A stretch of 64,000 nucleotides of DNA from an uncultured Planctomycetota bacterium. GTDB taxonomy: Bacteria; Planctomycetota; Planctomycetia; Gemmatales; Gemmataceae. The stretch's first letter is position 1. Each line of letters begins with the position of its first letter. The position numbers and the translations under genes were made by a program. Below are positions 1 to 64,000 of this stretch, piece after piece. The notes beneath the pieces were generated by a model. It saw nothing but the letters and a program-made list of their open reading frames with translations, had not been told where the DNA came from and made no database searches. The stretch is taken from assembly GCA_963849325.1 (NCBI GenBank), contig CAWKHF010000012.1:1408001-1472000 (forward strand), in the 5' to 3' direction.

Positions 1-1083
1 CTGGACGGCGCCCTTCTTGACGTGGAGCCGCTCAAGCTGGAAGCCAATGGGAAGTGGAGCAAGGTCATGGAGAAGACGTTGGCCGACGGCGGACGGCTGA
101 CCGGCCGACTCGACTACGCCGACGCGCTGGAGGCGGACAACCGGGCCGTCGCCCTCCTGCCGCGCCGCGAGTTCCAGCCGGTCACGCTCGTCAGTCCGGC
201 GGGCGATCTGTTCGTCGAGAAAGTGCTGGAGGCCAACCCGCTCGTCAAACTCCACGTGAGCCGCAAACCACTGGAGCGAACGCCGGTCGGCGCCGTCATG
301 GTCTACCATCGTCAGGTGCCCAACGTGCTGCCGTCCGGCCCGGTCCTGGTGATCGACCCGGACAACGACTGCGATTTGTGGCATGTCGGCGACAAGCTGC
401 AAAACCCGATTGTCACCAAACAGGACCGCGATTCACCTTTGATGGCCCACGTCCGCCTCGACAATGTGCTGATGCCCGAGGCGCGCAAGCTAACCTTCAC
501 GGAGGCAGCGGGCAAGCCGCAAGTCCTCGCCGCGGCCCTGACGGGTGAACCGCTTCTGGCCGCCCTGGAGCGGCCGGAGGGCAAGGTGGTGGTGCTGACG
601 GTCAATCTCGACAAGGGCGATCTGCCGCTACGAACGGCGTTCCCCATCTTCGTGACCAACGCCCTGACCTGGTTCGCCGGCGGCCGGGGCGAACTGCACG
701 AGGCGCTGGCGGCGGGAGCGGTCACGGAAGTCGCGCTGCCGGATCGGCCGGGGGAAGAGTACCTGCTGCGCGCCCCGGACGGCCGAATTCGCCGTCTGCC
801 GCCGGGAGTCAAACGGACGACGGTGGGACCATTGGACCAGTGCGGCGTGTGGGCCGTCGTGGCCAACACACCCGAGGCACCGCCGATCCAGGAGATCGCC
901 TGCAACCTAAGCAACCGCGACGAGAGCGACCTGCGGCCGCCGGACTCTCTTCCTTCCTGGGGAGACGAACCGGCCCGCGCCATGGGCTTCACCGGCCGGC
1001 CGATCTGGTTTTATCTGTTGGCTGCGGCCTGGCTGCTGGCAGGCGTCGAATGGTATCTCTATCAGCGGCGCTGGATCAGTTGA
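1..1083 (+). CDS. C-terminal part of a BatA/vWA-operon membrane protein (starts upstream of the window)
   Basis: Frame is open from the window edge. It has a 'DLPLRTAFPIFVTN' motif, an 'NLSNRDESDLRP' motif and a C-terminal TM helix ending 'EWYLYQRR', typical of BatA-like proteins. A vWA gene follows. Confidence 0.7.
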   Translation: MDGALLDVEPLKLEANGKWSKVMEKTLADGGRLTGRLDYADALEADNRAVALLPRREFQPVTLVSPAGDLFVEKVLEANPLVKLHVSRKPLERTPVGAVMVYHRQVPNVLPSGPVLVIDPDNDCDLWHVGDKLQNPIVTKQDRDSPLMAHVRLDNVLMPEARKLTFTEAAGKPQVLAAALTGEPLLAALERPEGKVVVLTVNLDKGDLPLRTAFPIFVTNALTWFAGGRGELHEALAAGAVTEVALPDRPGEEYLLRAPDGRIRRLPPGVKRTTVGPLDQCGVWAVVANTPEAPPIQEIACNLSNRDESDLRPPDSLPSWGDEPARAMGFTGRPIWFYLLAAAWLLAGVEWYLYQRRWIS

Positions 1084-1130
1084 TCGTCGAGGACGCGGAT
1101 ACGCCCGACACTGGTTGGAGACCGTGATCC

Positions 1131-3701
1131 ATGCCTTCGTGGTTCCCCTTCGAGCTGACGCATCCGTGGTTCCTGCTCGGCCTCTTGGTTGTGCCGGTCC
1201 TTGTGTGGTATTTCTACCGCAGCCTGGTCGATTTCAGCCGTTGGCAGCGGCTGCTGTCGCTGGCAGGTCGATCGCTCCTCGTGGTGCTGCTGGTGCTCAG
1301 CCTGTCCGGTCTGACCTTGCAGCGGCCGACGCGGCAACAGTTCGTCGTCTTCGCCGTGGACGAAAGCCTCAGCGTGGGCGATGACGAGCAGCAGCGGGTC
1401 CAGCAGTACCTCGACCGTGCCCTTCCCGCCGCCGGCGAACATCGCGTCGCCTTTCTGTCTTTCGCGGCCGTGCCGGGCCAGGTCCACGGCGAGCGCGGCC
1501 GCCCCTCCCAACTGGACCGCCAGGGCACCGACATCGCCTCGGCCCTGGAGGTGGCCGTGGCCGCCATCCCGCCCTCCTACGTGCCGCACGTCGTCCTTCT
1601 CAGCGACGGCAACCAGACCAAGGGCGATGCCTTGAAGGCGGCCCTGCGCGGCGGCGTGCCCATCTCGACCGTGCCGCTGTCTCCGCGCTCCGAGCCGGAA
1701 GTGCAGGTCTCCGCCGTGCAGGTGCCCGCCCAGGTGCGCGAGGGCGAGCCGTTCTACGTCGAGGTGGTCATTGACTCCAACCACGACGACGAGGGCGAGA
1801 TCGAGGTCTTCCGCGGCGCCCACAAAGTTGCCGGCGAGCAGAAGAAGATCAAAAAAGGAGAAAATCGCTTCCGCTTCCGTCAGACCCTCACCGGCGAACG
1901 TCTGGCCCAGTACACCGTGCGCATCAAGGGCTTCAGCGACCGCCTGCAAGACAACAACACGGCCTCCGGATTGGTGTTCAGCTCCGGCAAGCCGCGCGTC
2001 CTGCTGGTCGAGAGCGACCCCAAGCTCGGCAAGCACCTGGCCTGGGCCTTGGAGCAGGAAGGCATTCTCGTGGACATCCGCCCGCCGCGCGGCATGCCGG
2101 ACAGCCTGGCCGACCTGCAGAATTACGAACTGCTGCTCTTGTCGAACGTGCCGGCCACTGCCCTGAGCCAGCGGCAAATGGACGTGGTGCGCACCTATGT
2201 GCAGGATCTCGGCGGCGGACTCATCATGCTGGGCGGCGATCAGTCGTTCGGCCTGGGCGGTTACTACAAGACGGTCCTCGAAGAAATCCTGCCGGTGCGC
2301 AGCGACTTCGAGAAGGAGAAGGAGAAACCGAGCCTGGCGATGGTGCTGGTCATCGACAAGTCCGGCTCGATGGGCGGCGAGAAGATCGAGCTGGCCAAGA
2401 AGGCGGCTTCGGGGGCGGTGGAACTGCTTGGACCCAAGGACAAGATCGGCGTCATCGCCTTCGAGGGCGAAACCTACTGGGTCTGCGACGTGCAGCCGGC
2501 GTCCAACAAGGCCAGCGTCATCGACAAGATCAGCAGCATCGAGGCCGGCGGCGGCACGGTGATGGCCCCGGCGATGGAGGCCGCCCACGAGGCGCTCGTC
2601 AACACGACGGCCAAGCTCAAGCACGTCATCATCCTCACCGACGGCATTTCGGCGCCCGGCGACTTCGAGGGCGTAACCACGAACATGGCCCAGGCCAAGA
2701 TCACGGTGACGACCGTCGGCGTCGGCGAGGACGCCGACAAGAAGCTGCTGGAGGAGATCGCCCGCCTCGGCAACGGCCGTTACTACTTCACCGACGACCC
2801 CGCGTCGGTGCCGCAGATTTTCGCCAAGGAGACGGTGACGGCGAGCAAGTCGGCCCTCAACGAGCAGCCGTTCACGCCGCAGCTGTTGCGGCCAACGCCG
2901 GTGCTGTCCGGCATCGACCTGGCCAACGCCCCCTTCCTGCTCGGTTACGTGACCACTCGGCCCAAGCCGACCAGTGAACTGGTACTGGCAACGGAGAAAG
3001 GCGATCCGCTTCTGGCATGGTGGCGCTACGGCCTGGGCATGACGGTGGCATTCACTTCCGACGCCAAAAGTCGCTGGGCGGCGGAGTGGCTGAGCTGGCC
3101 CGGCTACAGCAAGTTCTGGGCGCAGGTGGTCCGGCACACCATGCGCAAAAGTGAGGCCAAGGGTGTCGTTGTGCAGGTCGAGCAGAAGGAGCGCAAGACG
3201 ACGGTGACGCTCGACGCCGTCAACGCGGCGGGCCGTTATCTGAACCAGGTCGAGACGGAGCTGACGGTCATCGATCCGCAGTTGAATACGCACAAGTTGG
3301 CGATGGTCCAGACCGCTCCGGGCCGTTACCTCGCCGTCTTCGAGACGCCGCACGTCGGCGCCTATCACCTGGAGATGTCGCAGAAGCAGAAAGGCCAAAT
3401 GTTGGCGCAGCAATCGCGCGGCCTGGTGGTCGGCTACGACGACGAGTTTCGTCTGCGGCCGACCAACGAGGAACTGCTGCAATCGCTGGCGCGCGTCTCG
3501 GGAGGAACGTATCGGCCGGAGCCGGAAGCGGTGTTCGACGATCTCGGCCGCACCGCGCCGCGGACGACGCCGTTGTGGCCGTACCTGGTCGCGGTGGCCG
3601 CGAGCCTCTTCCTGGCAGACGTGGCCCTGCGGCGGATTGATTTCGCGTTGTTATTCGGGTATCGAGTTGAGGAGCTGTCGAAAAACAAGTCTCTCGTTTA
3701 G
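1131..3701 (+). CDS. Membrane-anchored double vWA-domain protein with a central glutamine-amidotransferase-like domain
   Basis: N-terminal TM helices, two MIDAS motifs (DESLS, DKSGS), LSDG/LTDG motifs, a GGGLIMLGG segment and a C-terminal TM helix. Confidence 0.85.
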   Translation: MPSWFPFELTHPWFLLGLLVVPVLVWYFYRSLVDFSRWQRLLSLAGRSLLVVLLVLSLSGLTLQRPTRQQFVVFAVDESLSVGDDEQQRVQQYLDRALPAAGEHRVAFLSFAAVPGQVHGERGRPSQLDRQGTDIASALEVAVAAIPPSYVPHVVLLSDGNQTKGDALKAALRGGVPISTVPLSPRSEPEVQVSAVQVPAQVREGEPFYVEVVIDSNHDDEGEIEVFRGAHKVAGEQKKIKKGENRFRFRQTLTGERLAQYTVRIKGFSDRLQDNNTASGLVFSSGKPRVLLVESDPKLGKHLAWALEQEGILVDIRPPRGMPDSLADLQNYELLLLSNVPATALSQRQMDVVRTYVQDLGGGLIMLGGDQSFGLGGYYKTVLEEILPVRSDFEKEKEKPSLAMVLVIDKSGSMGGEKIELAKKAASGAVELLGPKDKIGVIAFEGETYWVCDVQPASNKASVIDKISSIEAGGGTVMAPAMEAAHEALVNTTAKLKHVIILTDGISAPGDFEGVTTNMAQAKITVTTVGVGEDADKKLLEEIARLGNGRYYFTDDPASVPQIFAKETVTASKSALNEQPFTPQLLRPTPVLSGIDLANAPFLLGYVTTRPKPTSELVLATEKGDPLLAWWRYGLGMTVAFTSDAKSRWAAEWLSWPGYSKFWAQVVRHTMRKSEAKGVVVQVEQKERKTTVTLDAVNAAGRYLNQVETELTVIDPQLNTHKLAMVQTAPGRYLAVFETPHVGAYHLEMSQKQKGQMLAQQSRGLVVGYDDEFRLRPTNEELLQSLARVSGGTYRPEPEAVFDDLGRTAPRTTPLWPYLVAVAASLFLADVALRRIDFALLFGYRVEELSKNKSLV

Positions 3702-3754
3702 CCGCGACGCGCAGCGGAGCGCGTTCCGCGCTCCGCTGCGCGTCGCGGCTAAAC
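3696..3754. repeat. Palindrome family A, copy 1 (28-bp arms GTTTAGCCGCGACGCGCAGCGGAGCGCG, loop TTC)
   Basis: Perfect inverted repeat. It contains the TAG stop of the upstream gene. Confidence 0.95.
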
Positions 3755-3790
3755 GAGAAGGTATTCTCCGACAGCAGAGGAGAGACTGTC

Positions 3791-5293
3791 ATGCACGAAT
3801 CGGTATATGGCGTGTTGGCGCCGGTGTCGCGCCGGCAGCAGGTGGGATTCGCCCTGCGTTTGATGGCCTACGGACTCCTCGCCGGCTCGCTGCTCGGCCT
3901 GGTCTTCGGGGTCATCAGCTGGATCCACGGCGGTCCCTTGTCGCTGGTGCGGACGGTATCCATCGTCGTTGCGGCCGGACCCGCGATCGCGCTTGTGACC
4001 GGCGCGATCGGTTTTCTCTGGCGCCGCAGTCTCCACGATGCCGCCGTCGCCGTGGATCGGCATTATCGGCTCAAGGATCGCTCGGCGACGGCGCTGGACT
4101 TTGCGGCCCGGCCGACGCCCAGCCCACTCCAGACGTTGCAGATCGCCGACGCCTTGCATCATCTGCAACTTGTCGATCCGCGACAGGTGGCGCCGCTGAA
4201 GCAGCCGCGCTCGTTGCCTTACGCCCTTGGCCTGTGGGTCTGTGCGGCGAGCCTGGCCGTGGCCCTGATTTTCTCTCCCTTCGGCCGTCCGAACGTGGAG
4301 GCCGGCCCCGTCCCGCCTCCGCCGCAGGTCGTCGCCGAGGCCGAGCGCCTTGGGCAATCGCTGCAAGACCTGGAGGAGATCGCTCGCCAAGAGGAGATCC
4401 AGGAACTGGCCACGCTGATCGAGCAGCAGCGCAAAAAGGTTGAGGAGATGAAGCAGTCGGGCATCGACAAGCGCGAGGCGTTGGCCAAGCTGTCGGAGAT
4501 GGAGGCGGCCATCCAGGCCCAGCAGGCCCAGTACAACACGGCCCTGGTGGACGGCCAGCTTCAATCGCTCGGCTCGGCCATGTGCGCTGCCGCCGCTCTC
4601 GAAGGAGCAGGTAAGGCGTTAGAGGAAAACAAACTCGATAAAGCTGCTCAAGAGATGGAAAAACTCGACGAACCGGAACTCGAACGCAAGGAGGTCAAGG
4701 TGGTCGAGCAAAAGCTGAAGCAGGTGGCCAAGGAAATGGGCGAGGCCGGGTTGGGACAGCTCAGCGGCGCCGTGGCCGACTTCGCCGAGAGCCTCAAGGG
4801 CGGTAAGGGCAAGGGCAAAAAGGCCACCCGGACGCTGGCCCGCGAGATCAAGAATCAGGCCCGACGCAAGCGCGTCGCCGAACTACTCAATGGCGTGCTG
4901 GATAATCTCAAGGAGGCCAAGTCCAACGTCCAGAACAACAGTCTCGTCAAGGGCAAGATGCCGTACAAATCGACCACTCCCACCTCGACCTTCGGGGCGG
5001 AGACGAGCGGCAACGTGCAGGGGGAGAAGACGAACCTGCTCGGCCAGAATAAGCAGGTGGACGTGACCGGCACGCCCGGCGAAGGTCCGTCGGACGTTGA
5101 GTCCACCACGTCGCCGGAAGCACGGCAGCAGGCGCGGCGCGGCTACAAGGATGTCTATAAAAAATATCGCAAAATGTCAGATGCCGTGCTCGACAGCGAG
5201 CCGATCCCGCTCGGCCATCGCCAGACCATTCGCCGTTACTTCGAACTGATCCGTCCGCAGAACGCCGACATGACCGACAAAAAGGGGAACTAG
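3791..5293 (+). CDS. Membrane-anchored coiled-coil protein of the vWA operon
   Basis: Three TM segments, a long Glu/Gln/Lys-rich coiled coil and a C-terminal 'EPIPLGHRQTIRRYF' motif common in MoxR/vWA operon proteins. Confidence 0.75.
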   Translation: MHESVYGVLAPVSRRQQVGFALRLMAYGLLAGSLLGLVFGVISWIHGGPLSLVRTVSIVVAAGPAIALVTGAIGFLWRRSLHDAAVAVDRHYRLKDRSATALDFAARPTPSPLQTLQIADALHHLQLVDPRQVAPLKQPRSLPYALGLWVCAASLAVALIFSPFGRPNVEAGPVPPPPQVVAEAERLGQSLQDLEEIARQEEIQELATLIEQQRKKVEEMKQSGIDKREALAKLSEMEAAIQAQQAQYNTALVDGQLQSLGSAMCAAAALEGAGKALEENKLDKAAQEMEKLDEPELERKEVKVVEQKLKQVAKEMGEAGLGQLSGAVADFAESLKGGKGKGKKATRTLAREIKNQARRKRVAELLNGVLDNLKEAKSNVQNNSLVKGKMPYKSTTPTSTFGAETSGNVQGEKTNLLGQNKQVDVTGTPGEGPSDVESTTSPEARQQARRGYKDVYKKYRKMSDAVLDSEPIPLGHRQTIRRYFELIRPQNADMTDKKGN

Positions 5294-5306
5294 TGGACAG
5301 AACCCC

Positions 5307-5383
5307 TCCGAGCCTGAAGCGTAAGCGAAGAGGAACGGCAACCTCCGGTTGCCGTTCCTCTTCGCTTACGCTTCAGGCTCGGA
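5307..5383. repeat. Long palindrome (37-bp arms, loop TCC), REP-like and possibly a bidirectional terminator
   Basis: TCCGAGCCTGAAGCGTAAGCGAAGAGGAACGGCAACC followed by its reverse complement, between convergent genes. Confidence 0.9.
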
Positions 5384-5400
5384 CAAACACATTCTCCGCA

Positions 5401-6381
5401 TCACCCTTTCACTTCCAGCACCTGAACCTTGCCGTGGCCGGCCACGAAAAGGGTGTCGGCGTTGTCGCCGAGCGCGAAGTCGTGGACGTGCATCGCCGCC
5501 TTTTCCTGGCGGACGGCCTTCTTCGCCTTCAGGTCGAAGAAGATGAAGAAGCCATCGTTGGCGCCGCCGCCGCCGAGCAGCCAATCGCCCTTGGGGTGAA
5601 ACGCCAGGTGCTCGACGAGACCCTTGAACTTGTCGTCGGCGTATTCGTGCGTCCGCTCGCCCTTGTGCCAGTCGAACACCTCAATGCGGGCCTTGCCGTC
5701 CAGGTGATCGATGTTGCCGATCTTGCCGATGCCGCCGGCGGCGAGGTGCTTGCCGTCCGGCGAGAAAGCCAGCGAACGAATGCCGCCGATGGAATGTTTG
5801 CGCTGCACCGGGTCCCAGGTGTACATGCCCGGCGCTTCCAGCGCCGCCACCTGTTTGCCGGTGGCCGTCTCCCAGACGACGATGTGGCCGACCTTATCGG
5901 CGGTGGCGAGATAACGCCCATCCGGCGAGAAGGTGCAGACGAACAGCATCGACGGAAAGTGATTGGGTGTCCGTTCCGCGTGGCCGCGCAACTCGCGGAG
6001 GGGCTTGCCGCTGACCGCGTCCCACAGGCGGCACACCATGTCGTCGGCCACGCTGGCGACGGTCTTGCCGTCCGGTGAGACGACGACTTTACGGACCCAC
6101 TTTGTATGTGCTTCGACCGTGCGGATGGGTTTGCGGGCATCGATGTCCCACCACATGAGCCGGCCGTCGTAGCCGCCGGAAACGGCGGTCTTGCCGGCCA
6201 GCGCTAGGCCACTGACGTAGCTCTGGTGTTCGCCCAACGGCTTCGGCTCCGGCTTGGCCTGCGACAGATCGAGGTCGTATACCTTGAAGTCGGAGCTGCC
6301 GAACAGCAAGCGGTCGCTGCCGGGAACGCGGGCCAGCGCGAAAACAGTGCCGCGACTGGAGATGTCCTTGAGGATCTTCAT
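5401..6381 (-). CDS. WD40-repeat protein
   Basis: Repeated motifs such as 'SGGYDGRLMWWD', 'SVADDMVCRLWD' and 'FSPDG'. A GAGGT RBS precedes the ATG at 6381. Confidence 0.85.
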   Translation of the reverse strand: MKILKDISSRGTVFALARVPGSDRLLFGSSDFKVYDLDLSQAKPEPKPLGEHQSYVSGLALAGKTAVSGGYDGRLMWWDIDARKPIRTVEAHTKWVRKVVVSPDGKTVASVADDMVCRLWDAVSGKPLRELRGHAERTPNHFPSMLFVCTFSPDGRYLATADKVGHIVVWETATGKQVAALEAPGMYTWDPVQRKHSIGGIRSLAFSPDGKHLAAGGIGKIGNIDHLDGKARIEVFDWHKGERTHEYADDKFKGLVEHLAFHPKGDWLLGGGGANDGFFIFFDLKAKKAVRQEKAAMHVHDFALGDNADTLFVAGHGKVQVLEVKG

Positions 6382-6410
6382 GGAAAACCTCACCAATCGT
6401 CCATTCGTTG

Positions 6411-7724
6411 TTACGCCAGCACGGCCTTGATGGGCTTGGTGCCCGGCTCGGTCAGCGGCACCGGCCGCGAGCCGACGTAGTAGTTCTTCTGATGGTTGAT
6501 GCCCAGCGCCCGGTAGATGGTGGCGAACAACTCAGCGGCGCCGACCTCGCCCTCGGTGACGCGCTGGCCCTGCTCGTCGGTCTTGCCGTAGACGCTGCCG
6601 CCCTGGACGCCGGCGCCGGACAGCGTCGCGCTCCAGGCCGTGGCGAAATGGTCTCGGCCCAGGCTCGGGTTAATGCTCGGCGTTCGGCCGAACTCCGCCA
6701 ACGTCAGGACCAACGTGTTCTCCAGCAGGCCGCGCTCCTGCAAGTCATCCAGGAGGGCCGCCATGACGTGATCCAGCTCCGGCACCAGTTCCTGGTGCGT
6801 CTCGAAGTTCTGACCGTGGCTGTCCCACCAAGCCCGGCCAACGCGGACAAACGGCACGCCCGCCTCAATGAGTCGGCGGGCGACCAGTGCCTGCTCGCCG
6901 AACAGTGTCGGGCCGTAGCGGTCGCGCACCTTCGCCGACTCCTGCGACACGTCGAACAGTTTCTCGCTGGCCATCAGGCCATGCACGCGCTGGTACGCCT
7001 CGCCGTGGCTGCCGAGGCTGTGCGACGAGCGGCCGCGCTCGAATTGCTTGCTCAACACGTCGCGCAGCTGGGCACGCTGCCGGTGATCGACGTCGCTGAT
7101 GCCTTCGAGGCGGCGGATGTTCTCGGGGATCATGCTCGTGTACAGTTCCATCGAGGCGTAGCGCGAGCCGAGGAAGCCGGCCGAGCCGGGGGCCATATTG
7201 CGGCCCTCGGTGGCGAAGTAGAACGAGACGTAATCGGGCACCTGGCTGTCGGCGCAGCCCAGTTCGCGGGCCAGCACGGCGCCGAGGTCGGGATATTTCA
7301 GGTTCGGTTCGTCGCGCCGACCGCGCATCATGAGCTGAGCGCCGCTGCCGTGGTCGCCGATGCGCGTGTTCAGCGAGCGGATGATGCAGGTGTGCTTCAT
7401 CCGCTTGGCCATCTGCGGCATCAGCTCCGAGATGTGGATGCCGGGCACCGAGGTCGGGATGGCGCGGAACGGCCCTCCGGTCGGCGCTCCGGGCTTGGGG
7501 TCCCACGTTTCCAGTTGACTCGCACCGCCCGCCAGCCAGAGAAGAATGCAGCGCTTCTGCTGCTTCTTCAACTCGCCGGCCAGGGCTGGATGTTGCAGGA
7601 CGTTCAGCTGCGTCATGTCCGCCGCGAAGGCGGCGGCGCCGGCGGCCATCGTGCCGAGGAAGGCGCGGCGATCAACGGCGTGCAGCGGCGAGCCACAGAA
7701 ATTCGAGCGTCGGTTGAGGGCCAT
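6411..7724 (-). CDS. DUF1501 family protein
   Basis: Tat-like RRAFL, 'WLAGGASQLETWDPKP', 'WDSH', 'EFGRTP' and 'GRDH' motifs. Confidence 0.92.
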   Translation of the reverse strand: MALNRRSNFCGSPLHAVDRRAFLGTMAAGAAAFAADMTQLNVLQHPALAGELKKQQKRCILLWLAGGASQLETWDPKPGAPTGGPFRAIPTSVPGIHISELMPQMAKRMKHTCIIRSLNTRIGDHGSGAQLMMRGRRDEPNLKYPDLGAVLARELGCADSQVPDYVSFYFATEGRNMAPGSAGFLGSRYASMELYTSMIPENIRRLEGISDVDHRQRAQLRDVLSKQFERGRSSHSLGSHGEAYQRVHGLMASEKLFDVSQESAKVRDRYGPTLFGEQALVARRLIEAGVPFVRVGRAWWDSHGQNFETHQELVPELDHVMAALLDDLQERGLLENTLVLTLAEFGRTPSINPSLGRDHFATAWSATLSGAGVQGGSVYGKTDEQGQRVTEGEVGAAELFATIYRALGINHQKNYYVGSRPVPLTEPGTKPIKAVLA

Positions 7725-7767
7725 CGCGATTCCTCCGGGAGGGATGCCGCCGGCGGCGGACCCGATG

Positions 7768-9387
7768 TCAGTAGTTGAACCGAAATTCCGCGCTGGTCAA
7801 CAGCGCCCACACGATTTGTCGCTGCGCCTCGCTCAGCCGGTCGCCGCGCTGGCGGAGGTAATCGCCCAGCAGCTTGCGCTCGTCCGCGCGTGGCGGACGG
7901 CACAGGGTCGTGGACACGGCCAAGTCAATCGCCTCGTCTGGGTTTTGGAGTTGTTTCATCCGGCCGAGTAGGCGGTCGCCGCCGTCGGCCAGCAGCTCCT
8001 TCTGGATGCGATCATTGTTGCTGAACAGCAGCGCCTCGCCGACGCCGACCTGGAAATCGTCGCCGGGCTGCTCGAACAGAGGGGCGATTCCGCCGGCACT
8101 GGACTCCAGTCCTTGCAGCCGTTTGTCGAACTCCTCGGGCTTGAGCGTCGCCGGCAGGGTCCGCGGGTCGGTGACGGCCAGGCGCAGCGACGTGGCAAGC
8201 TGCGTCGGCGTCAGCGGCCGGACGCGGGCCACGGCGAACAGCGCCGGCCGAGGAGCATCGCCCTTGTCCCACCGGCTGTCGCGCGCATAGGCGCGGCTGA
8301 GCACGAGGCCGCGGATCAGACGCCGCGGGTCGTAGCCGTGTTCGATGGTGTCGCGGGCCAGCCAGTCGAGCAGCTCGGGATGGCTCGGCGGGTTCTCCGA
8401 GTGCATCTGATCGAGCGGCATGACCAGCCCGTAGCCGAACAGCCGGTGCCAGACGCGGTTAACGAGGGAGCGAGCAAAGAAATCGCGCTGGCCCGGCTCC
8501 AGCGACAGGCGGACGAGCTGAGCGCGGGCGCTGAACTTCGGCGGTGGCGGCGGCGGCGTATTCGCATCCGCACTGTTCTTGCGTTTCTTTTTCGGCTTCG
8601 GCTCGCCGCCGGGCGGTTCCTTCAAGGTATCCGTCTCGATCGCCTTGCCGGTCAGGAACATCATGCGGGCCTGACGCTCGACGCCCTTGGTCGTCTTGAA
8701 CTTGACGATGCCGAACTCGCGCTCGGCCAGGTGTCCGCCGCTCTCGTAGGTACGGCTGAGGAACGATTTCATTCCGAAGAAATGGTCCTGTTTCCAGTCG
8801 TTGACCAGGGGATGATCGTGACAGCGGGCGCAGCTCATGTTGACGCCGAAGAACAGCGAGCTGACCTCCGCCGTCATCTTGTCGAGATCGCGGACGCGCT
8901 GGCGAAGAAATTCGCCGGCCGATTTCCCCTTGGCGTCGTTCTCGTCGGGCAGCATCAGATCGCGGTAGATGCGGTCCCACGGCCGCTTCTCCGCCAGGGC
9001 GGTCAGCAGGTAGTCGCGCACGCTGCCCTTGGTCCCATTCATAAGCATGACGTCGAACGCCGTGGCCTGGTGCCGCACGAAGGCGGGCGAGTCCATCAAG
9101 CGCTCGACCAACTCGACGCGCTTGTCGGGCTTCATCGAGGCGACGAACATCCGCGTCTCGTCCACGGTGGGGATGCGGCCGGCAAGGTCGAGCGTCAGCC
9201 GGCGGATGAAGGTGGCGTCATCGGTTGGGCCGGCCGGCGCGATGCCTTCTTCCTGGAGGCGGACGTCGAGGTAATGATCGACAACTTGCTCGACGGGCTG
9301 TCCGGGCGGCAGCAGGTCGTCGGCCGCGACGGGAGACGCCATCGGAATCAGGGCGAGAAGCGGGAGAATCAGACGGAGGGTCCGCAT
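7768..9387 (-). CDS. DUF1549/DUF1553 (planctomycete cytochrome-like) protein
   Basis: Signal peptide, 'FIRRLTLDLAGRIPT', CARCHDHP, 'VNRVW', 'NPPSHPELLDWLA' and C-terminal 'EFRFNY'. Confidence 0.9.
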   Translation of the reverse strand: MRTLRLILPLLALIPMASPVAADDLLPPGQPVEQVVDHYLDVRLQEEGIAPAGPTDDATFIRRLTLDLAGRIPTVDETRMFVASMKPDKRVELVERLMDSPAFVRHQATAFDVMLMNGTKGSVRDYLLTALAEKRPWDRIYRDLMLPDENDAKGKSAGEFLRQRVRDLDKMTAEVSSLFFGVNMSCARCHDHPLVNDWKQDHFFGMKSFLSRTYESGGHLAEREFGIVKFKTTKGVERQARMMFLTGKAIETDTLKEPPGGEPKPKKKRKNSADANTPPPPPPKFSARAQLVRLSLEPGQRDFFARSLVNRVWHRLFGYGLVMPLDQMHSENPPSHPELLDWLARDTIEHGYDPRRLIRGLVLSRAYARDSRWDKGDAPRPALFAVARVRPLTPTQLATSLRLAVTDPRTLPATLKPEEFDKRLQGLESSAGGIAPLFEQPGDDFQVGVGEALLFSNNDRIQKELLADGGDRLLGRMKQLQNPDEAIDLAVSTTLCRPPRADERKLLGDYLRQRGDRLSEAQRQIVWALLTSAEFRFNY

Positions 9388-9510
9388 CACGGGTTCCTTG
9401 CTTCTGGATCGTCGGTACTCAGGCCGGTCGCGCGGACGGCCGGCGTGAATCTCTCGGGGCGGGAGGGTGGTCCCTGGTAGGCCGAGAAGGCGGGTTCCCA
9501 AACTGTCCTT

Positions 9511-9539
9511 ATTGTGCGGCGCGGGCGGCCGACTTGCAA
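9511..9539 (-). promoter_or_regulatory. Putative sigma70 promoter of the DUF1549-DUF1501-WD40 operon
   Basis: Minus-strand TTGCAA-N17-CACAAT. Confidence 0.45.
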
Positions 9540-9563
9540 GTGTCTTCTGGCCGATTGTCCGCG

Positions 9564-10094
9564 ATGAGTGCCCTGGCCGACATCGACGATGTTTGTGTCC
9601 GCCGCCGCGTCGAGGCCGACCTGTCGCCCTTGGAGCCGCTGGACAGCACGATCCGCCGACTGGAGAAAGACATCGAGGTCGCCGCCCGCCCGCATTACTC
9701 GACTGAGATGGCCGTGCTGCAATCGACGCCCGGCGTCGGCATCGTCATCGCCCTGACCATCCTCCTGGAGATCGACACCCTGGAACGCTTCGACACACGC
9801 CAGCAGTTTTGCTCCTATGCTCGGCTTTGCGGCGCACGCCAAGAGTCGGGCGGCAAGACGGTCGGCAGCGGCAACGCCAAGCAGGGCAATGCCTGGCTAA
9901 AATGGGCCTTCTCCGAGGCCGCCGTACTCAGCGCCCAGAAGAATGAGCGGATCGCCAAGTATCTCGACAAGCTGTCGGGTCGTCTGGGCAAAGCCAAAGC
10001 CTTGTCGGCCTTGGCCCACAAGCTCGGACGCGCCTTCTACCACATGCTCCACAAAAAAGAGGTATTTAATATCGACAAATTCCTGAGACACTGA
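9564..10094 (+). pseudogene. IS110-family transposase/recombinase, C-terminal half only
   Basis: 'LQSTPGVGIVIALTILLEIDTLERF...FCSYARL...ESGGK...GNAWLKWAFSEAA...ALAHKLGRAFYHML' is the IS110 C-terminal (Transposase_20) domain. No N-terminal DEDD/RuvC-like domain is present upstream. Confidence 0.88.
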
Positions 10095-10740
10095 GCCACG
10101 GGGCGGCCGGCGAGCCGAAGCCGAACGGGAGCCGCTACGGGCCAACCCGCACGACGACCCTAACCAGCAAGGGAGCATCGACTCCGCCATTGGGGTCCGG
10201 GACCGCCCAGGCATCCTGCCGCCTTGATGGGACGCCGGCCGCCGCCGTAAATTTCGACCGCGGTGGTATCAAAAATAGGCCGCGATCCGCCGGTGGGTCG
10301 GGGGACAAAACGGGATCAGCGTAACGCTGTCCCCATGAAAAAGGGCTTGGCCAGTGACCATCCCACGTCCTGCCGACCCCCGCCGGATCGCGGCCACCAC
10401 GAACAAAGGAGCCTTCGCCCGGACGATCCGCCCCAGACGCCAGCCGAACCTAACGGGACACTCCCTTCGGGGAGTGAGCCAGTCGCTTTTTGAATGGCGG
10501 CGACGCTGGGAACGCATGAGTATCGGGACCGACCAGGGCTAGTTCCCTGGCACAGCCGCCTGGTCCTTCGGGTCTGGGCCGCCGGAGTCCGCATGACGGT
10601 TGGGTGCGGTTCGCCGCACCAGCCGTTGATAAGCAAGCCGGATCGCCGAGGAGGATTGCTCGCCGCCGCAGCTACACTCGTTCGGAAATCCGGCAAGAAA
10701 ACTGCCGTGGATAGCCGTTCCCGTGGAAAATATTTTCTAT
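10095..10740 (+). ncRNA. Candidate IS110-associated structured guide (bridge/seek-type) RNA region
   Basis: No convincing ORF. Stems at 10278-10395, 10459-10476 (cUUCGg loop), 10533-10550 and 10603-10620 (UUCG loop). Duplicated motif AGCCGAA(G)CC(G/T)AACGGGA. Confidence 0.5.
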
Positions 10741-10818
10741 TGACACCAAGAGCCTTATGACGGTTAGGGCGGCCGGGCAGGTGCCAGTCTATCCCATTCC
10801 GATTAGCGGAGATCGGGC

Positions 10819-10846
10819 TTGACGGCAACTAGCGGCCTGATATACT
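10819..10846 (+). promoter_or_regulatory. Putative sigma70 promoter
   Basis: TTGACG-N16-TATACT with an extended -10 TG, ~55 bp upstream of the ATG at 10902. Confidence 0.5.
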
Positions 10847-10901
10847 CAATTGACAGGAGTAATCATAATAAAAGAGCAACCACGATTTTGAGGATTTAGC
10901 C

Positions 10902-11510
10902 ATGAGTCAAGCGAATCTGAATCGCCTCCGGGATGATCTTGAGATAATGAAGCAAGCGGCCGGTGTGGACCTGCCGTTCGGACGCGAAGATGTCCGTGCC
11001 TCTCTCTGGTGCGCGCTCTGCGGCGTATTGGTTTCTACCTGGGCCTTGCTGGGGCCTTGGGAGTACCGGTGGATAGTGGCTATTCCCCTGACGCTCGCCG
11101 TCCTCGGCGGGGTCCAGGCATACCGACGAGCACACCGCGAGCGCGGAGGGGAGCCAGTCCGCTGGCGCGAGCATCGGCTTTCGGGAACTGCTGCACTGGT
11201 CGCAGTGCCGCTCGCGATTGCCTACATGCAATGGGAGCGACAAGTCGGCGTGCCGCGGCAGTTTGTCGGGGTGGCCTCGGTGTTCTTTGTGGGCGTGGGC
11301 CTCCTCATCTTCGCGGTACTGGATCGGCGTCGGCGTCCCTATGCGGGAGGAGCAATCCCCTTAATGGCATTTGCCGTCGCTATCCCGCTCTGCTCCCCGA
11401 CTCAAGTGGTGTTCGCGGCCGGGCTATGCTGGACGGTTGGTGGAAGTGCAACCGCGGGGCTACAGTCTTGGCAACTACGCAGAGGCTCAAACAATCATGA
11501 CGCCAATTGA
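10902..11510 (+). CDS. Hypothetical multi-pass membrane protein
   Basis: About six hydrophobic segments and a GAGGA RBS. It overlaps the next gene. Confidence 0.7.
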   Translation: MSQANLNRLRDDLEIMKQAAGVDLPFGREDVRASLWCALCGVLVSTWALLGPWEYRWIVAIPLTLAVLGGVQAYRRAHRERGGEPVRWREHRLSGTAALVAVPLAIAYMQWERQVGVPRQFVGVASVFFVGVGLLIFAVLDRRRRPYAGGAIPLMAFAVAIPLCSPTQVVFAAGLCWTVGGSATAGLQSWQLRRGSNNHDAN

Positions 11511-11808
11511 TTTCAACGGCTTGGACACGGCCGTTCACGGACCGGTTCGGTTGGGCATCCTAACCGCCTTGCACTTGGACGGTTCCCTCGACTTCACGAC
11601 GCTTAAGAAACGACTCAACGTCGCGGACGGGGCATTGGGATTGCATTTGGCCAAACTTGAGGAGATCGGTTACGTCATCTGTAGCAAGGCTTTCGTCGGG
11701 CGCCGTCCGCGGAGCACATATCGCCTTACCCCGCGTGGACGAAAGGCCTTCGCGGCTTACCTAGACGCCATGCAGCGACTGATTGACGCGGTGAATCGAC
11801 AGCCCTAA
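11497..11808 (+). CDS. Small winged-helix transcriptional regulator (HTH_34/ArsR-like)
   Basis: 'LDTAVHGPVRLGILTAL...DFTTLK...DGALGLHLAKLEEIGYV...KAFVGRRPRSTYRLTPRGRKAF'. Confidence 0.88.
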   Translation: MTPIDFNGLDTAVHGPVRLGILTALHLDGSLDFTTLKKRLNVADGALGLHLAKLEEIGYVICSKAFVGRRPRSTYRLTPRGRKAFAAYLDAMQRLIDAVNRQP

Positions 11809-11816
11809 CAACTGAT

Positions 11817-11965
11817 TAGATCGCGCACGTGCGCGATCTAGCACGGCCGCTGCGCGACCTAACACGGGCCTGCGCGATCTAGCACGGCTGTTGCGCGACC
11901 TAGCACGGGCCTGCGCGATCTAGCAAGAGGCTGCGCAATCTAGCAAGAGGCTGCGCGACCTAGCA
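11817..11965. repeat. Tandem array of seven 20-21 bp units (core TGCGCGA[T/C]CTAGCA) headed by a 24-bp perfect palindrome
   Basis: Units start at 11830, 11851, 11871, 11892, 11912, 11932 and 11952. Palindrome TAGATCGCGCACGTGCGCGATCTA at 11817-11840. Confidence 0.92.
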
Positions 11966-12032
11966 ACGCTCTCCTTATCTATCAGCAATGTTGCGCAACA
12001 GTCAAGAAAAAAACTCCCCTTTGAGACTTTTC

Positions 12033-12929
12033 CTACCTCGATGGGCGTGTTTGAATGGCCGTCCGGATAAGAGTCAGAATCTCTTCACGCTCCGGACCGA
12101 CCAGCGGTAGTCGCGGCGCACGCACCATCTCGGAACCCAGTCCCGTCTCGCTCATGGCCAGCTTGATGTATTGCACCAGCTTGACGTGCGTGTCCAGATG
12201 CAGCAGCGGAGCGTACCAGCGGTACAGCTGGACCGCCTCGGCGTAGCGGCCGGCGGTCGCCAGATCCCAGAGCAGACGGTTTTCGTCGGGAAAGGCGTTG
12301 ACCAGGCCGGACACCCAGCCGACCGCGCCGAGCAGCACGCTCTCCAGTACCAGATCATCGACGCCGCAGAAGAGCAGGTAACGATCGCCGCAGCGGTTTT
12401 TCAAGTCGGTGATGCGGCGAACGTTCTCCGACGATTCCTTGATGGCGACGAACTTCGGCTCGTCGGCCAGCTCGGCGAACATCGGCGGCGTGATGTCCAC
12501 GCCGTAGGAGACGGGATTGTTGTAGCAGAGGATCGGCAAATCGGTGGCGGCGGCCACGGCGCGGAAGTGGATCAGGGTCTCGCGCGGGTCGGATTTGTAG
12601 ACCATCGCCGGCAGGACCATGAGGCCGTCGGCGCCGGCCGCGCGAGCCTCGGCGGCGAAGCGGCACGCCAGGGCCGTGCTGCACTCGGCCACACCGGCGA
12701 GCACGGGGACGCGGCTACCGACCTGGCGAACCGCCGTTCGCAGCACCTCCAGCTTCTCGGCGTACTCCAGCGAGCCATTCTCCCCGACGGTGCCGAGCAT
12801 GATGATCCCGTGAACGCCGGCTCGCAGCAGCGTCTCGACGTGGCGGGAGGTGGCGGCCAGGTCCAGGGATTGATCGTCATGAAACTGCGTCGTCACGGCG
12901 GGGAAGACGCCGTGCCAGGTAACCTTCAT
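12033..12929 (-). CDS. Dihydrodipicolinate synthase family protein, probably pyrroline-4-hydroxy-2-carboxylate deaminase type
   Basis: DapA fold motifs 'GTVGE', 'YNNP' and 'AIKESS'. '[12 protein letters not shown]' and 'KLVQYIKLA' fit the hydroxyproline-pathway subfamily. Confidence 0.8.
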
Positions 12930-14032
12930 GGAACGACCTCCAGCACCGGCTCGCCGAGTACGTCCCAGCGCGGAGTGATGCCCAGGCCGGGAGCGGTCGA
13001 TGCCGCCATGCGGCCGTTGACGCGCCGCGGCGCTCCCTCGGCGATGGAGACGGTCACATAGCTATTGAAGTCGGTGGCGGTGAACAGGAACTCGGGCGGC
13101 GTGCTGTGCGCCAGGTGAGCGATGGCGGCGGTAACGATGTCTCCGCCCCAGGAGTCTTCCAGCGTCATGGCGACGCCCAACGATACGCACAGGTCGCGCG
13201 CCTGCTTCGCTCGCGTCAGTCCGCCGAACTTGCTGATCTTGATGTTGACCACGTCCATGGCCCGATCCGCGTGTCCGCGCAGCAGCACATGGACCGAGTC
13301 GATCACCTCGTCGAGTACGAAGGGGTGATCGGTGTGGCGGCGAACCGACAGGCACTCCTCGTAAGTCAGACACGGTTGCTCGATGTAAACGTCCACGTCG
13401 CGCACGGCGCGGACGACACGCATGGCGTCGTGCATCCGCCAGCCGGTGTTGGCGTCGGCGATCAAGCGATCCCCGCGACGGAGCTGTTCGGCCACGGCGC
13501 GGATGCGATCGATGTCCTCCGCCGGATCGCCGCCCACCTTGAGCTGAAAGCGATGGTAGCCTTCCGCTCGGTAGTCGGCCACCCGGCTCGCCATGACCTG
13601 CGGAGGTTCCTGCGAGATCGCCCGGTACAGGCCGAAATCGTCGCCGTAGCGCCCGCCCAGGAGCGTGCAGACCGGCTGTCCCGTGGCCTGGCCGAGGATG
13701 TCCCAGCAGGCCATGTCGAGGCCCGACTTGACGTAGGCGTGACCCTTCAGGGCGGCATCCATGCGGCGGTTCAGCTTCTCCAGTTGCCGCGGGTCTTCGC
13801 CGAGGAGATGCGGCCCCAACTCGGCGATACCGGCGCGGACGCCCTGGGCGTAGGCGGGCAGATAAAACGGGCCGAGCGGGCAAACTTCGCCGAAGCCGGT
13901 GAGTCCGGAATCGGTCTCGACCTGGACCACCGTGCTGTCGAACACCGTGACCGACTTGCCTCCGGACCACTTGTAGCTGCCCTCGTGCAAGGGCAGCTCC
14001 ACGCGGTAGGCGCGGATGCGATTGATCCGCAT
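12926..14032 (-). CDS. Enolase-superfamily (mandelate racemase/MLE) enzyme, probably cis-3-hydroxy-L-proline dehydratase type
   Basis: 'QLKVG', metal ligands in 'DAN', 'EQP' and 'LDE', plus 'EDSWGGD'. Translationally coupled to the DapA-like gene. Confidence 0.78.
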
Positions 14033-14044
14033 GGGGTGTTCTCC

Positions 14045-15622
14045 TTACCGCAGCGGCACGTCCTTGAGGAGGAACGGAATATCAACGGCCACCTGCTTGC
14101 GGCCGAGGTAGACGACCTTGGCCGGCTCGCCCTGGTCCTTGCCCGGCTGGCAGATGAGGGTGTAAATCATGGTGAAGGATTGGCCCCCGCCGGGCAACTC
14201 CTGTCTACGAACCATTAGCGGTCCCAACTGCAAGGGCAGCGCCTTGTCCTTGTCATCGCGGACGCTCAGGCCGTTGACCGGACCCACGAAGATGATGGGG
14301 ACGCCGGGCCCGACGGGGCCGCCGATCCGTACACGACCCTGCACCGGCACCGCCGGAGCTTGCGCCGGCGGTGCCCTCGGCGCCGCCGGCACGGGAGGAG
14401 GCGGAGGAGGGAGCGCTGGGCCGGGCGGCGGGACAGGGGCGCCCGCCGGCACGGCCATCAGCGGCGCCGCCGGTATCGCGTTAAGAAACGGCCTCAACTC
14501 CAGCTCGATGATCGTCCGCTTCTGCTCGTCGGTCCTCACCCGCACGATCTTGATCGCGCCGTCCTCGTCGCCCTTGAAGGTCTTGCCGATCGCCTTGGCA
14601 AGGTTGTCGGCCACGATCATCGGCGTAGCCTCGGACAGCACCTGGGCCGAGAGGACGCCCTTGAGGAGTTTGAGCGTTTTGGCGGCCTTGTCGCCCTTCC
14701 TGAGCTGGAGAGGCACCTGCTGCGAGGCGCCGGTCCACAACATCATCCCCGGAGCGAAGACGCCGCCACCGACGCCGGGTGGGCCGGCCGGAACCTGTGG
14801 CGTAATCTGCGTCAGGATCTGGCCCCGATCATCCAGCGCCTTGTCGATGCGAACCGACTGGAGACCCTGCCATTGCAGCTTCGGCTCGGGCGTGACTTCC
14901 AGGGCGAGAATACTTTCCCCTGGAGGGACGGGGCCGAACACGTCCGCCCGAGGCAGGACGCGGACGCGCACGGCGCTGCCGTCGTCGCTGGGCAGCTTGC
15001 GAGACTTGCCGGCCTTGAGAGGGATCACGCCGGGCGGATTTATCAGGAGGGGCCGACCACCGGGTACGGCAGGTGCGGCGCCCGGCGCCGCTGGCATGAG
15101 CACGCCCTGGGCCGTCGCCTCAACCAGATCGGCCTTCTCGCATAGCAACGCCAAGGCGCGCCAGAACGTCGTTTCGCCTGTGTCGAGTGTTACCTTGCCC
15201 TCCTTGCGTTCGCCTTCCGGGGGCATCAGGAAAAGGTTGTAGCCGCTCTTCTTCTGCAGCTGGGCGACGGCCTCGCTCACCGGCGTATCCGTGCAAACCA
15301 AGCGGAGACGCTTCGGGGCCAGCACCTTGGCGCTCTCGGCCTGTTTCTCAATCTTCTTGACCAACTCTTCCGCCCGCCGCTTGACCTCGGCGTCGTCGCT
15401 CCGCGCCGCCTTGCGCAAGGCTCCCAGGGCCGGCACACCGATGGCGTCCAGTTCCTTCGTCGCCTTCTCGCGCTCGGTGAAGGTGCCGCTGCCCACCTGT
15501 TCGATGAGCCGGTCAATCCGCTCGGCGCTGACGGCCTCGCTGCTTGGACTCGGCAAGGCGCCGAGCAGGAATACACCCAGGATAACCAGCAGGGCCAACG
15601 GTAAATATCGGCTGCGTATCAC
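14045..15622 (-). CDS. Secreted HEAT-repeat, proline-rich hypothetical protein
   Basis: AAGGAGG RBS with a GTG start, signal peptide, N-terminal HEAT motif 'EREKATKELDAIGVPALGALRKAARSDDAEVKRRA' and Pro-rich linkers. Confidence 0.7.
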   Translation of the reverse strand: MIRSRYLPLALLVILGVFLLGALPSPSSEAVSAERIDRLIEQVGSGTFTEREKATKELDAIGVPALGALRKAARSDDAEVKRRAEELVKKIEKQAESAKVLAPKRLRLVCTDTPVSEAVAQLQKKSGYNLFLMPPEGERKEGKVTLDTGETTFWRALALLCEKADLVEATAQGVLMPAAPGAAPAVPGGRPLLINPPGVIPLKAGKSRKLPSDDGSAVRVRVLPRADVFGPVPPGESILALEVTPEPKLQWQGLQSVRIDKALDDRGQILTQITPQVPAGPPGVGGGVFAPGMMLWTGASQQVPLQLRKGDKAAKTLKLLKGVLSAQVLSEATPMIVADNLAKAIGKTFKGDEDGAIKIVRVRTDEQKRTIIELELRPFLNAIPAAPLMAVPAGAPVPPPGPALPPPPPPVPAAPRAPPAQAPAVPVQGRVRIGGPVGPGVPIIFVGPVNGLSVRDDKDKALPLQLGPLMVRRQELPGGGQSFTMIYTLICQPGKDQGEPAKVVYLGRKQVAVDIPFLLKDVPLR

Positions 15623-15800
15623 ATTGACCTCCTTGCAAGAAGGCCCGAGGGCCGGAGACATCCAACATGCCTTATCCTCGCGCGATCGCATCGTACCAAT
15701 CCGACGGCGTGGCGGCTATCCATTTCGGAGGACGGAGGAGAGGCAGGTCGGGGACACGACCCGGACGAAGAGCGCATCGCGGCGAAATGGAGAACGGATT

Positions 15801-15864
15801 GTTTAGCCGCGACGCGCAGCGGAGCGCGGGTTCTCCCGCGCTCCGCTGCGCGTCGCGGCTAAAC
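15801..15864. repeat. Palindrome family A, copy 2 (loop GGTTCTCC)
   Basis: Identical 28-bp arms. Confidence 0.95.
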
Positions 15865-15888
15865 GAGGAATGGGTTGATCGGTCCTTG

Positions 15889-17231
15889 TCACGCCAGCAG
15901 CTTGTCGATGACGCGGCCTTCGCGGAACAGCTGAATCGGCCGGCCCGTCGAGGTCGTCAGCTCCTGGTGCGGGTCGATGCCCAGGCAGTGGAAGATCGTG
16001 GCCGACACGTCGTCCGGCGTACACGGCTCGGTGGCCGGGGCCATGCCCTGAGCGTCGGTGGTGCCGTGGGCGTAGCCGCGCTTGAAGCCGCCGCCGGCCA
16101 GCACCACCGCCATCGACCGCGCCCAGTGGTCGCGGCCGGCGTTCTTGTTGATCTTCGGCGTCCGGCCGAACTCGCCGGCGCAGTACACGATCGTCCGATC
16201 GAGCATGCCGCGGTCGGTCAGGTCCTCGATCAGGGCCGACAGCGTCTGATCGAGCTGTCGGCAGCAGTCGCTTCGACAGGGCGTCGAAGTTCTTGCCGTG
16301 CGTGTCCCAGCCGCCGAGGCTGATGGTGACGAAGCGAACGCCGGCCTCGACCAGCCGCCGGGCCGCCAGACGCGCCCTGGCCGAACGCGCTGCGTGCCGT
16401 AGCGGTCGCGCAGCGCCTGCGTCTCCTGCGTCGAGGTCGAACGCCTTCTTGGTCCTGTCGGAGCGCAGGATCTCCAGGGCTTGCTTGTGGAAGGTGTCGA
16501 GGCCGTCGACGAGGTCGGCGGACTGGTCGACCGCGCGGAAGGTCTCGTCGAAGCCCTTGAGGAGCTTGTCGCGGTTGTTCCAGCTCGTCGAGGCGTGAAG
16601 CCGTTGGGCAGCTGGATGCCGCGGACGCGGCAGTCGAGCCTTGCCGCCCTTGCCGCCGGCGTTGCCCTCGATGACGAACGGGTTGTAGGCGGTGCCGAGG
16701 TAGCCGGCCGCGCTGCCGCTGCGGCATGTCGCCGAAGCTGACGTAGGGCGGCACGCCCTTCTCGGCCGGCAGCAGCTTGCGTCGTCAGCGAGCCGAGCGA
16801 CGGATACTGCAGCGCCGGCGTCGGCTTGTTGCCGGTCGTCATGAAGACGCGTGGCCGGCCCGTGCGCCGGGATGGTGTGGTCCAGCGAGCGGACGATGGC
16901 GATCTTGTCCGCCGACTTGCGCCATCTTCGGCAGGTGCTCGCTGATCTGCACGCCGTTCGCCTTGGTGGGGATCGGCTTGAACTCGCCGCGGACGCCTTC
17001 GGGGGCGTTCGGTCTTGAGGTCCCACATGTCGATGGTGGCCGGCCCGCCGCCCAGCCAGAGCATGATGACCGCGTTGGCCCGCCGCTTCTGCTTTTGCGG
17101 AGCGGGGGCCGACCTGCGCCTCCAGGCGCAGCAGCTGCGGCAGCGTCAGGCCGAACAGGCCGGCCGGCGCCGATCTTGAGGAAGTCGCGGCGATGGAACC
17201 CTTCGCAGTCCGTGCCAAATGGTCGTGTCAT
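15889..17231 (-). CDS. DUF1501 family protein (many frameshifts, probably sequence errors)
   Basis: 'FHRRDFLKIG', 'WLGGGPATIDMWD', 'GGWDTH' and 'GEFGRTPKIN..AGRDHW' are spread across three frames. Confidence 0.85.
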
Positions 17232-17302
17232 GATGCGATCCTTTCAATCGCCCTGAACCCCCCAGCGTCCGTCCTCTCAGGGCAGCGTGAACGGACACGC
17301 CA

Positions 17303-19731
17303 TTAGTGATTGAAAATGAACTCGTTCGTGTTGATCAGCGCCCACAGCGTATCGAGGAAGACCGCTTGCCGGTCCTTGCCGCGCGTGCGGTAGTCGGCGA
17401 ACCACGACCGCTCTTTCGCGTCGGCGGGCGGGACAACGTAGCGAGGAACAGTTCGTCAAGCGCCTTGTCGTCGTCCTTCTCGGCGGCCAGCAGTTTGCGA
17501 ACGCGGCCCTGCGGCGACTGCATTTTCTGCTGAATCGACGGGTCGGCCATCAGGAACAGCTTCTGCGGCAGGCCCGGCTCCATGGCGCGCTCGCAGTCGC
17601 AGGCCGTCGTGCGCGGCGGCCGGCCGAAGATGCGGAAGGCGTAGTTGACCGAGCCGTTCTGCAAGCGGCTGGCGCCGACCTCGATGGCCCGACTGCCGGC
17701 CGGCATCTCCGCGCCGAACTTCTCCGTCGCCCCCAGCGCCGCGTTCAGCACGTCGACCACGACCTCGGCCATCATCGGCCGAACGTAGCTGTGCGAGTAG
17801 TTCGTCCGGTCGAGGCGGTTCGTCTCGTTGGACGCCGAACGTCAGCTGGTAGGTCCGCGACAGTGAGGATGCGTGCGCTCCAGCTGGCGGATGTCGTACT
17901 TGCCGGCGACGAAGTCCTTGGCCAGGGCGTCGAGCAGCTTGTCGTTGGACGGCGGGTTGGCCAGCGAGAAGTCGTCCACCGGATGGACGATGCCGACGCC
18001 GAAGTAGTGGCCCCAGACGCGGTTGACGAAGCTGCGGGCGAAGAACGGATTGTCCGCCGCGTGCATCCAGTCGAACAGGGCGACGCGCGGGTCCTTGCCG
18101 TTCTCGACCGGCGATGTCCGGGCCGCCCAGCGCCTTGCGGCGTCAGCGGCTGCTTCGTGTCGGGGTCGGTCAGCGGCCTGGCCGTCGTGCCGGTGGCGCG
18201 GACGTAGACCTCGCGCAGCGGCGTCAGTTGCACGTTCTTCTTGCCGTCGCTCCGGCGCTTGTTCCGCTCGGCGTTCTCGGTGCGGAACAGCTTCTGCGAC
18301 TCCGGCGAGACGCCGAAGTCCAGCCGGGCGAAGACGTTGGCGTAGGCGCGATAGTCGGCCTGCGTCCAGCGGTCGAAGGGGTGCTTGTGGCACTGGGCGC
18401 ATTCGAGGCGGACGCCGAGGAACGCGGCCGCCGTCTTCTCGCCCCACTGCTCGATCGGCACGCTGCTGCTGCCGCCGCCAGAACAGGTCGAGCGTCGGCC
18501 GATCGGCGTAGACGGTCGTCGCAACCCTTGTCGATCGGCCTCGCTGTTCCTTGACCTGCTTGACGTACTCCTCCGGCGTTATGCCGTCGCGGCTGGTGGC
18601 GCACAGGACGCCGTGGACGATCTCGTCGTAGGGCATGTTGTCGGCGAGGCGCTTGCGGAACCAGTCGTGCCACATCTGGCTGAGCTTGCGCCCGGCGCTG
18701 CTGCGGGTTCTCCAGCGCGTCGGTGTTGTTGCCGGTGATGTCGCAGAACTTCGTCGCCCACAGGGCGGCGTGCAGCGGATGGGCGAGCAGCTCGTCGATC
18801 TTGCGCGCTGCGCTTGTCGGGTCGCGTGTCGGCGAGGAAGTCGCGCACTTCCTGCGGCGTCGGCAGCGAGCCGATGGTGTCGATGGTCACGCGGCGGAGG
18901 AACTCGGCGTCGCCGGACAGGTCCGACGGCACCATGTTGAGCCGCCGCAGCTTGGCGAAGACTTCGTGGTCGATGTAGTTGACCTCGGGCACGTCGGGGT
19001 AGCTGAAGCCCGGCGTCGGCCTCGACCGGCACCAGGACGCGCACCGGCAGGACGTTGCCGCGATAGGAGACGATGACGGCGGTGTCGCCGGGCCGCACGG
19101 CCCTGAAGCCGGCCCAGCGGCGTCGACCTCGACGACGGCCTCGTCGTTGGTGCGGAAGTCGCACAGCGGCGTGATCGTCTTCCGTCGTGCCGTCGGCGAA
19201 GGTCGCCTCGACCTGGAGCTGGCCGCTCTGGCCGGGCTTGGCGAAGGCATATTCCGGAGGCGTAAATGGTGATGTTGGCGAACGTCGCCGCTGCCCTTGT
19301 GCCAGCGGGCGCCCTGCGCGATCCAGTGCGCGGAGCAGTTGATACGCCCAGGAATCGCTTGCCGAAGCGCGTCTGTCCGCTCGTGCGGCACCTGGCCGGT
19401 CGCCTTGAGCAGGAGCAGGCTGGTGTCGGGGTCGGCGCGGTTGAGGCGGCGGCCCTCGATGTCGCGGCGTGAGGGCGAGGTAGTCCTTCTCCGGATCGTA
19501 GCCGAACAGCGACAGGCGGAAGCCGCCTTTGCCCTGGAACGAGCCGTGGCAGGAGCCGGAGTTGCAGCCCATGCGGCCGAACACGCCCATGACGTGGCGC
19601 TCGAAATCGACCTTCTCGACCGTCTCGCCGCCGGGCAGCTTGATGCCGGCACAGGGGGCGGGGCCGATGAAGCCGAGCAGGCCGGCCAGGACGAAAGTGG
19701 GGCCGAATCGGGTGATGCAGGCAGTGTGCAT
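17303..19731 (-). CDS. DUF1549/DUF1553 protein with N-terminal cytochrome-like and Ig-like parts (many frameshifts)
   Basis: 'GCNSGSCHG..QGKGGFRLSLFGYD', 'FLRRVTIDTIGSLPT', 'CAQCHKHPFDRWTQ', 'FVNRVWGHYFG' and a terminal 'EFIFNH' occur in different frames. Confidence 0.85.
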
Positions 19732-20029
19732 TCCTCGATCCTCCAGAGAAACGACCTCCTCTGTCGCAGAGGAGAGCACAGGAAGGTTCAGGCAGGCGGG
19801 CAGGCAGGAAAGACCGCGTACGGTGCGGCGGGGATTTAACCACGAACTAACGTGAAAGTATCGCATGGGGAGACCGATTGCAAGCAATTTCTCGATGCGG
19901 CACAAGACCTTTCGGACCCCTGCCTTCTTCGTCCGCCCTTGTTTTGCTTGACACCCCGCATGTCGGAGGGGTACGGTGAACCTCGGCCAATGAGGTATTG
20001 CGCGATCGGAAGGCGATGGAGGATCGGTC

Positions 20030-21805
20030 TTGCCTCGGTTGATCGTCATCAAGGGCGTGGATGAAGGCAAGCAATTCGAGCTGAGCGGCCCGCACGTCGG
20101 CGCCGGCCGCGACAGTTCCAATCGCGTCAAGCTGCACGATACCGAAGTGTCGCGCCGCCACGCCGAGTTCGTCCGCACCGACGAGGGTTATCGCCTCGTC
20201 GATCGCGGTAGTGCCAACGGTACGTTCGTCAACAACCAGCCCGTCCGCGATGTCCTCCTGCAACCGGGCGATCAGATCCAGATCGGGCAGACTGTCTTCG
20301 TCTACTCCGCCGGGGTGCGTCCGGACGCCTGGGAACCGCCGGCGCGCGGCGACCTGGCCGACCACATCAGCCTCATCTCGCGTCAAGATCTCGAACTGCC
20401 GTCGGCCATCGTCCAGTCCATCGGCGAAACCGAAGGCAGCCGAATCCTCGCCCACCCCGAGCAGGTTGAAGGACCGTGGCTCAAGAACGCCTTGGCCAAC
20501 CTCATGTACCAGGCGACGCAGGCCGTCAGCCACATCCTCGACCTCAACCAGCTCCTCGAACGCATTCTGGAGCTGATCTTTCGCTACCTCGACGCCGACC
20601 GCGGCTGCGTCATGCTGCGCGAGGCGTCGGCGTCCGAGGCGGGGGCGGGATCGGCCGTGCCGCACAGCGCCGACTTTCAGCCCCAGGCGCTGCGCTGGCG
20701 CGACGGCATCAACCGCCAGGAGAAGATTCCCGTCAGCCGGACCATCATGGATTACGTCCTGCGCGAGAAGCAGGGCATTCTCGTCTCCGACGTGGCCGGC
20801 GACGAGCGCTTCCAGGCCGTGCAGAGCATCGTCCGCCACGGCATCCGCGAAATCATCTGCGTACCCATGAAGGGACGGCACGGAACGCTCGGCGTGCTCT
20901 ACCTCGACGCGCGCACCGCCTCGCGCGATCCGCTCGGCGGCGTCCCTGCCGGCGGCAAGCCCGCCAACAAGTTCAGCGGCGAACATCTGTTCCTGGCGGG
21001 CGCCCTCGCTCACCAAGCGGCCCTGGCGGTCGAGGAGACGCGCTACTACCAGGCCATGGTCCAGGCCGAACGCCTGGCCGCGGTTGGGCAGACCATCGCG
21101 GCGCTGTCGCACCACATCAAGAACATCCTGCAAGGACTCAAGAGCGGCAGCGAGATCCTCAAAATGGGCCTCAAGGACATGGACCCGGTGCTGTTGCAGC
21201 AAGGCTGGAAGAACATCGAAAAGAACCAGGGCAAAATCTACGACCTGGTCGTGGACATGCTCGGCTACTCCAAGGAGCGCGAGCCGAACATCGAGAGTAC
21301 CGACCTCAACGGCGTGGCCCGCGACGTGATCGAGCTGATGGCGCCGCGCGCCATGGAACTCGGCGTCGAGCTGACGGCGCGGCTTGACGACCAATTGCCC
21401 AACTGTCCGGCCGACCCCGAGGGCATTCACCGCGCCTTGCTGAACATTGTCGGCAACGCCCTGGACGCCGTGGAGGACGTGGAGTCGCCGTGCGTGATCG
21501 TGGCGACGGCGCGGGAGCCAAACGGTGAGTCGGTTTGCTTCGAGGTACGCGACAACGGCGGCGGCATTCCGCCGGAAAAGATCCACGACATCTTCCGCCC
21601 TTTCGTGAGCACCAAGGGAGCGCGCGGCACGGGACTGGGATTGGCCGTCAGCCGCAAAATCCTCCGCGAACACGGCGGCGACATCGTGGCCCACAGTCAG
21701 CCCGGACAGGGCAGTGTGTTCCTTCTGCGTTTGCCGCTGCGCAGCGCCTTCCATTCCGACGTCAACAGCACGCGCACCATCCATCCGCCGCTGGCGCCGG
21801 ATTGA
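20030..21805 (+). CDS. FHA-GAF-histidine kinase
   Basis: FHA motifs 'GR', 'SRRHA' and 'SANGTFVN', a GAF region, H-box 'SHHIKNIL', and HATPase N/G boxes 'DNGGG' and 'GTGLGL'. Confidence 0.92.
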   Translation: MPRLIVIKGVDEGKQFELSGPHVGAGRDSSNRVKLHDTEVSRRHAEFVRTDEGYRLVDRGSANGTFVNNQPVRDVLLQPGDQIQIGQTVFVYSAGVRPDAWEPPARGDLADHISLISRQDLELPSAIVQSIGETEGSRILAHPEQVEGPWLKNALANLMYQATQAVSHILDLNQLLERILELIFRYLDADRGCVMLREASASEAGAGSAVPHSADFQPQALRWRDGINRQEKIPVSRTIMDYVLREKQGILVSDVAGDERFQAVQSIVRHGIREIICVPMKGRHGTLGVLYLDARTASRDPLGGVPAGGKPANKFSGEHLFLAGALAHQAALAVEETRYYQAMVQAERLAAVGQTIAALSHHIKNILQGLKSGSEILKMGLKDMDPVLLQQGWKNIEKNQGKIYDLVVDMLGYSKEREPNIESTDLNGVARDVIELMAPRAMELGVELTARLDDQLPNCPADPEGIHRALLNIVGNALDAVEDVESPCVIVATAREPNGESVCFEVRDNGGGIPPEKIHDIFRPFVSTKGARGTGLGLAVSRKILREHGGDIVAHSQPGQGSVFLLRLPLRSAFHSDVNSTRTIHPPLAPD

Positions 21806-21888
21806 CCCGGTCGTTTAGCCGCGACGCGCAGCGGAGCGCGGGGATACTCTCGCGCTCCGCTGCGCGTCGCGGCTAAACGACCGGGTCA
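21803..21888. repeat. Palindrome family A, copy 3, with arms extended by 10 bp to both flanking stop codons
   Basis: Core at 21813-21878, flanked by TGACCCGGTC and GACCGGGTCA. Confidence 0.95.
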
Positions 21889-23585
21889 TACGACGATTTG
21901 CGTGGCCACGTCGGGATGCGACTCCTCGTCGCCGCGCGTGACGATGGGGTGCTCGCGCCACCACCGCGCCGCCTGCTCTTCGGTCCACTGGTCCGCCGCC
22001 GCGCAAGCGGCCAGGGCTTGCTCCAGGCTGTGCGCGTCCGGGAAACGACGGGCAGGGTCTTTCTCCAGGCAGCGCAGCACAACGGCTTGCAGGTCGAGCG
22101 GCACGTCCGGCTGGACCTTGGACAGCGGCAGGACCGGCTCGTAGGCGTGGGCCATGAGCATCATCATGGCCGTCTCGCGGACGAACGGCGCTTGCCCCGT
22201 CAGGAGGTAGTAGGCCACGGCGCCCAGGCTGTAGATGTCGCTGCGCGGATCGAGGATGGATCTTGCCGGCGGCCTGCTCCGGCGACATGTACGGCGGCGA
22301 ACCGAGGATGGTGCCGTGCTGCGGTGAGCCGATCGCCCTCCTTGCCGAAGCGCGTCTCCTGCACCAGGCCGAAGTCGAGCAGCTTGGCCACGTCGAAGAC
22401 GCCGCCGCGCTCGCAGGCGATGATGTTGCTGGGCTTGATGTCGCGGTGGAGCAGACCGACGCCGTGCGCCTCGCGCAGGGCACGGCAGACCTGGCGCAGC
22501 AGGTGGATGGCCCGTGCCGGCGACAGCGGCCCATAGCAAGCGACGAGATGGTCCAGGTTCTGTCCGGGCAGGTACTCCATGACGTAGTAGAAGGTGCCGT
22601 CGTCGGCGTGGCCGTAGTCGTAGATCTCGACGGTGTTCCAGTGCGTCAGCGTCGCCATGGCCTGGACCTCGCGCTCGAAGCGCTGCAAGTTGGTCGGGTC
22701 GCCGGCCTGCTCCGGGCGGATCAGCTTGACGGCGCAAGGACGGCGCAGCAGCAGATGCTCGGCCAGGAAGACCTCGCCCATGCCGCCGGCGCCGAGGCGC
22801 TTCTTGAGGCGGTACTGGCCCAGTTGCTGGGCCTCGAAGGCCTGTTCTTCGAGGACCTGGATGCGGTAGGAGCCGAACACGGCGATGGCCAGGGCCACCG
22901 CCAGAAGGATCGCCATGTCGAACAGGGAGAAGAATAGCTCCATCTGCGGCGGAGCGTGGCGCGAGGCAGCCAACGGCGTCAGGATCAACGGCGTCAGCGC
23001 CAGGCCGAGGCTGACCAGCAGACAGCGCCGCCAGGTGTTGGGGATGAACACGCCGTAAACGATGATGAGGAAGAACCAGCGCGTCGAGGTGTTGCCGACC
23101 GCGTGGTGCAGAAGAAGCGGACCCTGGGGACCGCGCGACGCTTCCGCCAGAGGGCCGTGAAGGAAGTCTCGATATTGCAGCCAGGCGAAGAAGACCGTCA
23201 GCGAGCCGAAGATGGCCAGCTCGATGGCCCGCAGGATGGGCAGCGACAGACGCTTGCGTCGCCACAGGATCATGGCTCCCACGGCCGCCACCAGGGCGGT
23301 GCCGCCGTGAAACACCAGGGCGAAGCCGGTCAGGTGCCGCGGCAGGTTCGGATCGATCAGATTGCGGATCAGGAAGGTGAGCGAGGGAGCCAACGTCAGC
23401 AGGGCGACGAAAAGCAGACGTCGCTGCAGCAGCGATTCGATGGCTCCGCGGAAGGCGGCCCCACCGCTGACGGGCATGGCCACCCGGCAGCGCGGCGTTC
23501 GCCGCGTCGGGCGCGAACCACCCGGAGGATAGTCCGTGGTCGAGCCGTCGGAGCGCGGCGCATTCGGCGCGGGGTAATTCATCAC
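21886..23585 (-). CDS. Membrane-bound Hanks-type Ser/Thr protein kinase (frameshifts at ~22260-22330)
   Basis: About six N-terminal TMs, then 'GAGGMGEV', 'AVK', 'HRDIKPSN', 'DFG', 'GSPPYMSPEQ' and 'DIYSLG'. Confidence 0.92.
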
Positions 23586-23706
23586 AGCGGACAGGCTCCG
23601 TCGAGGGTAGCCGATTCGGTCTCTCCCCTAACTATATCCTCTCGCCCCTGCCGTGGGAACGGAGTACCCGCGCCGTGGTGCCGTTCTATTCTAACAATAG
23701 TTTGGT

Positions 23707-23772
23707 TTTTCCGAGCCGCGAGCGTCAGCGAGCGGTGGACGGCCCGCTCGCTGACGCTCGCGGCTCGGAAAA
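23707..23772. repeat. REP-like palindrome family B (29-bp arms)
   Basis: TTTTCCGAGCCGCGAGCGTCAGCGAGCGG, an 8-nt loop, then its reverse complement. Confidence 0.9.
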
Positions 23773-23968
23773 GACTGCCCTCCGCCATAAGCGGCCCTTG
23801 CCGGTTCTACGCATGTTGCCATCCGCGTAGTCTACGGCGAGGGCGGGAGGGTCGGCGTGAACAAAGCGGCGCTTGTCCTCCGCCCCCACGCCCCGTTAAA
23901 TGATAAGAGGAATCGAGATCAATCGGCCCCTCTCTCGCGGCCCGAGGCTTTTGCGGAAACGTGACACT

Positions 23969-26760
<2,792 letters not shown>

Positions 26761-26775
<15 letters not shown>

Positions 26776-26820
26776 GTTCTGAGTTCTGAGTGAAAGACTC
26801 AGAACTCAGAACTCAGAACT
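26761..26820. repeat. Inverted heptamer tandem repeat (AGTTCTG)n...(CAGAACT)n
   Basis: About 4.4 copies, then GAAAG, then ~3.4 inverted copies. It spans the sucA stop. Confidence 0.92.
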
Positions 26821-26830
26821 GGAGATTGGC

Positions 26831-28087
26831 ATGTCCGTGGAAATCAAAGTGCCCTCCGTTGGGGAGTCGTCACGGAAGGGACCATCGCTCGCTGGCTGAA
26901 GGCGAACGGGGCGGCGGTGAAGGCCAACGAGCCGGTGTGCGAACTGGAGACCGACAAGGCGACGACCGAAGTGATGGCCCCCGCCGGCGGCCGGCTGAGC
27001 ATCACCGTGGCGGAAGGACAGAAGGTCGCCATCGGCGCCGTGATCGGCCAAATCGAGGAAGGGGTCGGACAGGCGGCCCCTTCGGCGCCGCAACCGGCTT
27101 CGCCGGTCAAAGGAGACGGCAATCGCGCCTGCCCGCCGTCAGTCCGGCGGCACCCGGACGCAGCCCTGGGGCGGAGCCGCTCTTGTCGCCGGCGGCGCGG
27201 CACGTCGCGGCCAACGAGGGGATCGATCCGCAGCAGGTCGCCGGCAGCGGCCGCGGGGGTCGTATCATCAAGGAAGACGTGCTCAGCCACCTTCAGCAGC
27301 GCGGCCCCGCCGCCGAGAAAACGCCTCCTTCCGCTCCACCGGCCGCACCCGTGGTCGAGAGCGCGAAGCCGCCAGCGGCCCCAGCGGGCCGCGAACGCCG
27401 CGAACGGATGACGCCCATCCGGGCGCGCATCGCCGAACGACTGCTCGCCGCCCAGCAGAACGCCGCCATCCTGACGACGTTCAACGAAGCGGACCTGCAG
27501 CGCCGTCATGGCCCTGCGCGTCAAGTACAAGGAGACCTTCCAGAAGAAGCACGGCGTCGGCCTGGGCTTCATGAGCTTCTTCGTCAAGGCGGCCGTCGAG
27601 GCCTTGCACGCCTTTCCCGCCGTCAACGCCTCCATCGACGGCAGCGACATCGTCTATCACAATTATTACGACGTCGGCGTGGCCGTCAGCACCGAGAAGG
27701 GGCTTGATGGTCCCCGTGCTGCGCGACGCCGACCAGATGAGCTTCGCCGACATCGAAAAGGGCATCGCCGCCCTGGCCCAGAAGGCGCGCGACAACAAGA
27801 TCAGCGTGGCCGACTTGCAGGGCGGCACGTTCACCATCACCAACGGCGGCATCTTCGGCTCGCTCCTGTCCACGCCGATCCTCAATCCGCCGCAAAGCGC
27901 CATTCTCGGCATGCACGCCATCCAGAAACGACCCGTGGCCGTGGACGATCAGGTCGTCATTCGACCGATGATGTACCTGGCCCTCTCCTACGATCATCGA
28001 CTCATCGATGGCCGCGAGGCGGTGAGCTTCCTCGTGCGCATCAAGGAGTGCCTGGAAAGCCCGGAACGGCTGCTGCTGGAGATTTAG
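26831..28087 (+). CDS. sucB: Dihydrolipoamide succinyltransferase E2 (several frameshifts)
   Basis: '[13 protein letters not shown]', lipoyl motif 'ELETDKAT', E3-binding '[12 protein letters not shown]', 'TFTITNGG' and '[10 protein letters not shown]'. Confidence 0.95.
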
Positions 28088-28119
28088 CTACTTGCGACAT
28101 CGAGTTACCTCCTGATATC

Positions 28120-28181
28120 GTCCGAGCCGCGACCGTCAGGGAGCGGAATAAGCCCCGCTCCCTGACGGTCGCGACTCGGAC
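28120..28181. repeat. REP-like palindrome family B variant
   Basis: GTCCGAGCCGCGACCGTCAGGGAGCGG ... CCGCTCCCTGACGGTCGCGACTCGGAC, with one mismatch. Confidence 0.9.
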
Positions 28182-28263
28182 AGTCCGCCGGAAATTCCTT
28201 GACCCACGGATACATAACCGATCCAATAAAACTAGCTGGGGAGAGGAATGCTCAGGAGGTATC

Positions 28264-31023
28264 GTGCCGATCCACTTCCGCTGTCCTCACTGCGAGAAAC
28301 TGCTGGCTCTCGGGACGCACAAGGGCGGGACGCAGATCCACTGTCCGATGTGCGACCACCTTGTCACGGTACCGCCGCGAACCGAGGTGGAGCTGCCGAC
28401 AACCACCGTCGTCCCGGCCGACCCCGCGCCGCCGCCTGTTGAGGCATGGTGGCTGTCGGCCGGCCCTCCGCCCCTGTCCGAAGCAATCACTGCCACGGCC
28501 GTCCCAGCCCCGGTGACAGACCCCCTCGTATTGGAAACCGCCCCGAAACCGACGGCAGCCAGCTCCGAAGGGACGATTACGGCCGCCGGTTTCTTCACGC
28601 GCCAGCACGGCTTGATCCTGGCCGGCGGCATCGCCGCCGCCCTGGCCGTCATCGCCGGCGCGCTGGCCTTGCTGCCCGGCCGAACGCACCGAGAGAAGCC
28701 CCAGCCAGCGGAACAGACGGCCCTCGTCGGCGACACGCGGAAAGAGCCGGAAAAACCGCGGGAACCTTCCTCGGCTCCCCCGTCCACGCCGAAGACACCC
28801 GCTACCCCGGTTCGTGAGGAAAAGCCGAGCCAGCCGGACAAACCGACGGTGCGGGAGAAGAAAGACGACAAGTCGTCCGCTCCGCCTCCTCCCGCGCCGC
28901 CGAAAAACGAAGCGCTCCAAACACCGACACCGCCGGTCGATCCTGCGCCGGTTGAAGTGGTCCGGAAGCCGGCCCCTGCCCGCCCGCTCGTGGTGAAGTA
29001 TCGCCGCGACGTGACCGAGGACGAGCTACGCCGCCAGATCGAGAAGGCGCCGGAGGTCGCGCTGGACCGGGGCAACGACCGCACCGAGGCGCAGCGCGCC
29101 GTGAGGCTGGCTCGCGCCGCGGCGGCGCAGGGCGGACGCATCGAGACGACACCGCGGCTGATGCTGCAGCGCGCCGACCTGGCCGGGCTGCCGATGCGCA
29201 TGGGCGACGAATGCCACCTGGGTCCGGCGACAGCCGACCATCTGCAGGGCGGCTCGCTGGCCCTGCGCGCGCATCTGCTGGAGGCGACTCGGGGCAGCGC
29301 CCGCGCGGCGACCGGCGACACGCGGCCCGACCCGAAAAAACTGTACGCCGCTCTCACCGCCGACGGCGAACGGCACAACAAATGGCTCAAGCCCGAAGCG
29401 GTCCCCGCCTTGCAGCAGCTGCTCATGGCCGAGAACGAGTCCATCCGCGAAGTGCTGGTCGATCAGCTGGCGCGCATCGACGGCAAGCGCGCCAGCGTCG
29501 CCCTGGCCCAGCGCGCGCTCTTCGATCTCCATGCCGGTGTCCGCAAGAGCGCCTTGATGGCGCTGCGGAATCGGCCGCGTCCGGAGTATCAAGCGGTCCT
29601 GCTCGACGGCTTCCTTCACCCCTGGTCAGCCGTCGCCGATCACGCCGCCGAGGCACTCGTCGCGCTGGGGATGCGCGACGTGGTGCCGGTGCTGCTAAGT
29701 CTGCTCGACCAGCCCAACCCCGCTGTTCCATACCGCAAGCCGGGTAAGGACGCGCCTTACGTCCGTGAGATGGTGCGCATCAACCACCTGCGCAACTGCG
29801 TCCTGTGCCACGCCCCCTCACTGAGTCCCGAAGATAAAGTGCGCGGTTTCGTGCCGCCGCCAAGTCAACATCTGGCACCCGGCCCCACAGGGGGCTACGG
29901 CGGTCGGTCGAACGGCATCTTCGTGCGGGCCGACGTCACCTATCTGCAGCAGGATTTCTCGGTGCCGCTGACCGTCAAGGATCCCGGTAAGTGGCCGGCG
30001 GCGCAGCGCTACGACTTCCTGGTGCGCGAGCGGCCGGCCACGCCGGCCGAGGTTCAGGCCGCCCGAGCAACCGAGGCGAACGCGCCGAGCGTGCACCAGA
30101 AGGCCCTTTTCTTCGCTTTGCGCGAACTGACCGGCGCCGACCCCGGCCCGACCGTCGAGGACTGGAAGCGCCTGTTCCTGCACGGCACCAAGGTGACGCG
30201 GATACAGGCCGAGATGCCATCGGCCGCCGGCGTGATCGCCGACGACCACGGCCGCGTTTGGGTCAGCGTCGCCGGCGAACTGCGGCAGGCCGAGCCGGTC
30301 GTCCGGCTCGAACCCTGGTCGAAGGATCTCGACGGCTGCAAGGATCTGGCTCTGGATGGCAAAGGTCGGCTCCTCGCCTGCCAGACGGCCAGGGACCGGC
30401 TCGTCGCCGTGGATCTCGCCAAGAGAACCGTTACCGTGCTGGCTGATCGCTACAAGGGCCAGCCCCTGCATGCGCCGACTCATCTCGTCGTGGACCGACA
30501 GGGCGGCGTCTACTTCACCGACGCGGCGGTGCGGACGCCGAGCGCAGGCGTCGGCGTCGCGGGCGCGGTGTATTATCTGTCGGCCCGCGGTACGCTGAGC
30601 CGACTGCCCATCTCCTTGCCGGCGCCCGGCGGCATTGGCCTGTCGCCCGATGAGAAGACGCTTTACCTGGCCAGCGCCGGCGGCCCGGAAGTGATGGCCT
30701 ATTCGCTGGAAGGCGTGGGCCTGCCGGGCAAGGGCAAGGTATTGTGCCGGCTCCAGACGCGGAGCGATGCGCCGATGCAATCCGCCGGCGGTCTTGCGGT
30801 GGACCGGCATGGCAACCTCTTCGTGGCGAACCCGGCGATGCGCGCCATTCAGGTGCTTAATTCCGAGGGGGCGCGGCTGGGTCTGATCTCTCTGCCGGAC
30901 GCGCCGCGGTCCTGCGCCGTCGGCGGCCCCCAGGGCAAGTCCCTTTACGTCACCACGCATCACGCTTTGTTCAAGATCGAATTGGAAACCGCCGGTGCCG
31001 GTCTCGCCGCTCGGGAACGCTGA
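28264..31023 (+). CDS. Multidomain protein: Zn-ribbon, TM helix, Pro-rich linker, HEAT repeats, CxxCH, SMP-30/gluconolactonase beta-propeller
   Basis: AGGAGGT RBS with a GTG start. CPHC...CPMC, a hydrophobic helix, HEAT-like helices, CVLCH, 'GGVYFTD', '[12 protein letters not shown]', '[12 protein letters not shown]' and '[11 protein letters not shown]'. Confidence 0.78.
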
Positions 31024-31024
31024 T

Positions 31025-31089
31025 GTTTAGCCGCGACGCGCAGCGGAGCGCGAGGGCATCCCGCGCTCCGCTGCGCGTCGCGGCTAAAC
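31025..31089. repeat. Palindrome family A, copy 4 (loop AGGGCATCC)
   Basis: Identical arms. It supplies the TAG stop of the minus-strand gene. Confidence 0.95.
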
Positions 31090-31857
31090 GGGTTTAGCGT
31101 TCAGCGGAACCTCCAGAATGCGGCAGGGCGGACGATCCGGCCAGTGCCGGCGCAACAGCGGCAGCGACACGTTGTAGACGGGGATGCCGCCGCTGGTCTT
31201 GCCCTCCGGCGTGCCGCGATGAGCATGGCCGTGGAAGACCGCCGTCACACCGTAACGTTGCAGCGGCTCGCCGAGCCGGCCGCAGCCCAGAAAGGCGAAG
31301 ATCTCCGGCGGCTCGCCCTCCACCGTCTCCTGGATCGGCGAATAATGCAAGAGAGCAATGCGGCCGGGCATGCGCAGCCGCGCCAGCGCCGACTCCAGCT
31401 TGAGCGTCTCGTTCACCGCTTCCTGAACGAACTTCTTGATGATGTCCTCCCCCCACGCTCCCAGAGTGGCCCGGCCGAAACCGCCGGCGAAGCCCTTGAC
31501 GCCAGCGAAGCCAACGCCCTTGATCTCGCAGGCGTCACCGTCCAGCATCCGCACGCCGGCGTCGATCAGGATTTGCCTCACGTCGTCCTGCTTGCCCGCT
31601 TCGTAATCGTGATTGCCGAGCACGGCGATGATCGGAACCTTGACGGCGTTCAGCTCGCGGCTGAGGATCTGCGCCTCTTCGGGCAGGCCGAAATCCGTCA
31701 GGTCGCCGCCCAGGAGAAGGACGTCCGCCGCCTCGGCCATCCGTGCCAACATCGGTTGGAGTTGGCCGGCCGAAGCTTTCGTGCAGTGCAGGTCCGCCAC
31801 CGCCGCGACACGCACCACCTCCGCCTCTGGTTTGGCGGCGTCCTCTTTCTTCGTCAT
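31084..31857 (-). CDS. Calcineurin-like (Icc-related) metallophosphoesterase
   Basis: DLH, GDLTD, GNHD, LLH and GHAH metal-binding motifs. Confidence 0.92.
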   Translation of the reverse strand: MTKKEDAAKPEAEVVRVAAVADLHCTKASAGQLQPMLARMAEAADVLLLGGDLTDFGLPEEAQILSRELNAVKVPIIAVLGNHDYEAGKQDDVRQILIDAGVRMLDGDACEIKGVGFAGVKGFAGGFGRATLGAWGEDIIKKFVQEAVNETLKLESALARLRMPGRIALLHYSPIQETVEGEPPEIFAFLGCGRLGEPLQRYGVTAVFHGHAHRGTPEGKTSGGIPVYNVSLPLLRRHWPDRPPCRILEVPLNAKPV

Positions 31858-32006
31858 GCTGTCCCCCTTCGCATTACGGGTCGCGTTCGCAGGCCAAGTG
31901 CGGCAACTTCCGTGCCCCGGCATTCCATTTGCCCTCTTCTCTCCACCGCCTCCCGCGCCGGTTCGGCCAAGGAGGCTTTTTCCTCCACTGTCCCGAGACA
32001 ACGATC

Positions 32007-32804
32007 ATGTCCGGCGTGCCCGCGGTCTTCGACGAACTGGAACCCGTCACCAGTCGCTTTTACGTCAACGCCCTGGCCGTGTTGGCCGAGGCGAACGTGC
32101 CGTACCTCCTCGGCGGCGCCTACGCCCTGGCTCACTACACGGGGATCGTTCGCCATACCAAGGATCTCGATCTCTTCGTGCGGCCGGCCGACGCGCCTCG
32201 GCGCTGGAAGCGCTGGCGCGGGCGGGGTATCGCACCGAAATGACCTTCGCTCACTGGCTGGGCAAGGCTTTCTCCGGCAACGATTTCGTGGACGTGATCT
32301 TCTGTTCGGGTAATGGCTTGTGCGCCGTGGACGAGGACTGGTTCGCCTACTCGGTGCCCTGGGATCCAGGCGGGCGGCGCTCGGCTCTGTCCGGCCGAGG
32401 AGTTGATCTGGCAGAAAGCCTTCATCATGGAGCGCGAGCGCTTCGATGGCGCCGACGTGATCCACTTGCTCCGTGCCTGCGGCCCGGCGCTGAACTGGGA
32501 CCGCCTACTGCGCCGCTTCGATCGTCACGGACAGCTGCTGCTGGCCCACCTTGTCCTCTTCGGGTTCGTCTACCCCGGCGAGCGCGACAAGATCCCTCCG
32601 CGCGTCCTCGACCGTTTATTCGAGCGCTGGCGGAACGGGACGGGACGCGCCGAGGACGGGGAAAGGCTCTGCCAGGGGACGTTGCTGTCGCGGATGCAGT
32701 ATTTGTATGACACGGAACGCTGGGGCTATCAGGACGCTCGCCAGCCGCCTTGCGGCGTCATGACGCCGGAACAGATCACGCACTGGACGGCGGCGGGGCG
32801 GTAA
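32007..32804 (+). CDS. Nucleotidyltransferase-superfamily protein (frameshifts at ~32200 and ~32365)
   Basis: 'LGGAYALAHYTGIVRHTKDLDLF', 'HWLGKA...FVDVIF' and 'FIMERERFDGADVIHLL'. Confidence 0.75.
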
Positions 32805-32912
32805 CCGAACGGCCCGCGGACTCAACGAGTCCACGGGCCGCCCACGCAAAGACGTTCAGGACGACGCGCGCGACATGCGCTCGGCCACGTCATCTTCCGA
32901 ACGCGCCGAACG

Positions 32913-33272
32913 TCATCGACAGGCGCAGCTGACCAGGAAGCCGAGGCCGAAGGCGATGCCTACCGAGGCGACGGGATAGCGCCGGATCATGCCGGTCACG
33001 TCGCCCCAGAGGTCTTCGGCTCGGTCCCCGAAGGCGGAGAAGCCGTGTTGCAGCCCCTCGCGTGTACTGCTCCAGCTCTCGCCGGCCTGGCCGGCGACAC
33101 CGGAAACGAACTCGCGCGCCTTGTCGCGCATCTGTCCCGCCGTCTCACCCAGGTTGGACGCCATCTCCTGGGCTTTTTCCTTCAAGCCCTTGGCCTCTTC
33201 GGATTGGCCCGACGTGTCGCCCGGGTAGCCGGCGCTCGATCGCGGATGTCCACTGTCACCTTTACCTGCCAT
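32913..33272 (-). CDS. ElaB/YqjD/DUF883-like tail-anchored protein
   Basis: Amphipathic helical N-terminus and C-terminal 'IRRYPVASVGIAFGLGFLV'. The 3' end is uncertain. Confidence 0.7.
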   Translation of the reverse strand: MAGKGDSGHPRSSAGYPGDTSGQSEEAKGLKEKAQEMASNLGETAGQMRDKAREFVSGVAGQAGESWSSTREGLQHGFSAFGDRAEDLWGDVTGMIRRYPVASVGIAFGLGFLVSCACR

Positions 33273-33362
33273 GATCCACCTCCTTCTCGTGATTGAGACA
33301 GGACCGATCAACGACGGAAGAGATGCAAGTTCAATGCCGCAGGAACCCCAGGCGACGGATTG

Positions 33363-33872
33363 TTAATTGATGCTCGGCTGGGGAATGCGCGGCGGCGCCA
33401 GTTGGTCCCATAGTTCCTCGACCGGCGTATCGAACAAGAGCTTGCCGTTGGCCGCGACCACGGCCCAGGCGCCAACCGCCATCTCGTTTTCCAGCTGACC
33501 GCCGCCCCAGCCGGCGTAGCCGCTGAAGACGCGGAAGCGCGGCACCTGCCCCTCTTCCGTCTGCGAGGCACGGTCCAAACAAGCCGCGTCTCCCGAGTAA
33601 ATACCGGGGGCCAACTCGTGCTCCTTGCCCGGACCCGGCGGTTCGGAAGACTCGGCCCACTCGGGATGGCCATGCAGCAGGATCAGGCCCGGCGACGGAC
33701 AGGGACCGCCGACGAACAGCGGCCAGGGCATGTTTTCGGCCTCGGCCGGACGGTTGACCACCAGCCCGAAAGCCCCCTCGTCGCTGTGGGCCAGAAGGAA
33801 CACGACGGCGCGTTTGAAGTTCGGGTCCTGGAGGACGGGCTTGGCGATGAGAAAGCAACCGGCGTAAGACAT
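33363..33872 (-). CDS. YqgE/AlgH (UPF0301) family protein
   Basis: 'DPNFKRAVV', 'GAFGLVVNRP', 'GGP' and 'GYAGWGGGQLENE'. Confidence 0.9.
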   Translation of the reverse strand: MSYAGCFLIAKPVLQDPNFKRAVVFLLAHSDEGAFGLVVNRPAEAENMPWPLFVGGPCPSPGLILLHGHPEWAESSEPPGPGKEHELAPGIYSGDAACLDRASQTEEGQVPRFRVFSGYAGWGGGQLENEMAVGAWAVVAANGKLLFDTPVEELWDQLAPPRIPQPSIN

Positions 33873-33964
33873 GACGACGGCACCCATGCAAGAAGTCGGG
33901 GATCAATCCGATCCTTGTTTATTCTAGCAAGAATGAGACCGGAAAGTCGCGCCGAACGCGACCT

Positions 33965-34351
33965 TCATGGCGGTTCCTGGAAAAGCTTCAGGGTGGGCAG
34001 GATGCGCTGTACCTGGATGAACTGCGTATCCCGAGTCCATAATTCCAGGTTGTTAAGGATGGCAACGGTGGCGAGGACCGCATCGGGAAAGGGGATCGTA
34101 ACGCCATGGACACGCAACGAGGCCAGATGATCGCCCACCACGTCCCAGAGCGAATCGGGGATCGCCACCTGTGCGAACACGGCCAGCACGGTCAGCAGGT
34201 TCCCGCGATGGGCTGGATCGCGGGCCCCGTGCAGTACTTCGGCGCGGGTGATGCCGCAGACGGCCACGGACAAGGTTGGGAGCAGGGTCTGGAGCTTCGC
34301 GTCCTGTCCCTTGGCGTAGTCAATGACCACACTGGTATCGACCAGAATCAT
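33965..34351 (-). CDS. vapC: PIN-domain (VapC-like) toxin
   Basis: 'ILVDTSVVID', 'AEVLHGA', 'FPDAVLA' and 'LWTRD' give the PIN acidic tetrad. Confidence 0.88.
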   Translation of the reverse strand: MILVDTSVVIDYAKGQDAKLQTLLPTLSVAVCGITRAEVLHGARDPAHRGNLLTVLAVFAQVAIPDSLWDVVGDHLASLRVHGVTIPFPDAVLATVAILNNLELWTRDTQFIQVQRILPTLKLFQEPP

Positions 34352-34596
34352 GACAGATGGTCGCTCGCATGCTTACGATCGTACTCCCGCTGCTCTCTCC
34401 AGGCATCGAAATCGTACCCGGCCAGTGCCCGCGCCGCCTGTGCGGCAGTATCCCAGTCACCTGTACCCGGCTGGATGGAGGAGAGAGGCTCCTCTTCCAG
34501 CACAATGATCTCCACCGTCCGGCCGAGGAACGGTTTCAACTCCGGCAAGTGTAGCGTCTCGGAATCGATGCGTCGATGGATACGGATGGCGGTCAT
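34348..34596 (-). CDS. Putative antitoxin
   Basis: 82-aa ORF overlapping the PIN gene by ATGA. It has a beta-rich N-terminus 'SETLHLPEL..FLGRTVEIIV' and an acidic C-terminus. Confidence 0.75.
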   Translation of the reverse strand: MTAIRIHRRIDSETLHLPELKPFLGRTVEIIVLEEEPLSSIQPGTGDWDTAAQAARALAGYDFDAWREQREYDRKHASDHLS

Positions 34597-34728
34597 GTCG
34601 AGTCCCCCGTTGGTTTCGATGCCTCCTGCGATTCTACCCTTCCGGTCCATTCTCCCGCAGCGCCAGCCTTCGATTCGACTCCACAATCGTCCCCTCCAGT
34701 CCACGGGGCGTTTTCGGTTCCGTAGTCT

Positions 34729-36052
34729 CAGTAGTTTCCGGTTCGGGCTGAGGGAGGAGGGGTGAGGGAGACAATCGCAAGGCTCCTCCTGAGAATGACT
34801 TGTACCACCAAGGACATTCCAGGAGGGAGCCATGCGACAACGGCAGTATACACTCACCCCCGCCCACGTCCACGCCCACGTCAGCGCCCGGATGCAACAA
34901 TATCTCCGCCTGGCTGACCACGGCCCCCGCTGCCGAGCCGATACCCTGTGGGCCGTCCTCTGCTACGCCGCCAGCCGCATCATCTCTCTGGCCGCCGCCT
35001 GCGCCGCCCTCCGCGACGCGCCCTCCGACACCGCCGCCCACGACGCCCTGCTCGCCACCCTCCCTGACTACGCCGAACTGCAACGCCGCCTCAACCGCGC
35101 CCTGCAAGGCGACCTGCCCCACGCCTTACGCCGACGCCGCCAGCCCTTGGCCATCGACTTGGTGCTCATCCCCTACCACGGCAGACCCCTGCACCACGCC
35201 GACGAGGTCTACCGCAGCCAAGCCAAGAGCGGCACCAGCCACTTCCACGCCTACGCCACCGCCTACGTCATCCAGAAGGGCCGACGCTTCACCGTTGCCC
35301 TCACCCCGGTGGCCCGCCACGACGCCATGCCGGAGGTGCTCAAGCGGCTGCTGCGTGAGGCGGCGCGGGCCGGCATCCGCCCGCGTTATCTGCTGTTGGA
35401 CCGCGGCTTTTGCAGCGTGGACGTCATCCGCTACCTGCAGAATGCCCGCTACGCCTGGTTGATGCCGTTGGTGCTGCGCGGCGCAAGGCCGACCACCCCA
35501 AGGGACCGTCGGGCAGCCGGGTTTTCGCCGGCCGCAAGCGTAGCGGCTGGGCCGAGTACACGATGACCAACGCCGCCAAACGCCGGGCGCGGTTCCGGGT
35601 GTGTATCAAGTGTCGCAACCGTCGCGGCGAGCGGGGGCGGCATGGCCGTGAGGCGTTGGTGTATGCCTTCGGCGGGCCGTTGCGTCCGTCGTCGTACACG
35701 TGGGTGAAGGAGACGTATCGGAGTCGGTTCGCCATCGAGACGAGCTACCGTCAGATGCACCAAGCGCGGATTCGGACCTGCACGCGCGATCCGCTGCTGC
35801 GTTTGTTGTACGTGGGGGTGGCGTTGCTCTTGCGCAACGTCTGGGTGTGGTTGCATTGGCAGGTGTTGGCGCGTCGTCAGCGTGGCGGTCGGCGGATCAA
35901 TCTGGGGCGTTTGAGCTTTCGCAAGATGCTGGTGTGGTTGCAACACTGGGCCGAAGCACGCTTGGGTATCCACGATGAAATCGCCACGGAACATCGGATG
36001 TATGAATGAGTTGGGGCATGGTATCATGATTCACACTCACCGGAAACTACTG
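34729..36052 (+). mobile_element. Complete insertion sequence, ISH3-like (IS4 clan), 1324 bp
   Basis: Perfect 14-bp TIRs CAGTAGTTTCCGGT / ACCGGAAACTACTG. 5-bp target duplication AGTCT at 34724-34728 and 36053-36057. Confidence 0.93.
34832..36009 (+). CDS. DDE transposase (one frameshift at ~35480)
   Basis: 'LAIDLVLIPYHG', 'LLLDRGF' and 'YRSRFAIETSYR' (YREK-like) motifs. Confidence 0.9.
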
Positions 36053-36101
36053 AGTCTTAATAAGGAGGGTGAGCCAACACCAGCAGAACGGGAGTTTCGT
36101 C

Positions 36102-37184
36102 ATGGCCGAACACACATCGCTGCACGAGTTGACCGCTGCGGCCGGGGCCGCATTCATTGAGGAGGCCGGCTTCCTGGTGCCCGGCCACTTCGGCGACCCG
36201 GTGGCGGAGTACCGTCACGCCCGCGGAAGTACCATCGTCGTCGATGAATCGCATCACGGCAAGGTTGAGGTTCGCGGCGCCGACGCCGCGCGGTTTCTAC
36301 ATAACCTCACGACCAACGACATTCTCGGTCTGTCGCCGGGCAACGGGTGCGAGGCGTTCCTGACCACCACCAAGGCCAAGGTCATCGCTTATTTACTAAT
36401 CTATCGACACGCTTCGCCCGCCGAGGTTCCGGGGTTCTCGCTCGACCTCGCGCCGGGCGCCGCCGAGAAGGTGGTGTCGTACCTGGATCGCTACCTTATT
36501 AGCGAGCAGGTCGAGTTCGCCAACCCGACACGAGAGTTCGCGCAGCTGCACCTGGCCGGCCCTCAGGCTGTGACCGTGCTGGGGCAGCTTCTCGGCGAGG
36601 GGAGCCTACCCGCTGAGCCGTTGCGGCATGGGCGGCGCGCTTCGGCGGAGAGACGGATAGCTGGGTCCGCCGTCACGATGCTCTTGGTCTACCGGGGTAT
36701 GACCTCGTTTGTCCGGCAGCCCAGGCAGCGAGCATCTGGCAGCGACTGACGCAGGCGGGAGCGCGACCGGCCGGACGCGAGGCGTGCGAGATGCTCCGCG
36801 TCGAGGCGGGACGGCCGCGCGAGGGGACGGACATTGACGACACCACCTTCGCCCCGGAGGTCGGCCGCATCGCCGAGACCATCTGCTACACGAAAGGGTG
36901 CTATCTCGGTCAGGAGTCGATCGTCATGGCGCGCGATCGCGGCCAGGTCAATCGCAGCCTGGTCGGCGTTCGGCTTCCCAAGGGGTCGGTGCCGCACGGC
37001 AGTTTGCTCTTCGCCGGGGGCAAGGAAGTGGGCCGCGTGACCTCCAGCGTCCATTCGCCCCGACTGGACACGGCCATCGGACTGGCCTACGTGCGCCGCG
37101 GATACCAGGAAGCCGGCACGCTCGTCGAGGTCGAGGCGGCCGGCGCCCTGCGCACCGGCGGAAGTGGCCGCGCTGCCCTTCTGA
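36102..37184 (+). CDS. ygfZ: YgfZ/GcvT-family folate-binding aminomethyltransferase-like protein (frameshifts)
   Basis: 'GADAARFLHNLTTND', signature 'KGCYLGQE' and 'AIGLAYVRR'. Confidence 0.85.
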
Positions 37185-37204
37185 TGTTATCGCATGTCCT
37201 CGCC

Positions 37205-37267
37205 GTTTAGCCGCGACGCGCAGCGGAGCGCGGGACTGCCGCGCTCCGCTGCGCGTCGCGGCTAAAC
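37205..37267. repeat. Palindrome family A, copy 5 (loop GGACTGC)
   Basis: Identical arms, between convergent genes. Confidence 0.95.
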
Positions 37268-37275
37268 GGGGCTTT

Positions 37276-38253
37276 TTACCGTTGCAGCAGCAGTTGCACG
37301 CAGCTGACGCCGTTGAAAAAGCCGTGCAGCACGATCGGCCCAACCAGGCTTTGCGTCCGTTGGGCAAGCACGCCCAGGCCCAGGCCCAGCACGAACAGCG
37401 GCACCGGCGTCGGCCACACCGACGTATGAATGCAGGCGAACAGCAGGGCCGTCGAGAAGATGGCCGGTCCCAGCGGCGTGCGACTTCGCCACCATACCAG
37501 CAGGTAAAAGGGCGTCAGAGCGAGCACGAACAGCATCGGCGCGACGGCGTCCGCAACGGAGGCCGACCCTTCCCGACAGGCTGCGGCGATTCGCTCCCAC
37601 CGATAGAGTACGGCCAGCCCCAGCGCCGCCAGCATGGCCAGGTGTCCGTCCCAGCGCCGCGTCGCCAGCCACGGTTGCAACACGCCACGAAAGCTCAATT
37701 CTTCCCGCATCGGCGCCGCCACCGTGGCCGTGAATACCAACAGCACCCATTCGAGGACAGACAACGGCTGTTGCGCCACGATCTCCAGGGCGTGTTTTTC
37801 CACCCGGTCCTCTCCCGCGAGGGAGTAGAGATACTGAACGAGCCAGTAGACGCCAAACACCACGGGAGTCAGGACGAGCGCCCCAAGGAGGCCGGCGAAC
37901 AGATTGCGGTCGAACCGCCGCACCGTTAGGCCGAGTTGTTCGGGGCGCGTGCCGCTGATCGCCGCGAAGAGCAGGGGAAAGGTGAGCACCTGAAGGGGGG
38001 ACGCTAGGGCGGTCGGCCACAGGCTCAAACGCGCCTGCGCCTTGTGCTTTTCCTCGGGATCGCTGTGCTCGGATTCGGCCGTGGACACCAGCTCCGGGCC
38101 GTAATACCAGCGATAAAAGTTCGCGCCCTGCAACGTGGCTTGCACCAGCGCCGGCCAGAAAAACCACGCCAGATACGCCGAAACGAGGATTTCCGCCGCC
38201 GTCCAGGGTACGCGCCGCGACCCGCCGTTGATCGTGTTGCGTTCGTCCACCAT
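37276..38253 (-). CDS. CPBP/Abi (CAAX type II) intramembrane protease
   Basis: Multi-TM protein with 'EELSFRG', 'FACIH' and 'HGFFN'. Confidence 0.88.
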   Translation of the reverse strand: MVDERNTINGGSRRVPWTAAEILVSAYLAWFFWPALVQATLQGANFYRWYYGPELVSTAESEHSDPEEKHKAQARLSLWPTALASPLQVLTFPLLFAAISGTRPEQLGLTVRRFDRNLFAGLLGALVLTPVVFGVYWLVQYLYSLAGEDRVEKHALEIVAQQPLSVLEWVLLVFTATVAAPMREELSFRGVLQPWLATRRWDGHLAMLAALGLAVLYRWERIAAACREGSASVADAVAPMLFVLALTPFYLLVWWRSRTPLGPAIFSTALLFACIHTSVWPTPVPLFVLGLGLGVLAQRTQSLVGPIVLHGFFNGVSCVQLLLQR

Positions 38254-38284
38254 ACCTCTTCTCTGTACGCTAACGGTACCAAGT

Positions 38285-38340
38285 GCCGCTTGCGGCTTAG
38301 CGACAGCCCGTGCCGAGCGCCAAGCCGCAAGCGGCTAACC
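38285..38340. repeat. REP-like palindrome family C (GCCGCTTGCGGCTT arms)
   Basis: Inverted arms between divergent genes. A related single arm lies at ~42015-42037. Confidence 0.75.
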
Positions 38341-38351
38341 CAGAGCGCCGT

Positions 38352-39159
38352 ATGAGCAGCATCCTCGATCGCATCGTCGCCTACAAGCGTCAGGAGATCG
38401 CCACGGCTCGCAGCCGCGTGCCGGACGCGGAGCTGGAAAAGCGCCTCGACGCCGTACCACCGACGCGCGACTTCCGCGCCGCGCTCGAACGCGGCCCTGG
38501 CCTGGGCATCATCGCCGAGGTCAAGAAGGCATCGCCCTCGGCCGGACTGCTCCGCGCCGACTTCGATCCCGTGGTCATCGCGCGCATCTACGAACAGAAC
38601 GGGGCGGCGTGCATCAGCGTCCTGACCGATGAACCTTCCTTCCAGGGCCGCCTGAGCTACCTGAGCGCCGTCCGCGCCGCCGTGTCGCCGCCGCTGTTGC
38701 GCAAGGACTTCTTGCTCGACCGTTATCAACTGCTCGAAGCGCGCACGGCCGGCGCCGATGCCGTCCTGCTCATCGCCGAAATTCTCGACGAGACCGCGCT
38801 GCCGCGCCTGCTGCGCCAGGCCGCCGAACTGGGCTTGCAAGCCCTCGTCGAGCTGTACGACCGCGACAACCTGCCGCGCGTCCTCGACAGCGGAGCGCGA
38901 CTCATCGGCATCAACAACCGCAACCTGCGCACCTTCGAGACCCGCCTCGAACACACGCTCGATCTGGTCGCATCGCTGCCGCCGGACGTTTGCCTGGTCA
39001 GCGAAAGCGGCATCCGCACGCGCGGCGACGTTCGAGCGCTTACAGACGGCCGGCGTTCGCGCCGTGCTGATCGGCGAGACCTTGATGCGTGCTCCCGACA
39101 TCGGCGCCAAGCTCCGCGAACTGAGCGGCGCGGCCATCCAGCGCGACACGGGCCGGTGA
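38352..39159 (+). CDS. trpC: Indole-3-glycerol phosphate synthase (frameshift at ~39030)
   Basis: 'IAEVKKASPS', 'ISVLTD', 'LRKDF', 'GINNRNL', 'VSESGI' and 'LIGETLM'. Confidence 0.96.
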
Positions 39160-40864
39160 GGGTGCCGGCGCACGAAGCGTTCCCGTCTCCTCCTCGGTGT
39201 CGATCAGTACCCGGTAACCACACCACGCCCACAAGAGCAGCAGGCCGAGCGATTCTCCCGGCGGAAAATGGTGCGCCGGATCGCAAAGCGACTCGACGAC
39301 GGGTATGGCCGTCACCGCCGGCAGGGCCAGGATCAGCACGAGCAAGAGCGGCGGCATGGAGGCGCACACCCAGCGCGCTCGGCGGCCACCCGGCAGCAGC
39401 GGCATCGGCGGCGGGGCCCAATCCTCCAAGCCCGGCTGGTAATAGGGGAGCATCTCGGGCCGCGGGCGCACGTCACCGCGGGCCCACGGCCAGAACTCGG
39501 CCCGGAGATAGCATCGCGGTTCGGTGAACAGCAACAGGACCGGCAGACCGGCGAGCAAGACGTCGTAATACATGAAGTGATAGCAGGAGAAGTACGCCCC
39601 CAGCAGGACGAAGGCGGCGGCCGGCCCGGTCAGCGCCTTCATCCGCTTGCCGCGGCGCGCGATCACCAGGAGCGTGGTCAGCAGCACGGCCGCCCACAAG
39701 GTCCAGCCGAGGACCGTGGGTAGCAGCTGTTCCTCCGGTTTGCTGGCGAGGCTGTGCTCGAAGGTGAGCAGCATGCGCCGCGGGATGCCGAACAGATCGC
39801 GGCTCAGGATGATCCAGTTTTCTTGCCAGCGTGTAGCCGTCCGCCGCCATGTGGCCGACTTCCAGCCAGTTCAACCAGCTCCGCCAACCAACTACCGGCA
39901 GCGTGATCAGGATTTGCACGATCCCCGTAATGGCCATGCTCGCCGTCATGCGTCCGCGTCGCGTCACCAGCGGCACCAGGAAGAATGATGCCGCCCACAC
40001 CGGCTTGAAGGCGAGCAAGCCCCAGCATACGCCGGCCAACGTTGGCCGACCGCGCGTCAACTGCCACCAGCCGACCAGCACAACCGTTAGGCTCAACATC
40101 GCGTTTTGCCCGAGGGTGAGGCAGCCGCCGAAGCCCGGAAACATCAGGAGGAAGCCCATCGCCACCGGCCACCACACACGCCCTTCGGTCAAGCGCTGAA
40201 TCACCCAGCCATCGAAGAACACCAACGCGAGGATCAGCGCCTGCATAACGCGATAGGCTATTCGCGGAGGCAGCGTGCTCAGGGGGGCGAAGAAGAGGGC
40301 ATGCACGGGCGGATAGAGGGCGCCACCAACATGCGGCTCGACCACGTGCTTCAAGCGTTCCGGCCCCCACAAGTCCTGTCCGGCCGCCAGCACGGCCGAT
40401 TCGCCGTACACGTCGTTCGCGGCCAGGGGCAGCAGGAAGGAGGCCACGACGTTCGCTGCTTGCACGTCGTCCGCGCCCGTCATCCAGTCGAGCAGGGCGT
40501 GCGCATCGTTTTTATATGCCTCGCGGCTTTCGACGCCGGCTGGGTAGTGCTCTTCCACGACCATGCGGAGATAATTGCGATTGTAGAGTTGTCTCCCGTG
40601 CCCCTCGACAATCATGCGGCCCATGACCCACTGTCCGCCGAAGTCGATGCTGGCGTGCCCCCAGTTGCCGTCAGCGCGGGCGGGGTCGTCGAAGCACGTC
40701 CACGCCTCTTCGATCACGAAGCCGACCGCTCCCAGGGTAAGGAGCCAGCAGAGGGCCCAGCGCGTCGCGGGCCGCAGCAGAAAACGGAGGATCCGGACGG
40801 GATTGCCCCTGTCCAGCAACAAATCGAAGACGGGGCGGCGTGCGTGCGGGGCAGGTTCCGGCAT
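39040..40864 (-). CDS. GT-C fold membrane glycosyltransferase (GT87/DUF2029-like; frameshift at ~39830)
   Basis: 'IDFGGQW', 'LYPP', 'LGQN', 'LAFKP' and 'YYD', with many TM helices. Confidence 0.8.
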
Positions 40865-40972
40865 CGTGGCGGGGCCTCTGGCCTGAAGGACTGCGGTACA
40901 ATAGTCACCATCCGTCGTCCGCAAGCCGATCGTGGACGACGGCGCGTGCAGAGATTGTAGCAGATCGCGGGA

Positions 40973-42009
40973 GTGGTGGATGGACGTCAGCAAGCGGCTC
41001 GTCGGCATGCGCGCGAGTGTCTGCGCTCCCTGCCGGATGCTTCGGCCGGCGTCGTCGTCGCCGTCTCGGGAGGCGCCGACAGCGTCGCGCTGCTGCGCGC
41101 TTTCGCCGCCGCCCGCGATCCACGCATCCCCGTCCCTCTCGTCCTCGCCCACCTCAACCACCAGCTGCGGCGCCGAGAGCGATGCGGACGAGGAGTTTGT
41201 CGCCGACCTGCACGCACGGCTATCGGCGTCCGGCTGTCCTCTCCTGTCGATGTGCCGAACGCGACTCGACGTTGCCGCACGGGCGCGGGCCGAGCACGCC
41301 AACCTCGAAGCGCTGGCGCGGCGCGAACGCTATCGCTGGCTGGCCGAAGTGGCGCGGGCCCACGAGATTCGATGGATCGTCACCGGCCACACCGCCAACG
41401 ATCAGGCCGAGACGGTGCTGCATCGACTGCTGCGCGGCACGGGCCTACGCGGCCTGCGCGGCATCGCTCCGTATCGGGAGTTGGGGCCGAACCTCGCCGT
41501 GGTTCGTCCGCTATTGTCGGCGACGCGGGAAGAAATCATCGAGTATCTCCGCGAACTGGGTCAGCCGTACCGTGAGGACCGCACGAACGACGATCCCGCG
41601 TACACACGCAATCGCATCCGCCACCAGCTGCTGCCCCTTCTCGCCCGGACTTACAACCCGGCCATCGTCGGCGTGCTGGCGCGCCTGGCGGAGCAAGCCG
41701 AAGAGACCTACCGAATCGAGGAGGCCGCCGCCCGGGCTTTGCTCTCCGAGGTGGAGATGCCCCGCGCCGGCTCGTTGCTCATCTTCGATAGTCGGCGGCT
41801 GATGACGGCCCCGCGAATTCGAGTACGCGAGATGTTTCGGCTGGTGTGGATGCGCGAGGACTTGGCCGCTCGGCGGCATGGACCATGCCGCCTGGGAGCG
41901 GCTGGCCGGTGTCGTTTTCGAGAGCGCTTCGGCCGTGGATTTGCCGGGCGGTCTGCGTGCCCGGCGCCTCGAACGAGTGGTTCAATTGGGTCGTCCCTCC
42001 GGGCAATGA
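40973..42009 (+). CDS. tilS: tRNA(Ile)-lysidine synthetase (frameshifts at ~41170 and ~41865)
   Basis: PP-loop 'AVSGGADS', 'HLNHQLR', 'GHTANDQAET', 'VRPLL' and 'YTRNRIRH'. The start is uncertain. Confidence 0.93.
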
Positions 42010-42174
42010 GAATTGGTTGGCCGCTTGCGACTTAGCGAGGCAGCGGCCAACACGAAACGCGCTCCCGGTCAAGTTCCCATCCGAGTCCGAATAAGAACGA
42101 AAAAAATCGGTGCGCACGCCCTGTTTCTCTCGCTATTCCGTAGAGGGGCGTTGTCGGGCAACGGAGTGAGCGAT

Positions 42175-44121
42175 ATGGCGACTGGCCCACTGGGCGGAGT
42201 TCTCCACCACCTGCGGCGGGCGGCGCTGCTGCAGGAGGGCGGCGGCTTGGCGGATGGACAACTCTTGGAATGCTTCCTAACCCGCCGAGACGAATCCGCC
42301 TTCGAGGCATTGCTCCAGCGGCATGGGCCGATGGTCTGGGGAGTGTGCCGCCGCGTGCTCCGACACACGCACGATGCCGAGGACGCTTTTCAGGCTACCT
42401 TCCTCGTCTTCGCCCGCAAGGCCGCCTCCATCCGACAACGAGAGTCGGTGGGCAACTGGCTCTATGGGACAGCTCACCGTGCCGCACTCGAAGTGAAGGC
42501 CGCGCGACATCGGTCGAGGGAGAGGCAGGTGAGCGCAATGTCCGAACCGGAAGCCGTTGTCGAGGCGGATGACTGGCATGACGTGCTCCCGCTGCTTGAC
42601 GCGGAGCTGAGCCGTCTACCCGACAAGTACCGGGAAGCGATCGTTCTCTGCGACCTGCAGGGCAAGACGCGCAAGGAAGCTGCGCGGCAGCTTGGCGTTC
42701 CCGAAGGGACGCTCTCGGGCCGGTTGACGACAGCTCGCCGGAAATTGGCCAAGCGACTCTGCCGCTACGGCTTGACGGTTTCCGGTGGAGTCTTCGCAAC
42801 GGTCGTATCACGCGATGCCGCGTCGGCCTGTGTGTCCAAGTCGCTGCTGGTTTCCACAACCCTGGCCGTAACCCGTGGCGGAGCGGGGGTCTCCGCCTCC
42901 GTTGCGGCCGTAGCGGAAGGAGCACTCCAGACCATGTTGTTTAGCAAATGGAAAATCGTTTCGGCCTTGCTCCTGGCGGCAACCCTGACGGCCATTGGCG
43001 TCGGGCCGCTCGCAGACTCCGCGGCTGTTGGCCGGCAAGCGGCCCAAGAGAAGGTTAAGGAACCTCCCTCCGAGAAGAAACCCTCCCCGGCCATCCCGAA
43101 GTGGAACGTGCGGGCGACCCTGGAAGAACACAAGGACACGGTCTGGGCCGTGGCCTTCTCCCCCGACGGGAAGGTCCTGGCGACGGCCAGCCGCGACGGG
43201 ACCGTGCGGCTCTTCGAGTTGGCGACGGGTAAGACCCTTGCCACTCTGGAAGGGCATGAAGGCGACGTTCACACGGCGGCCTTCGCGCCAGAGGGAAAAA
43301 CTTTGGTGACGGCGGGCGAGGACAAGACAGTGCGGCTCTGGGACCTGGCCACGAAAGGCGAGTTACAGCGGATGATCCACAACGACCCGGTTCGGGGCGC
43401 GGCCTTCACGCCGGACGGCAAGACGCTCATCGCCTGGGGGGGAATCCACGACCCCGATGGATGTGAGGGCCGGGGCGAGATACGATTGTGGGATCCGTCC
43501 ACGGGCAAGGAGCGAGCGCCCCTCCGCCAGGTTCCCGCGACTCAGGTTCTAAAGGTCCTGATCGCGCCCGATGGAAAGACCCTCATCATCAGCAGCGGGA
43601 ATCGGTTCACCATCTCGGAGTGGGACGGCAAAGATCAGTTGAAGGAACGGCTATCGGTTCAGGCGGAGGAGTCGGCTTTCATCTACGGCATGGCCCTGGC
43701 ACCCGACGGCAAGCTGCTGGCCATTACCACCGATGCCACGGTCAAGCTTTATGAAGTCGCAACCGGCAAGAAGCGCGACGAACTGGAAAAAAGTCTGGTG
43801 AACTGCTGGGACGGTGTGTTCTTTTCTCCCGATGGCAAGACGGTGGCCGCGCACATCGTCGTGCAGGAGAAAGACGGGGACTGGATCGTACAACGCCGGA
43901 GCATGTTCCGCACCTGGAATGTGGCTACGGGAAAAGTGCGGGAGACATTCGACGTGCAAGGAGCGATCCGATCCGCAGCCTTTGCGCCGGATGGCCAGAC
44001 GCTGGTCGTTGGCTGTCGGGGCGGGGTCAAGTTCCAGGAGAGCGAAGACGGCACCATCAATTTGCGCTCGATCGACGACACGGAGAAGGATGGGTCGGTG
44101 AAACTCCTGAGCCGAAAGTAA
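42175..44121 (+). CDS. ECF sigma factor with a TM helix and C-terminal WD40 repeats
   Basis: 'RHGPMVWGVCRR', 'DAEDAFQATF', 'EAARQLG.PEGT..GRL..AR', a hydrophobic helix, then WD40 repeats. Confidence 0.92.
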   Translation: MATGPLGGVLHHLRRAALLQEGGGLADGQLLECFLTRRDESAFEALLQRHGPMVWGVCRRVLRHTHDAEDAFQATFLVFARKAASIRQRESVGNWLYGTAHRAALEVKAARHRSRERQVSAMSEPEAVVEADDWHDVLPLLDAELSRLPDKYREAIVLCDLQGKTRKEAARQLGVPEGTLSGRLTTARRKLAKRLCRYGLTVSGGVFATVVSRDAASACVSKSLLVSTTLAVTRGGAGVSASVAAVAEGALQTMLFSKWKIVSALLLAATLTAIGVGPLADSAAVGRQAAQEKVKEPPSEKKPSPAIPKWNVRATLEEHKDTVWAVAFSPDGKVLATASRDGTVRLFELATGKTLATLEGHEGDVHTAAFAPEGKTLVTAGEDKTVRLWDLATKGELQRMIHNDPVRGAAFTPDGKTLIAWGGIHDPDGCEGRGEIRLWDPSTGKERAPLRQVPATQVLKVLIAPDGKTLIISSGNRFTISEWDGKDQLKERLSVQAEESAFIYGMALAPDGKLLAITTDATVKLYEVATGKKRDELEKSLVNCWDGVFFSPDGKTVAAHIVVQEKDGDWIVQRRSMFRTWNVATGKVRETFDVQGAIRSAAFAPDGQTLVVGCRGGVKFQESEDGTINLRSIDDTEKDGSVKLLSRK

Positions 44122-44142
44122 GCGCGTCCAGCAATAACTTCC

Positions 44143-44201
44143 GTTTAGCCGCGACGCGCAGCGGAGCGCGTGCCGCGCTCCGCTGCGCGTCGCGGCTAAA
44201 C
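44143..44201. repeat. Palindrome family A, copy 6 (loop TGC)
   Basis: Identical arms, between convergent genes. Confidence 0.95.
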
Positions 44202-44221
44202 GAAGAGGAAAGGCGACACCA

Positions 44222-47200
44222 TTAGTGTGCATCCGCGGTCGGCAGCTGCTCGATCCAGTCGCGTATCCCCTGGACGGCCTCGGCATCGACGACCGACGTC
44301 GCCAGCGGCGGCATGTGTCCGGCCCCGCGATGGCTGATGCGCCGCAACAGCACCGAACGCTCGGGATGTCCCGGCGCCACCAGGCGCGCATCGGAAAGTC
44401 CGAACGTATCGTGCAGCGGCTTGACATCGATGAGGCGCATTTTGTCCAGTTTGGTTGTGAACTCCAGTTCCATCTGGGCGTTGCCGCCGCCCGCCTCGAC
44501 GTGGCACTGGGCGCAGTTGGCGTGCAGGTACGAGCGGGCGCGCAGGCCGACGTCCTGCTTCGGGTCGTAGGGGTCTACCAGCCGGCGGTACTTCTCGGGC
44601 GGAAACGTCAACAGCGTGGACGGCACGGACTCGCGCTGCATGCGCGTCGCCGTCCGCGCGTCGAGGTGCGCGTTGATTTCCTTCTCGGTCATGCCCCTGC
44701 CCCGCGCCTCGTCGCGCAGGGCGTTCTTCGTCTCCTCCATCCAGTTGACGCGCAGGACGCCGAGGTGTTCCAGGACGCGCAGCTGATTATCGCGGACGCC
44801 GCCGTAATCGTGGATTTTGTTCATCTGTAATGATGTCAGACCGAGAACGAAGTTGGCGGCGCGGCTGTGGCAGACCATGCACTCGGTACGGCTGGGATAG
44901 TGCCACGTCTGTTTACGGACGCTGGCGGGATTGTCCGCCGTCGGCTTGACGCGGACGGCGAACTCGCGGTCGAGTCCCTTCGCTTCGACGAGGACGCCGT
45001 CGGTCTGCTCGTCGTTCCACTGATAGGAATAGCCGAACCACTCGCCCTGCTGGTTGGTCAAAAAGCGCGTCTCGATCCAGCGGCGCGAGGCCGGGTTGCC
45101 TTCCTCCATCTCCAGGGCGAACGATTTGACGAGCACCGTCCTGTCCGGGAAGGTCCAGCCGCGATGGGTGGTGAAGCCGATGCTCGTGTCGGCGTCCGGC
45201 AAGGCGATCCAGCGCTCCTTGTAGGCGCCGTCCGACCACAAGGGCGCATTGACGGAGTAGGGAATCAGGGCCGGTTCCAGGACGTGGCCGCGCGTCGAGC
45301 GGAACAGGCCGCTGGCGCTCAGCGTGCGCGGGAACGTCGAGGGCGGCAGGTCTTTCGGCGTCGCTTCGAGGGTGTAGAGTCCGCCCTTGCCCTGGCCGCG
45401 ATGATCGGCGATCAGGATTTCGCCGTGCGAATCCACGCCGAAACCCGTGATTTGCAGGCGCGTGTCGGCCAGCTCCTTGTGCCAGGTGACGCGCGTGCCG
45501 TCGTGGCGGACGCCCCAGATCTTGCCCGTCGAGTAATCGCCGTAGAGGTAGGCGCCCCGCAATTGGGGGTGTTTCGTCCCGTAGTAGACGATGCCGCCGG
45601 TGAGCGAACGCGCCTCCGAGTGCGGATGCTCGATGGCCGGCTTGCTGAGCGGCGCCGGTCCCGCCTTGCGGTTGGGGTAGAACGGATGACTACCCTCCAT
45701 GACGCTCCAGCCGTAATTGGCGCCTTTGCGGATGAGATATGCCTGCTCCCATAGATCCTGGCCGTTGTTGCCAACCCAGATGTGGCCGGTCTTCGCATCG
45801 ACCGTCATCCGCCACGGGTTGCGCAAGCCGTAAGCCCACGTCTCCGGCCGAACGTCCTTCTGTCCGACAAACGGGTTGTCCTTCGGCACCGAGTACGCCG
45901 CGCCCTTGACGGGATGGTCCACGTCGAGGCGCAGCACCTTGGCCGTCAGCTTGCTGAGGTCCTGGCCGACGATGTGCGTGTCCGAATCGGACGTGCCGTC
46001 GCCGGAGGTAACGTAGAGCATGCCGTCGTGGCCGAACGCCAGGGCGCCGCCGTTGTGGCCGTCCGACGGCCATTCGAGGATGAGGGTCTCTGACTTCGGG
46101 TCGAGCCGATACGGCGGCTGGCGGTCCATCGTGTAGCGAAGAACGCGCGTCTTCTTCGCCGCCGACGGGGCCGACGAAGGGCCGTTCATGCCGACGTAGA
46201 CATATCCATTTTCCTTGAAATAGGGATGAAACTGGATGTCGTAGGCGACGCCGTCGTATTCGAGCAGCTTCTCGGCTTTCTCCGTATTCGGATCGTCCGG
46301 GATGCGCAAGATAGTGGTCGGGGCGTAGGGCCGGGACTGTGTGATGAGCAGGAGGAGATTGCTGTCCGGCTGGTGGGCGACGGCGACGGGGAACGAGAGC
46401 TTCAGCTTCGGATAGACGCACCGGGCGCGGTAGGGCGGCGGCGGTTCCGGTGAGCCGACAACGCGCGAGGTCGTCAGGGGTAGGCGCCGCTCGATGCCGT
46501 AGGGTCTGGCCGCTCCCTTCGTCGAGGGTCCGACGAAGCGCAGGGTAGCATAGTCCTCGTGATGGTGAAAATCGGGAAAGGGCCGCGACTTCAAGGGAGC
46601 ACAAGTGGACATCTCCGGTCCCTCGAAATCGACGGAGTAATCGTAGCGACAGAGGGCGAATTTCCAGCGCTCGTCGATGGCGGGTCGGCCGCCGGTGCGA
46701 AGGAAGTCGCGCCAGGGAATGCGGCCCTCGACCGACCAGCCCTGGTCCTTGTCCTGCCAGCGGTTCAGGGTGCCGCGCAGCCGCACCTTGGCGTCGAGAT
46801 GGAACTCGCCATCACGCTTGAAGCGCGCGTAGCCGCCGGCGCCGCGGCGCGGCAGGAACATATCCATGACGGTGCCGGCCGCGTTGACCTGGAATTCGTA
46901 GTAACCCGGCTTGTCCGCCGCCGGCTTGAAGAACAGCTCGAAGACGTCGTTGTCCCACGTCTGCCCATCGTGCTCCTTCACGTCGGCGTAAAGGTCGGCG
47001 TCCTCCATGTCGGCGAAGAAATAGAGATATTCACGATCCCAGAGGAGACGCGCCTTCGTCGCCGTGCGTGCCGGCCGTGCCTTCGCGCCCAGCCAGGGCA
47101 GGTAAAACGTGTCGATGACCTGCGCGTGCTTCCAGGCCGCCTCGTCGGCCTTGCCGTCGAGGGTGATAGGCGTATCGGCCCAGCGGCACTCAAATGCCTC

Positions 47201-47338
47201 CGACTGGGGGGAAGATTGGGGTACATCGGCCGACTCTCCGCGCTGCTCGCCGAGCCGAAGGAACGCGCAAGTTCCCAGGGCGAGCGGAAACAGCAACAAT
47301 CCGAGCACGATCCAGAAGAGACGGAAAGGCGTTGTCAT
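44222..47338 (-). CDS. PQQ-dependent glucose/sorbosone dehydrogenase-family protein with an N-terminal CBM9-like domain and a C-terminal dihaem cytochrome c
   Basis: 'ITLDGKADEAAW', 'HNGGALAFGHDGMLY', 'AYGLRNPWR', CMVCH and CAQCH. Confidence 0.85.
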   Translation of the reverse strand: MTTPFRLFWIVLGLLLFPLALGTCAFLRLGEQRGESADVPQSSPQSEAFECRWADTPITLDGKADEAAWKHAQVIDTFYLPWLGAKARPARTATKARLLWDREYLYFFADMEDADLYADVKEHDGQTWDNDVFELFFKPAADKPGYYEFQVNAAGTVMDMFLPRRGAGGYARFKRDGEFHLDAKVRLRGTLNRWQDKDQGWSVEGRIPWRDFLRTGGRPAIDERWKFALCRYDYSVDFEGPEMSTCAPLKSRPFPDFHHHEDYATLRFVGPSTKGAARPYGIERRLPLTTSRVVGSPEPPPPYRARCVYPKLKLSFPVAVAHQPDSNLLLLITQSRPYAPTTILRIPDDPNTEKAEKLLEYDGVAYDIQFHPYFKENGYVYVGMNGPSSAPSAAKKTRVLRYTMDRQPPYRLDPKSETLILEWPSDGHNGGALAFGHDGMLYVTSGDGTSDSDTHIVGQDLSKLTAKVLRLDVDHPVKGAAYSVPKDNPFVGQKDVRPETWAYGLRNPWRMTVDAKTGHIWVGNNGQDLWEQAYLIRKGANYGWSVMEGSHPFYPNRKAGPAPLSKPAIEHPHSEARSLTGGIVYYGTKHPQLRGAYLYGDYSTGKIWGVRHDGTRVTWHKELADTRLQITGFGVDSHGEILIADHRGQGKGGLYTLEATPKDLPPSTFPRTLSASGLFRSTRGHVLEPALIPYSVNAPLWSDGAYKERWIALPDADTSIGFTTHRGWTFPDRTVLVKSFALEMEEGNPASRRWIETRFLTNQQGEWFGYSYQWNDEQTDGVLVEAKGLDREFAVRVKPTADNPASVRKQTWHYPSRTECMVCHSRAANFVLGLTSLQMNKIHDYGGVRDNQLRVLEHLGVLRVNWMEETKNALRDEARGRGMTEKEINAHLDARTATRMQRESVPSTLLTFPPEKYRRLVDPYDPKQDVGLRARSYLHANCAQCHVEAGGGNAQMELEFTTKLDKMRLIDVKPLHDTFGLSDARLVAPGHPERSVLLRRISHRGAGHMPPLATSVVDAEAVQGIRDWIEQLPTADAH

Positions 47339-47571
47339 TTTCGTCACCTGCGGTTGCGGAGGGAAGCCAGATCGCGGCGCGACGGACCCCTTTTTACTTT
47401 TTACGACCGGAGCCATTTCCGCAAGCGCGAAAAAAGGCGAAATTCGCTCGGGGCTGCTCGCCGCTTGTTTTCGACCACCTCGGTCTGATAAAGTACTCGC
47501 GGGGCCTTCGGTACGGTGAAAGTCGGGGCATGATTTCCACCCCCGCGCATGCGCTCATTGAGGACGGAGAC

Positions 47572-47802
47572 ATGACGGCCGATAACTTCGATCGTGTTCT
47601 TAACAGTCTTATACAGCGGCAGCCCTTCACCGTGTTCACGGTGGAATTGCATGGGGGCCAGAAGTTTGAGGTGGACTATCCGAGGGCGATTGTCGTGCGC
47701 GATGGCGTGGCTGTCTTCCTCGCGCCCGGCGGTGTGCCGATCTGGTTCGACCACAACAGCGTCAATCAAATCATCGGCTTCGCGGCGAACAGCGAACCTT
47801 GA
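47572..47802 (+). CDS. Small hypothetical protein
   Basis: GGAG RBS. The 76-aa ORF has an 'RQPF..FTVEL..G...EVD.P' pattern seen in small planctomycete proteins. Confidence 0.65.
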   Translation: MTADNFDRVLNSLIQRQPFTVFTVELHGGQKFEVDYPRAIVVRDGVAVFLAPGGVPIWFDHNSVNQIIGFAANSEP

Positions 47803-47851
47803 TCGCTACGTTGGGTCGCCGCGGTAGACCGCTCCCGACTGGAGGAATCCG

Positions 47852-49066
47852 ATGGCGACATTTTGCGTCCCTACAATCGTAATGTCGATTCTGCTCGGGA
47901 GCACGGCGGCGAGCCTCCCGCCGCTTCCCGCACCGCTGACCATCGGCAGCCCCAGCCCCAAGCTGGCGTCGATGAAGTACGTGAAGGGCGACGCCATCAA
48001 GGCGCTATCGGCGGGAACCGTCTACGTGGTGGAGTTCTCGGGCACCCAGTGCGTGCCGTGCATCCGGTGTATTCCGCATCTGAATGCGTTGCAAAAGAAA
48101 CACACGGACGTGGTATTCCTCAGCATCTACTGCGAGTACGAGAAGGCGGTTCGCGGCTTTCTGACGGGCAAGGGCAAGGACATCGCCATCCGCGTGGCCG
48201 TCGATCCGGGCCGCCGAATGTGGCGAGACTGGGCCGAGCCGGCATGTCAAGACGGAATCCCTTGCGCTTTCATCGTCGGCAAGGAGGGAAGGATCGCGTG
48301 GATCGGCGATCCCGTGGACCTCGACGATCCGCTGGCCCGAATTGTCGCGGACACGTTCGACCCTCAGGAGTACGTCTTGCGACTGAAGGTGGAGCAGGAG
48401 GCTTTCCTTCGACTTCGGCGGGCGCGAGAGCGCGAAGAAAAAGGCAGCAAGGAGTGCGAACGGATCAACGACATGGCCATCGCCGGAAAACTCGCCGACG
48501 CCCTGGCCGACACCGACAAGGCGCTCGCCGCCTACCGCGACTGCCCCGAGGCGACAGAGCGGTTACGCCGGATGCGCTTCTACCTGTTGGCCAACTTGCC
48601 GGGGAAGCGAGAGGAGGCGTTCCAACTGGCGACGGAACTGGCCGTGGAGGCGAAGATGAGCGGGCAAGATCGGGTAATGCTCAACACGGCCAAGTCGCTG
48701 CTGGCCGCGGCCGAGGATGCCAAACCCGAAGTCCGCGACACACGGCTTATCGACCTCGCGCTGCCGTTGCTTGGTGAGGCAACGCCTTTCGACCCCGAGT
48801 GGCGGGGCAGGAACGAGAACGACCGTCGAGACTACCGCATTCTGACCCTACGTTTCCAGGGGCGGGCGTATCACTTGCGAGGGGACGCCGCTCGCGCGAC
48901 GAATTCGATTCGGGATGCGATGGTGATGATCCGCGATCTGAAGCCGCCTCCCGGCGCGGACGCGAAGAAGTTCGCCACAGATACCAGGCGGCGATTGGAA
49001 TACTTCCAGACGATTCTGAAAAAGTATTCCGAAGAAGCGACCTCTTCCCCAAAGGAGCGACGTTGA
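47852..49066 (+). CDS. Secreted TlpA-like thioredoxin-fold protein with a helical/TPR-like C-terminus
   Basis: Signal peptide, 'YVVEFSGTQCVPC..CIPHL' and 'GIPCAFIVGKEGRIAWIG'. Confidence 0.78.
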   Translation: MATFCVPTIVMSILLGSTAASLPPLPAPLTIGSPSPKLASMKYVKGDAIKALSAGTVYVVEFSGTQCVPCIRCIPHLNALQKKHTDVVFLSIYCEYEKAVRGFLTGKGKDIAIRVAVDPGRRMWRDWAEPACQDGIPCAFIVGKEGRIAWIGDPVDLDDPLARIVADTFDPQEYVLRLKVEQEAFLRLRRAREREEKGSKECERINDMAIAGKLADALADTDKALAAYRDCPEATERLRRMRFYLLANLPGKREEAFQLATELAVEAKMSGQDRVMLNTAKSLLAAAEDAKPEVRDTRLIDLALPLLGEATPFDPEWRGRNENDRRDYRILTLRFQGRAYHLRGDAARATNSIRDAMVMIRDLKPPPGADAKKFATDTRRRLEYFQTILKKYSEEATSSPKERR

Positions 49067-49080
49067 CCGAAGCGGCGTCC

Positions 49081-49108
49081 TTGACACTCGCGGAGCGCGG
49101 TTTAGAAT
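49081..49108 (+). promoter_or_regulatory. Putative sigma70 promoter of argBDF
   Basis: TTGACA-N16-TAGAAT. Confidence 0.55.
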
Positions 49109-49172
49109 GGTTGTTTCCCCTGGCCCGCGTAGTTACCCCTGTTGACGACGGGGGATAGGTTGAGCGACCGCG

Positions 49173-50093
49173 ATGGACGATGCGATCCGCAAAGCGGAAG
49201 CCCTCATCGAAGCCCGCAGCTACATCCGGATGTTCCGCGATCGGCTGACGGTCATCAAGCTCGGCGGCAGCGCCATGGAAGACGCCGCCGCCCTGGAGGC
49301 GACGCTGCAAGACGTCATCTTCATGGAGACGGTCGGCTTGCGTCCCGTCCTCGTCCACGGCGGCGGCAAGCCCATCGACCGCGCCATGGCCCGCTCCGGC
49401 TTGCAGCCCCGCAAGATCCAGGGCCGGCGCTACACCGACGCGGCCACGCTCGACATCGTTGTCAGCGTCCTCTTGCACGAGATCAACGAGGGCATCGTCC
49501 GGCACATCCGCCGGCTGGGCGGCCGGGCCGTCGGTCTGCACTCCGGCTCGCTCCAGAGCCTGTTCGGCGAGCGCCTGCACCTGCCGGGGACGGACGGCCG
49601 GATCGTCGATCTCGGCTTCGTCGGCACCGTGACGCGCGTGGATGGTTCGCTCATCGAATCGTTCACCGCCGGCGGCGTCGTTCCGGTCATTCCCTCCGTC
49701 GCCATGGACACGACGGAGGACCGGCCGGACGGTTGGCTCAACGTCAACGCCGACACGGCTGCCGCCGCCGTCGCCGCCCACCTCGGCGCCGAGAAGCTCG
49801 TCTTCCTCACCGATACGCCGGGCATCCTGCTGGATCGCAGCCGTCCCGATTCGCTCCTGCCCAGCCTCGACGCGAGCCGCTGCCGCGACCTGATCCAGCG
49901 CCGCGTCATCGACGAAGGCATGATCCCCAAGGTGGAGGCGTGTTTGGACAGCCTGCGCGCCGGCGTCCGCAAGACGCACGTGATTGACGGCCGACTCCGC
50001 CATTCCTTGCTGCTGGAGATTTACACCGACCGCGGCGTCGGGACCGAAATTACCCTGGAAACTATCTCAAAACCTGGCGAGCGGGGGGCGTAA
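49173..50093 (+). CDS. argB: Acetylglutamate kinase
   Basis: 'VIKLGGS', 'VHGGGK', 'NVNAD' and 'GMIPK'. Confidence 0.96.
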   Translation: MDDAIRKAEALIEARSYIRMFRDRLTVIKLGGSAMEDAAALEATLQDVIFMETVGLRPVLVHGGGKPIDRAMARSGLQPRKIQGRRYTDAATLDIVVSVLLHEINEGIVRHIRRLGGRAVGLHSGSLQSLFGERLHLPGTDGRIVDLGFVGTVTRVDGSLIESFTAGGVVPVIPSVAMDTTEDRPDGWLNVNADTAAAAVAAHLGAEKLVFLTDTPGILLDRSRPDSLLPSLDASRCRDLIQRRVIDEGMIPKVEACLDSLRAGVRKTHVIDGRLRHSLLLEIYTDRGVGTEITLETISKPGERGA

Positions 50094-50140
50094 GCCCCCT
50101 GTTCCGAAGCAACAGGGGGCTTACGCCCCCCGCTCGCCAG
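50074..50140. repeat. REP-like palindrome (30-bp arms) spanning the argB stop
   Basis: CTGGCGAGCGGGGGGCGTAAGCCCCCTGTT, a 7-nt loop, then its reverse complement. Confidence 0.9.
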
Positions 50141-50154
50141 TCGGGATATTTGCG

Positions 50155-51345
50155 ATGAAGCAAGCGACCCTCGAACAGTTCCAGCGTTATGTCATCGGCA
50201 ATTACACGCGCTACCCCGTGTGCCTGGTGCGCGGCGAGGGATCGTCGGTATGGGACGATGAGGGGAATCGCTATCTCGACTTCTTTCCCGGCTGGGGCTG
50301 CGACCTGCTCGGCCACTGTCCGCCGCGCGTCGTCGAGGCGGTGCGCCAGCAGGTGGGGCAACTCATCCACGTGCCCAATACCTGGTACACCGAAGCGCAG
50401 GGTCGGCTCGCCGAGGCGCTGAGCGAACGGACGGGCTGGGGCGGACAGTGCTTTTTTTGCAACAGCGGCACCGAGGCGATCGAGGCGGCCATCAAGATCG
50501 CCCGCTTGAACGGCAAGCCGGGCCGGTACAAGATCCTCAGCATGTTCAACAGCTTCCACGGCCGTACCCTGGGGGCGCTGAGCGCGACGGGTCAGCCCAA
50601 GTACCATCAGGGATTGGAACCGCTGCTGGCCGGCTTCACTTACGCCCCGTTCGGCGACCTCGACGCCGCCGCCCGACTGATCGACAGCGAGACCTGTGCC
50701 ATCCTCCTCGAACCGATCCAGGGTGAGGGCGGCATCAACCTGCCGCCGCCCGGCTATCTACAAGGACTGCGCGAGTTGTGCGATCGCCATCGCCTGCTGT
50801 TGATCTTCGATGAAGTGCAGGCCGGCATGGGGCGAACCGGCCGCTGGTTCGCCCATCAGCACTGGGACGTACAGCCCGACGTGATGACGCTGGCGAAGGC
50901 GCTGGCCGGCGGCGTCGCGGCCGGAGGACTCCTTGCGCACCCGGAGGCCGCCGAGAAACTTCGTCCCGGCACCCACGCCGCCACGTTCGGCGGCAATCCG
51001 CTCGCCTGCGTCGCCGCCCTGGCCACTATTGAGACCATCGAATCCGACGGCCTGCTCCATCGCGCCGAGGAGTTGGGCGACTATTTCCAGCAGCGCTTCG
51101 AGGCGCTGCGTCCGCGCTGTCCGCTCATCCAGGAGGTGCGCGTCAAGGGCGCGATGATCGGCATCGAACTGACCGTGGATGGCGCCCCCGTGGTCAAGGC
51201 GTGCCTGGAGCGCCGGCTGCTCATCAACTGCACGCACACCACGGTCCTGCGTCTGCTGCCGGCCCTCACCCTGACGGACGCGGAGCGCGACCAGGGCTGT
51301 GATATTCTGGAAGAGGTCCTGTTGAACGCCAAAGACAAGAACTAA
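50155..51345 (+). CDS. argD: Acetylornithine aminotransferase
   Basis: 'NSGTEA', 'FHGRT', 'EPIQGEGG', 'DEVQ', 'AKALAGG' and 'TFGGNP'. Lies between argB and argF. Confidence 0.93.
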   Translation: MKQATLEQFQRYVIGNYTRYPVCLVRGEGSSVWDDEGNRYLDFFPGWGCDLLGHCPPRVVEAVRQQVGQLIHVPNTWYTEAQGRLAEALSERTGWGGQCFFCNSGTEAIEAAIKIARLNGKPGRYKILSMFNSFHGRTLGALSATGQPKYHQGLEPLLAGFTYAPFGDLDAAARLIDSETCAILLEPIQGEGGINLPPPGYLQGLRELCDRHRLLLIFDEVQAGMGRTGRWFAHQHWDVQPDVMTLAKALAGGVAAGGLLAHPEAAEKLRPGTHAATFGGNPLACVAALATIETIESDGLLHRAEELGDYFQQRFEALRPRCPLIQEVRVKGAMIGIELTVDGAPVVKACLERRLLINCTHTTVLRLLPALTLTDAERDQGCDILEEVLLNAKDKN

Positions 51346-51370
51346 GAGGCCGTCCCACAAAAAGTTCCCT

Positions 51371-51424
51371 GTTTAGCCGCGACGCGCAGCGGAGCGCGCG
51401 CTCCGCTGCGCGTCGCGGCTAAAC
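51371..51424. repeat. Palindrome family A, copy 7 (loopless 54-bp perfect palindrome)
   Basis: The two arms share the central CG. Confidence 0.95.
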
Positions 51425-51451
51425 GAAATTACTTTCCCCGAGATGCTTGCC

Positions 51452-52365
51452 ATGCGGCACTTTTTAAGCTTGATCGATCTGCCGGCCGACGAACTGACGC
51501 ACCTGCTGGAGGAGGCGGCTCGTTTGAAAGCCGACACCCTGCGCGGCGTTCGGCCTCCGCTGTTAGCCGGGCGCGTGCTCGGCATGATCTTCGAGAAACC
51601 TTCGCTGCGAACGCGCGCCTCCTTCGAGGCGGCGATGGCCCAGCTGGGCGGCTCGACCATTTTCCTCAGCGCCAGCGACGGCCCGATCGGCCAGCGCGAG
51701 AGCGTACCCGACTTCGCCCGCAGCCTGAGCCACTACGTCGATGCGGTGGTCCTGCGCACCTTCCAGCACGCCACCATCGAGGAGTTCGCCGCCCACTCCA
51801 ATGTTCCGGTCATCAACGGCCTGTCGGACTTCTGCCATCCCTGCCAGGTGCTGGGCGACTTGCTGACCATCCAGGAGCATTTTGAGGGCGGCATTCGCGG
51901 CAAGACATTGGTGTTTGTCGGCGACGGCAACAACGTGGCCCGCTCTCTCGCTCTCGGTTGCGGCAAGCTCGGGGCGCGTTTCATTCTCGCCGCCCCCGAG
52001 GGGTTCCGCTTCGACCCCGGCTTCGTGCAAACCTTCCATCGCGTCTGCAAAGACGGCGAGTTGATCCAGAACGGCGTGCCGACTCATGCCGTGGGCCAGG
52101 CGGACATCATCTACACGGACGTGTGGACCAGCATGGGGCAGGAAGCGGAGAGCGAGCTGCGCCGCGCAAATTCGCCGACTTCCAGGTGAATGCCGACCTA
52201 CTCACCCAGGCGCCGCCGCAGGCGCGACTGATGCACTGCCTGCCCGCCCATCGCGGTGAGGAGATCACCAGCGATGTGCTCGACGGTCAACGCAGCATCG
52301 TCTTCGAGCAGGCCGGCAATCGCATGCACGCTCAGAAGGCCCTGCTCAAATGGCTGCTTCTCTAA
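51452..52365 (+). CDS. argF: Ornithine carbamoyltransferase (frameshift at ~52165)
   Basis: 'SLRTR', 'HPCQ', 'GDGNNV', 'DVWTSMGQE' and 'HCLP'. Confidence 0.96.
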
Positions 52366-52494
52366 GTTCGACTTTTGCACTTTTGCGTAAGTCCTTATTC
52401 CTCGGTCGAGGATTTGACGTAAGTCCTTATTCCTCGGTCGAGACATCGGCGAAAAATAAGGACTTACGTAAAAGTGCAAAAGTCGAACTTAGAG
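52360..52494. mobile_element. MITE-like element with 40-bp terminal inverted repeats
   Basis: 52360-52399 matches the reverse complement of 52455-52494 at 39/40 positions. Internal 25-bp direct repeat at 52386-52410 and 52418-52442. AT-rich relative to the host. Confidence 0.7.
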
Positions 52495-52641
52495 TCTGTC
52501 CCGGAAGCCCCTCTCCCCCTGTACTCCGGGGGGAGAGGGGTTGGGGTGAGGGGGTGTGCTTTCCGCCGGTTTCTCCCCCTCACCCCCAACCCCTCTCCCC
52601 CGAGTACGGGGGAGAGGGGGGCTTGGGGGACAGACTCTAAG
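52488..52641. mobile_element. Second MITE-like palindromic element
   Basis: 15-bp perfect ends CTTAGAGTCTGTCCC / GGGACAGACTCTAAG enclosing inverted CCCCTCACCCCCAACCCCTCTCCCCC-type motifs. Confidence 0.65.
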
Positions 52642-52648
52642 AACCGCA

Positions 52649-53280
52649 TCATTCCCGGTAGTGATCCAACCACCACAAGGCCGTGCTGGGGAACCACAGG
52701 AAGTCCGCCCCCTCGGCCCGCAGCGCTTCCAGGTGGTCGATAGCCGCGGCACTGTCGGCCGGGTGGTGCCCGGCATAGACGCCGTGCTCGTCCTGCGGGA
52801 AGTGCCCGGCCGCCGTCCGGCCCCTCGCACAGCTCACCCGACACTTTCTGCAGATGCACCCGAGGGCAGGCGAAATAGAGGTCATGCAGCGACAGGACGA
52901 CCGGCACGCGCAAGCGGTGGGCGATGCGGATGAACCGAGGCGACAGGCCCACCAGGTGGTTGAAGTGAACCACGTCGGGGTCTTCTTCGAGCATCGCCAT
53001 CAGGAACAGTTGCTCGAGTCGTTCCTGATGAAGTAGGAAGTGGTTCAGGTACCAGCGGTCCAACCCGGTCCCACCGCCGGCGAACCGGTACAGAGACGTC
53101 CCGTCGGGGAGACGCTCGCGGTGGGTCTCGGGTTCGGTCGGCTGACTCCCCCAGCGCCGCGTGACGACGCTGACCGTGTTGCCCGCCTTGACCAGGTCTG
53201 CGGCCAGCCGCTGCGTGTAACACTCGACGCCGCCGATGTCGTCCGGTGGGAAACGGTGGGAAACCAGCATGACGCGGCAT
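52649..53280 (-). pseudogene. GT4 glycosyltransferase remnant with a large internal deletion
   Basis: GT4 N-domain ('VSHRFPPDDIGGVE', 'PDVVHFNHL', 'SLHDLYFACPR') is joined abruptly to 'HFPQ..GVYAGHHPADS...WWLDHY'. The donor-binding domain is missing. Confidence 0.75.
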
Positions 53281-53281
53281 G

Positions 53282-53640
53282 TTAGACCTCCCACCCGTGG
53301 ACGGCCTCGGTCTTCGCGCCGGCCTTGATCTGTTCGGTTAACGAGAGGAGCGTATCGGTATCGCCGCTCGTCGAGTCCCGGTTGACCCCGATCCAGTGGC
53401 CCATGATTTGCGCCGTCCGCCGCAACACCGAGAGGAAACGCCAGTGCTCCAATTCACGGCCGCCGAGCCGGCATTCCTGCTCCAAATAGTGCCCGTCGTG
53501 GCGCACCTGCCCGACAATATGCCCCAAGACATGGCCCTCCTCCAGCTGCCCGCCCACGATCTTGCGCAAGGCGCTGCAGCGGTCCAGGCTGGGGCGGGAA
53601 AGTGGCCTTCTCGATGTTGCTGAGTGCCGGGTTCCTTCTC
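53282..53640 (-). pseudogene. Probable 3' gene fragment upstream of the GT4 remnant
   Basis: Coding-like frame ending just before the GT4 start (GGAGGT RBS overlap). No proper start was found and the family was not recognised. Confidence 0.35.
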
Positions 53641-53835
53641 ACCCTCTTTACCGGTTGGTTCTTGGCGAGGAACTGTCGGTCCCAGAAGGAGGAAGGATGA
53701 ACAAGAATGGGCTTGATTCATCGGGTGAGTGCAAGCACTTGGAAGTCACCCCCTCAGGCCAGGGTTGTTGAAGTCTCTCGTCCGATGTGAATGCCGACCA
53801 AGAAGGGGTCCTCCCGCAGGAATGCGGGCGCCACT

Positions 53836-56510
53836 CTACTTCTTCCGCGTCAGCTGGCGGCTGACGAGGGCCATCAGTTCACGAGCCTGGGTGTGGCCTG
53901 GCTGCCGGACCAGGACCAGGGTCAACTCTCGTCTCGCCTCTTCCAGTCGCCCTTCTTCTTGAAGGCTTTGCGCCATCTCGAAACGCCACTCGGTCTGGTC
54001 CGGCTTCCTCCTGAGCAGTTGGCGGTAGGCCGCCACCGCTTCGTCCCGCTGCCCGAGGGATTTGTGGGCCACGGCCTTGGCGTGGAGTTCCTTGAGTGTC
54101 AAAGGCCCCGAGCGATTGTCGAGGAGGCGAACCGCCTTCCGCAAGAATGGGCGACGCTCCTCGGCGGCCCCAGCCTCGGGGTACAGCCGAAATGCCACGG
54201 TCAGCAACAGGTCCGGCCGATCGGGCAGGACGGTATCGACCATCTCCTGCGGAGAGAGGCCCCGGCCACTCGCCTCCAGCACCTGCGGAAGGTAATCGTC
54301 GGATAATTCCAGACAGCGCCGCCAGCTGGCCCGGGCCTGCTCGGTTTCTCCCGCCAGAGACTCCTGCGCCCCGCACAGGTACCAGTACTCCGGGTCGCCG
54401 TTCGCCAACAGCTTGACCCGCCGCAAGTAGGCGTCCCGCGTGTCTGTCCCGGCTTGTTGCGTCTGGTGCGTGGCGAGGGCCAGGTGCGGCTCGGCCCGGA
54501 TGGGACAGCGGTCGCGCGCGTTTCGATAATTCCGCAGAGCGAGGGGGCGCAGAGTCGTGCTCGAGCTGCTCCTGCGCGGCGCGGGCGCGGTCGTACTCCG
54601 CCACCCCCTCCCCCAGCCAATTCATGGCGGCGGCCCAGTCGCCTCGCGCCGCCAGCATCGCTTCGGCGACGGTGGCCAACTCGCTTCGGCGCTGGAGTCG
54701 TCCCCGTTCTCTGGCCAGCACCGCGAAGCGTGCCCGGCCCAGGTCGGCCTGGAGATCGGCGTCCTCGGGGTCCAGGCGAACTGCGGCTTCGAGAAAGGAG
54801 ACCCGCGTCGCCAACCCGTCCGCCCGCCCTCCGGCCACGGCTCGTTCCGCCGCCAGCCGCAGGCGATCTACCCGGTGAGGCGCGCAGCCAGCCCCGCACA
54901 GTACCCACGCCAGGGCCACGCAGGTAGCGGCGCCCAGCAAGGGGGCGAGACCCCCGAGGCGCAGGCGGTATTCGTCCGCGCGGGCCGGCCTACCGGCCGC
55001 GTCTACCGTTCGTCCCAGGCCACACAGATGAGCCGACACCACCGTCGCCAGAACGGCGATCGCCGGGATGTGAAGACCGAAGTCACCGAAGCTATGGAGG
55101 ACCAGGGTGGTAAAACCAAATAGGCCGCCCAGGGCCAACGCCCGGACTGTCCGAGAGCCGGAAAGGCGCACCGCCCGAACGCCAAGCCGATACACCAGGC
55201 CGATCGCGAGCAGCCCCAACACCAACCCGAGGGGGCCGGTTTCCAGGAGCACCTCCAGGAAATCGTTGTGGGCGTGTTCGGCCAGTCCGCGCGTCCTCGG
55301 CGGTGTTTTGGCGCAAGCACTCCGTGGAGGAGAACGTCCCCCAACCCGTTCCCCAGACGGGGAATTGCTTCGCCAGGGGCGCCATGCGGGTCCACAAGGG
55401 GAGGCGGGACTGGAGGGCCTCTCCCCTCCAGAGAGTGGCGACTCGCTCCTCAATTAAACCGAAACCAAGCCATCCGGCAAAAAGGATCGCCAGCGCCACA
55501 ACGAACAGCGTGATACCCGAAGCGGAAGACGGGGAGGACGGCGACCGCTTGACGAACCAACAGGCCAATCCCGCCCCGACCAGAGCCAGCAAACCGCCTC
55601 GGGAGAGGGAGAATGCGACCGCGCCCGTCATGAGGGCGAGGGCCGCGCCGATCCACAAGGCAGGAGGATCCTGGAGCAGTCCCAGAGGTGCCGTCCACCA
55701 GGCCGGTTTGGAGGGAGAGGTCCGCCGAACCGATGAGGCGCCTTCCATGTCCGGGGCGCGATGGTAGACCCGGCTCAGCAGCAGGCCGATTCCGAGTCCA
55801 ATGCACAGGTTGACGTAAAACGGGAAATGGTTGCGACAAATGAACGGGCCGAAGACCTGCCCCAGCGAAGGATACTTCCAATACAAGAGGTGGTGAGGCG
55901 AGGAAAAGAACTGGACGAGGGCAAAGACGGACAATGCGGCTCCGTTGAGCAGGGCCACGATGGCGAGGCGGCGCAGTCCGGCCACCGAAGCGATGTTATT
56001 CCGCACGGCGGCGAACAGGAGGAAGACGGCCAGCAAGCGAACCAACTGGTCGCGCGTCGCCGTGGGGTAGAGGCTAATCGTTTTCCCCGCCGTCGCGGAG
56101 GAGTTGCCGCTCTCTCCGAGTAACACTTCCGGCTGCGCGGGCAGGAGTCGGCTGTACAACTCCGCGGTGCCCGGCGAAATCCACGAAAGCACGGGTTCAG
56201 GCAGAGGAGTGATCTGCCAGATCCCGATGAGGAAAAAGCCCGCCAGGCACAGCGCCACGGGGGACTTCTTCCACGTCAGGCATCCGTCCAGGAGCATTCG
56301 CCCCGCCCAGAGGGTCAACACCAGGCCGACCCCGACGAGGAGGAGAAGAGTGAATCCGGGATGGACGGCCCCATAGCACCACGGCGCCGCGCACGCCATC
56401 CCCAGGACGACCAACTCCAGGACTGCCCTCAGCAGGACCGCTGCGCGAACTCGGACCATCGCGGCCGGAGGGGGCGTTTCTCTCACGGCAGGGACAAGGC
56501 TGCTCGTCAT
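53836..56510 (-). CDS. O-antigen ligase/Wzy_C-family membrane protein with C-terminal TPR repeats (several frameshifts)
   Basis: 'FGPFICRNHF', 'SLSRGG', 'WGTGWGTF', 'HAHNDFLEVLLETG' and 'HSFGDFGLHIPA', then TPR-like helices. Confidence 0.85.
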
Positions 56511-56567
56511 CTTCGCTTCAATGGGTCCGCAGTCCTCGAACCGTGGTTACGTGGACGAACCTCGAAC

Positions 56568-56987
56568 TCAATGGGTCGGAGAGCCGGGATGCTGCGCCGG
56601 TGGATACCGCGGCGGCGGAGGCGGCGGCGGAGGAGGAGGCGGCGGAGGAGGTGGCGGTGGAGACCCGCCGCCGGGCCCGTTGGCCCCGGCTGTAAACATC
56701 CAGTTCGAGAGGAGGACGGCGTCTTCTTCCGAGGAGACGGAGGCAGGACCGTCCGACACGGGCCTCAGCCGCTGAAAAGCGATGGTCGGGGCGTCGAAGG
56801 TGAGAGGATTGTCCGCAACTCCTCCGGCCGAGTTGACCGTAAGTCCCGATGGTACCGACGAGAAGAAATCGGAACCGAGCTTCGGCAATCCCAGGGCGGG
56901 GACGGCCGCCAGGAGGCCGACCGCGAGGGCCGCAAAAGCTCGCTTCGTCCAGGCCACGCTGCTGGTACATGCGATGTCACGCTTCAT
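56568..56987 (-). CDS. Small secreted protein with a polyproline tail
   Basis: Purine-rich RBS, a signal-like hydrophobic stretch and ~17 consecutive Pro codons. Confidence 0.55.
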   Translation of the reverse strand: MKRDIACTSSVAWTKRAFAALAVGLLAAVPALGLPKLGSDFFSSVPSGLTVNSAGGVADNPLTFDAPTIAFQRLRPVSDGPASVSSEEDAVLLSNWMFTAGANGPGGGSPPPPPPPPPPPPPPPPPRYPPAQHPGSPTH

Positions 56988-57077
56988 AGACAACCCCCTT
57001 GAGGTCAACCGACGACACGAGTTGGTCCTCGAAATTTCGCCGCCACTTTCTTCACTCGTCTTCGCGCTCGACGAGTC

Positions 57078-57761
57078 TCAGATCAGCCAGTCAAAACCAT
57101 TCTTCTTCAAAAACGTTCGTATCTCGTCCGGATGGCAGTAGTAAGTCTTTTCCTTGTTCGTCCCGCTGCACACTCCGAGCAAACGCCCGTGCTTATCGAC
57201 CAGGGGGCCGCCGGAGTCTCCTCCCGACTGCCTCCGGTCCACTTCCCAAAAAGAAGCCGCCTTGTCTTCGGCCTCCCGTCGGACCTTTTTTTTCCCTGCC
57301 ACCTCGTCCACCGCACAGGTCGGCGCCCTGCCCCCCGTGCAGCCGACGGCCAGAGCCTTGAACTTGCCGTCCTTGAGCAATAAGCGTGCCGGGCAGAGGG
57401 AAAGCGTGCTCGGCATCGGATCGTCGGTGATCACGCGGAGTAGCGCCAGGTCCCGCATGTCGTCCGCTCTGGCGACCAGGCGGACGGAGCGATACGTCCG
57501 GCACGGCCTCGGATACGTGGTCGCGGAAAACGTGCTGACCTCCAGACGATCAGCCCCGTCCACGACGTGGTGGGCCGTCAGGACATAAACGAATGACCCT
57601 TTTCTGCCCAGGACGACGCCGCTGCCCTGGGTTTCCCGCGACGGATTCACGATCCGTACGGTTGCGGTGAGAGCGGTCGTCTGCAGCTCCCGAGAGAAAT
57701 CCGCCGAAACCACGACCTCGATCTCTCCCAGCAGGAGAGGGAGGCATACCAGGGGGAGCAT
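57078..57761 (-). CDS. Trypsin-like (S1) serine protease
   Basis: 'GSGVV', 'LTAHHVV', 'DLALL' and 'GDSGGPL' catalytic triad motifs. Confidence 0.88.
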   Translation of the reverse strand: MLPLVCLPLLLGEIEVVVSADFSRELQTTALTATVRIVNPSRETQGSGVVLGRKGSFVYVLTAHHVVDGADRLEVSTFSATTYPRPCRTYRSVRLVARADDMRDLALLRVITDDPMPSTLSLCPARLLLKDGKFKALAVGCTGGRAPTCAVDEVAGKKKVRREAEDKAASFWEVDRRQSGGDSGGPLVDKHGRLLGVCSGTNKEKTYYCHPDEIRTFLKKNGFDWLI

Positions 57762-58031
57762 GACGATCCTTACACCGGAGATCCTGCGAACCGCCGAGGA
57801 ACCCATCGCCACATAAACACCAGTCAGAGTACGGGCCTCCGGTGGGACAGTCAAGCATTTTTTCCGGAAAGTTGGGCATTTTAGGAAGAAGGCATAGGAA
57901 GGTCACCTCTTTTTGTGTCTGAAAAATCGATAAACGCATTAAATCTCCCCCATTATCCCGGACGATGAGGAATCGTGCCGCCGGCGCGAGCCGGCAGCTG
58001 CCGTGTTGCCTTGTCGGTGTAGGAACAAGTC

Positions 58032-59194
58032 ATGAGAGTGAGGATGGCGCTGATACTTGGTGGGGCCCTGTCTGGCCATTCAGGGATGCGCCCTGCTGGC
58101 GCACTCCGCCCGCACCACCCTCCTTCAACCCCTGGTCTATTCCCGATGCCTCAACGATATGCTCGACTGTCACCGCAATCGCGAGTTGGCGGAGACCGCC
58201 TGGGCAGGCTTCGTCAGCAAGCATTCAACAATGGCCTACTCCTGCGATTTTGAAAATGGCTTCCGAGAAGGGTTCGCCGACTACCTCTACTGGGGAGGGA
58301 CAGGAGCACCGCCGCCGGTGCCGCCGCGCTGTTACTGGAACTCGAAGTACGAGACCGTTGAGGGCCACAAGGCGATCCAGGACTGGTTTGCGGGTTTCCG
58401 GGCCGGCGCCGAAAGCGCTCGAGAGAGCGGCAATCGGAAACTGGTCGTCCTGCCGTCCTCCACGGTTCTGCCGTCGTCGCTTCCGCAAGCGTCCCCGTCG
58501 TCATCCACACTCCCGTCTGCTGCTCCGAGCGCGTCCGCGCAACCCGGACCTCGAGGCGGAGGAGACACTCCCGCCGCCGAAGCCCGTGCCCACGCCGAGA
58601 AACCCGCCGGCGTCCGGGAACACGCCGACAACCGGATCGAGTCCGCTCCCGTTTCTCCCAGCAGGACCGAATCCGTCCGCCGTTCCGAGTCCACATTCCG
58701 AAAAAGTCGTGCCGCTGCCGGCGCCGGCATCCGGGGGTCCGCCGACAACCGGACAGAGGCCGCTCGCGGTTCCCACTCCTGCTCTGGAGAAAGCCCTGCC
58801 CCTGCCGGGCGCGGCATCGGGACCGGCCCCTCCGCCGATTTCGGTACGGCCCCCGGCCCGGACGATTTCCGCGCCTCCCCTGCTGTCCACGGGGCCAAAC
58901 ACGGATCAACTGCTGAAGATGCTCAAGGACTCCCGCGATCCCTCGCAGCGCGAGTGGGCGGCCCAACAACTGGCGCGGCCGGACCTGCGGTCGCATCCTC
59001 CCCTCCTGCAGGCGTTGATCTCGGCGGCGCGGGAAGACCCGGCCGTCGCGGTTCGAGCGGTCTGTCGCAAGCTGCTGGCGGACGCCGGAATATTCCTGTC
59101 GGCCGAATCGCCGATGCCGAAAACCAACGACCCGTGGGTCCGCTGCGAGGCCAAGGCCGGAGGTCCGAGCACCGGCACCATCGCGGAGGAGTAG
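58032..59194 (+). CDS. Hypothetical lipoprotein-like protein with a Pro-rich linker and C-terminal HEAT (frameshifted)
   Basis: 'GFREGFADYLYWGGTG.PPPVPPRCYW...WFAGFRAGA' in one frame; the Pro-rich and HEAT part is in another. Lies upstream of the export gene. Confidence 0.6.
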
Positions 59195-59257
59195 AGAGGG
59201 CCGTCCGCGCCATCGCGAACAACCGGGAAACCAACGGGGCCGTAGGAGAGGGGAACC

Positions 59258-60691
59258 ATGCTCAGATCCGCACAGGGCAAGCCGGACCATCCGGAGGATC
59301 CGGCGCGACCGTCCGCCCGGATGACGCGGTTTGCCGCCGCGTTGCTTCTGTCCGCCGCCTTGGCGACTGGACAAGGATGTGCGGCCTTGAGCAACCCGTT
59401 GGCCAACGGCGTTCCCGTGCGGCGAGTGCCGCCCGAACTGCTCGGCGAGTCGAAGGAGGGTCTGCAACGAATCCCCCTGACGATGCTGCGGCAACCGCCG
59501 CCGCCGGCCTACAAGCTCGCCGCCGGCGACGTGCTCGGCATCTGGGTCGAAGGGATCTTGGGAGAGAAGGGACAGCCGCCGGTGGCCCGCGCGGCGGAAA
59601 CCGGCAAGCAGGCGTCGGCCGTCGGCTTCCCCATCCCCATCCGCGCCAACGGCACGATCACGCTGCCGCAGGTGCCGCCGATCAAGCTCGACGGCCTGAC
59701 GCTGGAGCAGGCCGAAGAGGAGGTCCGCAAGGCGTACACGCAAACCAAGAAGATTTTCCAACCCGGTCGGGAATCGGTCATCGTGACGCTCCAGCGCCCC
59801 CGCGAATACCACATTCTGGTCATCCGCCAGGACGGCACCACCGAGGGGAGCGGGGCCGCGGGCGGCGGCATCACCGGGGCTCGTTCGGTCGGCTTCCTGC
59901 TCACCCTGGGCGGCGGCGCCCGTGGCACACGGCGCGGGACCGGGCATTCGCTGGACCTGCCCGCCTACGAGAACGACGTTCTCAACGCCCTGGCTCGCAC
60001 CGGAGGCATCCCCGGCTCCGACGCCGTCGATGAAGTCATCATCGAGCGTGGCTCCTTCCAGGGACGCACGGGCCGACAGGACATGGTGAACGCGCTGCTG
60101 GCTTGCCCCGGCAGCGATCCGCATTCCCTGGCCGGGCCGGGCACCCAACGAATCCGTATCCCCCTCCGTTATCGGCCGGGCCAGCCTCCCGCCGTCCGGC
60201 CGGAGGACGTGGTGCTCCAGTCCGGCGACGTCGTCTTCATCGAGGCCCGCGAGGCCGACGTGTTCTTCACGGGCGGCCTGCTGCCCTCGGGCGAATACGT
60301 GCTCCCCCGCGATACCGACCTCGATGTCGTGCAGGCCGTCCTGCGCATCGGAGGTCCGCTCTTTATCGGCGGCATCAACACCGCCAACATCACGGGCAAC
60401 CTGATCAACCCGCAGCTCAGCTTCCCCAATCCAACCTTGGTCAGCATCGTCCGGCCAACCCCGGGAGGCAAACAGGTGGTGATCCGCGTAGACCTCGAGA
60501 TCGCGCTCCGCGAGCCCCGGGAGCGAATCTTGATTCAACCCAAGGACTTGCTCCTCTTGCAGGAGCGTCCTCAGGAGGCGATCGGTCGTTATCTCTATGA
60601 GATATTTAACTTCAACTTCCTCTATACGTTTGTTAATTCGTCTACCGCCCATGGAACGGCCGGCATCAACGCGGGTGGGATTAACCCCTGA
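59258..60691 (+). CDS. Polysaccharide biosynthesis/export (Wza-like) lipoprotein
   Basis: Lipobox-like 'GQGC', 'YKLAAGDVLGI', 'GTITLPQV..I...GLTL' and SLBB-like repeats. The start may be at 59321. Confidence 0.85.
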   Translation: MLRSAQGKPDHPEDPARPSARMTRFAAALLLSAALATGQGCAALSNPLANGVPVRRVPPELLGESKEGLQRIPLTMLRQPPPPAYKLAAGDVLGIWVEGILGEKGQPPVARAAETGKQASAVGFPIPIRANGTITLPQVPPIKLDGLTLEQAEEEVRKAYTQTKKIFQPGRESVIVTLQRPREYHILVIRQDGTTEGSGAAGGGITGARSVGFLLTLGGGARGTRRGTGHSLDLPAYENDVLNALARTGGIPGSDAVDEVIIERGSFQGRTGRQDMVNALLACPGSDPHSLAGPGTQRIRIPLRYRPGQPPAVRPEDVVLQSGDVVFIEAREADVFFTGGLLPSGEYVLPRDTDLDVVQAVLRIGGPLFIGGINTANITGNLINPQLSFPNPTLVSIVRPTPGGKQVVIRVDLEIALREPRERILIQPKDLLLLQERPQEAIGRYLYEIFNFNFLYTFVNSSTAHGTAGINAGGINP

Positions 60692-60711
60692 ACAGGTCTC
60701 GGAAGCATGAT

Positions 60712-61489
60712 CTACCAGAAGCGGCTGAACCAGCGTCGAGAGGGAGGCTCCGGCCGGGGTATGTGCAGAGGCAGGCCATGCACGACGGCGGCGGCGTTGG
60801 TGCTGAAGACGCGATCGGCGGTGCTGATCCCCGCCCAGCGCGCGACCGCGCGGTACGCTTCCGCCATGCGCGGACGCCGCCGCCGCGGCGAATGTCCGTC
60901 GGAGCCGAGGAGATGGACGACGCCGCGACGGAACCAACTTTTCAGGGTCTTGCCGTCCTGGTCGGTCGAGGGGCTCGGTGATACTTCCGGAGGAAACCTG
61001 GACCAGGCAGCCGGCTTCGATCAACCGTTCAATTCGGCCCGGATCGTGGAGAAGTTCCGGGGTGCGCTCGGGGTGGGCCAGGATGAGACGGACACCGGCC
61101 CGCTGCAGCCCCGTGGCGATTTGGCCCAGATCGACGAAGAGGTTGTGCGGCATCTCGACCAGGAGATACCCTCCGCGGTCGGCGACGCTCAGCAGTTCTC
61201 CCCGCTGCCAGGCGGTTTCGAGGTCCGGCCGGGCCATGACCTCGGCACAGGGGAAGACGGAGAGAGCGAGGTCTTGCTCGCGCAGTCTTTGCGCGAGTTG
61301 GCGGACGCGGTCCCGAATGAGTTGAGGCGTGACGGCACTCCAATGGTCGTTCTGATGGGCCAGGGCGGCGGATAGCCGGACGCCCTCGCTGTAGGCGATG
61401 CGGCACATCTCCAGGACCTCCTCGTCCGTGCGGGGTCCGTCGTCTACCCCGGCCAGGAGATGGCAGTGCATGTCAACCAGGGGGATCAT
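60712..61489 (-). CDS. CpsB/CapC-type PHP tyrosine-protein phosphatase (frameshift at ~60960)
   Basis: 'DMHCHLLAGVDDGP', 'LAHPER' and 'GSDGHS'. Confidence 0.9.
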
Positions 61490-62601
61490 TCATCACCGGA
61501 GGATGGGAAACTGGGCCGGGCGGAAGTACCCACGACCGGCGGGATCCCGTTCGACCGTTGTCCGGTTCGTTCATCGTACACGCGGACGCCCGCCAGATGA
61601 ACACCGAGCAGAGTGAGCAGTATTGTGAAGCCGGCGATGGCGGCCACGCTGATGTCCCAGGGGATTATCCGGACCAGCAGGGCGAGACCGCCGGACAACG
61701 CCGCCAAGGCGTATAGCATCCACACGGCCCGTCGCTCCGACATCCCCAGACCCACCAGCCGGTGAGAGGTGTGATCGCGTCCACCCTGCGAGATGGCTCG
61801 GCCCGCCAACGTGCGCGCCAACGTGACAAAAGTGGTGTCGAAGATGGGGATGAACAGGATCAATACCGGCACGGCCAACACCGCCAACAAGCTGTGCGAG
61901 CGCTCCCCCGAGACGTGCAGCAGGGCGGCGCCGGCGAGGAAAAAGCCAATGAACAGCGAGCCGCAGTCGCCCATGAAAATGGACGCGGGGTTGGAATTCC
62001 AGACCAGGAAGCCGAGCAGGGCGGCCGCAAACAGGGCGAGCAGCACGGCCTCCGTCGTCTGGCCGTCCCCCAGGAAGCAAAGAGCGAGGCAGGCGGAGGC
62101 GATCGCCGCCACCCCGGCGGCGAGTCCGTCCATGTTGTCCAGCAGGTTGACCGCGTTGGTGATGCCGACCAGCCAGAAGACCGTCACCACCACGTTGAAC
62201 ATCGGCCACGGGGTCCAGGGCAGAGCCAACCCGGTAGCGATTACCGCCGCCGCCCCGATCACCTGGCCAATCAGCTTCTGGTAGGGCTTGATCCGGAGCA
62301 GATCGTCCACTAGGCCGACGGCCCCGAGGAAGACGCTGGCCGCCATCACCACAGCCGTGGCCGGCGTCGGGGGCAGGAAAACGGCCCAGGCGATGACGAC
62401 GGCGGCGAGGATGGCCAACCCGCCCAGGAGGGCGGTCGGCTTCTTGTGCCAGCGGTCGCTCTTCGGCTTGGCCACCAAGCCCCAGCGCCGCGCCAGGGCG
62501 CCTACGGCCGGCGTTAGCGTCAGCGCCAAGACAAAGGCCAGGACGATTGCAGCCAGGTTGAGCGGACTGAAGGGAGTCATACTCCTCACCGAAGGCTTCA
62601 A
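61486..62601 (-). CDS. WecA/TagO-type (MraY family) polyprenyl-phosphate sugar-1-phosphate transferase
   Basis: 'GLVDD', 'NAVNLLDNMDGLA', 'FMGDCGS' and 'DHTSHRL', with many TMs. Confidence 0.92.
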   Translation of the reverse strand: MKPSVRSMTPFSPLNLAAIVLAFVLALTLTPAVGALARRWGLVAKPKSDRWHKKPTALLGGLAILAAVVIAWAVFLPPTPATAVVMAASVFLGAVGLVDDLLRIKPYQKLIGQVIGAAAVIATGLALPWTPWPMFNVVVTVFWLVGITNAVNLLDNMDGLAAGVAAIASACLALCFLGDGQTTEAVLLALFAAALLGFLVWNSNPASIFMGDCGSLFIGFFLAGAALLHVSGERSHSLLAVLAVPVLILFIPIFDTTFVTLARTLAGRAISQGGRDHTSHRLVGLGMSERRAVWMLYALAALSGGLALLVRIIPWDISVAAIAGFTILLTLLGVHLAGVRVYDERTGQRSNGIPPVVGTSARPSFPSSGDE

Positions 62602-62610
62602 CCCACGTGG

Positions 62611-63654
62611 CTACAACGTCACCGGAGGCCATGCACGCGGGGGGTTGGTCGCGTCGTGGCACGGATGGACCCGTTCGCCGGCTGCCGGCGACCGTTGCCC
62701 TTTGAAGTAGGCGATGACGCTTTGGAGGATGTCTTCCAGGGCGACGCGGGGGCGGAAGCCGACGAGGGCGCGGACCTTGGAGGTGTCTGGGACGCGGCGC
62801 CGCATGTCCTCGAAGCCTTCCTCGTAAGCCTCCGAGTAAGGGATCCGGACGATCTCTGACGCCGAGCCGGTCAGGGACTTGACTCTCTCGGCCAACGCGG
62901 CGATGGTCACCTCCTCGCTGGAGCCGATGTTAAAGACCTCGCCGACGGCGCCCGGATGGTCCATGAGTTTGACCAGGGCCTCGACCACGTCGCCGACGTA
63001 GCCGAAGCAGCGCGACTGGCTGCCATCCCCGTAAACGGTGATCGGCCGGCCCTCCAGCGCTTGCTGCACGAAGGTCGGGATGACCATGCCGTAGTGACCC
63101 GTCTGTCGGGGGCCGACCGTGTTAAACAGGCGGACGATAACGGTCGGCAACTTCTTCTCCCGCCAGTAGGCCAGGGCCAGGAACTCATCCAACGCCTTGG
63201 AGCAGGCGTAGCTCCAGCGACCCTTGGTCGTCGCGCCCAGGACGAGGTTGCCGTCCTCGCGGAACGGCACCTGGTTGCTCAGGCCGTATACCTCGGAGGT
63301 CGAGGCGAGGAGCACTTTCTTTTTCTTCTTGTTGGCCCGCGCGAGGACGACCTCGGTGCCATGCACGTTCGTCTCGATGGTGCGGACGGGGCTTTCGACG
63401 ATCAACTTGACGCCCACGGCCGCCGCCAGGTGGAAGACGACGTCGCAGTGATCCACGAGTTCCGCCACGAGCGGCTGATGGTGGACACTGCCGAGGGTAA
63501 AGTGGAAGCGGGGGTGTTGCTTGAGGTGCTCGATGTTATCGATGCAGCCCGTGGACAGGTCGTCGAGCACGCAAACCTCGTCGCCCCGCTCGACGTAGGC
63601 GTCGGCCAGGTGGGAGCCGATAAACCCCGCCCCTCCCGTGATGAGCACGCGCAT
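62611..63654 (-). CDS. NAD-dependent nucleotide-sugar epimerase/dehydratase (extended SDR)
   Basis: 'TGGAGFIGSH', 'STSEVYG', 'YACSK' and 'RLFNTVGPRQ'. Confidence 0.93.
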   Translation of the reverse strand: MRVLITGGAGFIGSHLADAYVERGDEVCVLDDLSTGCIDNIEHLKQHPRFHFTLGSVHHQPLVAELVDHCDVVFHLAAAVGVKLIVESPVRTIETNVHGTEVVLARANKKKKKVLLASTSEVYGLSNQVPFREDGNLVLGATTKGRWSYACSKALDEFLALAYWREKKLPTVIVRLFNTVGPRQTGHYGMVIPTFVQQALEGRPITVYGDGSQSRCFGYVGDVVEALVKLMDHPGAVGEVFNIGSSEEVTIAALAERVKSLTGSASEIVRIPYSEAYEEGFEDMRRRVPDTSKVRALVGFRPRVALEDILQSVIAYFKGQRSPAAGERVHPCHDATNPPRAWPPVTL

Positions 63655-64000
63655 CCGTTAATTCCCCTTCAGCAGAGGCCGGCGGCCATCCGCGATTTGG
63701 CCGCCGTGCCCGGTTTGTTGTACACGGGGAGGAAGAAGGCGTGAGGTAACGCCGGCAACTTGCGGCTGAGGGCCTTTTCCGCGACCATTGCAGACTTCTC
63801 GCGATCTCTCCCGATAGGGAGCCTCTCACGAAAATGGGTTTCTTGCGACGGAGTTTCTGAACAGAGAGAACCCCATTTTCATCGCTCAATCCGAACTATT
63901 TTTCATGAAAAACTCAGCAGCCGGGATGGGCGTCATGTCTCGAAAAACCAGAATGGTCGCCCGGTCATTGAACGTTACATCTGCAGCGCCTGGATACTCA

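Follow-up and report, generated by a model that had tools for sequence, protein, structure and literature searches.

The 669 nt between 10095 and 10763 of the 64,000-nt stretch analysed here (the window) are the right non-coding end of a 5′-truncated IS110-family element with IS1111-type organisation, and their transcript would, judging from sequence comparison, fold into a large guide RNA of the bridge/seek type, a reading to which we assign a probability of about 0.7. Such an RNA would be a new, enlarged form of the known bridge/seek RNAs, three to four times the size of the studied examples and with a duplicated, putatively target-reading module. A guide-RNA-encoding end of an IS110/IS1111-type element had been proposed for this DNA in an earlier note, and its conservation, its covariation and its matches to the element ends all agree with that proposal. 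The note had also expected an RNA larger than those studied, and the 669-nt non-coding end is indeed long next to seekRNAs of 82–96 or 151–172 nt.

Directly upstream lies a transposase gene remnant (9564..10094, plus strand), whose stop codon at 10094 was read from the sequence. DNA homology to intact copies begins at ∼9567 and the ATG at 9564 is fortuitous. The remnant has 176 codons and comprises the C-terminal Tnp domain only: Pfam reports just Transposase_20 (PF02371), aligned to residues ∼174–349 of 349-residue homologues, so that the truncation of the recombinase described earlier is correct. Against the NCBIfam model NF033542 (‘IS110 family RNA-guided transposase’, cut-off 140 bits) the remnant scores 106.8 bits, as a fragment, and the homologue P0005 scores 179.8 bits. 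We found 790 protein homologues at E ≤ 0.001 and took domain content from the 120 of them that were listed; most of these have both PF01548 and PF02371, as do the full-length homologues of 349 residues, and two have PF02371 alone. The domain set of an IS110-family transposase (PF01548 and PF02371, with a match to NF033542) is thus present in the element family, but not in the window copy.

For comparison we used eight close sequences, which fall into three clades, and nine distant loci; individual loci are given by numbers such as L001. The region is conserved in six copies from Gemmataceae and Planctomycetaceae, to an extent that differs by copy: up to window position ∼10768 in L001 and L002 (87%), up to 10759–10768 in L003 and L005 (70–72%), and up to 10613 and then again over 10715–10759 in L006, while the contig of L004 ends at window position ∼10486. 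In intact copies, the non-coding end measures 664–742 nt, or 913 nt in L006, which carries an inserted MITE. The earlier note had agreed to be judged by three outcomes: a region not conserved downstream of homologous transposases, intact copies that end soon after the stop codon, and a lack of covariation. None of these was observed, since the aligned copies match to window position ∼10768, the non-coding ends are long, and compensatory changes lie well above shuffled and slid controls.

Junction alignments define the element ends as GG|ATACT-CATGAAGGCTCT on the left and AGAGCCTTATG-AC|GG on the right; the boundaries and the GG core were fixed by empty target sites, six for L003 and one for L007. 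In the window, whose left flank is lost, the right subterminal inverted repeat AGAGCCTTATG occupies 10749–10759 (within 10749..10763, plus strand) and is followed by the extension AC and the core GG at 10762–10763; the flank begins at 10764 with TTAGGG. The two subterminal repeats, CATGAAGGCTCT on the left and AGAGCCTTATG on the right, match at 11 of 12 positions with one indel and are kept in L001–L007, in line with the ∼11–13 bp repeats of the IS1111 group. The terminal extensions, GGATACT on the left (7 nt with the core) and AC plus GG on the right, amount to 7+2 or 6+3 depending on the assignment of GG, compared to 7 or 6 on the left and 3 on the right in the group. In the gammaproteobacterial relatives the left side reads TGATACT, and the right side has the core alone. 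Further, the element has the long downstream and short upstream non-coding regions of the group (664–742 nt and ∼85 nt, respectively), and its 349-residue transposase falls within the group range of 330–350. In the Tnp domain, the motif region, read by eye, is ARLCGAxQES(A/G)G and departs from the GL-P----S(t)G published for IS1111 elements in the part of PMC11187229 considered here.

The right end also supplies the −35 box of a predicted circle-junction promoter, as the earlier note had suggested: the box is conserved (TTGAC in all 12 loci with a located right end) and would lie 17 nt from GATACT, which is made up of a core G and the left end, across the junction of the circle; in the gammaproteobacterial relatives and L010 the distance is 18 nt. 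The TTGACA itself was where the note had seen it, except that it spans 10740–10745 and thus starts one base before the 10741 given there. Just upstream of it is a perfect palindrome, GAAAATATTTTC (10726..10737), which is near-identical in the Gemmataceae copies. No sigma-70-like site is predicted on the plus strand upstream of or inside the region that could serve as an internal promoter for the RNA; the sole such site, 10819–10846, is outside the element and faces the next gene.

The long non-coding end has a conserved secondary structure, as is characteristic of bridge/seek RNAs, with compensatory changes in 26 of 153 predicted pairs over 10095..10763 (plus strand). Its minimum free energy has a z-score of −3.7 against 20 shuffles, and the minus strand gives the identical value, so that folding energy is uninformative about the strand. 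Domain I (10098..10248) consists of a closing helix, 10098–10116 with 10229–10248, around a pair of target-loop-like strands and a large variable cap. Eighteen of its 47 pairs are changed on both sides, compared to a mean of 9.2 for shuffled alignments (none of 500 reached the observed value) and 1–5 for slid controls. Domain II (10278..10395) is a long branched hairpin of 118 nt with 41 predicted pairs, 10 of them compensatory. Its long stem, an inverted repeat of 19 nt per arm (10278–10296 and 10377–10395, 89% complementary), contains the stem between 10278–10289 and 10384–10395 that had been noticed before; in the gammaproteobacterial relatives, whose non-coding ends are shorter (∼450–560 nt), no equivalent of Domain II was seen by eye.

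The third part, a core unit resembling a bridge RNA (10424..10645), is closed by a helix between 10424–10430 and 10639–10645 and contains one target-loop-like module, the donor multiloop and several hairpins. Here, 15 of 59 pairs are compensatory (shuffled mean 7.6, reached by none of 500; slid controls 0–4), although by one covariation measure, further pair types, the core does not exceed the shuffles (93 of 500 reached the observed value). In the core, 31 alignment cells are G-U and 5 are A-C, and this excess indicates the plus strand; the corresponding counts of 13 and 14 in Domain I and of 10 and 10 in Domain II fix the strand of neither. Both UUCG hairpins recorded earlier (10459–10476 and 10603–10620) are present, as is the stem 10533–10538 / 10545–10550. 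The second of these hairpins (10603..10620) has eight pairs with one-sided changes only and is longer by ∼23 nt in clade 2. A long-range helix predicted between 10260..10267 and 10662–10669 (RNAalifold pairs 193–200 / 629–636) keeps its pairs, but through one-sided changes only, so that it is weakly supported. In the tail, the candidate hairpin CGGCA...TGCCG at 10691..10707 has a counterpart, GGCGT...ACGCC, at the equivalent place in clade 2, a comparison made by eye. A search of Rfam over 9000–11500 at E up to 10 returned only a chance lncRNA match in the transposase remnant (E = 3.9).

Sequence comparison lends good support to a donor-binding module within the core. Two unpaired segments of its multiloop match the two element ends on opposite strands and change together with them, and are complementary to both donor strands around the core, as in bridge/seek RNAs. 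T3 (CATGAGTATC, 10515..10524, plus strand) reads as the reverse complement of GATACTCATG, the left end of the element: the window RNA matches the clade-1 left end at 10/10 positions, the match covers 9 nt in L003 and L006, and in L007 the left end GATGCTGTT and the RNA AACCGCAUC agree at 8/9 positions with three paired changes. B3 (ATGACGG plus TT, 10593..10601, plus strand), directly 5′ of the hairpin 10603–10620, reproduces, in the same sense, the final 7 nt of the right end (core counted in) and then 2 bases of the flank, possibly the handshake dinucleotide; it forms a direct repeat with 10757–10768. Its heptamers track five right-end types in 12 loci, with agreement at positions 3–5 in 12/12. 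RNA and right end read AUGACGG/ATGACGG in the window and L001, where L002 has AUGACUG; AUGCGUG/ATGCGGG in L003 and L006; AUACGUG/ATACGGG in L007; AUAAGUG/ATAAGTG in L010; and AUAUGUG/ATATGTG in L008, L009, L011, L012 and L014. In the gammaproteobacterial relatives, T3 was not recognisable by eye and could not be matched to their ends. A third candidate donor match, GGAGCCTTCG near 10409, is not kept in clade 2 and was therefore given up.

The remaining two modules resemble target loops. The motif pairs on which the earlier note had built are present (AGCCGAAGCCGAACGGGA at 10113–10130 with CCTTGATGG at 10222–10230, and AGCCGAACCTAACGGGA at 10442–10458 with TTTTGAATGG at 10488–10497), but they do not represent one target and one donor loop: both belong to target-loop-like paralogues, M1 (10098–10248, equal to Domain I) and M2 (10431–10512), and the donor-binding segments sit elsewhere, at 10515–10524 and 10593–10601, where only neighbouring hairpins had been remarked upon. 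M2 (10431..10512, plus strand, 82 nt) has a stem (10432–10445 / 10496–10510), the cap hairpin 10459–10476 and two unpaired strands, T2 (ACCTAAC, 10448–10454), which matches the window's own right flank GTTAGG at 6/7 positions, and B2 (TGAATGG, 10491–10497). In M1, T1 (GCCGAAC, then GGGA; 10120..10126, plus strand) is the reverse complement of a core G and the right target TTCGGC, and B1 (CGCCTTGATGGG, 10220..10231, plus strand) has the same sense as the left target, the core and the first left-end bases in relatives. The predicted fold joins T1 to the B1 strand, and one of the pairs between them (30/163) covaries; M1 could therefore be a closed helix rather than an open guide loop. A covariance model of M2 (R1) scores 98.8 bits on M2, has no other copy in the window and gives weak matches at the expected place in five of seven distant loci; as it does not detect M1, the paralogy of the modules rests on shared motifs, read by eye.

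The match of M1 and M2 to a REP-like target is suggestive at the level of sequence. T1 matches the right flank at 7/7 positions in L001, L002 and L007, at 6/7 in L003, L005, L008, L010 and L011, and at 5/7 in the window; in L016 it has no match to the ends. Counted over the loci, T1 and T2 match at 6–7 of 7 positions in 8/13 and 9/13 loci, respectively, although three of the seven positions are nearly automatic, because the search pattern contains AAC and every flank except that of L006 starts with GTT. Matches to the right-flank pattern outside the modules reach 2–6 of 7, and the fourth guide position is mismatched in both modules in clade 2 and L010. On the other side, clade 1 has B1 and B2 strands that agree poorly with the left flanks of L001 and L002, whereas B1 is strong in L007 and L015: the L007 homologue, CGGCGGGAUG, is identical to its own left junction over 10 nt (two overlapping 7-mers), and the first module of the distant L015 contains GAUUGAA, identical to the left junction of that locus, and CGUUGAC, which is G|TCAACG in reverse complement. 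Covariation between guides and targets is weak, because the close copies share nearly one target. In clade 2, the tail also matches the right target (GAAACGCCGAA, over 11 nt in L003), but we set these matches aside because the tail segment forms the 3′ side of a hairpin that covaries. Within the window, TGGTTCGGC occurs 40 times with one mismatch (25.5 expected) but without a palindromic repeat, three other target patterns occur at chance level, and short or composite patterns are not clearly enriched.

On this basis, we expect the region to be transcribed in intact copies, either together with the transposase gene or downstream of it. The promoter would most likely be the one formed in the excised circle, where the −35 box of the right end meets GATACT of the left end. 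The T3 and B3 segments would form the donor-binding loop, and M2, its paralogue M1, or both would provide the target-binding loop or loops. The target would be a REP-like palindrome ending ...CTGCAGCG(GA/AT)T-GG-TTCGGC. In the RNA, as in the seekRNAs of IS1111 elements, the complement of the top strand would lie on the 5′ side of that of the bottom strand, and Domain II and the tail may be a lineage-specific scaffold.

The presence of two modules could mean that the guide RNA of this subfamily, in Planctomycetota, Nitrospirota and Gammaproteobacteria, is built of three modules, two paralogous target-binding loops and one donor multiloop; we offer this only tentatively and hold it to be somewhat doubtful. 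The two-module layout is also found in relatives from Gammaproteobacteria and Nitrospirota, and in the betaproteobacterial L015 a first module is clearly visible behind the stop codon. The copy in the window sits at GTTAGGG, and its T1 and T2 read GTTCGGC and GTTAGGT, respectively; in L009 the flank GTTAT is matched by T2 alone, and in L007 the match is by M1 alone. With different guides in its two target loops, a single element could address two target variants. Alternatively, one loop, whose strands can pair with each other, could be a built-in target mimic that gates recombination. Our literature searches brought up no multi-target-loop or planctomycete bridge RNAs, though the tables that PMC11208160 and PMC11187229 give for ISfinder elements (predicted RNAs, lengths of the non-coding end) may already include the subfamily. 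A tblastn search of plasmids gave 165 records, none of a named IS1111-group element.

A single large guide RNA is not the only arrangement that the data allow for. We consider it unlikely, but worth weighing, that the region is a composite in which only the ∼220-nt core (10424–10645) is the guide RNA, and Domain I, Domain II or both are RNAs in their own right, passengers or accessories with a regulatory, stabilising or selfish role, which travel along as Ssr9 does with ISPpu9. The IS1111 RNAs described in the parts of PMC11187229 and PMC13604230 that we draw on need just 82–172 nt, the gammaproteobacterial relatives do with their shorter ends, and in ISPpu9 the transposase gene is followed by an sRNA module that moves independently, according to the corresponding part of PMC12288879; in addition, the strand of the two domains is left unfixed by the G-U counts, and T1 and B1 may merely form a helix. 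Yet M1 keeps its place directly after the stop codon, its order and its motifs in relatives from two other phyla with 42–47% protein identity, and a first module follows the stop codon even in L015, at 32%. The motifs common to M1 and M2 lie on both strands of the modules, L008 has an identical 11-nt run, CAGCCACUACG, in both, and the best insertion-site match in L015 and L007 is the first module. Further, the predicted long-range helix joins Domain II and the core in one fold, and we saw no internal repeat of the element ends that would be able to mobilise a sub-module.

The structure might also act as DNA, in the form of protein-binding or cruciform sites of the element end or of captured REP-like sequence from a former target. 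Both strands fold equally well, Domains I and II are without G-U excess, the target of the element is a REP-like palindrome, and words similar to GCCGAAC turn up repeatedly in the region; but the core does have a G-U excess, helices are preserved through changes from G-C to A-U and to G-U, the unpaired guides match the two ends on opposite strands, which is the bridge RNA pattern described in part of PMC11208160, and blastn reported no similarity between the region and REP-like repeats, all of which makes this explanation very improbable. We give still less credit to the idea that a protein-coding gene, decayed or unrecognised, follows the transposase gene. Long open reading frames exist on both strands (10316–10828, minus, 170 aa; 10494–10760, plus, 88 aa), and all frames of this GC-rich DNA contain stretches of 60 aa or more that are open, but the positions and frames of such stretches vary among copies, which upholds the earlier statement that no frame here is credible. 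Neither of the two longest in the window has a Pfam match, copies differ by indels of 1, 2, 4 and 8 nt, and substitutions pair across helices and not by codon position.

While the family thus appears to encode a guide RNA, the window copy of the element is a dead remnant. The earlier note had speculated that the RNA, which persists although the recombinase is truncated, might act in trans, and this finds no backing: the copy has no left end, no junction promoter, no catalytic RuvC-like domain and no predicted sigma-70-like promoter on the plus strand, and neither blastn, tblastn nor the M2 covariance model revealed a second copy of the element or a solo RNA module in the 64-kb window (other matches of the model E > 0.1). 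Given what the copy lacks, its RNA gene is probably a recent relic rather than a working part. The helices have stayed as complete as in full copies, an observation for which a recent truncation accounts as well as selection would.

To our knowledge, no guides found in nature other than bridge/seek RNAs determine both of the DNAs that recombine, and those studied are, as far as we know, all compact, with one target loop and one donor loop. They are under development as genome-editing tools. From a natural family that has duplicated its target module and gained domains, one would learn how the scaffold copes with expansion, and if both target loops work, a recombinase-RNA particle with two addresses or a self-inhibiting switch would be conceivable. 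For annotation, the ∼0.7 kb of ‘intergenic’ DNA behind such transposase genes is part of the element, and with the matches between guides and ends, the sequence by itself is enough to call the element ends and the core.

Among known systems, the closest resemblance is to IS1111-type elements, which, in the parts of PMC11187229 and PMC11208160 used here, carry the guide RNA in the 3′ non-coding end with the top-strand match 5′ of the bottom-strand match, create a promoter at the circle junction and often have their donor-binding bases in a multiloop; their seekRNAs come in short (82–96 nt) and long (151–172 nt) forms (PMC13604230, PMC11187229, likewise in part). ISEc11, ISPa11, ISKpn4 and ISPst6, as described in the sections of PMC11187229 considered, share with our element a long non-coding region downstream of a DEDD transposase of ∼330–350 residues, subterminal inverted repeats with short asymmetric extensions, site- and orientation-specific insertion into repeats such as REP without target duplication, the junction promoter (predicted here) and the order of the two complements. 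M2, with 82 nt, equals a short seekRNA in size. The same source also shows the differences: ISEc11 (1443 bp) has a non-coding end of ∼270 nt compared to 669 nt here, the seekRNAs have one target-loop module in place of two paralogous target-loop-like modules, and the 118-nt hairpin domain and the structured tail are extra.

IS621 of the IS110 group is alike in having one RNA with separate donor and target parts (proposed here), each reading both strands around a 2-nt core, in left-side guides followed, like the handshake guides, by two partner-matching bases (B3 plus UU here; B1 plus AU in relatives), and in a promoter rebuilt across the RE-LE junction (predicted here), as far as the relevant parts of PMC11208160 and PMC13626964 describe it. 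In those descriptions, its RNA lies at the left end, whereas ours is at the right, with the order of the strand matches reversed; its donor guides are in a simple internal loop and not in a multiloop; and its core is CT, compared to GG here and TG in distant relatives. The structured region is far larger in our element, and no Rfam or other model links the two. ISPpu9 with Ssr9, as covered by part of PMC12288879, is likewise an IS110-family element that has inserted in REP sequences and whose transposase gene is followed by an additional RNA gene. Ssr9, however, is described there as dispensable, with recombination boxes of its own and solo copies in the genome, whereas no solo copy was found in the sequences we searched, and the extra domains here lie between the stop codon and the guide core, within one predicted fold.

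What remains of the IS110-family transposase is its C-terminal half, in the open reading frame that stops at position 10094. Transposase_20 was its sole Pfam match (1.5e-18), and it aligned to profile positions 184-342 of NCBIfam NF033542, 'IS110 family RNA-guided transposase' (106.8 bits, short of the cut-off of 140). A search for longer relatives yielded 790 proteins at E <= 0.001 from 2569 candidates; most of the 120 homologues listed have 349 aa with PF01548 and PF02371, many lie on contigs of only 1.2-3 kb, and the window fragment aligns with their residues ~174-349. DNA similarity to intact copies begins at ~9567, with unrelated sequence upstream, and the element therefore lacks ~1.1 kb at its 5' side (left end, 5' UTR and RuvC-like domain).

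A scan of genome contigs gave seven related loci (L001-L007), all from MAGs of Gemmataceae or Planctomycetaceae. The sequence 3' of the stop codon, in which the earlier note had seen a candidate guide RNA (10095-10763, + strand, in our delimitation), is conserved behind their transposases: by blastn, similarity extends to window position 10768 in L001 and L002 (87%) and in L003 (70%), to 10759 in L005 (72%), and in L006 to 10613, resuming at 10715-10759; in L004 it continues up to the contig end at ~10486. In L007 (64% protein identity) just the first ~60 nt match by blastn, and the full length was aligned with MAFFT. Intact elements do not end shortly after the stop codon but measure about 1.83 kb, composed of ~85 nt, a 1050-nt gene and a non-coding end of 664-742 nt. 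That of L006 is lengthened to 913 nt by an insertion of ~220 nt in its tail (L006:4691-4911), which is bounded by inverted repeats of about 28 bp (…CAGTTGGTGGAGCAAATGTACAGTA / TACTGTACAAAGATTCCACCAAC…) and looks like a MITE inside an IS.

Junction alignments and empty sites (six in L003, one in L007) fixed the element ends. The left junction reads target...GG/ATACT-CATGAAGGCTCT and the right one AGAGCCTTATG-AC-GG/TTCGGC..., and an empty site holds a single GG; in the window, the copy's last base is 10763 and its flank reads TTAGGG. Insertion is into a REP-like palindrome (GCCGAAC...GTTCGGC), with its right arm as the target; we found no recognisable copy of this palindrome within the 64-kb window. 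Six empty copies of this ~90-nt palindrome (GCCGAAC...GCCCCGG...CTGCAGCGGATGGTTCGGC) lie inside 7 kb of one MAG contig (L003:1374-1392, 2181-2199, 5282-5300, 5774-5792, 6146-6164, 6876-6894). In organisation the elements resemble the IS1111 group as published (PMC11187229, PMC11208160), with subterminal repeats, a long 3' non-coding region, a 349-aa transposase and REP targeting without duplication. Their short asymmetric extensions may fit too, measuring 7 and 2 or 6 and 3 nt depending on the side to which the shared GG is assigned; their Tnp-domain motif deviates from the published consensus, and they are probable members of the group.

The conserved region is best read as encoding a structured RNA rather than a protein. 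No ORF is conserved in it: ORFs of at least 60 aa occur in all frames but change position from copy to copy, the two in the window match no Pfam family, and indels of 1, 2, 4 and 8 nt separate the copies, all of which speaks against a coding reading. Compensatory pairs exceed the controls, both in Domain I (10098-10248; 18 of 47 predicted pairs in eight sequences; shuffled mean 9.2, reached by 0 of 500 shuffles; 1-5 in slid controls) and in the core (10424-10645; 15 of 59 in seven sequences; shuffled mean 7.6, 0 of 500; slid 0-4). In Domain II (10278-10395) 10 of 41 predicted pairs are compensatory in eight sequences, and in the whole region 26 of 153 in seven sequences. Further pair types in the core were not above shuffles (93 of 500 reached the observed number). 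An excess of G-U over A-C cells in the core (31 vs 5) points to the + strand, with no such excess in Domain I (13 vs 14) or Domain II (10 vs 10); single-sequence folds are more stable than shuffles on each strand (z = -3.7). All stems named in the earlier note fall within the covarying structure, and Rfam contained no match to the region. Domain II is a branched hairpin with covariation; the gammaproteobacterial relatives have shorter non-coding ends, and no equivalent was seen there. L007, the most diverged Gemmataceae copy, carries extra inserts in the Domain I cap and between Domains I and II (L007:3020-3063 and 2910-2935); expansion is tolerated in caps and linkers, and the closing helices co-vary.

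Comparison with the element ends supports donor recognition well. Two unpaired segments, T3 and B3, sit in a multiloop closed by 10424-10430 and 10639-10645. T3 (10515-10524, CATGAGTATC) is reverse-complementary to GATACTCATG, the left end in L001 and L002 (the window copy has lost its own). Its contiguous match spans 9 nt in L003 and L006, 7 nt in L001 and 5 nt in L002 and L005; in L007, left end GATGCTGTT and RNA AACCGCAUC agree at 8 of 9 positions, and RNA and end have both changed at three positions. B3 (10593-10599, ATGACGG) equals, in the same sense, the seven bases that close the right end and include the core, and the TT after it the first two flank bases.

Distant relatives came from a plasmid collection (165 records, best 42-47% identity): L008, L009 and L011-L014 from Alteromonadales and Vibrio, L010 from a Nitrospirota MAG plasmid, and L015 and L016 from Betaproteobacteria (32-35% identity). 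B3, directly 5' of a hairpin, and the right end were both readable in 12 loci, and read AUGACGG and ATGACGG in the window and L001, AUGACUG and ATGACGG in L002, AUGCGUG and ATGCGGG in L003 and L006, AUACGUG and ATACGGG in L007, AUAAGUG and ATAAGTG in L010, and AUAUGUG and ATATGTG in L008, L009, L011, L012 and L014. The three variable positions match in all 12. UU directly follows the RNA heptamer in 11 (UC in L003), and TT the right end in 10, the exceptions being L006 and L012; in L012 the pattern located the inner copy of a duplicated end, and TT stands after the outer one. L005, whose right end is duplicated, likewise has AUGCGUG and UU, and in L015 RNA CUGAUGGGUGUC compares with right end CTAATGGGTG followed by TC. 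The pattern is that of a donor-binding loop, in which one guide would be complementary to the left-end top strand and the other to the right-end bottom strand, followed by two bases matching the right target. The latter resembles the handshake guides of IS621 (PMC13626964), and many IS1111 orthologues have their donor-binding bases in a multiloop (PMC11208160). The outermost right-end bases are duplicated in tandem at L005:~4728-4748 (9 nt), L012:~3043-3088 (about 22 nt) and possibly L016:~2940-2975, which may be footprints of aberrant recombination there.

The duplicated motif pair, read in the earlier note as the two loops of a guide RNA, is real and marks two modules, but both are of one target-type design, the donor segments lying elsewhere. 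Each comprises a closing helix, then a 5' strand that ends in ...CCNAAC-GGGA (T), a cap, and a 3' strand of the form ...GAGCC/CAGCC...UUGA(N)UGG (B); M1 (Domain I, 10098-10248) has a large cap and the 82-nt M2 (10431-10512) a simple hairpin cap. The motifs of both strands occur twice in the gammaproteobacterial relatives and in L010, with an identical 11-nt run common to both 3' strands in L008. A covariance model of M2 gave weak matches at the expected site in five of seven distant loci (19.1 to 12.3 bits, E 0.04-1.8) and did not detect M1.

Target recognition by these modules is suggested by their likeness to the flanks. T is reverse-complementary to the core G plus right flank. For the 13 loci whose flank is known, the matches of T1 and T2 among seven positions number 7 and 6 in L001 and L002, 7 and 3 in L007, 6 and 6 in L003, L005, L008 and L011, 6 and 4 in L010, 5 and 6 in the window and L014, 5 and 5 in L012, 4 and 6 in L009, and 3 and 3 in L006. 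These matches lend modest support, because three of the seven are near-automatic (AAC is in the search pattern, and all flanks except that of L006 begin GTT) and T-pattern matches outside the modules score 2-6. More telling are loci where T1 and T2 differ: in the window T2 (CCUAAC) fits the copy's own flank GTTAGG and T1 the consensus GTTCGG, in L009 T2 (AUAAC) fits the unusual flank GTTAT, and in L007 T1 fits the flank and T2 does not. Among the 3' strands, B1 of L007 (CGGCGGGAUG) is identical to its own left junction over 10 nt and B2 of L006 (CGACUGG) to its own left flank; the first module of L015 contains CGUUGAC, the reverse complement of G/TCAACG, and GAUUGAA, equal to left flank GAT, core TG and left-end AA. 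On the other side, the B strands of clade 1 fit the left flanks of its members L001 and L002 poorly, the fourth T position is mismatched in both modules of clade 2 (which includes L003) and of L010, and T1 and B1 are predicted to pair together, with one covarying pair. Two target-loop-like modules are thus present, and one or both may bind target DNA.

A guide RNA in the 3' end of IS1111-type elements is established. SeekRNAs have 82-96 nt (short) or 151-172 nt (long) in Table 1 of PMC13604230, and the non-coding region of ISEc11 has about 270 nt, whereas the conserved structure here spans 669 nt; it further differs from known IS1111-type guide RNAs in its duplicated target-type module and extra hairpin domain. 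Our literature search, outside which lay supplementary tables that might list the subfamily, found no bridge RNA with more than one target loop and no planctomycete elements of the bridge-RNA kind.

Downstream of the core, a small covarying hairpin (10691-10707; GGCGT...ACGCC in clade 2) is followed by a perfect AT-rich 12-nt palindrome, GAAAATATTTTC (10726-10737), directly upstream of a -35 box, TTGACA (10740-10745). The palindrome is near-identical among Gemmataceae copies and may be a regulator site or UP-like element. TTGAC is present in all 12 loci whose right end was located by pattern. Circle formation would place TTGACA at a distance of 17 nt (18 nt for L010 and the gammaproteobacterial relatives) from GATACT, built from the core G and the left end across the junction; as the earlier note anticipated, the right end is thus predicted to supply the -35 box of a circle-junction promoter, such as PMC11187229 and PMC11208160 describe for both IS groups. 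No + strand promoter was predicted inside or upstream of the region, in agreement with published accounts in which the RNA derives from the junction or transposase transcript.

The window copy keeps 40 of 47 consensus pairs in Domain I and 56 of 59 in the core, compared with 41 and 58 in L001 and 42 and 56 in L002, and all 176 remaining transposase codons are open. Recent truncation explains this, and it is no evidence of selection or of the trans action proposed for the truncated copy, for which a promoter would be needed, together with an intact copy at another place in the genome; blastn and tblastn found no second copy within the 64-kb window.

Upstream of the element, a minus-strand ORF (7768-9501) contains DUF1549 (PSCyt2) and DUF1553 (PSD1), domains typical of Planctomycetota. 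Downstream, 10902-11808 encodes a probable membrane protein of 202 aa and, overlapping it, a winged-helix (HTH_34) regulator of 145 aa. A 16-nt word ending (T/C)(T/C)GACA occurs at the transposase gene end (10062-10077), the element right end (10730-10745) and the host promoter region (10840-10855), where it overlaps the sole predicted sigma-70-like promoter (10819-10846), facing the ORF at 10902. On marine gammaproteobacterial plasmids, related elements adjoin other IS copies: two IS110-family genes stand in tandem at L009:1068-3544, a second one lies 1.5 kb away in L008 (2474-3520 and 5085-6011), and an IS3-family element interrupts the non-coding end at L013:2776-3956.
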